This document shows positions 1 to 43,956 of a stretch of 43,956 nucleotides of DNA, piece by piece. The notes under the pieces were generated by a model. That model had not been told where the DNA came from and did not search any database. It saw only the letters and a list, made by a program, of their open reading frames with translations. The stretch is from an uncultured Bacilli bacterium (GTDB taxonomy: Bacteria; Bacillota_I; Bacilli_A; RF39; UBA660). The stretch is taken from assembly GCA_947595345.1 (NCBI GenBank), contig CANQEQ010000001.1, positions 1-43,956 of the forward strand, read 5' to 3'. The stretch's first letter is position 1. Every line of letters begins with the position of its first letter. Made by a program: the position numbers and the translations under genes.

Positions 1-13
1 TAATTTTTTAATT

Positions 14-61
14 AAAAAAACGTATAAAAACTTAGCATATAAATTGCTAATTTTTTATACG
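14..61 (-). terminator. Rho-independent terminator for the small minus-strand ORF at 107..175
   Basis: The arms cgtataaaaa (21-30) and tttttatacg (52-61) pair, and the inner ttagca (32-37) pairs with tgctaa (45-50). The loop is 7 nt. On the minus strand the stem is followed by T7 (plus-strand a14-a20). Confidence 0.6.
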
Positions 62-106
62 ATTATTCTAGATTTTTACAATATGAAAATACTAGGTTAG
101 TTGTAC

Positions 107-175
107 CTAAAGTACCCCCCCCCAGGTTGAGTTGCACTTAACTTTATTTCCTATTTTTACTTGGTATTTTTTCAT
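107..175 (-). CDS. Tiny ORF of 22 codons as assembled (MKKYQVKIGNKVKCNSTWGGVL), containing a G9 tract. A G10 tract would give a 37-aa product ending 2 nt before the terminator.
   Basis: A strong SD (AGGAGG, plus-strand cctcct at 185-190) lies 9 nt upstream of the ATG (plus-strand cat at 173-175). The terminator hairpin is immediately downstream. The ORF is not in the supplied track because it is too short. Confidence 0.35.
   Translation of the reverse strand: MKKYQVKIGNKVKCNSTWGGVL
115..123. repeat. C9/G9 homopolymer tract
   Basis: The tract reads ccccccccc. It is the only G/C homopolymer of 7 or more that I saw in this AT-rich window, and it lies inside the tiny minus-strand ORF. Confidence 0.9.
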
Positions 176-472
176 TTTTTTATACCTCCTTGTCCCTATT
201 TTCTAATACCATATTACTACATTTTTTTCTCTTTTTCAAGTACTTTATTTAATAAGAAAACACATGAACATTTTTATTATATTTTATTCATATGTCTAAT
301 TTTAGCAAATTTTAATATAGTTGTTTACAAATTTATATTTATCTATTATAATTTTATTTGTAGGAAGTAGTTTAGTTTTATACTAAATGCCTGCCTTAAA
401 ATTTTTAGCAAGCATTGTTAATCTTAGTTAACAGTGCATTTTATTTTATTATAGAATAGGGGGAAAGATAAT

Positions 473-832
473 ATGTTTGGAGAAAGGTTAAAGAGTGCAT
501 TACAAAATGCTGGTATAACGCAGATTAAGTTATCTCAAGAATTAGGATTATCACAGTAAGCTATAAATAGATGGTGCAATAATATAACCGAACCAGATAA
601 TAAAATGATAGTTAATGTTGCTAAATGTTTAAATGTTTCAACAGACTATCTTTTAGGAAATGACGTTAAAATTAATAAGTCTGAAGAAGAAATTAAAGAA
701 AAAGAAGCTTTAAAAAAACTTCTTATTGAAAATGGTTATTTAAGTGAAAATGAAGAATTAACAAAAGAAGAATTAAAAAATTTAATAGAATTTATAAAAA
801 TTAATAGAAAATATATCAAGGCCGTTAAATAG
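473..832 (+). pseudogene. XRE-family HTH regulator interrupted by an in-frame TAA at 557-559
   Basis: From ATG 473 (SD ggggga) the frame reads MFGERLKSALQNAGITQIKLSQELGLSQ-TAA-AINRWCNN...NVSTDYLLGND, in the same frame as track ORF 605..832. It aligns without gaps to the neighbouring paralog 858..1214, where the equivalent codon 29 is CAA (Gln). Confidence 0.7.
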
Positions 833-857
833 TTATTAAAATAGGGGGATAATTTGA

Positions 858-1214
858 ATGTTTAGTAAAAGGTTAAAAGAACTAAGAGAAAGTAGAAATA
901 TGTATCAAAAAGAATTAGCTTATGAATTAAATGTTACAGTGCAAACTATAAGTGGTTGGGAAATTGATAGAACTACTCCTGATTATGAAACTTTAATTAA
1001 AATAGCTAACTTTTTTAATGTTTCTATTGATTTTCTATTAGGTAACGAAGAAAATGCTACTAAACTTAAAATTAAATTAAATGAAAAAGCTGTTTTAAAA
1101 AAACTGCTTGTTAAAAATAATTATATGAAAGAAAATGAAGAATTAACTGATAAAGAAATAGAAAGGCTTATGGATTTCATTAAAATAAATAAAGATTATA
1201 TTAAGAGTAAATAA
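858..1214 (+). CDS. XRE-family helix-turn-helix transcriptional regulator, the intact tandem paralog of 473..832
   Basis: The N-terminus reads MFSKRLKELRESRNMYQKELAYELNVTVQTISGWE...NVSIDFLLGNE, a typical HTH_3 pattern. The C-terminal block LKKLLVKNNYMKENEELTDKEIERLMDFIKINKDYIK is shared with the upstream paralog. The same ataggggga SD context is present. Confidence 0.8.
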   Translation: MFSKRLKELRESRNMYQKELAYELNVTVQTISGWEIDRTTPDYETLIKIANFFNVSIDFLLGNEENATKLKIKLNEKAVLKKLLVKNNYMKENEELTDKEIERLMDFIKINKDYIKSK

Positions 1215-1281
1215 TTTATACCTTTAATAATTAAATCTTTTCTTTTTTTATATTAATGATAATCTTTTATTAGGTGATGAT

Positions 1282-1500
1282 ATGAAATTTGTAGCTAATA
1301 ATTACAAATCAACGGAAATTATTAGGATTATAAGAGAATGGAGCGAACTAAATCAAACTGAATTTGGTAAAACTATTAATAGAAGCAGAGATAGTATAAA
1401 CAATATAGAAAACGGACGAAATAGAATGTTTTTAAATGATTTTTTAGATATGTGTAATAAGCATAATATAAAAATTACTATTGAAAAAACAAAAAATTAA
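1282..1500 (+). CDS. Small HTH-like DNA-binding protein (72 aa)
   Basis: The segment LNQTEFGKTINRSRDSINNIENGRN resembles an XRE/Cro-type helix-turn-helix. SD aggtga is present. Confidence 0.5.
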   Translation: MKFVANNYKSTEIIRIIREWSELNQTEFGKTINRSRDSINNIENGRNRMFLNDFLDMCNKHNIKITIEKTKN

Positions 1501-1531
1501 CCACAAAAAAACTTGCATTATCTACAAGCTT

Positions 1532-2161
1532 TTATTTTTTATTTTTTAAAGGCATTCCTTTTTTTATTAATAGATTAACATAATCAACTAAACCATACAT
1601 TATTAAGAATATTAAGAATACATTAATATTACCCATAGTTCCTAATGGATTACAGAAAATTGATATAAATATTATTCCTAACATATAAACAAAGAAACCT
1701 ATGACTAAATATCTCTTTATCTTTTTAATTATTTCTATATTATCTTTATTAAATGGATTTTGTAAATTCTTCTCTTTTAATAATTTTCTAGTCATTACTG
1801 AAACAAGAACAAATGATAATATATAAACTTCAACTGTTATAATCTTAGCCCAAGTAAACATTATTACTTTAGAACTTGATACAGCTTCATTTTCTATTAA
1901 CTCTCTTTCATAATCAGTCGTTATGAAGTAAACATAATTAAAATTATCTTCCTCATCTTCACTTGTAAAGTTTGGGTCATAGAAATTACTTATATAATCT
2001 GGAAAATTCTCTTGGTCAAATATATGCAAAACTGTATTCGTTCCATATAAAATTATTTGCAAACTATTAATTAATAATATAAATAACAAAATTACTTCAA
2101 ATATAATACTTACACACCAAAGTAAAGGTTTCCCCTTTGTATTTTTTTTATTCTTTTCCAT
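1532..2161 (-). CDS. Hypothetical multi-pass membrane protein
   Basis: The 209-aa ORF has about four hydrophobic segments and a Lys-rich N-terminus. I recognised no motif. It may be DUF2975-like, but that is a guess. Confidence 0.5.
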   Translation of the reverse strand: MEKNKKNTKGKPLLWCVSIIFEVILLFILLINSLQIILYGTNTVLHIFDQENFPDYISNFYDPNFTSEDEEDNFNYVYFITTDYERELIENEAVSSSKVIMFTWAKIITVEVYILSFVLVSVMTRKLLKEKNLQNPFNKDNIEIIKKIKRYLVIGFFVYMLGIIFISIFCNPLGTMGNINVFLIFLIMYGLVDYVNLLIKKGMPLKNKK

Positions 2162-2256
2162 ATCATCACCTATTATATGAATAGTATAAAATATGTATTT
2201 CTTTTAGTCAAGATAAAGGCCTAAAAAAAATGAACTTAAAATAAAGTTCATAATTA

Positions 2257-2880
2257 CTATTCAATAGGCTTTCCACATTCAGGGCAGAACTTAACATTAG
2301 GATTTAATTTAGTTCCACAATGAATACAAAAATTATTAGCAGGCTTTTTAGGTTCTTCTTCAACTACTTCTTTAATAACTTCAACCGGTTTAATATCCTT
2401 ATCACGGTTTAAATATAAGAATATACCACCTAAATTATTATATAAAGCTGTTAGAACTGTATATAAAGTTGACTTATTAGAAGCTACAACTTTAAAAATA
2501 TTATAATATGCAATTGTATGTAAAACTACTAAAGCAATAGATAAGCCATAACTTAAAAAGTTATTACCAAAATCTAAAATATAAGCAGCTATACCAATTC
2601 CCATTGTAACCCAAGTTAAAGTTTCATTTTTCTTACTAGGTTCAGCATAAATTTCATAACCAAGTTTTCCAATTAAATAACTTCTTCCACCCGGAATAAA
2701 AGCTAGCCAAGCATTAGCTATATTATTTTTCTTAGCAAAACTCATTATACCAAGACTTGCAAATACATAAGCAGCTATTACAAGTCCTAAGGCAACTATC
2801 ATTATAAAAACAATTATAGCCCATACCCCAACAGGAACTCCTAAATTTCCTATATCTTCAATTATATTAAAATTATACAT
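2257..2880 (-). CDS. Membrane protein with a C-terminal zinc-ribbon
   Basis: There are several TM segments, followed by the C-terminal FCIHCGTKLNPNVKFCPECGKPIE (CxxC-N10-CxxC). Confidence 0.6.
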   Translation of the reverse strand: MYNFNIIEDIGNLGVPVGVWAIIVFIMIVALGLVIAAYVFASLGIMSFAKKNNIANAWLAFIPGGRSYLIGKLGYEIYAEPSKKNETLTWVTMGIGIAAYILDFGNNFLSYGLSIALVVLHTIAYYNIFKVVASNKSTLYTVLTALYNNLGGIFLYLNRDKDIKPVEVIKEVVEEEPKKPANNFCIHCGTKLNPNVKFCPECGKPIE

Positions 2881-2883
2881 ATA

Positions 2884-3984
2884 TCACCTATTAAATCTAA
2901 AATGGCAAATATCACCATCTTGCATTATATAATCCTTTCCCTCAATTCTTAATTTTCCAAGCTCCCTTACTTTAAGTTCACTTCCAGCTTCTATTAAATC
3001 ATTATAACTAATAACTTCAGCTTTAATGAAACCTTCTTTAAAATCTGTATGAATAATACCAGCACACTCTCTAGCATTCATACCATCTTTAAATGTCCAA
3101 GCTCTTACTTCATCACTTCCAACAGTAAAGTAAGTCTTTAAACCTAGTATTTCATAAGTGGCATTTATTAAATCGTCTAAACCACTTGTTTTTATACCAA
3201 GCATTTCTAACATTTCATTTTTTTCTTCAATTGAAAGTTCAGCTAATTCACTTTCAACTTTAGCACACATTTTTATAACTTTACTAAAACTTTTTTTAGC
3301 ATAATCTTCTAATTCTTTAACATAATTATTAGCATCATTTGTTAAATCTTCTTCTTTTATATTAGCAACATAGATAATTGGTTTCATAGTTAGAAATTGA
3401 TAACCTATGATTTTAGTCTTTTCCTCATCTGTAAAAGTAATATCTCTTAAAGCTCCACCTTTTTCTAAAACTTCCTTAGCTTTAGTCAAGGCACTTACTT
3501 CAATTAAAGCATCAGTATCTTTTGTAGTCATAGCTTTTTTAGCTATTTTATCTAAACGATTATTTACTATTTCTAAATCACTGATTGATAACTCTAAATT
3601 AATAATATCAACATCTCGTAAAGGATTGGTACTTCCTTCAACATGAATTATATTAGAATCGTCAAAACAACGTACAACTTCTACAATAGCATCAACTTCT
3701 CTTATATGAGATAAAAATTTATTTCCTAAACCTTCACCATTTGAAGCTCCTTTAACAAGTCCTGCTATATCTGTAAATTCATAACTAGCCATGATTAAAC
3801 GTTCAGGCATATACATATCATTTAAAACATTCATTCTATTATCTGGAACATTTACAACTCCCACATTTGGTTCAATAGTTGCAAAAGGATAATTAGCAGC
3901 TAATATATTTTGTTTAGTAATGGCATTAAAAAGGGTAGACTTTCCAACATTAGGTAGTCCAACAATACCAGCTTTTAAACTCAT
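2884..3984 (-). CDS. ychF: Ribosome-binding ATPase YchF
   Basis: The sequence MSLKAGIVGLPNVGKSTLFNAIT...NYPFATIEPNVGVV...DIAGLVKGAS...CHFRFNR is the canonical YchF/OLA1 pattern. The gene ends in TGA. Confidence 0.95.
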   Translation of the reverse strand: MSLKAGIVGLPNVGKSTLFNAITKQNILAANYPFATIEPNVGVVNVPDNRMNVLNDMYMPERLIMASYEFTDIAGLVKGASNGEGLGNKFLSHIREVDAIVEVVRCFDDSNIIHVEGSTNPLRDVDIINLELSISDLEIVNNRLDKIAKKAMTTKDTDALIEVSALTKAKEVLEKGGALRDITFTDEEKTKIIGYQFLTMKPIIYVANIKEEDLTNDANNYVKELEDYAKKSFSKVIKMCAKVESELAELSIEEKNEMLEMLGIKTSGLDDLINATYEILGLKTYFTVGSDEVRAWTFKDGMNARECAGIIHTDFKEGFIKAEVISYNDLIEAGSELKVRELGKLRIEGKDYIMQDGDICHFRFNR

Positions 3985-3993
3985 AATTCCTCC

Positions 3994-5589
3994 TTACACA
4001 GTTGGACTTACTCCTGGTCCAATTGGTAAACCTATTATATACCAACCTATTAAAAGTAGCAACCATGTAAGTGAAATAATTAAACAATATGGCATGATAA
4101 TTTTAATAGCTTTAAATATTCCAATTGGATTATCAGTATCTTTATTATATATATTCATATAAGCTATAAAAATAACAAAGAAGGTTGATAAAGGGGTAAT
4201 TCCTTTAGTCATGGAGTCAGCTGCTCGTAAAACAAATTGTAAAAATTGAGGAGCTATATTAAATTGCATTAAAGGAGGAATTATAACTGGAGCTAAAATC
4301 TGCCACTTAGCACCAGCCATTGGTAAAAATAAATTAGCTAAGGCTATTAATAAAATAGCAATTATAAGTAAAGGAATACCACCAAAGTTAACACTATCAA
4401 TTACATTAGCAACAATACCGGTAATAATAGTATCAATATTAGTTTTTCTAAATACAAAGATAAATTGAGAAGCAAAGAAAATTAATATTAATATTCCTCC
4501 TAAATCTCTTAAATTATCATGACTTCCAATAAAGACATCTCTATCATTTTTAAATGTTTTAGAACCTATTCCATAAGCAAGACCAGTTACTATAAATAGA
4601 AGTGACATCATATAAGTAAACCCATCTTGGAAATAGGAATTATCTCCAAATATTTGTTTTAAATAAGTTTTCTCATTCATATCTAAAAGCATTCCTGATA
4701 AAGGTAGGTTAGGAATAACTGAATAAATAAAGATTATTATCATTATAATAGAAGCAATTAAAGCATATTTAGCACCACGATGTTCTTTATATTCTCTACT
4801 TAATCTTTCTTCTTCACTTTCTATATCGTCAATTACTTCAATATCATTTTCAGCTTGTAAATCTCTTTTTTCTTTTTGTTTACCAAACTTAGGTACTATA
4901 AATTTTTCTACAATGATTGTTCCAACAATTGCTAAAATAATTGTTGTTACTATCATGATAAATAAATTTGATAAAATACTAACATGAAAATTCTCGTCAA
5001 CTAATCTTGCAGCACTTGTTGTATAAGGAATTAAAGTAACTTCACTTGAACCAGCAAATATAGAGGTTCCACTTCCAAAGGCAATTCCACAAAAAGCTGC
5101 AATTATACCTGACAAGGGATTTCTCCCTTTAAGTTCATAAATACTAGCTGCAATTGGTATTAAAATCAAATAACCAATATCATTAATTATCGTTGATACA
5201 ATACCTATAAAAATTATTAAAAAGGTTAAAATTCTATTATCAATTTTAGAAAATAGCTTCTTAGATAAATATTCCATAAAGCCACTTGCCATCATAACTG
5301 ACATACCTATTGCTGTTAGAATAAACATACTAAGAGGAGCAAAACTAATAAAGTTAGCAGAAGCACTACTAATTATATATTTAAGTCCATCATAATTAAA
5401 AAGATTTTCAACAATTACTGTATTTTGAACAATTGATAAATCAGCTTGATTAATCGTACTATATGTTGTTTGAAAATTAACTTTACTTAAAATTCCACTT
5501 ACAATTACTGTTAATAAAGTTAATAAAATATATGTTGTTACAGGATGCATTTTTATTCTTTTTAATCTCATTTTTTTTCTTTTATTCAT
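3994..5589 (-). CDS. AbgT-family (p-aminobenzoyl-glutamate/MtrF-type) transporter
   Basis: It is a polytopic membrane protein. The C-terminus LTWLLLLIGWYIIGLPIGPGVSPTV closely matches the E. coli AbgT C-terminus as I remember it (WLLMLLAWYLVGLPIGPGIYP). The likely start is ATG 5589 behind gaaggtg. The track begins at GTG 5598. Confidence 0.85.
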   Translation of the reverse strand: MNKRKKMRLKRIKMHPVTTYILLTLLTVIVSGILSKVNFQTTYSTINQADLSIVQNTVIVENLFNYDGLKYIISSASANFISFAPLSMFILTAIGMSVMMASGFMEYLSKKLFSKIDNRILTFLIIFIGIVSTIINDIGYLILIPIAASIYELKGRNPLSGIIAAFCGIAFGSGTSIFAGSSEVTLIPYTTSAARLVDENFHVSILSNLFIMIVTTIILAIVGTIIVEKFIVPKFGKQKEKRDLQAENDIEVIDDIESEEERLSREYKEHRGAKYALIASIIMIIIFIYSVIPNLPLSGMLLDMNEKTYLKQIFGDNSYFQDGFTYMMSLLFIVTGLAYGIGSKTFKNDRDVFIGSHDNLRDLGGILILIFFASQFIFVFRKTNIDTIITGIVANVIDSVNFGGIPLLIIAILLIALANLFLPMAGAKWQILAPVIIPPLMQFNIAPQFLQFVLRAADSMTKGITPLSTFFVIFIAYMNIYNKDTDNPIGIFKAIKIIMPYCLIISLTWLLLLIGWYIIGLPIGPGVSPTV

Positions 5590-5788
5590 TTTCTGCACCT
5601 TCTAAAGAAATAATTTTCTTTATTTTTTTATTAAACTCTACCCGGGGGAGCATTACAACATGCCCACAATTAAGACATTTAATTTTAATATCAGCACCAA
5701 GTCTTACTACACTCCAATTATTAGCACCACATGGGTGAGGCTTTTTCATAGTAAGAATGGTTCCTACATTATATTTTTTTTCTTCCAT
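5582..5788 (-). CDS. DUF951 (YyzM-like) small protein
   Basis: The 68-aa sequence MKKPHPCGANNWSVVRLGADIKIKCLNCGH fits the DUF951 pattern. Its position between spo0J and ychF matches Bacillus. Confidence 0.7.
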   Translation of the reverse strand: MEEKKYNVGTILTMKKPHPCGANNWSVVRLGADIKIKCLNCGHVVMLPRVEFNKKIKKIISLEGAENE

Positions 5789-5809
5789 ATAAACTCACTT
5801 ATTCTTATT

Positions 5810-6700
5810 TTATAATTTTTCTTCTATATCTAAAATTTCTATAATCCGATTAAAATCATTCAAATCATCAAAGTTAATTTCTATTTTACTTCCCCGAATA
5901 CGAACTTTTGTACCAAGTTTTTCACATAATAACTCTTGAACATATTTGTAAGTTTTACTTTCTTCGGTTTCTCTTCGTTCCATTTTATTACGTTTTTCAT
6001 AAGTTTTATCTTGAGCAAGTTCTTCAACTGAAGCAGAGGTTAAACCTTCATTTATTATTCTATCAGCTAAAGCTTCTACTTTAGCTACATCTTTAATTTT
6101 ACTTAAAGTTCTAGCATGAGTTGCTGGTATTTTTTTAGCAATAACTAATTCTTTAACACTATCAGGTAAATTAATTAGTCCTACCATATTAGTTACATAA
6201 CTACGACTTTTGCCAATTCTTTTAGCTAATTCTTCATGGGAAAGACCTCTAGCTTCCATTAAACTTTGATAAGCTAAAGCTTCTTCAATAGGGTTTTAAT
6301 CTTCTCTTTGTAAGTTTTCAAGTAAAGCTATTTCCATCATTTCTTGGTCATTAAAGTCACGAACAATAGCCGGAATTGTCGCTCTACCAGCAAGACTTGA
6401 GGCTTTAACCCGACGTTCACCAGCTACAATTTCATAACCTTTAATACTTTTTTTAACAATAATAGGTTGAAAAACACCATGTTCTTTAATTGAGTCAGCA
6501 AGTTCAGCTAAAGCTTTTTCATCAAACACTTTTCTTGGCTGATAAGGATTACTACGAAGTTCACTTATATTTATTTCTAAAATTTCTTCTTTAGGAGTAT
6601 CAGCCACGATTTGTTCTTCTAAAGTTTCAATATCTAAAACTTCAGCTCCAAATAATTCTTCTAAACCTTTTCCTAAGGCTCTTCTTCTAGATGTTTCCAT
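5810..6700 (-). pseudogene. parB: ParB/Spo0J chromosome-partitioning protein interrupted by an in-frame TAA at 6296-6298
   Basis: The track splits the gene into 6296..6700 (METSRRRALGKGLEELFG...IVAGERRVKA...LLENLQRED) and 5810..6259 (MEARGLSHEELAKRIGKSRSYVTNM...). Reading through gives ...LQRED-TAA-NPIEEALAYQSLMEARGLS in one frame. The stop replaces the conserved Leu of the LQRExLnPiEEA motif. Confidence 0.85.
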
Positions 6701-7472
6701 TTCGCATTATCACTTCCTTTGCTAAATTTATATAAGCTTCTGACCCTTTACTTTTAGGGTCATATGAGACAATTGGTTTACCATGACTAGGTGCTTCAGC
6801 TAGTCTAATTAATCTTGGAATAATTGTATCATAAACTTTATCTTTAAAATAACTTCTAATTTCTTCTATTACATCAAGTCCTAAATTAGATTTTGATAAC
6901 ATTGTTAAAAGTACTCCTTCAAGGTCTAAACTTGGATTTAAGTTCTTTTGAGCAAGCATAACAGTATTTAATAATTGAGTAATTCCTTCAAGCGCATAAA
7001 ACTCACATTGAACTGGAATTAAAACAGAATTACTAGCCGTTAGAGCATTAGTTGTTATCATACCTAAACTAGGGGGACAGTCTATTATAATATAATTGTA
7101 TTTATCTTTTATATCAGCTATTTTTTCTTTTAATTGATATTGTTTTCTAAAACTAGTATCAACCCGACTTTTTTCCATTAATTCTATATCAATACCGGCT
7201 AATTGAATTGTAGCTGGCATAATATCTAACTTTGGAAAATCAGTTTTTACAATGACATCTTCGGCACTACAATTTCCTCTTAATAAATCATAGATGCTTT
7301 TATCAATATCACCTTTATTTATTCCAACTCCGGTTGTTGCATTTCCTTGAGGGTCAAGGTCTATCAATAAAACACTCTTTCCAAGTAAGGCTAAAGAGGC
7401 TGATAAATTTATACTGGTTGTAGTTTTTCCAACTCCACCTTTTTGATTTACTAATGATATTATTTTTCCCAT
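6687..7472 (-). CDS. soj: ParA/Soj chromosome-partitioning ATPase
   Basis: The deviant Walker A is present in MGKIISLVNQKGGVGKTTTSINL. Other ParA landmarks include DLDPQGNAT and IIIDCPPSLG. It overlaps the parB start by 14 nt. Confidence 0.95.
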   Translation of the reverse strand: MGKIISLVNQKGGVGKTTTSINLSASLALLGKSVLLIDLDPQGNATTGVGINKGDIDKSIYDLLRGNCSAEDVIVKTDFPKLDIMPATIQLAGIDIELMEKSRVDTSFRKQYQLKEKIADIKDKYNYIIIDCPPSLGMITTNALTASNSVLIPVQCEFYALEGITQLLNTVMLAQKNLNPSLDLEGVLLTMLSKSNLGLDVIEEIRSYFKDKVYDTIIPRLIRLAEAPSHGKPIVSYDPKSKGSEAYINLAKEVIMRNGNI

Positions 7473-7504
7473 ATTGTACCACCTTCTATATCGTTGTCAT
7501 TTAT

Positions 7505-7533
7505 ATTCTATCAAATAATAGGAAAATAAGCAA
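7505..7533 (-). promoter_or_regulatory. Putative sigma-A promoter of soj-parB
   Basis: On the minus strand the promoter reads TTGCTT, a 17-nt spacer, then TGA-TAGAAT (extended -10). It lies about 30 nt upstream of the soj SD (gaaggtgg). Confidence 0.55.
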
Positions 7534-7603
7534 AGGTATTTAGTAATTATCTTTAATTTTTTTAGCCTTAAACCCTTGATTTTATTAAGGGAAATAGAAA
7601 TTT

Positions 7604-7648
7604 AAAAAAAGTTATTAATTTTCTTAGCAAGTAATCAATTAATAACTT
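7604..7648 (-). terminator. Rho-independent terminator after noc
   Basis: A 12-bp AT-rich stem pairs plus-strand 7609-7620 with 7637-7648. It is followed on the minus strand by a T-run (plus-strand a7604-a7608). Confidence 0.55.
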
Positions 7649-7653
7649 AATTT

Positions 7654-9858
7654 TTATTTTTTTATTTTAATAGTTATTTGATAATAATCGTCAAATTCTA
7701 TTTCTTCGGTATCTATACTAATATTATTTTGTTTTATAGCATCAGTTGTCTTTTTAAGTTCTAAAACAGCTCCTTTAGTATCAAAGATAGTTCTAACTGG
7801 TTCTAACTTAATATATTGATTATCTGACTCTTGATTATCAGATTTAGTTGTTTCTTCAGTTTCATTTTCCTCAGTTTCAACTTTTGCTACATCTTCTTTA
7901 TTTTCTTCTTCATTTATAGTTTCAGTCTCGGCTTCACTATTTACTTCTTCGCTTGTAGTTTCTTCAGAAGTTTCAGTTTCAGTATTTGGAGTTTCAACAT
8001 CAATTACTTCTACTTCGTCAACTACTTCAGCTTCTTCAGGTTCTTGAGGTTCTTCTTTTGTCTCTTCTTCAGTTGTTTCTGAAGCTTCCGTATTTTCTTT
8101 GAAATCTTCAGAAGGTTTTTCTTCCTTATTAGAATTTTCTTCCTCTTTATTATCTAATTCTTTAAATTCCTCGTCTTTTTCTTCTTTAGCTTCTTCTTTA
8201 TTATCATCTTTTTCAGTTTCCTCATTGTTTTCTTTTGGTTCTACTGGAACTGGAGGAATATTGAATAAATCACTAAACTCATTCTTTTCTTCTTTTTGGT
8301 TATCAGAAACATCTTTTGTATTTTCTTCAGGAGCCTCATTAAAGTCCGAAGAGCCTTGACTATTTCCTGGAACATCAACTATATTTAAAGGTTGATTAAA
8401 TAAGCCACCTTGAGGTATTTGATAATTTGGTTGAGGATTATTGCTTGGAAATGAAAAATCTTCTATTGGCTTTTGATAATCATTCATATTGTTAAAAGCA
8501 AAATCAGTAGGACTTCCGAAATTACCTTGATTAAAATTATTACCTGGCATTCCTTGATTAAAGCTATTCATATTATTAGCAGGATTAGAAGGAAAATCAA
8601 AGTTATTATTCATATTAGAATTAAAGTCATTAATTGGTCCCATATTCATGTTGTTATTATTCATAAAATCAGTATTTCCCATATTATTTGGCATAGTATC
8701 AAAGTTAGGTAAGAATTGATTTTCAGCTGGTTTATTACTATTTTCTTTAATTTGACTCATGAATAAGTTAGGATTATTGTCATTTGTAGTAAAATCATTT
8801 TGTACATTTTGATTAACATTACTACCATCAAACATAGAACCTAAAGAACTATAATTTTCTGGATTACTATTTGAATTATTTGTATTTCCCATACCAAAGT
8901 AATCAGGTGTTTCATTCTCCTCAGGCATTTTTAAATCATTACCGGTTCCAAAAGAGCTGTAATCATAATCAGTAGATGTTTCTTTAGAACTTGAATTAGT
9001 ACTTTCTAACATACTATTAAAAGCTGGTTGAGGCATTGTATTTCCAGTATTATTAAAATTAGGAATATTATTAAACATACCATTGTTAATTGTACTTTGA
9101 TAATCATTTAATCCCATATTTCCAAAATTTCTATTGTAGTTTTGAGACATACCATAATTTTGATTAGGAGTAGGGGAATTATTGTTATTTTGCATTCCAT
9201 AAAAATTATTATTATTCATACTAGTTTCTCCTTCCATATTATTATTCTCTTTAATTTCTTTAATTATTTTATCAAGTTCCCGAACTGTTAAACGTTCTTT
9301 TTTAATTCTTTCAAGTAAATTTAATTGTTCCTCTTTATTTTTTATATTAAGCAAACTTCTAGCATGACGTTCACTTATTTGATTTTTTATTAAAGCATCT
9401 TGAATTTCCTCAGGAAGAGATAAAAGTCTTAATTTATTAGCAACCATAGGTTGACTTTTTCCCATAGTCTTAGCAAGTTCTTCTTGAGTCATATTCGCAA
9501 GGTCTAAAATTCTTTTATAAGTACGAGCTTCTTCAATCGCACTTAAATTTTTTCTTTGTAAATTTTCAAGAAGAGATACTTTAGCACTTTCTGTGTCGTC
9601 CATATCCCGAATAATCGCTGGAATTGTCGTTAAACCAGCCATAGCACTGGCTTTTGTTCTTCTTTCACCAGCAATAAGCTCATATTTATCTCCAATAGGA
9701 CGAACAACAATTGGCTGAATAATTCCGTGTTCTTTAATTGAGTCAGCTAATTCTTCTAAACCAGTTTCATCAAATATTTCCCGAGGTTGAAAACGATTAG
9801 GAATAATGTCGTCTATTCTTAAATAAGTTACTTCATTATCGCCTTTATCTTTATTCAT
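7654..9858 (-). CDS. noc: Noc-like ParB-family protein with a roughly 480-aa low-complexity insertion (734 aa)
   Basis: The N-terminal 200 aa form a ParB/Noc core: IIPNRFQPREIF, HGIIQPIVVRP, ELIAGERRTKA, LLENLQRKNLSAIEEA and an HTH (MTQEELAKTMGKSQPMVANKLRLL). The C-terminal roughly 50 aa (ISIDTEEIEFDDYYQITIKIKK) resemble the B. subtilis Noc C-terminus as I remember it. The position between rsmG and soj is that of noc. Residues about 204-681 are N/Q-rich and then E/K/T-rich low complexity. Confidence 0.8.
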   Translation of the reverse strand: MNKDKGDNEVTYLRIDDIIPNRFQPREIFDETGLEELADSIKEHGIIQPIVVRPIGDKYELIAGERRTKASAMAGLTTIPAIIRDMDDTESAKVSLLENLQRKNLSAIEEARTYKRILDLANMTQEELAKTMGKSQPMVANKLRLLSLPEEIQDALIKNQISERHARSLLNIKNKEEQLNLLERIKKERLTVRELDKIIKEIKENNNMEGETSMNNNNFYGMQNNNNSPTPNQNYGMSQNYNRNFGNMGLNDYQSTINNGMFNNIPNFNNTGNTMPQPAFNSMLESTNSSSKETSTDYDYSSFGTGNDLKMPEENETPDYFGMGNTNNSNSNPENYSSLGSMFDGSNVNQNVQNDFTTNDNNPNLFMSQIKENSNKPAENQFLPNFDTMPNNMGNTDFMNNNNMNMGPINDFNSNMNNNFDFPSNPANNMNSFNQGMPGNNFNQGNFGSPTDFAFNNMNDYQKPIEDFSFPSNNPQPNYQIPQGGLFNQPLNIVDVPGNSQGSSDFNEAPEENTKDVSDNQKEEKNEFSDLFNIPPVPVEPKENNEETEKDDNKEEAKEEKDEEFKELDNKEEENSNKEEKPSEDFKENTEASETTEEETKEEPQEPEEAEVVDEVEVIDVETPNTETETSEETTSEEVNSEAETETINEEENKEDVAKVETEENETEETTKSDNQESDNQYIKLEPVRTIFDTKGAVLELKKTTDAIKQNNISIDTEEIEFDDYYQITIKIKK

Positions 9859-9903
9859 ACAATCCCTTCTTTCTTCTTTTATGGTATTTCCCTATGATAA
9901 TAT

Positions 9904-9930
9904 ATTATATCAAAATAAAGTTTTTTACAA
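9904..9930 (-). promoter_or_regulatory. Putative extended -10 promoter of noc
   Basis: The minus strand reads TTGTAA, a 15-nt spacer, then TGA-TATAAT, about 45 nt upstream of the noc ATG. Confidence 0.45.
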
Positions 9931-9960
9931 TGTTTTTTTCTATTTTTGTAGAAAATTTGT

Positions 9961-9990
9961 AAAAGAAAATCACAGTATTTCCCACTGTGA
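9961..9990 (-). terminator. Rho-independent terminator downstream of rsmG
   Basis: The hairpin pairs tcacagt (9970-9976) with actgtga (9984-9990) around a 7-nt loop. It is followed on the minus strand by TTTTCTTTT (plus-strand 9961-9969). Confidence 0.6.
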
Positions 9991-10101
9991 TATAATATAG
10001 TTTTAGTTTAATATCTAATATGTAAACATCTATATTTTATTTTTAAGTTAAACTAAGGATTAATCTTGTTTTTAACTTCTTTTAAAGAAACCTTAATCAT
10101 T

Positions 10102-10236
10102 TTAAAAGTTATAGTTAAAATCTCTGCGCACGCCAAAGGCAGCCCAGCTAACATAATCTGCTAACATCTCACCATTTGAACGAACATCTATAAGGTAAGC
10201 ATCACCATTGACTGAAGAGAGATTAGAAGGCGACAT
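10102..10236 (-). other. Short 44-codon ORF or gene remnant in a locally GC-rich patch (MSPSNLSSVNGDAYLIDVRSNGEMLADYVSWAAFGVRRDFNYNF)
   Basis: Reading from ATG (plus-strand cat 10234-10236) to TAA (plus-strand tta 10102-10104), the composition is clearly richer in G+C than the flanking intergenic DNA. The LIDVRS segment is reminiscent of rhodanese-domain N-termini. The SD is weak and distant. Confidence 0.25.
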
Positions 10237-10268
10237 ATTTTTTAATAGATTAACCCCTTTATTTATTT

Positions 10269-10979
10269 TTATTTTTTTAGATAATCTTTCTTTATCTTAT
10301 CAAAACGTCTTGGAAATTTATTAATAGTTTCCTTTTCTTTTATAATCGTTACTAAAGTTCTTAAACTATTTTCTTTAGGAAGTTTAAATTCTTCACATTT
10401 AATTATAGAAGCTCCAATTTGTTTTAAAATATTCTTACTTTCTTCTATTTCAGTTACTACATTTGATTTCATAGCTATAAAATAACCATTTACTTTAACT
10501 GTTGGAATAATTGTTTCTATTAATATTCCTAAATGGGCAACAGCTCTTGCTACTACAACATCATATTTATTTTTATTAACTCTTGAATAGTCTTCAATTC
10601 GCGTGCATACTGTTTCTATATCTTGTAAATCAAGGTCTTTAATAATTTCATTTAAGTAATTTATTCGTTTACTTGTAGCATCTAAAAGGGTTATTTTTAA
10701 ATTGGGAAATACTATTTTTAAAACAATTCCCGGAAATCCTGCTCCCGTTCCTACATCTAATAATTTTAAATCTTTAGTTAAATCTAAAGCCTTAATTAAG
10801 GTTAAACTATCATAAAAATGTTTTAAATAAACTTCTTCTTTATTAGTAATTGTTGTTAAATTAAGTTTTTCATTCCATGTAATTAAAAGCTCATAAAATC
10901 TTTCTAATTTAGTAATTTTTTCTTTATCTAACTTAATATTTAATTTTAAAAGTTCTTCTTGAAATTCTTCAATGTTCAT
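10269..10979 (-). CDS. rsmG: 16S rRNA (guanine527-N7)-methyltransferase RsmG (GidB)
   Basis: The SAM motif is LLDVGTGAGFPGIVLKI. The gene is 236 aa, overlaps the mnmG stop by 11 nt and follows the canonical mnmG-rsmG order. Confidence 0.9.
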   Translation of the reverse strand: MNIEEFQEELLKLNIKLDKEKITKLERFYELLITWNEKLNLTTITNKEEVYLKHFYDSLTLIKALDLTKDLKLLDVGTGAGFPGIVLKIVFPNLKITLLDATSKRINYLNEIIKDLDLQDIETVCTRIEDYSRVNKNKYDVVVARAVAHLGILIETIIPTVKVNGYFIAMKSNVVTEIEESKNILKQIGASIIKCEEFKLPKENSLRTLVTIIKEKETINKFPRRFDKIKKDYLKK

Positions 10980-12831
10980 TTTTATACCTCTTTAAATAAA
11001 CACTTAAAACAGCTATATCACTTGGGTTAACACCACTTATACGACTAGCTTGACCTAATGTTCTTGGCCTTACTTGGTCTAATTTTTGACGTCCTTCACT
11101 CGCGATATTTAATATTTTTGTATAATCAATATCATTTGGTATTTTTATATCTTCAAGTTCTGAAAGTTTTAAAGCTTCTTTCATTTCTTTAGCAATATAA
11201 CCTTGATATTTTATAGAAATTGAAACTTGTTCTAACACATCTTCTTGTTCTTCTTTGTCTATTTTTCCAAGTTCCATTAATTTATTTATACTAATTTCTG
11301 GTCTTTTTAATAAATCATACAAAGTAATACCATCTAGAATAGGGGAAGTATTAAGTTTTTCTAGTAAATCTTTTTCTGTTGGTAATATTTTTATTTCTTT
11401 TAATTTAGCCGTTAATTCAGATATTTTCTTTAATTTTTCTTGAAATTTTTTATATCTTACATCATCTATTAAACCAACCTTATGACCATATTCTCTTAAT
11501 CTTATATCAGCATTATCATGACGAAGTAAAAGTCTATATTCAGCACGTGACGTTAACATACGATAAGGTTCTTTAGTTCCTTTAGTTACTAAATCATCTA
11601 TTAAAACTCCTATATAAGCTTCATTTCTCTTTAAAATAAGGGGTTCTTTACCTCGCATTTTTAAACTTGCATTAATACCTGCCATCAAACCTTGAGCTGC
11701 TGCTTCTTCATAACCACTTGTTCCATTAATTTGTCCAGCTGTAAATAAATTTTCTATTTTTTTGTTTTCTAAACTTGCTTGCATTTCTAATGGATTAATA
11801 GCATCGTATTCAATTGCATAAGCATATTTTAAGATTTTAGCATGTTCAAGTCCTTTTAAACTATGAACCATTTTCTCTTGAATATCATGAGGCATACTTG
11901 TTGAAAAACCTTGAAGATAAATGTCGTCATAATATTTACTTTCAGGCTCTAAAAATAATTGATGTCTTTCTTTATCTTTAAATCTTACAACTTTATCTTC
12001 AATTGATGGACAATATCTTGGTCCAATTCCTCTAACATATCCTCCATACATACTTGATTTTTCAAGGTTTTCCATGATTATTTTATGAGTTTCTAAATTT
12101 GTATAAGTTAAATAACATGGTACTTGTTCTTCTATTTTATAAAGTGGCTCTATATCAAAGGAAAAAGTTCTTAAAACATTGTCTCCATCTTCTCGTTCTA
12201 GAACACTATAATCAATTGAATTTTTGGCAATTCTTTGAGGAGTTCCGGTTTTAAGTCTTTGAATAGTAAGTCCTAATTTTCTTAAATTATCTGATAAATT
12301 TTTAGCTTCTTTCTCACCATGGGGACCTCCCGGAGTTCTCTTATCTCCTACTAAAATATCAGCTTTTAAATAAGTTCCGGTTGTAAGTATTACCACTTTT
12401 GATTTTATTTCTTCACCATTTTCAAGTTTAACTCCTAAAACTTTATTGTCTGAAACTATTAAATCATCAACTATTGCTTCTTTTATTTCTAAGTTTTTAG
12501 TACTTCTTAATGTTTTTAACATTTCTTTAGGATAGGTTATTTTATCAGCTTGAGCTCTTAAAGCCCATACAGCTGGTCCTTTTTTGGTATTTAACATTTT
12601 AAGTTGCAAATGACTTTTATCAGTATTAATACCCATTTCTCCACCTAAAGCATCTATTTCTCTTACTAATATTCCTTTAGCTGGTCCTCCAACACTAGGA
12701 TTACATGGCATATCGGCAATATTTTTAATATTTCCCGTAACTAACAATGTCTTATGGTTTAATCTTGCTAAAGCTAAACTTGCTTCGCATCCTGCATGTC
12801 CACCACCTACAACTATAGCTTCAAATTCCAT
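10969..12831 (-). CDS. mnmG: tRNA uridine 5-carboxymethylaminomethyl modification enzyme MnmG (GidA)
   Basis: The FAD motif is MEFEAIVVGGGHAGCEASLALARL. Further matches include GPRYCPSIEDK and TSRAEYRLLLR. The protein is 620 aa. Confidence 0.95.
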   Translation of the reverse strand: MEFEAIVVGGGHAGCEASLALARLNHKTLLVTGNIKNIADMPCNPSVGGPAKGILVREIDALGGEMGINTDKSHLQLKMLNTKKGPAVWALRAQADKITYPKEMLKTLRSTKNLEIKEAIVDDLIVSDNKVLGVKLENGEEIKSKVVILTTGTYLKADILVGDKRTPGGPHGEKEAKNLSDNLRKLGLTIQRLKTGTPQRIAKNSIDYSVLEREDGDNVLRTFSFDIEPLYKIEEQVPCYLTYTNLETHKIIMENLEKSSMYGGYVRGIGPRYCPSIEDKVVRFKDKERHQLFLEPESKYYDDIYLQGFSTSMPHDIQEKMVHSLKGLEHAKILKYAYAIEYDAINPLEMQASLENKKIENLFTAGQINGTSGYEEAAAQGLMAGINASLKMRGKEPLILKRNEAYIGVLIDDLVTKGTKEPYRMLTSRAEYRLLLRHDNADIRLREYGHKVGLIDDVRYKKFQEKLKKISELTAKLKEIKILPTEKDLLEKLNTSPILDGITLYDLLKRPEISINKLMELGKIDKEEQEDVLEQVSISIKYQGYIAKEMKEALKLSELEDIKIPNDIDYTKILNIASEGRQKLDQVRPRTLGQASRISGVNPSDIAVLSVYLKRYKNEH

Positions 12832-12860
12832 CTAATCACTTCCCATATCAATACTTAGAG

Positions 12861-12889
12861 ATTATACAACAAAACTTATTTCTTGTAAA
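12861..12889 (-). promoter_or_regulatory. Putative sigma-A promoter of mnmG-rsmG
   Basis: The minus strand reads TTACAA, a 17-nt spacer, then TATAAT, about 30 nt upstream of the mnmG ATG. Confidence 0.55.
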
Positions 12890-12961
12890 TAATAAATATA
12901 TTTTTAAATAAGTATCTCCACCTATAGCATTTATAAAAGTTATACTTCTTATAAATGTTTT

Positions 12962-13013
12962 AAAAAAGAACTAGAAGAAAAACACCTTTCATTACTGAAT
13001 GGTGCATTCTTCT
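12962..13013 (-). terminator. Possible terminator after the 146-aa orphan ORF
   Basis: An interrupted stem pairs agaagaa/cacc (12973-12986) with ggtg/ttcttct (13001-13013). A T-run lies 4 nt beyond the stem on the minus strand. The loop is large, so the call is only moderate. Confidence 0.35.
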
Positions 13014-13147
13014 TCAAATCAATTAATTGAACAGAGATAGTACTTAACGGCAAAAAAATAAATCATATCTCTTTTTTATTTTATCATTACTACTAATATT
13101 TCTTCAATAGTATTAATAAAATAACTCCATATCTTACATATAATATT

Positions 13148-13588
13148 TTACATCTCTAATCCATCTTTTAACTTTAATAATTTTTCTTTTAATTCTACTT
13201 CTGTATACTCTTTAGCTTCTAAAGCTTCTTTATAACTTTCTAAAATTAGTCTACTTAAATTAACAATATCAGTTTCAATTAATATTTCTTTTAACAATAA
13301 TTGTTCTCTTTTATCAATTTTTGAAACAAAAATAGTTTCAATTATAACTAAAATTGTCTTTAAAAACAATTCTTTGTTAATGCCTACATCACTTTTAGTA
13401 AGTAATAACATTGTAAATATTATGATTAAACTTTTCTTAGTAATATTTAAAATTCTTTGACGAAATTTATTTAATTTTATAAAGTCTTGATTAGTAGCAA
13501 TTATTACTTTTTCTATTTCCATTATTTCTTCTAAAGTAGCATTTTTTAAATTATTTTCTAATTCTTTGTCTTGTAATTCAACCTTCAT
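13148..13588 (-). CDS. Hypothetical protein (146 aa from MKVELQD), inserted between mnmE and mnmG
   Basis: ATG 13588 sits 5 nt behind GGGAGG (plus-strand cctccc 13594-13599) and 19 nt after the mnmE stop. The track's longer start (13621) would overlap mnmE. The protein is helical with a central hydrophobic stretch (SLIIIFTMLLLT...ILVIIETIFV). I recognised no family. Confidence 0.6.
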   Translation of the reverse strand: MKVELQDKELENNLKNATLEEIMEIEKVIIATNQDFIKLNKFRQRILNITKKSLIIIFTMLLLTKSDVGINKELFLKTILVIIETIFVSKIDKREQLLLKEILIETDIVNLSRLILESYKEALEAKEYTEVELKEKLLKLKDGLEM

Positions 13589-13607
13589 ATTAACCTCCCA
13601 TTGATTT

Positions 13608-14960
13608 TTATTTTCCAACACAAAACTTACTAAACAAATTATCTAATAATTCATTATCATAAGTAACACCTAGAATAGTACCTAAAGTATTCCAAATAGT
13701 TTTTAAATCAACTTCTAAAATATCTAAAGGTAATGTATCAAGGTTATTTTTAACATCTAAACTTAAATCTAAACATTCCTTTAATTTTCCAAGTTGTCTT
13801 TCATTTGTTATATAATTAAACTCATTTTGAGATATTTTTCCGAGATTAAACATTGAAATTATCTTATTTTTTAAAGCTTCTATACCTTTATAAGTTAAAG
13901 TGTTTATATAAACTATATTCTCTAAATTCAAAGAACTAACATCTATTTTTTCTTCTAAATCATTTTTATTAATAACTATAATAGTATTTTTATCTTTCGT
14001 TTTTAAAATTAATTCTTTATCTGCTTCTGTTAACTCTTCATTATTATTTAATAGTAAAAGAACTAAATCAGCTTCTTCCATTAATCTTCTGCTTTTATTA
14101 ACCCCAATTTTTTCAACAATATCCTTTGTTTCTCTAATTCCAGCTGTATCTATTATATTAAGTTTTATTCCATCTATTAAAATATTGCCTTCTACTATAT
14201 CCCTAGTTGTTCCAGGAATATCTGTAACTATTGCTTTTTCACTTCCTAATAATCTATTTAAAAGACTACTTTTTCCAACATTAGGACGACCAATTATAGC
14301 TGTTTTTATACCATTTTTAATTAATTTTCCATTTTCACTTTCAGCTATTATTTTTTCTATTTTCTCGTGGATAACATCTATATTTTTTCTTATATCTTCT
14401 TTTGTTACTTCGTATATATCTTCATACTCGGGGTAATCTATATTAACTTCTATATTACTAATTAAGTTGATTAATATTTCTCTTAAATCTTTAATCATTT
14501 TACTAGAATTGCCATTTAATCCTTGAATTGCAATTTTTCTTTCTTTTTCAGTTTCACTGTTAATTAAATCAAGGATAGCTTCAGCCTGCATTAAATCTAT
14601 ATGACCATTTAAAAATCTTCTTTTAGTAAACTCACCACGACTAGCTAAACGACAACCTTTTGTAAGCAAAATTTCTAAGATTTTATTAGTTACACCAATT
14701 CCACCATGACAATTAATCTCAACAGTATCTTCACCTGTATAGGTTTTAGGTTCTCGCATAACACTTACTAAAACTTCGTCTATTATTTCTCCATCTAAAA
14801 CAATATGACCATAATTAAGGGTATGACTTTTAACTTTTTCTAAATCTTTTCCTTGAAATAAATCATTTACTATTTTTATACTATCTTGTCCACTTATTCT
14901 AATAATTGATATAGCTGCAACTCCTAAATTAGTTGCTAAAGATACTATTGTATCATTCAT
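13608..14960 (-). CDS. mnmE: tRNA modification GTPase MnmE (ThdF/TrmE)
   Basis: Matches include MNDTIVSLAT, G1 GRPNVGKSSLLN, DTAGIRET, NKNDL and the C-terminal FCVGK. The likely start is ATG 14960 behind ggggtga. The track start 14981 adds 7 codons. Confidence 0.95.
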   Translation of the reverse strand: MNDTIVSLATNLGVAAISIIRISGQDSIKIVNDLFQGKDLEKVKSHTLNYGHIVLDGEIIDEVLVSVMREPKTYTGEDTVEINCHGGIGVTNKILEILLTKGCRLASRGEFTKRRFLNGHIDLMQAEAILDLINSETEKERKIAIQGLNGNSSKMIKDLREILINLISNIEVNIDYPEYEDIYEVTKEDIRKNIDVIHEKIEKIIAESENGKLIKNGIKTAIIGRPNVGKSSLLNRLLGSEKAIVTDIPGTTRDIVEGNILIDGIKLNIIDTAGIRETKDIVEKIGVNKSRRLMEEADLVLLLLNNNEELTEADKELILKTKDKNTIIVINKNDLEEKIDVSSLNLENIVYINTLTYKGIEALKNKIISMFNLGKISQNEFNYITNERQLGKLKECLDLSLDVKNNLDTLPLDILEVDLKTIWNTLGTILGVTYDNELLDNLFSKFCVGK

Positions 14961-14991
14961 AATATCACCCCAACTCTTCATATTGTATCAT

Positions 14992-15025
14992 AAAAAGAAA
15001 ACTATGTCATTTGTTTAACATAGTT
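14992..15025 (-). terminator. Hairpin plus T-run directly after the 121-aa ORF and abutting the mnmE start
   Basis: The stem pairs aactatgt (15000-15007) with acatagtt (15018-15025) around a 10-nt loop. The minus strand continues TTCTTTTTA. Confidence 0.5.
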
Positions 15026-15026
15026 T

Positions 15027-15392
15027 TTATCTATTATGAAGAAAAATTATTTTTTTGCTTTGCTTTGGAAATAACTCATCTATGATTTGAATTTTATTTA
15101 AAAGACGCATTAAAAAGATAAATAGTTCATAACGAGGTGAGGGGAATACTTCTTCTAAAATCTTAATTTCTTTAGTTAAAATTCCATGAAATAAAAGTAA
15201 ATCATTAGGAGACTTGGTATCTAATAATCTAATTAAAAAAATTATTTTATTCTCAGGAAGTGCATATCTTTCGTCTTTTAATTCTATAATTAAATTCTCT
15301 AAAATATGGGATACTTTTATTAAAGCTGCTTCTTCCGTTAATCTTTCTATGGTTCCTTGCAATTCTTCTATACTTTCTAAAATACTTTCCAT
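15027..15392 (-). CDS. Hypothetical helical protein (121 aa), inserted between jag and mnmE
   Basis: The ORF has SD ggtga and its own terminator. I recognised no motif. Confidence 0.6.
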   Translation of the reverse strand: MESILESIEELQGTIERLTEEAALIKVSHILENLIIELKDERYALPENKIIFLIRLLDTKSPNDLLLFHGILTKEIKILEEVFPSPRYELFIFLMRLLNKIQIIDELFPKQSKKIIFLHNR

Positions 15393-15421
15393 TTTATCAC
15401 CATACTAGTTATAGCAAATAA

Positions 15422-15441
15422 ATTTGTCGTATTTTGTTGAA
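15422..15441 (-). promoter_or_regulatory. Copy of a 10-bp direct-repeat motif (minus strand TTCAACAAAATACGACAAAT), also found upstream of comK
   Basis: It shares the 15-mer ACAAAATACGACAAA with 22258-22279, in the same orientation relative to the downstream gene. It lies about 30 nt upstream of the 121-aa ORF start. Confidence 0.4.
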
Positions 15442-15469
15442 TTTTGTTTATGTAAGTTAATTTGAGTTT

Positions 15470-15493
15470 AAAAAAATTGCCTTTTTCAAGCAA
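15470..15493 (-). terminator. Rho-independent terminator after jag
   Basis: The hairpin ttgcctttttcaagcaa (15477-15493) begins immediately after the jag stop. The minus strand continues with T7 (plus-strand a15470-a15476). Confidence 0.65.
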
Positions 15494-16114
15494 TTATTTT
15501 TCTAATATTTCTTCTTTAGGTTTAATAACAACAAAGCGATTTGGTTCTTCTCCACTACTTTCTGTATAAACCTTTTTATTATTAGTTAAAGTATTATGAA
15601 TAATTCTTCTTTCATAAGAATTCATTGGGTCTAGTTTAGCTTCAACTTTAGTTTTAGCAACTTCTCTGGCAATTTGTTTAGCCATACGTTCTAAGTTCCA
15701 TTCACGTTTTTGTTTATACTCACTTACATCTAAAACAAACTTATAATTTTCTCCTATTTCCTTGATTACACTTTGTTTTACTATTGTATTAAGAGCATCT
15801 AAAGTTCTAGCATTCTTTCCAATTAAAACAGCATTGTTATCTGCATAAATAGAAATATTTAAACAATCATCTCTTTTTTTAACTTCCATATTTATTGTTA
15901 AACCCATATCACTTGTAATTCCTTTAATTAACTCTTTTATGTGCTCAACAACATCTTCTTTTTTTATTACCTCTATAACACTTTTTTTAGCAAACAATTT
16001 ATTAGAACTTTCTATTTCCTTTATATAAAGGTTACTTTCTTGTTCCATTAATTCAGCCATAGCTAAATTTTTAGCTTCTTCAAATGTTTTAGCTTGATAT
16101 GTATATTTTTTCAT
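15494..16114 (-). CDS. jag: Jag/KhpB RNA-binding protein (KH + R3H)
   Basis: The 206-aa ORF has a C-terminal R3H pattern (LDPMNSYERRIIHNTL...ESSGEEPNRFVVIKP). It overlaps the yidC stop by 4 nt, in the canonical yidC-jag order. Confidence 0.9.
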   Translation of the reverse strand: MKKYTYQAKTFEEAKNLAMAELMEQESNLYIKEIESSNKLFAKKSVIEVIKKEDVVEHIKELIKGITSDMGLTINMEVKKRDDCLNISIYADNNAVLIGKNARTLDALNTIVKQSVIKEIGENYKFVLDVSEYKQKREWNLERMAKQIAREVAKTKVEAKLDPMNSYERRIIHNTLTNNKKVYTESSGEEPNRFVVIKPKEEILEK

Positions 16115-17148
16115 TTTGCCCTCCTTCTAACAATTAAGTTTTGTGCTATTGTGAATAAATTAGTAGTTGCCCAGTAAATATTTAAAGCTGTTGTCATGAA
16201 GAAAGACATAGCAATAATCATAAGCGTGAATATATTAGTCATCATCTTTTGTTGTTTGTCCATTTCAGGACTAGTTGATATTTGGTCCTTGGTTGTTGCT
16301 TTAAATGAGAAGTAAGTAGTTAAGGCGACAATTACAGTAATTACTATATATAAATAGTTACCAGCAAATATTCCAACTTGAGGGGTTGTTCCTAAATGAA
16401 GACCTAAGAATTTTTCTTCAAATATTGCTGGAACACGATTAATTGCTTCTAAGAAAGCTATTAAAAGTGGTAATTGTAAAAAGGCTAGTAAACATCCGGA
16501 TACAGGATTAACATTATATTTTTTATAAACCATTAACATTTCTTGGCTCTTTTGCATCATAACTTCTTTATCTTCTTGATTTTTATTAGCATACTTTTTC
16601 TCAATTCTAGCAAGTTCCGGTTGAGCTTTTTTCATATATTCACTTTGCATAGCTGTTTTTCTTGTAATAGGATAAAGTACTAATCTAATTAATAAACTAG
16701 TAATAATAAGACCCAAACCAAAACTATTAACTAAATTACCAAAGAATAAGATTACAAAAGCTAAAGGTTTAATAAAGATAGTTGCCCATAACCCTTCGTA
16801 TTTTCCTGAATTAATTTTAAAACTTTCACACTTTTCTTCTTTAACTTCTGTTACAATTTTTCCATCGTCGTCTTTTACAACATTTCCGTCTTCTGAAACT
16901 TTTGGAACTGTCTTTTTTATTTTATCACTTTTACAGACACAACTAGGTAAAGCATCAAGATTTACATTATTTTTCTCATATAATTCAATTGTTTTCTCAT
17001 CAGTTGGCCGACACAAAATATTTTCAGTCAAATTTTGTCCAGTTACTTCATTAATAACAGCTTTATTATCTTTTCCTTTAAGAGGCTTAGTACAACCAGT
17101 TATAAGTAAAAGTAGTAAAACTAAAACTAATATTTTCTTTTTTTTCAT
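16111..17148 (-). CDS. yidC: Membrane protein insertase YidC/SpoIIIJ (lipoprotein type) with an extended N-terminal extracellular region
   Basis: The lipobox is MKKKKILVLVLLLLLITGC. The insertase core includes LLIRLVLYPITRK, MQKSQEMLMVYKKYNVNP and GCLLAFLQLPLLIAF. A Cys-containing segment of about 100 aa lies between the lipobox and the core. Confidence 0.9.
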   Translation of the reverse strand: MKKKKILVLVLLLLLITGCTKPLKGKDNKAVINEVTGQNLTENILCRPTDEKTIELYEKNNVNLDALPSCVCKSDKIKKTVPKVSEDGNVVKDDDGKIVTEVKEEKCESFKINSGKYEGLWATIFIKPLAFVILFFGNLVNSFGLGLIITSLLIRLVLYPITRKTAMQSEYMKKAQPELARIEKKYANKNQEDKEVMMQKSQEMLMVYKKYNVNPVSGCLLAFLQLPLLIAFLEAINRVPAIFEEKFLGLHLGTTPQVGIFAGNYLYIVITVIVALTTYFSFKATTKDQISTSPEMDKQQKMMTNIFTLMIIAMSFFMTTALNIYWATTNLFTIAQNLIVRRRAK

Positions 17149-17186
17149 ATTTATTTCCTTTTCTTTTAATTATTGTTTTAAAGTAA

Positions 17187-17519
17187 TTATTTATGACTAG
17201 CATACTTTAATAAATTTACTAAGTTATCTTCTAAACTTTGATATGACTCCATAAGACAACTCTTTCTTATTATTATAATATAATCTTTTGATTTTGAATA
17301 GAGATTTCTATGATTATCTAAAATATTTCTAACTTTTCTTTTTAATTTGTTTCTATTAACAGCATTAGTTACTTTTTTAGGAACTGAAATACCAAACCGA
17401 TATACGTTATAATCATTATCTTTTAAATAAAGAACAAAGTATTTATTTTTATAACATTTTCCACTCTTTATAACATCATTAAATTCTAAATTACTTTTAA
17501 CAACATTAATTTTCTTCAT
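17187..17519 (-). CDS. rnpA: Ribonuclease P protein component
   Basis: The 110-aa basic protein contains RFGISVPKKVTNAVNRNKLKRKVRN and sits downstream of rpmH. Confidence 0.9.
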   Translation of the reverse strand: MKKINVVKSNLEFNDVIKSGKCYKNKYFVLYLKDNDYNVYRFGISVPKKVTNAVNRNKLKRKVRNILDNHRNLYSKSKDYIIIIRKSCLMESYQSLEDNLVNLLKYASHK

Positions 17520-17554
17520 ATTTCACCTTAAAAAAACCACAATTAAAATGTGGC

Positions 17555-17680
17555 TTATTTTTTTATAATTTCCTTACGACCTTTTCTTCTTCTTGAATTT
17601 AATACAGATGTTTCTTTTCTTGCAAAAAATCCATGCTTCTTTGCTCTTCTTCTATTATTTGGTTGATAAGTTCTTTTCAT
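17555..17680 (-). CDS. rpmH: 50S ribosomal protein L34 (41 aa; not in the ORF track)
   Basis: The minus-strand translation is [43 protein letters not shown] ggaggtg lies upstream. It runs from ATG (plus-strand cat 17678-17680) to TAA (plus-strand tta 17555-17557). Confidence 0.9.
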
Positions 17681-17709
17681 TTCACACCTCCAAAACTAAA
17701 ATCTACATT

Positions 17710-17739
17710 ATTATAATAGGAAAATAGGGTGCTTGTCAA
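17710..17739 (-). promoter_or_regulatory. Putative sigma-A promoter of rpmH-rnpA
   Basis: The minus strand reads TTGACA (17739-17734), an 18-nt spacer, then TATAAT (17715-17710). Confidence 0.5.
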
Positions 17740-17747
17740 TTAATTTT

Positions 17748-18770
17748 TTAGATACTTTTGTTAATTTTTATTAATTCTAAAGCTTTTTCTTTGTTATCTT
17801 TTGTCATTCCTATTAATATTTTAGAATTCTTTTCTTGTAATTTTTTTAAAACTTCGTCTATGATTTTTTCTTTATTTTCCTTAATTAAATTAGTATTACA
17901 TATATTATAGGTTTTATTATCTGATGTTAAAATTTTTATATATTTGTTAACTGTTATTCCGTTGTAACGATATTCATATTTATATGCCAAGATTATATCT
18001 TGATAGTTTATTATAATAATATTCTTACTTAAATCTACAACATAATTAGAAGTTAAATATAATTTTATTTTTTCATAAGGACTTGATTTTAATATTTGAA
18101 CTTCATGATAGATTTTTGTTATATCAGCTTCACTGTAACGTTTTAAGATTTTATTAGTTCTTACCTTTCTAATTAGAAAGACTATAAATAAAGATAGAAA
18201 AATCATAAGTAAAACACTTGCTAGAATATAAAATTCAAAAGAATTATAAGGTGATAAATTAGTATCTAATAAGACTTCTCCTACATAATCCTCAAAGTTT
18301 TCTAACGTTAGGTAATCATTATCTACTACTTTATTGTATTCGTCTATGGCTAGTTTCTTAATATCGTTTGGAATAATTCTAGTTGTACCGGTTATTGTAA
18401 TTGGAAAATCGTCTTCTTTTTTAGCTTCTATTTCTTTAAACTCTTTTGAATTCATATAGATAATATATAAAATATTATGATTATCCATAGCTAAATAGTA
18501 TTTACTATCTTCTTCAATGCCATAATTTTGGTAAACAGCAAACATAACTGGAACGTTATTAATATCAACTGAGGCATATATATTGTCAATATCTTTAACA
18601 TCCCCAACTAAATCGCGCATTTCTTGAGGATTTTTTAAAGGTGTATGTTCTCTTTTATAAGCAAAAATTCCAACTCCGGCTCCAGCTAATAACATTAGAA
18701 GGCCTATACCAAGAATTATTTTATTTTTTCTTTTGTAACTTTTAAACAAATCGGTGTTTATTTTTTTCAT
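17748..18770 (-). CDS. Hypothetical membrane-anchored protein (340 aa) adjacent to oriC
   Basis: There is an N-terminal TM segment (ILGIGLLMLLAGAGVGIFAY) and a second TM near residue 180 (FYILASVLLMIFLSLFIVFLI). I recognised no motif. Confidence 0.6.
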   Translation of the reverse strand: MKKINTDLFKSYKRKNKIILGIGLLMLLAGAGVGIFAYKREHTPLKNPQEMRDLVGDVKDIDNIYASVDINNVPVMFAVYQNYGIEEDSKYYLAMDNHNILYIIYMNSKEFKEIEAKKEDDFPITITGTTRIIPNDIKKLAIDEYNKVVDNDYLTLENFEDYVGEVLLDTNLSPYNSFEFYILASVLLMIFLSLFIVFLIRKVRTNKILKRYSEADITKIYHEVQILKSSPYEKIKLYLTSNYVVDLSKNIIIINYQDIILAYKYEYRYNGITVNKYIKILTSDNKTYNICNTNLIKENKEKIIDEVLKKLQEKNSKILIGMTKDNKEKALELIKINKSI

Positions 18771-18938
18771 ACAATTTCTAAATATAAATTATTTAGATTT
18801 CCCTCCTTGTGAATTTTTGAAAATAAAAATTCAATAAAAATCTTATCATACTTTTTTAATATTGTAAAATTTTAAATATTTCAAAAGAATTTTTTAGTTT
18901 TCGTTTTTTAATTTTTGACAAAAAGCATCTTTAAAATT

Positions 18939-19190
18939 TTATCAACATGTAAAGTGGAAAACTTATTTTTTCGGGTTTTTTCGCTTTATTTTTTAAATAT
19001 TTTCCACATACTTGTTGAAAACTCTTTTTAACCTGTTGAAACAGAATTTATATAAATTGTTGAAAACTTTATACTTCCTTGAATTTAAAGATAAAAAGCT
19101 GTGGAAAACTAAGTGGATAAGTTGTTGAAAGTTTTTGTGGGAAATATTTATCCACAAGCTTTTTCACATTATTTCCCAACTTTATCAACA
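18939..19190. promoter_or_regulatory. oriC part 1: DnaA-box cluster upstream of dnaA
   Basis: There is one perfect box, TTATCCACA, at 19148-19156. One-mismatch boxes lie at 18939-47, 19000-08, 19100-08 (rc), 19112-20 (rc) and 19182-90. Two-mismatch boxes lie at 18953-61, 19013-21, 19058-66 and 19136-44. Confidence 0.85.
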
Positions 19191-19421
19191 TACTTTTGTT
19201 AATAATTTTTTTGGTATTTAGTTGACATTACTATCTTGTTAAGATTAAAAAAATCGTTTAAAATATTAAGACAAGATGAGGGTATAACCGGCAAGCAAAA
19301 ACAACTGAAAAAGCTCTCTAATTTGTTGATTTTAAAAGGCTTTTTTAAAGAGTGCTTATCTTTACTTTTAGGTTTATTATAAGTTACAATATATATATAA
19401 GGTTAATAAAGGAGGTGGAAT

Positions 19422-20807
19422 ATGAACAATGAAGTTTTGTGGCAAAAATTTCTAAACTCAGTTAAGGAAAAAGTTAATTCAATGGTATTTAAAACCTGGT
19501 TCAGTGAGACTTCACTTCTAAGTCTTGACGACGTGAAAGCTACTATTGTAGTACCTCTTGAAATTCATAAAACTAGGATTATGGAAACTTATTATCCTTT
19601 AATTACAGGTATTTTAAAAGATTTAACTGGAAAACTTTATGATTTAGATGTTGTCTTAGAAGAAGATGTTAAAGATAAACTAAAAAAAGAAGAAGAGATT
19701 AAAGTAGAAAATACTCCTCAAAAAATACCAAAATTTAAACATCAATCTAATTTAAGAAGTGAATATACCTTTGATACATTTATTGTTGGAGCTAGTAATA
19801 AATTAGCCCAAACAGCAGCTTTTGCAGTCGCTGAAAGTCCAGGTTTAACTTATAATCCTTTATTTATATATGGTAAAAGTGGACTTGGTAAAACCCATTT
19901 GATGCATGCTATTGGAAATTATAGTCAAAATGTCCATAATAAAAAAGTTTTATACGTTACAAGTGAACAATTTATTGAAGATTTTTTGGTTTTAAGTCGG
20001 AAAGATAACAAAAAAAATAATCAAATAGATACTGATAATTATGATTATGCTAGTTATTTCAAAGACAAATACCGAAATATTGATATTTTAATAATTGACG
20101 ATATTCAGTTTCTAGCTGGAGCACCAAAGACCCAAGAAGAATTTTTCCACACCTTCAATGATTTACGAGCTAACAAAAAACAAATTATTATATCTTCTGA
20201 TAGGTCACCAAATGATTTAAAACTTTTAGAAGATAGACTTCGTACTAGGTTTGGCTGGGGTGCAATTGTAAATATTTATCCACCTGATTTAGAACTTAGA
20301 ATTAACATTTTAAAGAAAAAAATTGAAGGAGCTAAATTAGCCCAAGATTTCCCGGAAGAAGTTCTAGAATATATTGCTTCTAATATTCCAAATGATGTTA
20401 GAAATCTAGAAGGAGCTATTAATAGATTAATGTTATATTCCTTTATGTTAGGAGGAGCACCAATTACTTTGCCTCTGGCAATTGATGCTTTAAAAGACGA
20501 GATTACTAAAGGAACTAGTGAAAAAAATGATATTTCTAAAATTCAAACCGTAGTAGCTGATTATTTTCAAATATCAGTTGAGGATTTAAAAGGAAAGAAA
20601 CGGAGTGCTAGTATTGCTTTTCCAAGACAAATTGCCATGTTCTTATCAAGAGACGTATTAGACGAGTCGTTTCAAAGAATTGGTTCTGAATTTGGGGGAC
20701 GTGACCATTCAACTGTTATGTATTCTTGTGAAAAATTAGAGAATGATATAAAAACTAATAAAAGTATTAGAGATACAGTTGAAAAAATTAAGAGTAACTT
20801 AAATTAA
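19422..20807 (+). CDS. dnaA: Chromosomal replication initiator protein DnaA
   Basis: Matches include YTFDTFIVGASNKLAQ, the Walker A IYGKSGLGKTHLMHAIGN, IDDIQFLAG, and the domain IV segment RQIAMFLSRD...IGSEFGGRDHSTVMYSCEKL. SD aaaggagg is present. Confidence 0.97.
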   Translation: MNNEVLWQKFLNSVKEKVNSMVFKTWFSETSLLSLDDVKATIVVPLEIHKTRIMETYYPLITGILKDLTGKLYDLDVVLEEDVKDKLKKEEEIKVENTPQKIPKFKHQSNLRSEYTFDTFIVGASNKLAQTAAFAVAESPGLTYNPLFIYGKSGLGKTHLMHAIGNYSQNVHNKKVLYVTSEQFIEDFLVLSRKDNKKNNQIDTDNYDYASYFKDKYRNIDILIIDDIQFLAGAPKTQEEFFHTFNDLRANKKQIIISSDRSPNDLKLLEDRLRTRFGWGAIVNIYPPDLELRINILKKKIEGAKLAQDFPEEVLEYIASNIPNDVRNLEGAINRLMLYSFMLGGAPITLPLAIDALKDEITKGTSEKNDISKIQTVVADYFQISVEDLKGKKRSASIAFPRQIAMFLSRDVLDESFQRIGSEFGGRDHSTVMYSCEKLENDIKTNKSIRDTVEKIKSNLN

Positions 20808-20832
20808 GCTTATTTAATAAAGGTTTCTAAAG

Positions 20833-21060
20833 TTATCAACATATATTTAGTGGAAAACTTAAAAGTTCTAATTGATTTTAAAAAATCTAAGATAAATTTA
20901 AAAATCTTAAAAAAGTTAGATGTTGATAAGTTATAAATTTTAAACATCTTTTCCACTTAACAAATAGAGCATCTAGGCTTATATTTAAAGGAAAATAAGA
21001 GTTATACACTTTTTTCCACACTGTTATTACTATTATATATATAAATAAAATAAAGAAAGA
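20833..21060. promoter_or_regulatory. oriC part 2: DnaA boxes plus an AT-rich stretch between dnaA and dnaN (probable unwinding side)
   Basis: Boxes lie at 20833-41 (TTATCAACA), 20849-57 (rc), 20921-29 (rc), 20949-57, 21002-10 and 21012-20 (TTTTCCACA). They are followed by the pure A/T run tattatatatataaataaaataaa. Confidence 0.75.
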
Positions 21061-21072
21061 AGGAGAAAAAAT

Positions 21073-22197
21073 ATGAAAATAAAAATTAAAAAAGATTTAT
21101 TACTTGAAAATCTAAATAAAGTATCTAAAGCAATTTCTACTAAGAATTTAGTACCTGCTTTAGCTGGAATAAAATTTGATTTACAAAAGGAAGGGTTAAC
21201 TTTAACAGCCAGTGACAACGATATAACAATCAGAACCTTTATACCTTACCAAGAAGGAGATATGACTATTGAAGAAGAAGGAAGTATTATTATTTCTGGT
21301 CGTTATATATTAGATATAGTTCGGAAATTAGATGAGGAAATGATTAATTTAGAAGTATTTGACGAATTAAAAGTAATTATTTCCACTGAAAATAGTGAAT
21401 ATAACTTAAATGGTATTAATAAAAATGAATATCCTAATATAAATTTAGAAATTAATAAAAATCCTATTTTAATAAATAGTAAAGTATTTAAAGATTTAGT
21501 AAATCAAACAGCTTTTGCTGCTTCAAATGATGAGGCGCGTCCTGCTCTTACTGGTTTAAATTTTAAAATAGTAGGAAATATATTAGAATGTAATTGTACA
21601 GACTCATATCGTTTAGCTAGAAAAATTTTAACTTTAAACAATAATGTGGAAAACGATTACAATATTGTTATACCAAGTAAGAATATAATTGAAGTATCTA
21701 AATTAATAAATGATGATGAATTAGATATTGAACTTCATATCTTTAATAATAAAATTTTATTCAAATATGATAACATTTTATTCCAAAGTCGTTTAATTAA
21801 TGGAAATTTCCCAAATACATCAAACTTATTACCAAAAGATAGTATGCTAAAAATTAAAGTAAGTGTTGCTGAACTTTATAATGTAATTGATAGAGTTAGT
21901 ATTTTAACAAGTGATAAAGAAAAAAATGTTGTTACCCTTGAAACGAGTGGCAATACTTTAACTATGAAATCTTCAAGTACTGAAATAGGTAGAGGCGATA
22001 GTAAAATGAATATTGAAAAAGAAAACGAAGAAGATATTACCATATCTTTCAGTGCTAGATATGTAATGGAAGCTTTAAAAGTAATAGAAGATTCAGAATG
22101 TGAAATATCATTTGTCGGAGAGGTTAATCCAATTATTTTTAAAGGCTGTGAACATGACGATTTATTACAATTAGTTCTACCTATTAGAACCTATTAA
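21073..22197 (+). CDS. dnaN: DNA polymerase III beta sliding clamp
   Basis: The 374-aa ORF contains LLENLNKVSKAISTKNLVPALAGIKF, RPALTGLNF, TDSYRLA and LVLPIRTY. It follows the canonical dnaA-dnaN order. Confidence 0.95.
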   Translation: MKIKIKKDLLLENLNKVSKAISTKNLVPALAGIKFDLQKEGLTLTASDNDITIRTFIPYQEGDMTIEEEGSIIISGRYILDIVRKLDEEMINLEVFDELKVIISTENSEYNLNGINKNEYPNINLEINKNPILINSKVFKDLVNQTAFAASNDEARPALTGLNFKIVGNILECNCTDSYRLARKILTLNNNVENDYNIVIPSKNIIEVSKLINDDELDIELHIFNNKILFKYDNILFQSRLINGNFPNTSNLLPKDSMLKIKVSVAELYNVIDRVSILTSDKEKNVVTLETSGNTLTMKSSSTEIGRGDSKMNIEKENEEDITISFSARYVMEALKVIEDSECEISFVGEVNPIIFKGCEHDDLLQLVLPIRTY

Positions 22198-22257
22198 AAA
22201 AATAAAATTAAAAATTTTAAAAATAATCTAAAAAATATGCATTTTTTAGAACTTTCC

Positions 22258-22279
22258 CGACAAAATACGACAAAATTCG
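22258..22279 (+). promoter_or_regulatory. Tandem 10-bp direct repeat CGACAAAATA-CGACAAAATT-CG upstream of comK
   Basis: The repeat is read directly from the sequence. A related copy lies at 15422-15441 on the minus strand. Confidence 0.4.
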
Positions 22280-22317
22280 CCACCCTTATTTGTTATTTTA
22301 ACAAGCAGAAATTTAGA

Positions 22318-22340
22318 TTTTCCACCTTTTCTGTGGATAA
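22318..22340. promoter_or_regulatory. Inverted pair of DnaA boxes 29 nt upstream of the comK start
   Basis: TTTTCCACC lies at 22318-26 and a perfect TGTGGATAA (rc TTATCCACA) at 22332-40, separated by 5 nt. Confidence 0.6.
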
Positions 22341-22368
22341 AAATTTAATTTCTAGTAGGGGGTGAATT

Positions 22369-22821
22369 ATGGAGTTAGACTCATATGAAATCAATAAAGA
22401 CACCTGTGCAGTAATCAATTTAAACGACGATTTATCTAAAATAATTGAGCAAGGCAACGATTACGTACTTCCTAAGAGAACTTATGAAGTTATGGAAGAT
22501 AGCTGTGTTTATTATGGAAGTACATTTGATGGTCGGGTTAAAGGAACAAAAATGATGTTAGGTTCTAACTATAAACTACCAATTATAATAGAAGAAAGTA
22601 ATGATATAATCTTTTTTCCAACCAAAGGTCCGGATAATGAAAAATGTTCGTGGATTTCTCTTAACAATGTCTTAAAATATGAACCATACGAAGGTTATAC
22701 TAAAGTAACGTTTACAGAAGGTAAAACTTTAGTACTAAAAATTACCTATCGTTCATTTGAATTACAATTATTAAGAGCAACGAGATTACAAAGTTTATTA
22801 AAAAGTAGAATTGAAGCTTAA
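22369..22821 (+). CDS. comK: ComK-family competence transcription factor (short, 150 aa)
   Basis: Block-wise similarity to B. subtilis ComK as I remember it:
- DSYEINKDTCAV vs ESYEVNGATIAV
- EDSCVYYGSTFDGRVKGT vs DRSCRFFGSSYAGRKAGT
- KLPIIIEESNDIIFFPT vs KPPIMVDPSNQIFLFPT
- CSWISLNNV vs CGWISHVHV
- TKVTFTEGKTLVLKITYRSFELQLLRA vs TEVTFSNGKTMELPISYNSFENQVYRT
SD gggggtga is present. Confidence 0.8.
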   Translation: MELDSYEINKDTCAVINLNDDLSKIIEQGNDYVLPKRTYEVMEDSCVYYGSTFDGRVKGTKMMLGSNYKLPIIIEESNDIIFFPTKGPDNEKCSWISLNNVLKYEPYEGYTKVTFTEGKTLVLKITYRSFELQLLRATRLQSLLKSRIEA

Positions 22822-22822
22822 A

Positions 22823-22847
22823 AAGTCGCCTTAATGGTGATTTTTTC
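22823..22847 (+). terminator. Rho-independent terminator after comK
   Basis: The stem pairs gtcgcc with ggtgat around the loop ttaat, followed by T6 (22841-22846). Confidence 0.55.
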
Positions 22848-23032
22848 TTTATAAAAATAAAAAACTAAATAAAAAAATAAATTTTCAGAAAAAGGTTAAA
22901 AAAAGGACTAAAAAATGTCTAAAAAAGGTCAAAATAGGTTGTTTTACCCCAAATTTATGGTATAATAATTAAGCAAGTATAGGTATATTATCTAAACTAA
23001 ATATTTGTTTTTTAGGGTTTTTGTGATGTTTT

Positions 23033-24169
23033 ATGAGATTAAAGAGTTTAAAATTAATAAATTTTAGAAATTATGAAGATATACAAATAGAGTTTTCTAA
23101 AGGAATAAATATTTTTATAGGAGCAAATGGCGTTGGAAAAACAAATATCTTAGAAGGAATATATGTACTTTCACTTACTAAGTCTAATAGATTTGGTACA
23201 GATATGGACCTTATAAAAATGGATACCGATAATGCAACAGTAGAAGGCGAAGTCTTGTATGACGATTATAGTAAATGGTATCAAGTAGCAATAAGCAAAC
23301 TAGGGAAGAAAGTTTATATAAACAAAAGTCAAATTAAAAAAATATCAGAGTATATTTCTAACTTTTGTGTAACGACGTTTCTTCCGAATGATATTGATAT
23401 AATAAAAGGTTCACCTAGTATAAGAAGAAATGTTTTAAATATCCAAATAGGGGAATTATATAATAATTATTTGAAGATATTAAATGAATATAATAGCTTA
23501 TTAAAAATGCGTAATGAATACTTAAAAAGATTAAACATTAATAGTATGGCTGATTATAAATATTTAGATGTAATAAATGAAAAAATGTTAGATTATAGTG
23601 TGAAATTATATTCTTTTCGTTTTTCTTATCTTCAAGATATTAATAAAATCCTGCCTATGATATTTAAAAAATTATCTGGTATTTCTGATTTAAAAATAGA
23701 TTATATAAATAATTTAGGAATAACTGAGTTTAATGAAGAGAAAATAAGAGAAATTTTACTTAATAAATGGAAAAGAAATTTAAGTAAAGAGTTAATGCAA
23801 GGTATGACTTTATATGGACTTCATAGAGATGACTTGATGTTTTCTTTGAAAGGACATGATGCTAAGATTTATGCTTCTGAAGGTCAACAAAGATTAATTG
23901 TAATTGCTTATAAAATAGCAGAACTTTTGGTTTTTAAAAAAATTAAAGGAGAATATCCGGTTTTACTCTTAGACGATGTATTTTCAGAAATTGATATTAA
24001 AAAAAGAAATAATATAATTAAATATTTTAATGACGAAATGCAAGTAATAATTACAACAACTGATATAGAAGAAATAGACGAAAATTTAGTTAAAAATGCA
24101 AGAATATTTAAAGTTAAAAATGGCATTATAAAAGGAGGACATAGAAATGGAAGAAAAGGTACAAGGTAG
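23033..24169 (+). CDS. recF: DNA replication and repair protein RecF
   Basis: Matches include [21 protein letters not shown], the Walker [17 protein letters not shown], the signature ASEGQQR and the Walker [12 protein letters not shown]. The 3' end overlaps the gyrB start. Confidence 0.93.
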
Positions 24170-26078
24170 TTATGATTCTTCGTCAATTCAAGTATTAGAA
24201 GGATTAGAAGCAGTTAGAAAAAGACCCGGAATGTATATTGGTACAACTGATGTTAAAGGTTTGCACCATTTAGTTTGGGAAATAGTTGATAATTCAATAG
24301 ATGAGGCTTTAGCAGGATACTGTCATAATATAGAAATAGTTATAAATAAAGATAATTCTATAACGGTTAAAGATGATGGACGTGGTATTCCAACTGATAT
24401 TCACCCTAAAACAGGAATTTCAACAGTTGAAACTGTTTATACAGTCTTACATGCTGGTGGTAAATTTGGTGGTGGAGGATATAAAGTATCCGGAGGTTTA
24501 CATGGCGTTGGTGCTAGTGTTGTAAATGCTTTAAGTAAATGGGTAGAAGTTACAGTTTATAAAGATGGTAAGATTAATAGTATTCGTTTTGAAAATGGAG
24601 GACACACTGTAGAGCCTCTTCATGAAACTGGTACATGTGATATAAATAGAACCGGTACAACTGTAACCTTTAAGCCTGACCCTGAAATATTTGATACGGA
24701 TATATATGATTATGAAACTTTAAAAACAAGGGTTCGGGAATTAGCTTTTCTAAATCGTGGTTTATCACTTAATATAAGAGATGACAGGGACCTTGAAGAT
24801 ACAACCGGAGAAACTTTCATGTATGAAGGTGGAATAAGTGAGTATGTTCGTTTTATAAATCAAGAAAAAACACCACTTCATAATGATATAATCCACTTAA
24901 ATGGGGAAAAAGATGGCGTATTTTTTGAAGTAGCTATGCAATACAATACCTCATATAATTCTAATATTTATTCATTTGTTAATAATATTAATACTCATGA
25001 TGGGGGAACTCATGAAGATGGAGTAAAAAGAGCTTTAACAAGAGTAATTAATAGTTATGCGAGAAAAAACAATATTTTAAAAGAAAAAGATGAGAGTTTA
25101 AAAGACGACGATGTTAAAGAAGGACTTACTATGATTATTTCTTGTAAGCACCCTAATCCTCAATTTGAAGGACAAACAAAAGGTCGTTTAGGAAATAGTG
25201 AAGTTAAAAACCTTGCCGATAGCGTATTTGCCGAAGGATTTGAGAGATTTTTACTTGAAAATCCAACTGAAGCTAGAACAATTATAAGTAAAGCCGTTTT
25301 AGCAAGAGATGCTAGAATGGCAGCTAAAAAAGCCAGGGAGGCTACTAGAAAAACAGATTTAACAACAACTAATTTCTTTGGAAAACTAAGTGATTGTAAG
25401 AGTAAAGACCCAAGTATATCTGAAATTTTTATCGTCGAGGGGGATTCAGCTGGTGGAAGTGCTAAAAAGGGAAGAGATGCTATGACTCAAGCTATTTTAC
25501 CTCTTCGTGGAAAGATTTTAAATGTTGAGAAAGCAAGGCTTGATAAAGCCCTTGGAAATGAAGAAATAAAAACAATTATAACAGCCTTTGGAACTGGAAT
25601 AGGCGAATACTTTGATTTAGATAAATTAAGATATGATAAAATAATTATCATGACCGATGCCGATGTTGATGGAGCACACATCAGAGTTTTATTGTTGACC
25701 TTATTTTATCGTTTCTTTAAACCAATTGTGCAAACAGGACACGTCTATGCTGCTCAACCACCTTTATATAGAGTAATGCATGGAAAAACAAGAAAGTATA
25801 TACTAAATGACCCTGAATTAGCTGCTTACTTAAGTTCTTTACCTGAGAATGTTAGAAGCAAAGCTGAAATTGCTCGTATGAAAGGTTTAGGAGAGATGGA
25901 TGCTGAAGAGTTGAATGAGACAACTATGGATATTACTAAGCGAACACTTAGAAGAATAACGGTTGGAGATTGCCTAGAAGCAGATAAGATATTTGAAAAA
26001 CTTATGGGGGACGAAGTAGAACCAAGAAGAAAATACATTGAAGAAAATGCTCCTAAAGTTGAAAATCTTGATATTTAG
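24147..26078 (+). CDS. gyrB: DNA gyrase subunit B
   Basis: Matches include [74 protein letters not shown] and [11 protein letters not shown]. Confidence 0.98.
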
Positions 26079-26087
26079 GAGGGTAAT

Positions 26088-32021: not shown

Positions 32022-33776
32022 ATGGAATATCAAGCTTTATATAGAAAATATAGACCTAAAACTTTTAAAGATGTAGTTGACCAAGAAAGTATTTTAAAAA
32101 TTATTACTAATTCTTTAAAAGAAAATAAAATTTCCCATGCTTATTTATTTTCAGGACCAAGAGGAACTGGGAAAACAACAATTGCTAAGTTATTAGCTAA
32201 AGCTATTAATTGTACAGATTTACAAGAAGATTTTTCAACCTGTGGTAAGTGTTCTAATTGCTTGGATATAGAGAATAATAGTCCGGATATAATTGAAATA
32301 GATGCTGCTAGTAATAATGGGGTTGACGAGATAAGGGAACTTAAAAGTAAAATAAATTTAGTACCTAATAAATTAAAATATAAAGTTTATATAATAGACG
32401 AAGTTCATATGTTATCTATAAGTGCTTTTAATGCTCTTTTAAAAACCCTTGAGGAGCCTCCTAGTCATGTTGTATTTATTCTAGCAACCACGGAGTTTTA
32501 TAAAGTTCCAACGACAATTGTTTCCAGATGCCAATGTTTAAATTTTACAAGAATTAAAACCGAGAATATAGAAAAAAGATTAAAAGAAATATCTAAAATA
32601 GAAAATATAAAAATAGAAGATGAGGCTATTCGGGAAATTGCTCTTTATTCAGAAGGTGGAATGAGAGATGCCTTAGGAATGCTTGATAAACTTGCTTCAT
32701 ATTCTTTAAAAGAAATAACCGTTAAAGATTTTTTAAGTATTAATGGACTTATATCTAAAAGTGATATAGATAACTTTATAAATTTAATACTTACTGGTAA
32801 GACCCTTGATGTAATAGAAAAATTAAAAGAATTTGATACTTTAGGTTATGATTTTTCTAAATTAATTGAAAAAATTATGCAAGAAGTAAGAGATTTAATG
32901 GTCTTGTATTATACAACAAATGATAAAAAATATAATCCTCAGGATTTATCAGATTTAATTATATGTTTAAATGAAACTTATAATTTATTAAGGGAAGCTG
33001 CTAATAGAAAAATAATTGTTGAAGTTAAGTTATTAACATTCATGAATAAAGAAAATGCTAGTCTAGCTAGTAAAAATCAAGAAATAGCAAAGACTAGTTT
33101 AGGTGAAGAAAATAAAGGAAAAAGCCTTAAAATAGTTGAAATTAAAGAGCCTAATGTTAGTTTAGAGGTAAAAGAAGAACCTCAAGAGGCAATTTCCCGG
33201 GAAATTGCAGAAGTTTCAAAAAATGTTCTTGAAAAACAAAAACCAGAGGGAAATAAACCTAAAAGCCTTGAAAAGTATAAAATTAACTTAGAAGTTAAAA
33301 AACAAAGAGTAGATAATACATTTGCTTTAGCTAGTAAAGTTTTAAAGAATATGGCTATTGATAAGTGGCAGAATTTAATTGATTATATAAATAAAGAGGA
33401 AACCAGTGAGTTATCAGGACTTTTAAAAGACTGTGAAATTGGAGTTGTTAGTAAGAATAATATTATTTTAGTTACAAAATATGAATCAGTGCTTGATAAA
33501 TTATATGATAATTGGGTAAAGACTAACGAGTTATTAAAGGAGCTTTTAGAAGAAGAATATAAAGTTGTAATTTTAAGTGATTTAGAATTCAAAGAAGAAG
33601 TTAAGAATTATAAAGAACATATGAATGATAAAGATTACTATGTATATAAAGAAGAGAGTAAACCTTTTATAGAGTTTTTGAATAAGGAAGTTGAAAATAA
33701 TAATAAAGTATGTTACTCTAGTTTAGTAGAAAAGGCAATAGATGCTTTTGGAAGTGATATTGTAGAAGTTGAATAG
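32022..33776 (+). CDS. dnaX: DNA polymerase III subunit gamma/tau
   Basis: Matches include MEYQALYRKYRPKTFKDVVDQE, HAYLFSGPRGTGKTTIAK, the zinc module CGKCSNC, IIDEVHMLS and SRCQ. ATG 32022 lies behind aaggtggtga. Confidence 0.95.
   Translation: MEYQALYRKYRPKTFKDVVDQESILKIITNSLKENKISHAYLFSGPRGTGKTTIAKLLAKAINCTDLQEDFSTCGKCSNCLDIENNSPDIIEIDAASNNGVDEIRELKSKINLVPNKLKYKVYIIDEVHMLSISAFNALLKTLEEPPSHVVFILATTEFYKVPTTIVSRCQCLNFTRIKTENIEKRLKEISKIENIKIEDEAIREIALYSEGGMRDALGMLDKLASYSLKEITVKDFLSINGLISKSDIDNFINLILTGKTLDVIEKLKEFDTLGYDFSKLIEKIMQEVRDLMVLYYTTNDKKYNPQDLSDLIICLNETYNLLREAANRKIIVEVKLLTFMNKENASLASKNQEIAKTSLGEENKGKSLKIVEIKEPNVSLEVKEEPQEAISREIAEVSKNVLEKQKPEGNKPKSLEKYKINLEVKKQRVDNTFALASKVLKNMAIDKWQNLIDYINKEETSELSGLLKDCEIGVVSKNNIILVTKYESVLDKLYDNWVKTNELLKELLEEEYKVVILSDLEFKEEVKNYKEHMNDKDYYVYKEESKPFIEFLNKEVENNNKVCYSSLVEKAIDAFGSDIVEVE
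33189..33208. promoter_or_regulatory. Perfect 20-bp palindrome containing the Noc-binding-site consensus ATTTCCCGGGAAAT
   Basis: The sequence gcaatttcccgggaaattgc is its own reverse complement. The central 14 bp (33192-33205) equal the published B. subtilis NBS consensus. It lies in the variable linker region of dnaX. Confidence 0.6.
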
Positions 33777-33787
33777 GAGATGATTTT

Positions 33788-34087
33788 ATGAATATGCAAG
33801 CGCTTATGCGTCAAGCTCAAAATTTACAAAAAGATATGTTAAAAGCCAAAGAGGAAATTGATAAGATGGAGTTTACGGCTACTAGTTCTTTTGTAACAGT
33901 AGTTGCTAATGGTAAAAAGGAAATATTAAAAGTTACGATTAAGCCTGATAATGATTTTTCAGTAAGTGATATGGATATGTTAGAGGATATGGTTCAAGTT
34001 GCTGTAAATGATGTTAATAAGCAAATTGATAAAAAAACGGAAGCTAAAATGGGCAAATATACTAGTATGATGCCAGGTTTATTTTAG
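33788..34087 (+). CDS. ybaB: YbaB/EbfC nucleoid-associated protein
   Basis: The sequence begins MNMQALMRQAQNLQKDMLKAKEEI and ends in MPGLF. It follows the canonical dnaX-ybaB-recR order. Confidence 0.9.
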   Translation: MNMQALMRQAQNLQKDMLKAKEEIDKMEFTATSSFVTVVANGKKEILKVTIKPDNDFSVSDMDMLEDMVQVAVNDVNKQIDKKTEAKMGKYTSMMPGLF

Positions 34088-34090
34088 ATT

Positions 34091-34708
34091 ATGTATCCAA
34101 GAAGTATAAGTAATTTAATAGAAGCCTTTAAATATTTTCCCGGAGTAGGAGAGAAAACTGCTGAGAGAATGGCTTTTAATGTTTTAGGAATGGATAAAGT
34201 TCAAACTGATTTTTTAGCTAATAGTATAAATAATGTTAAAGAAAAAATAAAAAGATGCGAGATATGTAATAATTTTACAGAAAGTAATATATGTTCTATA
34301 TGCGAAGATAAACTTAGAAATGCTGATTTTCTTTGTGTAGTTGAAGACCCTAAGACAGTTATTTCTATTGAAAAATTAGGAACTTTTCATGGCTTTTATC
34401 ATGTTTTAAATGGTTTAATTAATAATACTAATGGTATTAATCCTGAAGATATTAGATTAGATAAATTAATTAAAAGAATAGAAGATGGTAAGTTTAAAGA
34501 AGTTATAATTGCAGTTAAGCCATGTTTAGAAGGAGAAATGACTGCTCTTTATATAAGTAATGTCTTAAATGGAATGAATATAACGGTATCCCGTTTAGCT
34601 TCAGGTATTCCAATGGGTGCTGATATGGAGTATATTGACCCAATTACTTTAGAAAAAGCATTTGATAATCGTAAAAAAATATCATATAATGAAACCACCA
34701 ACTCATAA
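34091..34708 (+). CDS. recR: Recombination protein RecR
   Basis: Matches include LIEAFKYFPGVGEKTAERMAF, the zinc finger CEICNNFTESNICSIC and a Toprim segment. Confidence 0.93.
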   Translation: MYPRSISNLIEAFKYFPGVGEKTAERMAFNVLGMDKVQTDFLANSINNVKEKIKRCEICNNFTESNICSICEDKLRNADFLCVVEDPKTVISIEKLGTFHGFYHVLNGLINNTNGINPEDIRLDKLIKRIEDGKFKEVIIAVKPCLEGEMTALYISNVLNGMNITVSRLASGIPMGADMEYIDPITLEKAFDNRKKISYNETTNS

Positions 34709-34726
34709 ATTTTTATAGGTGGTTTT

Positions 34727-34909
34727 ATGATATTATTAAAATATATAAAAAGGTTTATTTTGGGGGCTTTTATGCTTTATGCCTATAATTTAATAGCTAG
34801 GACTTTTAATATAACTATACCGATAAACCTTTATACAATAATAACAGTAGGACTATTTGATATTCCTGGTATTTCAGGACTTTTAGCCTTAAAGTTAATC
34901 GGATTGTAG
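34727..34909 (+). CDS. bofA: BofA-family protein (pro-sigma-K processing inhibitor-like), short 60-aa form
   Basis: The segment ITIPINLYTIITVGLFDIPGISGLLALKLI matches the BofA C-terminal pattern (hvPiNlvT...GilGiPGi..L). Its position after recR matches B. subtilis. Confidence 0.65.
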   Translation: MILLKYIKRFILGAFMLYAYNLIARTFNITIPINLYTIITVGLFDIPGISGLLALKLIGL

Positions 34910-34916
34910 GTGAATT

Positions 34917-35792
34917 ATGTTAGACGATTTTAAAGATAATAATTTTTATAACTATGCTACTAATTTAAAAAAATATTATCATGCTTATTTATTTGAAGTA
35001 GATAATATAGAAGAAAGTTTTAAAATAATTTTAGCTTTTACCAAAATGATAATATGTAAAAATCATTATACTAATAATCTAAATTGTAAAGACTGTAATA
35101 TATGTCATTTAATAGATAAGAATTATTATGAAGATTTAAAGATAATAGAACCAGAAGGAGCTTTTATTAAAAAAGAACAAGTTCAAGATATTAAGAAAAA
35201 TTTAAGTTTAAAGTCGTCTAGTAATTCAAATCAAGTTTATATTATAAAAGAAGCTGATAAATTAAATAGTTATGCTGCTAATTCTTTACTTAAATTTATA
35301 GAAGAACCCGAAGATGGTGTGTATGCTATTTTAATAACAACTAATAAAAAGCAAATACTACCAACAATTTATTCTAGAACCTGTTTAATAAGTTTAAAAT
35401 CTAATAAAGATATAAATTATAATGAAGATGAGGTAAAATACTTAATTAATTTCTTAAATTTAATTCATGACAAAAAAGAAGCAAGTCTTCCATATCTTAA
35501 TATGTATTTTAAAGAAAAATATAATACTAGTCAGGAAATAATTAGAGCTTTAAATATTTTAGAAGTTATTTTAGATACTAAATTAGAAGAAAAAATTTTA
35601 AAAAATTCTAATAGAACTAGTTCTTTTTATGATATAATAAAGTCGTCTTTTAACTTTAAAGATAATGAATTAATACATTATTTAAAAGTAATTGTAGAGT
35701 TTAAAAATAAATTAATTTTAGTACCTAATTTGAATATTAATTTATTTTTAGATAATTTAGCAATAGAAATGGCAAATTTTGAGGTGATTTAG
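34917..35792 (+). CDS. holB: DNA polymerase III subunit delta'
   Basis: Matches include HAYLFEV, the Cys cluster CKDCNICHLI, VYIIKEADKLNSYAANSLLKFIEEP and YSRT. It follows the holB-yaaT order. Confidence 0.8.
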   Translation: MLDDFKDNNFYNYATNLKKYYHAYLFEVDNIEESFKIILAFTKMIICKNHYTNNLNCKDCNICHLIDKNYYEDLKIIEPEGAFIKKEQVQDIKKNLSLKSSSNSNQVYIIKEADKLNSYAANSLLKFIEEPEDGVYAILITTNKKQILPTIYSRTCLISLKSNKDINYNEDEVKYLINFLNLIHDKKEASLPYLNMYFKEKYNTSQEIIRALNILEVILDTKLEEKILKNSNRTSSFYDIIKSSFNFKDNELIHYLKVIVEFKNKLILVPNLNINLFLDNLAIEMANFEVI

Positions 35793-36566
35793 GTGAAAGT
35801 TGCAAGTATTAGATTTAATGACAAAGGAAGAGTTTATTACTTTAATAGTAATGATTTAAAATTAAAAGAAAAAGACACGGTAATTGTTGAAACAGAAAGA
35901 GGCTTACAATATGGTTTTGTAGTTACAGCTTCTTGTGAAATAGACGAGACTACTTTAGTGACGCCTTTAAAAGATGTTATTAGAATTGCTAATAAAGATG
36001 ATGAAGAGATTTATAAAAAGAATTTAAAAGATAGTTCTTATGCGCTTAAAAAAGCTAAAAGAATAGTTTTAGAACTTGAATTACCTATGAATATAATAGA
36101 TGCAAATTATACATTTGATAGACGTCAGTTATTATTTAATTTTACAGCTGATGATAGAGTAGATTTTAGAGAATTAGCTAAAAGATTAGCTAGTATTTAT
36201 AAAACAAGAATAGAATTAAGACAAATTGGAATTAGAGATAAAGCAAGAGCTATCGGAGGACTAGGGCCTTGTGGTAGGTTTTTATGTTGTAGTTCGTTTT
36301 TAACGGATTTGAATAGTGTTACTATTAATATGGCTAAAAATCAAATGTTAGCTTTAAATCCAACTAAAATAAATGGAGTATGTGGAAGACTTTTATGTTG
36401 TCTTGCTTATGAAGACGATACGTATACTGACCTTAAGAAGGGTTTACCAAGTATAGGAGAAGAATATCAATTTAATAATAAAAATTATAAAGTAATAGAT
36501 GTTGATGTTTTTAAAAGAAAAATTAAATTAGAAAATGAATTAGGAATTGAAGAGGTAACCCTTTAA
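35793..36566 (+). CDS. ricT: PSP1-domain protein YaaT/RicT
   Basis: The gene starts at GTG. Matches include VASIRFNDKGRVYYF, LAKRLASIYKTRIELRQIG and the Cys motifs GPCGRFLCCSSFL and GVCGRLLCCLAYE. Confidence 0.9.
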   Translation: MKVASIRFNDKGRVYYFNSNDLKLKEKDTVIVETERGLQYGFVVTASCEIDETTLVTPLKDVIRIANKDDEEIYKKNLKDSSYALKKAKRIVLELELPMNIIDANYTFDRRQLLFNFTADDRVDFRELAKRLASIYKTRIELRQIGIRDKARAIGGLGPCGRFLCCSSFLTDLNSVTINMAKNQMLALNPTKINGVCGRLLCCLAYEDDTYTDLKKGLPSIGEEYQFNNKNYKVIDVDVFKRKIKLENELGIEEVTL

Positions 36567-36567
36567 T

Positions 36568-37284
36568 ATGGAAGTTTTAAATGAAATAGTTGGGAAAAAT
36601 TTAAAAATTTATCAAGATAGCGAGTATTTTAAGTTTTCTTTAGATAGTGTTTTATTGCCAGGTTTTGTGAATATTAAGTTAAGAGATAAACGAATTTTAG
36701 ATTTATGTTCAGGGAATGCTCCTATTCCTTTAATTTTATCTTTAAAAACTAAAATAGAAATATATGGTGTAGAATTACAAAAAGAAATATATGATTTAGC
36801 ACTTAAAAGTGTAAAGATTAATCATAAGGAAGAGCAAATTAAAATATTAAATTATGATGTCAGGAATTTAAAAGACTTGTTTCAAGGTGATTTTTTTGAT
36901 ATAATAACCACTAATCCACCATATTTTAAGACTTATAAGGAGAGTAAGACTTCTAAAAATCAAGTTAAAGCGAATGCTCGTCATGAAAATACTTTAACCT
37001 TGGAGGAATTATTAAGTATATCTTCGTATTTACTTAAGAACAATGCCTCTTTTTATATGGTTCATAGAACTGAAAGGTTAATTGAAATATTAGCACTTTT
37101 AAGAAAGTATAGATTGATGCCTAAACGAATTAGATTTATTTATCCTTATAGGGGTAAGAGTTCTAAATTATTCTTAATAGAAGCTGTTAAAAATGGTCAT
37201 GAAGGATTAAGGGTTGAAGATAGTTTGTATATTTATAATGAGGATTTAAGTTATACCAATGAAGTATTAGAATTATTTAATTAG
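36568..37284 (+). CDS. SAM-dependent methyltransferase, YabB/TrmN6-like (tRNA1(Val) m6A37 type)
   Basis: The NPPY motif is IITTNPPYFKT. The SAM-binding segment is ILDLCSGNAPIPLILS. The position after yaaT matches Bacillus yabB. Confidence 0.7.
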   Translation: MEVLNEIVGKNLKIYQDSEYFKFSLDSVLLPGFVNIKLRDKRILDLCSGNAPIPLILSLKTKIEIYGVELQKEIYDLALKSVKINHKEEQIKILNYDVRNLKDLFQGDFFDIITTNPPYFKTYKESKTSKNQVKANARHENTLTLEELLSISSYLLKNNASFYMVHRTERLIEILALLRKYRLMPKRIRFIYPYRGKSSKLFLIEAVKNGHEGLRVEDSLYIYNEDLSYTNEVLELFN

Positions 37285-37292
37285 GAGGGTTT

Positions 37293-38729
37293 ATGGAAAA
37301 TGTAATTACAAGTGCTCTTCCTTTAATGGAAAAGTATTATAAAGTATGTGTTAAAAATAGATGGAATATGAGGTCTATTACTAAATATATTAAGGCTCAT
37401 AATTTAAAAGAATTTGAGTTTAGATATAATGTATTTAAGTATTTAGTAATTGGAGCTCAACAAGATTTTTTTAGGTTAAAAGAGTGTGAACAAAGAGTTT
37501 TAGTTGGTTCTAAGAATTATCGCTTTATCAATCAATACAAGGGAGTTATTGAAGAAATATCGGAATATATGGACAAAGATTTATTAGGAGTTAATTTTAG
37601 TCTGATAACGAAAAATAGCTTATTAGAACTTATTTATACAAATGATGCTAAGTTTCATGATTTAATTAATATCTATTTATTAGCAAGAATTAAAGAGAAA
37701 AAAGATTTATTATTAGTAGATAAGTATTTAAAGAGTTTAAAGTTAGATACTCATGATATTTGTTTAAGATTAGCAAGATATGAGCTTAGTATGAAAGTTA
37801 GTAAAGATGTAGTTAAAGAAGATTTTAAATATTTATTAAAAGAAGAGGTTAAAACTCCTCAGGAAACTTTAGAAGAAATAATAAAAGCTAAAGATTTTAA
37901 AGAGGTTGTTTATATATTTGATAATAGTATAGTAAATGTTACAACCTTGATTAATTTAGTTTTAGAGGCTGAAAAAAATAATACTTTAGAAAAAACTCTT
38001 TTGGAAAGTGTCCTTGAAAAGTTAAAATTTTATAATGAATATCAAATTAAAAAGTTAGAATATGATAGAAAGTATGGTGTAATTGATATGGTAGAGTATG
38101 ATACAAAAGAAGCTAAAAGGTTCGTAAATGAATATTTAGAAAGTAAGTTAAGTTTAGAGAAATTTTTAGAAAATTCTAATATTACTATGAAAGTTTGGGA
38201 ATATTATGTTAATTTAATTAAACTAGAAGATACGGAATTATATAGAAAATATGAAGCTAGTTGTGGTTTAATTAAAGTTGCTGATACTATTCTTTACTAT
38301 TTAGAAAATGGAATAGAAGAAGATGGAGTTATGCGTAAGTTTAATGTCCTAGATTATTTTATGCTAACTAGTTTATCATTTGAAGAGTTATACGAGCAAG
38401 AAATCAAAGGAAAATATAATAAACACGAAATATATATATTTAGAAGTTTCTTTTCAAGACATCATAGTTTAACACCTTTAACTGAAAGAACTATTCGTTA
38501 TTTCTATGAAGATAAGTTAATTGTTAATGTAGAGTTTGGGGAAGATAATATGCCAATTATTGGTTCAGGTCATGTTGTAACAAATGAAGAAAAAGAAGAG
38601 ATTATTAATTTCTTAAGAGAACATAATTGTTTATATGAAAGAACTTTATCCCTTGCTGTTACTAGATATTTTAAAAAATTAAAAGAAAATGAAACTAGTA
38701 AAGTTAAAAAGTTAAGTAAAGAAAATTAA
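37293..38729 (+). CDS. Hypothetical protein (478 aa), with no recognisable domain
   Basis: The long ORF has SD aggaggg and a composition like its neighbours. It is mostly helical and Lys/Glu-rich, with no TM segment. Confidence 0.6.
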   Translation: MENVITSALPLMEKYYKVCVKNRWNMRSITKYIKAHNLKEFEFRYNVFKYLVIGAQQDFFRLKECEQRVLVGSKNYRFINQYKGVIEEISEYMDKDLLGVNFSLITKNSLLELIYTNDAKFHDLINIYLLARIKEKKDLLLVDKYLKSLKLDTHDICLRLARYELSMKVSKDVVKEDFKYLLKEEVKTPQETLEEIIKAKDFKEVVYIFDNSIVNVTTLINLVLEAEKNNTLEKTLLESVLEKLKFYNEYQIKKLEYDRKYGVIDMVEYDTKEAKRFVNEYLESKLSLEKFLENSNITMKVWEYYVNLIKLEDTELYRKYEASCGLIKVADTILYYLENGIEEDGVMRKFNVLDYFMLTSLSFEELYEQEIKGKYNKHEIYIFRSFFSRHHSLTPLTERTIRYFYEDKLIVNVEFGEDNMPIIGSGHVVTNEEKEEIINFLREHNCLYERTLSLAVTRYFKKLKENETSKVKKLSKEN

Positions 38730-38783
38730 AATAGTTTATTAAATAAGGAAAATGTATTATAATAAATAGAATAAGGAGGCTCT

Positions 38784-39344
38784 ATGAAACTAATTGTAGG
38801 ACTTGGTAATCCTGGTGAATATTACTTAAATACAAGACATAATTTAGGGTTTAGGTTTTTAGATAAGTTTGTTTTAGAAAATAAGCTTGGTGAATTTAAG
38901 GAAAAGTTTAATGGAATGTATTTAAAAACTAAAGTAAATAATCAAGATGTAATTTTTTTAAAACCTTTATCATTTATGAATTTATCAGGTGAAGTAGTTA
39001 TAAAATTTGTAAATTATTATAAAATAAATCCTCAAGATGTTTTAGTGCTTCATGACGATTTAGACCTACCTCTTGGTACTTATAAATTAAGAAGTCAAGG
39101 TTCAAGTGGTGGTCATAATGGAATTAAGAATATAATTTTATATTTAGGAGATAATTTTAAACGTTTAAAAATAGGTATTTCTAATAATAAGGAAATGGAC
39201 ACTAAAGATTATGTTCTAGGACATTTTAGTAAGGAAGAAAACGAAATATTAGAAAAAGTTGAACCTAAGATTATGAAGATAATTGACGAATATTTCAAAG
39301 TATCATTTAATTCTTTAATGGCAAATTATAATAGGAGAGGCTAA
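38784..39344 (+). CDS. pth: Peptidyl-tRNA hydrolase
   Basis: Matches include MKLIVGLGNPGEYYLNTRHNLGF, LVLHDDLDLPLG and GGHNGIKNI. Confidence 0.95.
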   Translation: MKLIVGLGNPGEYYLNTRHNLGFRFLDKFVLENKLGEFKEKFNGMYLKTKVNNQDVIFLKPLSFMNLSGEVVIKFVNYYKINPQDVLVLHDDLDLPLGTYKLRSQGSSGGHNGIKNIILYLGDNFKRLKIGISNNKEMDTKDYVLGHFSKEENEILEKVEPKIMKIIDEYFKVSFNSLMANYNRRG

Positions 39345-42300
39345 ATGCATAATTTATTTGATTTGTTTAATGTAGTAGAAGAGAATAATGTAGGCTTATC
39401 AGGAATGACTGATGAGTCTTTTTGCCTTTGGTTAGTAAAGAAGTTTAAAAGTTCTAAAAAGGGGATTTTAGTTTTAACTAGTAATTTAACGGAAGCTAGT
39501 AATTTACTTAATATTTTAAATAGTATGACTAAAGATTGTTTATTCTTTCCAATGGACGATTTCCTAACAAGTGTTGCAATTAGTTCTAGTCCTGATTTGA
39601 TGGTAACAAGACTTGAGACTTTAAATGAATTACTTATTAATTCTAAAAAAATCGTGGTTACCCATTTAATGGGGTATTTAAGATATTTGCCAAGTGTTAA
39701 AACTTACAAAGAGAATATTTTAAAATTACAAGTAGGTTTTGAAATTGAACCTCAAAAGTTAGTAGAAAAGCTTTATAATATGGGGTATAAACGAGAAACT
39801 TTAGTAACAACCACCGGAGAAGTTGGACCAAGAGGTTTTGTTGTAGATATATTCCCTGTTTCTAGTAATAGACCAATTAGAATAGAGTTTTTTGGTGATT
39901 TAATTGAGTCAATTAGAACCTTTGATGAGGAAACTCAAAAGTCTTTAAAGGAAATAAATGACATTACAATTTATCCTTATACAGAGTTTTTACTTACAGA
40001 TTATAGTAAATTAGAGAAAAGACGCCAAGAAGAATTACCAAATTATACTAAAGACATTGTAAATATTGAAGCCTATTTAGGAAAACCTTTAGTTATTGTA
40101 AAAGATTATGATAGATTAAAAAGTACGTATTTAAAGATAGAAGAAGAGATTAAAAATTATAAATTAACTGATAATTATCAGGGAAATTATATGTTTGATT
40201 TAGCTCTTTTAGATTATAAGAAATGTTTAAATTATTTAAGTATTAATAACCTTAATATAGGAAATTTAGATAAGTTATATGATTTTAAAGTTAAGGAAGC
40301 TCCCAAGTTTCATGAAAATATAGATGCTATTAACAGTTATATTAAAGAAGCAATTAGCCTTAAAAAACAAGTTATTATTTGTTTAAAAGATTATCAGATA
40401 AAAAACTTTACGAAGTATTTAGAAGTTCCATATCTTTTAACAGATTTTAATAATTTAAGTTTAGATATTGTTAATATTTTAAATTTTGATTTACAAAAAG
40501 GTTTTATATATCAAGCTCAAATAATTCTAACAAGTGCTGATTTATTTAATATACAAGTTAAAAAACATAAGTATAAAACTAAGTTTAAGTATGCTACTAA
40601 AATTAATAATATTAATAAGTTAGAGATTGGGGACTATATAGTTCATAGTATAAATGGAATAGGTGTTTATAATGGGATTAAAACCTTAACGGTTAATTCT
40701 TTAAAAAAAGATTTTTTAGAGATTTTATATAAAGGTGATGATAAGCTTTATATCCCGGTTGAAAAGATAGATTTAATTAGTAAGTATTCGGGAAAAGAAG
40801 GAGTAGTTCCTAAAATCAATAGTTTAGGAAGTTCAGAATGGCGTAAGAACAAACAAAGAATTATTAATAAAGTTCATGATATAGCTGCTAAACTTATTAA
40901 TATATACGCAAAACGCGAAATGCAAGAAGGCTTTGCATTTTCTAAAGATACTAGTTTACATGAAGAATTTTATAATGAGTTTATTTATACTCCAACGAAA
41001 GACCAAGTAAAAGCTTTTTTAGAAATAAAAAAAGATATGGAAAGTAAACACCCTATGGATAGACTTCTCTGTGGTGATGTTGGGTTTGGAAAAACCGAAG
41101 TAGCTTTTAGGGCTATATTTAAAGCGATATATGATAATAAACAAGTTTTGTATTTATGCCCAACTACTATTTTATCTAATCAACAATATCAAAGTGCTTT
41201 AGAAAGATTTAAGAATTTTCCAATTAAAATAGGACTTTTAAATAGATTTACAACTAGTAAACAAGTAAAAGAAATAACTGATGGTCTTAAAGAAGGTAGT
41301 TATGATTTAGTAATAGGAACACATAGATTATTAAGCAATGATATAAAACCTAAGAATTTAGGACTTTTAATAATTGATGAGGAACAAAGATTTGGAGTAA
41401 CTCATAAAGAAAAATTAAGAGAATATAAGGCCTCAGTTGATGTTTTAACTTTAACAGCAACGCCAATTCCAAGAACACTTCAAATGTCAATTGTTGGAAT
41501 AAGAGCAATTTCGGTTATTGAAACTCCACCTGTAAATAGATTTCCGGTTCAAACTTATGTAGTTTATGAAAAAGATGAAATCATAAAAGATGCTATTATA
41601 AAAGAAATATCAAGAGATGGTCAAATATTTATTCTTTATAATAGAGTAGAAACTATTGATAGTAAGAAGGAAGAGTTAGAAAGATTAGTACCTAGTGCTA
41701 GAATAATTGTTGCTCATGGTAAACTAACTAAAACGGAACTTGAAGATAGAATGTTAAAGTTTATTAATCATGAATATGATATTTTGCTTTGTACAACTAT
41801 AATAGAAACAGGAATTGATATTTCTAATGCTAATACGTTAATTGTTTTAGATGCTGATAGATTTGGTCTTGCTCAATTATATCAAATAAGAGGAAGAGTT
41901 GGTAGAAGTTCTCAAATTGCTTATGCTTATTTAATGTATCCGGAGAATAAAGTACTAACCGAAACTTCAATTAAAAGATTGAATACTTTAAAAGAGTTTA
42001 CGGAACTTGGAAGTGGTTATTCTATTGCTAGTCGGGATTTATCTATAAGAGGAGCTGGAGATATTTTAGGTAGTGAACAAGCTGGTTTTATTGATACGGT
42101 TGGAATAGATTTATACTTAAAGATTTTAAATGATGAGGTTAAACGAATTAAAGGCTTAGAAATAGAAGAAGAAAAAATTAAAGACGAGAAACCTTTACTT
42201 AATGTTTCAACGCATATAGAGGATAATTATGTTTTAGATAATGACTTAAAAATTGAAATTCATAAAATGATTAATACAATTAATTCTTATGATAAACTTC

Positions 42301-42617
42301 AAGATGTAAAAACTAGTCTTGAAGATAGATTTGGTAAGATAAGTCCGGAGTTATTAATATATATGCAAGAGGTTTGGTTTGAGAAATTAGCTAAAAAGGC
42401 TGGAATTGAAGATGTTCATGAGAGTAAAGATAAGATAGAACTTATTTTTAGTATAGAAAGTACTAAAGAAATAAATGGAGAAGAATTATTCATGAAAGCT
42501 TATAATTTAAGTCGTAATTTTAGTTTTAGTTATCAGCATTTACGTCTTTTTGTAACCCTTATTAAAAAGGACTTAGAAAAGCATCCAATTTATTATTTGA
42601 TAGATTTATTAAAATAG
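39345..42617 (+). CDS. mfd: Transcription-repair coupling factor Mfd
   Basis: The protein is 1090 aa. Matches include the RNAP-interaction segment GDYIVHSINGIGVY and the helicase motifs GDVGFGKTEVA, DEEQRFGV, TATPIPRTL and QIRGRVGRS. It follows the pth-mfd order. Confidence 0.95.
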   Translation: MHNLFDLFNVVEENNVGLSGMTDESFCLWLVKKFKSSKKGILVLTSNLTEASNLLNILNSMTKDCLFFPMDDFLTSVAISSSPDLMVTRLETLNELLINSKKIVVTHLMGYLRYLPSVKTYKENILKLQVGFEIEPQKLVEKLYNMGYKRETLVTTTGEVGPRGFVVDIFPVSSNRPIRIEFFGDLIESIRTFDEETQKSLKEINDITIYPYTEFLLTDYSKLEKRRQEELPNYTKDIVNIEAYLGKPLVIVKDYDRLKSTYLKIEEEIKNYKLTDNYQGNYMFDLALLDYKKCLNYLSINNLNIGNLDKLYDFKVKEAPKFHENIDAINSYIKEAISLKKQVIICLKDYQIKNFTKYLEVPYLLTDFNNLSLDIVNILNFDLQKGFIYQAQIILTSADLFNIQVKKHKYKTKFKYATKINNINKLEIGDYIVHSINGIGVYNGIKTLTVNSLKKDFLEILYKGDDKLYIPVEKIDLISKYSGKEGVVPKINSLGSSEWRKNKQRIINKVHDIAAKLINIYAKREMQEGFAFSKDTSLHEEFYNEFIYTPTKDQVKAFLEIKKDMESKHPMDRLLCGDVGFGKTEVAFRAIFKAIYDNKQVLYLCPTTILSNQQYQSALERFKNFPIKIGLLNRFTTSKQVKEITDGLKEGSYDLVIGTHRLLSNDIKPKNLGLLIIDEEQRFGVTHKEKLREYKASVDVLTLTATPIPRTLQMSIVGIRAISVIETPPVNRFPVQTYVVYEKDEIIKDAIIKEISRDGQIFILYNRVETIDSKKEELERLVPSARIIVAHGKLTKTELEDRMLKFINHEYDILLCTTIIETGIDISNANTLIVLDADRFGLAQLYQIRGRVGRSSQIAYAYLMYPENKVLTETSIKRLNTLKEFTELGSGYSIASRDLSIRGAGDILGSEQAGFIDTVGIDLYLKILNDEVKRIKGLEIEEEKIKDEKPLLNVSTHIEDNYVLDNDLKIEIHKMINTINSYDKLQDVKTSLEDRFGKISPELLIYMQEVWFEKLAKKAGIEDVHESKDKIELIFSIESTKEINGEELFMKAYNLSRNFSFSYQHLRLFVTLIKKDLEKHPIYYLIDLLK

Positions 42618-42669
42618 TTTTCAAATAGTTGAAAAAATAATATAATTATATAATAAGAGAGGATTTAAT

Positions 42670-43515
42670 ATGAAAAAAAATATAATATTAGTAATTAAAG
42701 GTATGTTTATAGGACTTGCTAATGTAATTCCTGGGGTAAGTGGAGGAACTTTAATGATAACTTTAGGAATATATGAAGATTTGATTAATACAATTAGTCA
42801 TTTCTTTAGTAATTTCAAAAAAAATCTTAAGTTTTTACTTCCTTTAGCTATTGGTTTAGTTTTAGCAGTTTTACTATTTAGTAAGGTAATTGGTTTTAGC
42901 TTAGATAAGTTTCCGTTTGCAACTACTTTATTCTTTATTGGTTTAATTTTAGGAGGTCTACCTATTTTATGGAAGAAAGTTTATAAAGAGAAAAAGAGTA
43001 TTTCTAATTGGTTAATATTTGCTTTAACTTTTCTAGGTGTTATTGTTTTAACATTCTTAAAATCCGGTTCAACTATTGTTAGTTTTGAAAACATTGGAGT
43101 AATTGATTATTTGCTTTTATTTTTAGTTGGTGTAATATCAGCTGCTACTATGATTATCCCGGGTATAAGTGGTTCCTTTATATTAATGCTTTTAGGTTAT
43201 TATAAACCTATAATTGATACGATTAGAAGTTTAACAAATTTTAGTTTATTAGGACATAATATATTGGTATTATTGCCATTTGGTCTAGGTATTATAATTG
43301 GTATAATTGGAGTAGCTAAGTTAATTGAATTTTTATTACATAAGTTTGAAATTAAAACTTACTTTGGGGTTTTAGGTTTTGTTTTAGCTTCTATAATTGC
43401 TATTTTAACCCCTTTAATGGCAACTAGTTTAAAACTTGCAGAAGGAATAGTTTCAGCCCTTTTATTTGTAATTGGCTTTCTAGTAGCTTATAAGATGGGA
43501 GAAATTAATAAATAA
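42670..43515 (+). CDS. DUF368-family membrane protein (PopT-like putative polyprenyl-phosphate transporter family)
   Basis: The duplicated signature appears as GLANVIPGVSGGTLMITLGIY and MIIPGISGSFILMLLGYY. There are about 8 TM segments. Confidence 0.8.
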   Translation: MKKNIILVIKGMFIGLANVIPGVSGGTLMITLGIYEDLINTISHFFSNFKKNLKFLLPLAIGLVLAVLLFSKVIGFSLDKFPFATTLFFIGLILGGLPILWKKVYKEKKSISNWLIFALTFLGVIVLTFLKSGSTIVSFENIGVIDYLLLFLVGVISAATMIIPGISGSFILMLLGYYKPIIDTIRSLTNFSLLGHNILVLLPFGLGIIIGIIGVAKLIEFLLHKFEIKTYFGVLGFVLASIIAILTPLMATSLKLAEGIVSALLFVIGFLVAYKMGEINK

Positions 43516-43565
43516 TAATTATTAATTTAGAAAAACTTTTATTAATTAGTTTGATAGTATTAAGA

Positions 43566-43605
43566 GAACATAAATTAGAAATTAAAGTTAGTTTATGTTC
43601 TTTTT
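43566..43605 (+). terminator. Rho-independent terminator after the DUF368 gene
   Basis: The stem pairs gaacataaa (43566-74) with tttatgttc (43592-600), followed by T5. Confidence 0.5.
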
Positions 43606-43812
43606 AGTATGTAAATTTTTGTAAATTAATTAAATTGAAAGAAATTTTTAGAGTTTAAAAATAAATTTTAGGAATACTTATTTTCTAAAGGTTTTAATGG
43701 TTTAGTTAAAAATAATTTAAAAAAGTTTTAGTAACCTAAAAATTTTTAAATAAAAACCGAGTATATTAATAATAGGAGGATAAAAAAACTTCTAGAAAGG
43801 AGGGTTATAAAA

Positions 43813-43860
43813 ATGAAGAAAAAGAATAAAAGGGTTTTTAAAAATAAAGAAAAGGAGTAG
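43813..43860 (+). other. 15-codon Lys-rich mini-ORF (MKKKNKRVFKNKEKE) with a strong SD
   Basis: SD gaaaggaggg lies 7 nt upstream. Its last codons (aaggag) form the SD of the next ORF. Confidence 0.3.
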
Positions 43861-43864
43861 AAAA

Positions 43865-43956
43865 ATGACTAAAAAACAATTAAAACATAAAGGTGAAATA
43901 ATGCTTCAGTCCTATGACGAGGCTTTTAAAATAATGTATGGAAATCCTGAGAATAT
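43865..43956 (+). CDS. 5' fragment of a gene running off the window, possibly an Rpn/PD-(D/E)XK recombination-promoting nuclease-type putative transposase
   Basis: The fragment reads MTKKQLKHKGEIMLQSYDEAFKIMYGNPEN. The YDEAFKxxxGNPEN segment resembles the N-terminal (D)xxFKxxFG..(E)N motif of that family. Only 30 codons are visible. Confidence 0.3.
   Translation, partial: MTKKQLKHKGEIMLQSYDEAFKIMYGNPEN

Follow-up and report, generated by a model that had tools for sequence, protein, structure and literature searches.

A long, predicted disordered linker with conserved motifs in the Noc protein of an uncultured Bacilli lineage

The locus between rsmG and soj in a 43,956-nt stretch of DNA (the window) raised the question of what kind of protein occupies the position of noc there, and of what the roughly 480 residues that separate its DNA-binding and C-terminal domains are for. 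The host is an uncultured, low-GC gut Bacilli lineage. The reading preferred here, with a probability of about 0.5, is a Noc CTP clamp in which the membrane helix is absent and a disordered, partner-docking and self-associating linker would serve as the effector.

The gene (7654 to 9858; minus strand, as for all features below unless stated) was one uninterrupted 2,205-nt reading frame of 734 codons and a TAA stop with an ATG start, and was assigned as a noc orthologue from the list of reading frames, NCBIfam, PDB and synteny. An in-frame TAG read directly in the sequence 5' of the start codon (9892 to 9894) excluded a longer N-terminus. The upstream control region (9904 to 9991; about 99% identity with the relative L001) contained a terminator-like hairpin (9991 to 9969), then TTGTAA (9930 to 9925) and an extended -10 element, TGaTATAAT (9912 to 9904); from their sequence, these hexamers may be the noc promoter. 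The neighbouring genes were rsmG (10269 to 10979) and soj (6687 to 7472), and the order rsmG-noc-soj-spo0J was found in the window and in four other lineages. This is the place expected of a noc gene in the ORI cluster (PMC8136486), with rsmG (gidB) on one side and soj-spo0J on the other. The first-pass annotation had put a protein of the Noc family, with a ParB fold, at the noc locus, with which Pfam, NCBIfam and synteny agreed, and the peptides it quoted were all found in the protein.

Residues 1 to 204 formed the ordinary ParB/Noc core that had been described. The ParB N-terminal CTP-binding domain (9556 to 9834; residues 9 to 101; Pfam PF02195, E = 2e-33) was modelled by AF2 with a pLDDT of about 90, and was followed by the HTH DNA-binding domain (9247 to 9552; residues 103 to 204; Pfam PF17762, HTH_ParB, E = 3e-33). 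GERR was located at residues 64 to 67 and LLENLQR at residues 96 to 102 (ENLQR 98 to 102), and both GERR and ENLQR were invariant across 58 homologues; it is from these conserved motifs that the protein is labelled a putative CTPase. The Noc-like C-terminal domain of about 53 residues also proved real (7657 to 7815; residues 682 to 734; TIGR04285 and AF2). This Noc-type dimerisation domain, taken alone (residues 688 to 734), matched the end of TIGR04285 (positions 209 to 255; E = 6e-5), was predicted by AF2 as one helix and two strands (pLDDT about 80), and was 94% identical to that of a relative (dN/dS 0.07).

The best NCBIfam match of the whole protein was TIGR04285 (nucleoid_noc) in two stretches, with a score of 286.4 bits, under the curated cutoff of 315, for a match interrupted by the linker; the best sequence matches among solved structures were to Geobacillus Noc (7NG0 and 7NFU). 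Residues 9 to 216 aligned to positions 1 to 208 of this 255-position model, and the last 47 residues to positions 209 to 255. The split of the match at 208/209 placed the extra residues (about 470) exactly where the DNA-binding domain (DBD) joins the C-terminal domain (CTD). What had been reported as an insertion at 7816 to 9249 (residues 204 to 681) did not, then, interrupt a domain, and was instead an expansion of the DBD-CTD linker by about 25-fold. The corresponding linker of ParB, "invariably ~20 aa" long and Lys-rich, forms a DNA-entrapping chamber, and the meaning of its length and lysines was stated as unknown (Jalal et al. 2021, PMC8367383). By homology with ParB, the linker of the long Noc should delimit a DNA-entrapping compartment. 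The protein resembled the canonical ParB/Spo0J clamp in its ParB_N, HTH_ParB and C-terminal dimerisation architecture, and differed from it in a linker about 25 times longer with a net charge of -77, in lacking LG(K/R)GL, and in having NBS-type and not parS-type residues.

The specificity residues in the HTH domain were Q136, K142, S147 and R164, mapped onto Q173, K179, K184 and R201 (ParB numbering, Jalal 2020). Three of the four NBS-determining residues were present, with S where K184 was expected, and Q136, K142 and R164 were invariant. One Lys at 179 or 184 suffices for NBS specificity (Jalal 2020, PMC7383237), and the pattern QK[S/A/T/G/M]R was found in 191 of the relatives scanned. An exact Noc-binding-site palindrome, ATTTCCCGGGAAAT, was located within dnaX with zero mismatches (33192 to 33205; no strand assigned), where 8e-5 exact sites were expected per window (0-order model). 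Within the 44 kb of the window this was the sole exact site, and three related loci had none; L007, a related lineage, carried a second, which makes two lineages with an exact site for an expected count of about 2e-4. In 122 kb there were only five perfect palindromes of 16 bp containing 4 or more G+C, and the exact NBS was one of them. Identity as a Noc is supported by the Q-K-x-R residues together with this candidate site.

Compared with the Noc proteins of B. subtilis and Geobacillus thermoleovorans (7NFU, 7NG0, 6Y93), the long Noc had the same locus, three folded modules, CTP motifs and Q/K/R NBS residues, an exact NBS in the genome, and a Noc HMM covered end to end. It differed in its linker (about 480 residues, acidic and Asn-rich, as against short), in having no N-terminal membrane helix, in S and not K at specificity position 184, and in a TIGR04285 score of 286 against the cutoff of 315. 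The linker of B. subtilis Noc is basic.

The premature stop reported in the adjacent canonical parB was present, as an in-frame TAA (6296 to 6298) where Leu (TTA) was expected, but it was peculiar to this genome. An intact ParB (292 to 297 aa) stood beside the same long protein in four related lineages, and the long Noc is therefore no replacement for a lost ParB. That it acts as a functional centromere-binding ParB, compensating for the broken gene next door, would agree with the stop codon and with a search of 44 kb around oriC in which canonical parS was not found; the idea is nonetheless extremely unlikely, given the intact ParB of the relatives, Noc-type Q/K/R specificity residues in place of R...G, and the exact NBS. 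In addition, the N-terminus of the long Noc, MNKDKGDNEVTYLRIDD, was without the motif that binds ParA, given as (L/F/I)G(K/R)G(L/F/I) (PMC12704722), whereas the neighbouring ParB kept ALGKGLEEL.

An artefact of assembly, frameshift or annotation, or a pseudogene in decay, would likewise accommodate the stop in parB, as well as closest relatives that are MAGs, a window apparently of a metagenome-type assembly, and an exact protein sequence that is not on record elsewhere. The reading frame was however uninterrupted, both flanking domains were in frame and under purifying selection, and the linker-coding region contained no DNA tandem array able to collapse or expand. The same architecture occurred in 98 protein clusters from independent assemblies (ENA, NCBI, JGI and Logan), with contigs as long as 145 kb, and the probability of an artefact is negligible. 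These 98 clusters formed one clade with the same synteny, and their linkers measured from about 290 to 570 aa; in sister lineages, linker length ranged continuously from about 80 to 250 aa. A linker profile compared with 1.84 billion representative proteins gave no matches beyond the long-linker Noc clade. The first-pass annotation had asked how widely the insertion occurs, whether its length varies and whether the region was correctly assembled; the linker was clade-wide and no peculiarity of this gene, vertically inherited, variable in length and free of assembly artefact. The hosts of the long-linker proteins were uncultured MAGs.

The N-terminal amphipathic membrane helix was absent, as had been noted before, both in the long Noc and in all 221 relatives examined. 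The protein started 6 to 8 residues before strand beta-1, with its residue 7 opposite residue 25 of chain 7NFU (Geobacillus Noc) in the alignment, and the upstream TAG pointed the same way. In 209 of the relatives the IPNRFQPR box was preceded by only 13 to 20 residues; the others had acidic extensions or apparently mis-called starts. In B. subtilis Noc the helix is required for function (PMC4331003). It is the only established effector of Noc, and it was missing here, with the residues for DNA recognition and the NBS sites retained: either nucleoid occlusion differs in long-Noc bacteria, or their Noc has another job. The loss of the helix, and linker motifs rich in F, L and M, might suggest that the linker itself is a membrane tether directly replacing it. 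This is very unlikely, as an 11-mer scan found no substitute cationic amphipathic segment outside the folded helices, and the linker had 7 basic and 31 acidic residues in its Asn-rich part and 16 basic and 69 acidic residues in its acidic part; an anionic tether should be repelled by the anionic bacterial membrane.

Composition bore out the Asn-rich and then polyacidic region of about 480 residues described between the HTH and C-terminal domains. It consisted of an Asn-rich, aromatic-containing segment (8314 to 9246; residues 205 to 515; composition and AF2) and a polyacidic Glu/Thr/Lys-rich segment (7816 to 8313; residues 516 to 681; composition), both predicted to be disordered. In the former, N was increased (26.4% vs. 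7.2% in the other 37 reading frames of the window) and K and I were decreased (1.9% vs. 9.8% and 2.3% vs. 10.4%, respectively), L was also depleted, and P, G and M were enriched; F+Y+W made up 11.3%, P 8%, D+E 10% and K+R 2.2%, and Q, at 5.5%, was far below Asn. The codons of K, I and L are AT-rich and these residues are common in the rest of the genome, yet they were scarce in the linker. The polyacidic segment contained 33.7% E (69 acidic and 16 basic residues, net charge -53), and the whole linker of about 478 residues had 23 basic and 100 acidic residues. Between motif 5 (below) and the C-terminal domain (residues 498 to 681 here), homologues had a tract of 45 to 223 aa that was net negative in all of them. 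Across 48 non-redundant homologues, linkers contained 21 to 38% N, 9 to 13.5% aromatics and 0.3 to 3.8% K. With an alignment of 58 sequences, AF2 gave a pLDDT below 50 and no secondary structure over residues 214 to 685, and likewise when the linker was modelled alone; taking low pLDDT as a proxy, the linker is predicted to be disordered. It had been called low in complexity, which held to the extent that Shannon entropy was lowered (3.57 and 3.12 bits in the two parts vs. 3.88 in the core) and failed in that no tandem array was found in its DNA and conserved, non-repetitive motifs were present.

The classical mark of a Q/N-rich prion domain, after Michelitsch and Weissman, is a stretch of 80 residues with 30 or more Q/N. 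The linker reached a maximum of 32, against at most 19 in the other reading frames of the window, with 61 consecutive 80-residue windows (starting at residues 194 to 401) at 30 or more, and is Q/N-rich by this measure; of 130 reading frames with a length of 150 aa or more, taken from the window and from related loci, Noc orthologues alone had 22 or more. The earlier description as prion-like was thus correct for composition, but with 8% Pro, 10% Asp+Glu and an adjoining polyacidic tract, though with K+R depleted, the linker appears to differ from yeast prion domains, and prion behaviour does not follow from it. A bacterial prion or amyloid switch, in which the Asn-rich domain would self-propagate and heritably inactivate or alter Noc, would draw on the Q/N content, the predicted disorder and an Asn-rich bacterial prion-forming domain in Clostridium botulinum Rho as a precedent (PMC4703818). 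It is quite unlikely here. Proline, acidic residues and a polyacidic neighbour (166 residues in this case) disfavour amyloid nucleation in yeast-type prion predictors, and the strongly conserved, specific motifs point to defined interactions. Even spacing of aromatics marks low-complexity domains that are liquid-like and not aggregating, and the aromatics of the linker were more evenly spaced than random (coefficient of variation of gaps 0.58; z = -2.2 vs. 500 shuffles). Aromatic-spacing z was negative in 47 of 48 homologues (mean -1.7), which are related and therefore do not constitute independent evidence. Two bacterial prion surveys do not mention ParB or Noc in their main text.

The linker conformed to the sticker-and-spacer pattern of uniform aromatics in a polar spacer. 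It resembled the domains of FUS/hnRNPA1, Sup35/Ure2 and Clostridium botulinum Rho in being Q/N-rich, Gly/Ser/Pro-containing, predicted disordered and depleted in aliphatic and basic residues, with evenly spaced aromatics. It differed from them in 26% Asn against 5.5% Gln, appreciable Asp+Glu and Pro, a long polyacidic tail, and embedded motifs under strong purifying selection.

Five motifs, and a weaker sixth, were conserved in the linker. Motif 1, NFGNMGLNDYQ (9097 to 9129; residues 244 to 254), had invariant M, G, L, D and Y in the linker alignment, with G249 and L250 at least 90% conserved even with short-linker relatives included. Motif 2, GMFNNIPNF (9055 to 9081; residues 260 to 268; P266 at least 90%), was kept in the long-linker clade, and motif 3, SLGSMFDG (8824 to 8847; residues 338 to 345), was 80 to 100% conserved in 47 non-redundant homologues. 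Motif 4, NLFxSQIxE...ENQFLPNFD (8698 to 8769; residues 364 to 387), had invariant F, P and N, and 98 of 99 long-linker proteins carried LPNF[D/N/S/V] in the linker. Motif 5, GGLFNQPLNIVDVPG (8365 to 8409; residues 484 to 498), had invariant G, F and L and at least 90% conserved L, N, P, N and V. Motif 6, EFSDLFNIPPVPVEP (8236 to 8280; residues 527 to 541; alignment consensus), had a family consensus of approximately NPxxDxYExILxxKPVP, also found in the fragments P0244, P0245 and P0249. None of the motifs gave a convincing match to known bacterial binding motifs.

The dN/dS was 0.084 in the motif islands, similar to the core (0.13) and the C-terminal domain (0.07), and 0.53 between islands. This pattern speaks for a linker under selection and not for junk, with five or six motifs as constrained as folded domains, and its portrayal as a mere prion-like spacer does not survive. 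Much of the fast-evolving length between motifs may be weakly constrained; an inter-motif dN/dS of 0.53 was still below 1, though alignment noise would inflate dN. The polyacidic segment was 42% identical to that of the closest relative, with many indels.

Neutral runaway expansion, by which the linker would have drifted into an Asn-rich (AAT/AAC) spacer in an AT-rich genome and act as a connector only, is consistent with a genome of 24 to 31% GC, within-clade linker lengths of 288 to 569 aa, the continuum of lengths in sister lineages, the inter-motif dN/dS, and a linker 42 to 62% identical to that of the closest relative with more than 100 gap positions, compared with 97% identity for GyrB. 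However, AT bias should raise K, I, F and Y, whereas K, I and L were depleted and P, G and M enriched; the composition recurred in all 48 non-redundant members, and no comparable region was found in 130 neighbouring reading frames. With the evenly spaced aromatics, a dN/dS below 1 even between motifs, and motifs constrained to the level of the folded domains, drift is an unlikely explanation.

In the preferred reading of a clamp with an effector linker, the folded parts would be an ordinary ParB/Noc CTP-dependent DNA clamp with NBS-type specificity, nucleating at NBS sites and spreading, and the linker would take over the effector role. Its conserved motifs would dock a conserved partner, at a best guess a protein of the divisome or one associated with the membrane; weak, multivalent self-association could come from the Asn/aromatic segment, and the acidic tract could keep the tether soluble, off DNA and off the anionic membrane. 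Nucleoid occlusion would then proceed through a nucleoid-bound brush or condensate that captures the partner, and not through a helix pinning DNA to the membrane. The proposal builds on the observed Noc identity, architecture, predicted disorder, clade-wide conservation and selection pattern; we infer from these every functional role of the long Noc, including CTP clamping, in vivo NBS binding, partner docking and condensation.

Disordered linkers with docking peptides are familiar from FtsZ, in which a C-terminal linker of variable length evolves fast and is accompanied by a short conserved docking peptide. The long Noc shared with it a division-related disorder of variable length and fast evolution with conserved docking-type motifs, and with length and composition kept; it differed in that the disorder was internal, between folded domains of a DNA clamp, with several motifs and not one terminal peptide. 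Even with no domain of this kind, Noc of B. subtilis phase-separates under CTP control, forming condensates that bring FtsZ to the membrane (PMC9606368). Well-defined natural cases of bacterial prion-like domains and condensates are still lacking, and the long Noc could be a clean one, with a prion-like sticker-and-spacer region fused to a putative CTP-regulated condensate former. ParB-family CTP clamps are being studied intensively, and the clade also constitutes a natural experiment on the ParB-type linker, here 15 to 28 times longer and acidic, yet conserved lineage-wide, and the motifs, constrained like folded domains, are concrete handles for a partner search.

A helix-less, re-invented nucleoid occlusion, in which the motifs would capture a divisome or membrane-anchor protein in a condensate combined with a giant-lumen clamp, is a possible but doubtful extension of the preferred reading. 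If true, the giant-lumen ring made from a linker of 480 residues could get past roadblocks as it slides, or enclose two or more duplexes. The [I/L]-P-x-F core of ENQFLPNFD has a loose resemblance to the C-terminal peptide of FtsZ, to which FtsA, SepF and MinC bind. In a sister subgroup, the PNFD motif was found on an N-terminal extension instead of in the linker, which would mark PNFD as a portable effector peptide.

The long noc ORF (7654-9858, minus strand) encoded 734 aa from an ATG start to a TAA stop, and lay between rsmG upstream (10269-10979) and soj (6687-7472) with spo0J/parB downstream, the classical noc position in the Firmicutes origin cluster (PMC8136486). The window spanned oriC, as the cumulative GC skew had its minimum near 19 kb and dnaA was located at 19422-20807. 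Pfam assigned ParB_N to residues 9-101, HTH_ParB to residues 103-204, and no further domain. The top NCBIfam model was TIGR04285 "nucleoid occlusion protein", with positions 1-208 matched by residues 9-216 and positions 209-255 (of 255) by the last 47 residues taken alone; the whole-protein score (286) was below the curated cutoff (315). The first-pass annotation had described a prion-like N/Q-rich plus polyacidic insertion at 7816-9249. This stretch corresponded to residues 204-681, between the core (1-204) and the C-terminal dimerisation domain (CTD; 682-734), and all peptides quoted for it were found there.

The top solved-structure matches were Geobacillus Noc (198 bits), with Spo0J behind (178 bits). 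Residues Q173, K179, K184 and R201 (ParB numbering) switch the binding of ParB from parS to the Noc-binding site (NBS), a single Lys at 179 or 184 being sufficient (Jalal 2020, PMC7383237). The equivalents in long Noc were Q136, K142, S147 and R164; the Q, K and R were invariant across the family, and the pattern QK[S/A/T/G/M]R was present in 191 of the scanned relatives. An exact NBS palindrome, ATTTCCCGGGAAAT, was present inside dnaX (33192-33205; 16-bp form AATTTCCCGGGAAATT, 33191-33206), with an expected count of 8e-5 in the window, which is 44 kb of the genome. An exact NBS-type palindrome, TATTTCCCGGGAAATA, was found between mnmE and mnmG in the related lineage L007 (7267-7282). In 122 kb there were only five perfect palindromes of 16 bp that contained 4 or more G+C, these two NBS-type sites among them. 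Judged from sequence, the long protein is a Noc orthologue by descent and DNA-binding features.

Asparagine made up 26.4% of the Asn-rich part of the linker (205-515) vs 7.2% of the other 37 window ORFs, and Pro, Gly, Met and Phe were also enriched. Lys (1.9%), Ile (2.3%) and Leu (2.6%) were depleted relative to those ORFs (9.8%, 10.4% and 11.1%, respectively), although all three are AT-rich-codon residues, abundant in this genome of 24-31% GC. Glu made up 34% of the acidic part (516-681), in which 69 residues were acidic and 16 basic. The Q/N maximum in the linker was 32 per 80 residues and did not exceed 19 in any other window ORF; in a set of 130 ORFs (>=150 aa) from the window and related loci, only Noc orthologues reached 22 per 80. 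TRF detected no DNA tandem array in the linker region, only micro-repeats (2-5 copies, scores <=51).

An alignment of 47 non-redundant homologues revealed islands of near-invariance in the linker: NFGxMGLNDYQ (motif 1, residues 244-254), GMFNNIPNF (motif 2, 260-268), SLGSMFDG (motif 3, 338-345), NLFxSQIxE…ENQFLPNFD (motif 4, 364-387), GGLFNQPLNIVDVPG (motif 5, 484-498) and the weaker EFSDLFNIPPVPVEP (motif 6, 527-541). They were made up of hydrophobic or aromatic residues and then an acidic one (…DY, …MFD, …NFD, …IVDV). In a single pairwise comparison with the closest relative, over aligned sequence that is partly low-complexity, dN/dS was 0.13 in the core (93% identity), 0.42 in the Asn-rich part overall (62% identity), 0.53 in the acidic part (42% identity) and 0.07 in the CTD (94% identity), with neighbouring genes at 0.05-0.27. 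The motif islands had a dN/dS of 0.084, against 0.53 for the Asn-rich part between them. More than 100 gap positions separated the two linkers. Composition was steady across homologues (N 21-38%, aromatics 9-13.5%, K 0.3-3.8%), as was the charge arrangement, mildly negative and then a strongly negative tract. A neutral, AT-driven expansion of the linker would account for the length variation and the fast-evolving spacer, but it leaves the K, I and L depletion, the constant composition and the motif dN/dS of 0.08 unexplained, and is improbable.

Aromatic residues were more evenly spaced than in shuffles (z = -2.2 in long Noc), and 47 of the 48 homologues had a negative z (mean -1.7); being related, they do not amount to 47 independent tests. 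The Q/N count would permit a true prion switch; given the Pro and acidic residues, the acidic tail and the evenly spaced aromatics, such a switch is quite unlikely.

Two known binding motifs were compared with the islands. The beta-clamp-binding QL[SD]LF was rejected by inspection for motif 4, as the residue preceding Phe could be L, P, T, I, V or R, and Asn usually stood in place of Gln. The likeness of motif 1 (NFGxMGL; NFGLPGLE in the sister group) to a relocated ParA-binding LG(K/R)GL is no more than a curiosity, as the essential basic residue was missing and the spacing differed. Mimicry of the FtsZ C-terminal peptide by ENQFLPNFD, a very short similarity, can be taken as a lead only; the organism's FtsZ, FtsA and SepF are encoded outside the window. 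ENQFLPNFD was located in the linker of 98 of 99 long-linker proteins, and PNFD(T/I)DSS in an acidic N-terminal extension of a sister subgroup of short-linker Noc relatives (proteins P0114, P0257-P0259, P0261, P0263, P0272 and P0279). That one short peptide recurs at two distinct places suggests a portable motif for interaction.

With a 58-sequence alignment as input, AlphaFold2 (AF2) modelled the core with a pLDDT of about 90 and the CTD, a helix and two strands, with about 80; residues 214-685 had a pLDDT <50 and no secondary structure. The linker modelled alone likewise had no secondary structure (mean pLDDT 46). As to a hidden folded domain, no fold appeared in AF2 with the full alignment or with the linker alone, and the motif islands reached a pLDDT of only 50-60. 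From AF2 confidence and composition, the linker is predicted to be disordered.

Searching 5.8 billion proteins gave 98 clusters (541-824 aa); their source assemblies were from ENA, NCBI, JGI and Logan, and the contigs were up to 145 kb long. Nearly all shared the core, the C-terminus …IDTEEI[ED]FDDYYQI.IKIKK and a linker rich in Asn (19-35% N); in one, P0090, the C-terminus was missing. In a neighbour-joining tree of core plus CTD, the long Asn-rich proteins formed one clade with linkers of 288-569 aa, and their sister group had acidic/Pro-rich linkers of 150-226 aa. The insertion, whose spread and length variation among orthologues the first-pass annotation had put forward for checking, was clade-wide. 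In more distant relatives, searched from the sister group, linker length ranged continuously from about 80 to 250 aa. The carriers were uncultured gut Bacilli, the closest genome being a rabbit-gut MAG (GyrB 97% identical); other relatives came from "Bacilli bacterium", "Erysipelotrichaceae bacterium" and Candidatus (Allo)scybalousia MAGs. The gene order mnmE-mnmG-rsmG-noc-soj-spo0J-DUF951-abgT-ychF was kept in four related lineages. An assembly artefact or a DNA repeat was ruled out by the presence of TRF micro-repeats only and by an architecture common to independent assemblies; given also the 98 clusters and the conserved gene order, the probability of an artefact is negligible. A profile of the motif-bearing part had 22 matches among 1.84 billion representatives, all of them in the long-Noc clade or in N-truncated fragments of long Noc, and none placed the linker module in another architecture. 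By this profile search, the module is private to long-Noc proteins.

The N-terminal helix is needed for B. subtilis Noc function and was predicted in all homologues examined (Adams 2015, PMC4331003). Long Noc differed from known Noc in lacking this amphipathic, membrane-targeting helix, the one known Noc effector element, in agreement with its earlier description as not evident: residue 7 aligned with residue 25 of the Geobacillus Noc chain. A longer N-terminus hiding the helix was rejected, as the ATG has an in-frame TAG 34 nt upstream and is also preceded by the gene's own terminator-plus-promoter-like region. Only 13-20 residues preceded the IPNRFQPR box in 209 of 221 relatives, and the remaining 12 had acidic extensions or apparently mis-called starts. 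Relocation of the helix into the linker was also rejected, as a hydrophobic-moment scan located cationic amphipathic 11-mers only in folded core helices. Direct binding of the membrane by the linker is very unlikely in view of the linker charge.

In ParB clamps, DNA is entrapped inside a chamber that lies between the DBD gate and the CTD and is created by the linker (Jalal 2021, PMC8367383). The same element in long Noc had about 480 residues and a net charge of about -77. At about 0.36 nm per residue in an extended chain, each linker arm could exceed 150 nm if fully extended. By homology, long Noc would load at NBS sites and close as a CTP clamp, and the dimer's two linkers would together make a loop or brush that is large, flexible and anionic. 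The domain-like constraint on the motifs argues that they dock specifically, the target being either a conserved partner or the protein's own folded domains. The Asn/aromatic spacer is composed like a sticker-and-spacer low-complexity domain and may serve as a self-associating tether. B. subtilis Noc phase-separates under CTP regulation, forming condensates that recruit FtsZ to the membrane (PMC9606368). Since B. subtilis Noc already phase-separates, a built-in self-associating tether would fit condensate-type nucleoid occlusion, which would no longer need the helix. The composite reading, an NBS-loaded CTP clamp with a partner-docking, self-associating linker in helix-free nucleoid occlusion, is given about an even chance (probability about 0.5).

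In the full-text literature, supplementary tables and subscription journals aside, no description of a long- or disordered-linker, low-complexity or prion-like ParB/Noc was found. Disordered or low-complexity regions went unmentioned in a 2025 survey of ParB-fold diversity, and ParB and Noc were absent from the main text of two bacterial prion-candidate surveys. Long-linker Noc is a variant of known Noc, with an architecture apparently undescribed in the literature searched.

The neighbouring parB/spo0J (5810-6700, minus strand) carried an in-frame TAA (6296-6298), the premature stop of the first-pass annotation, and was split by it into ORFs of 134 and 149 aa. The TAA stands where the conserved ENLQREDLNPIEEA box has Leu (TTA), and it is a real stop codon here because noc ends in TAA; it is explained either by a nonsense mutation that arose very recently or by a base error. 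Replacement of the broken ParB by long Noc is highly unlikely, given the specificity residues of long Noc and an intact ParB of 292-297 aa in the related lineages examined (L001, L003, L005 and L007). The ParB recognition region of the long-Noc clade was unusual, with GKSRSYVTNMVGLINLP…PATHAR (HTH, 5810-6259) and its four specificity positions occupied by R, M, N and T. The 44 kb surrounding oriC contained no canonical parS (TGTTNCACGTGAAACA, <=2 mismatches). These bacteria may have a centromere sequence other than the Firmicutes consensus.

The rsmG-noc spacer (9859-10268; L001 5603-6000) measured 410 nt, against 85-130 nt for the spacers of other lineages. The ~265 nt nearest noc were shared by the window and L001 at about 99% identity, and an ~85-nt GC-richer core (about 10140-10225) was completely different. 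The conserved flanks of this core, GGTTAATCT…ATGTCGCCTTCT and TTGGCGTGCGCA.AGATTTTAAC, were partly complementary. A 44-aa ORF in the spacer had no conservation, and no Rfam match was obtained there at E up to 1, the sole gathering-score Rfam match in the window being SRP RNA (31390-31484). The spacer core may be a structured RNA or a mobile-element remnant. Three adjacent small ORFs of 121, 112 and 115 aa (29959-31333, plus strand), immediately upstream of the SRP RNA and dnaX, had raised Asn (13-16%) and no Pfam family above threshold. A 340-aa ORF (17748-18770, minus strand) without a Pfam match adjoined the oriC/dnaA region, and the gene at the equivalent position in L005 was marked DUF6709.
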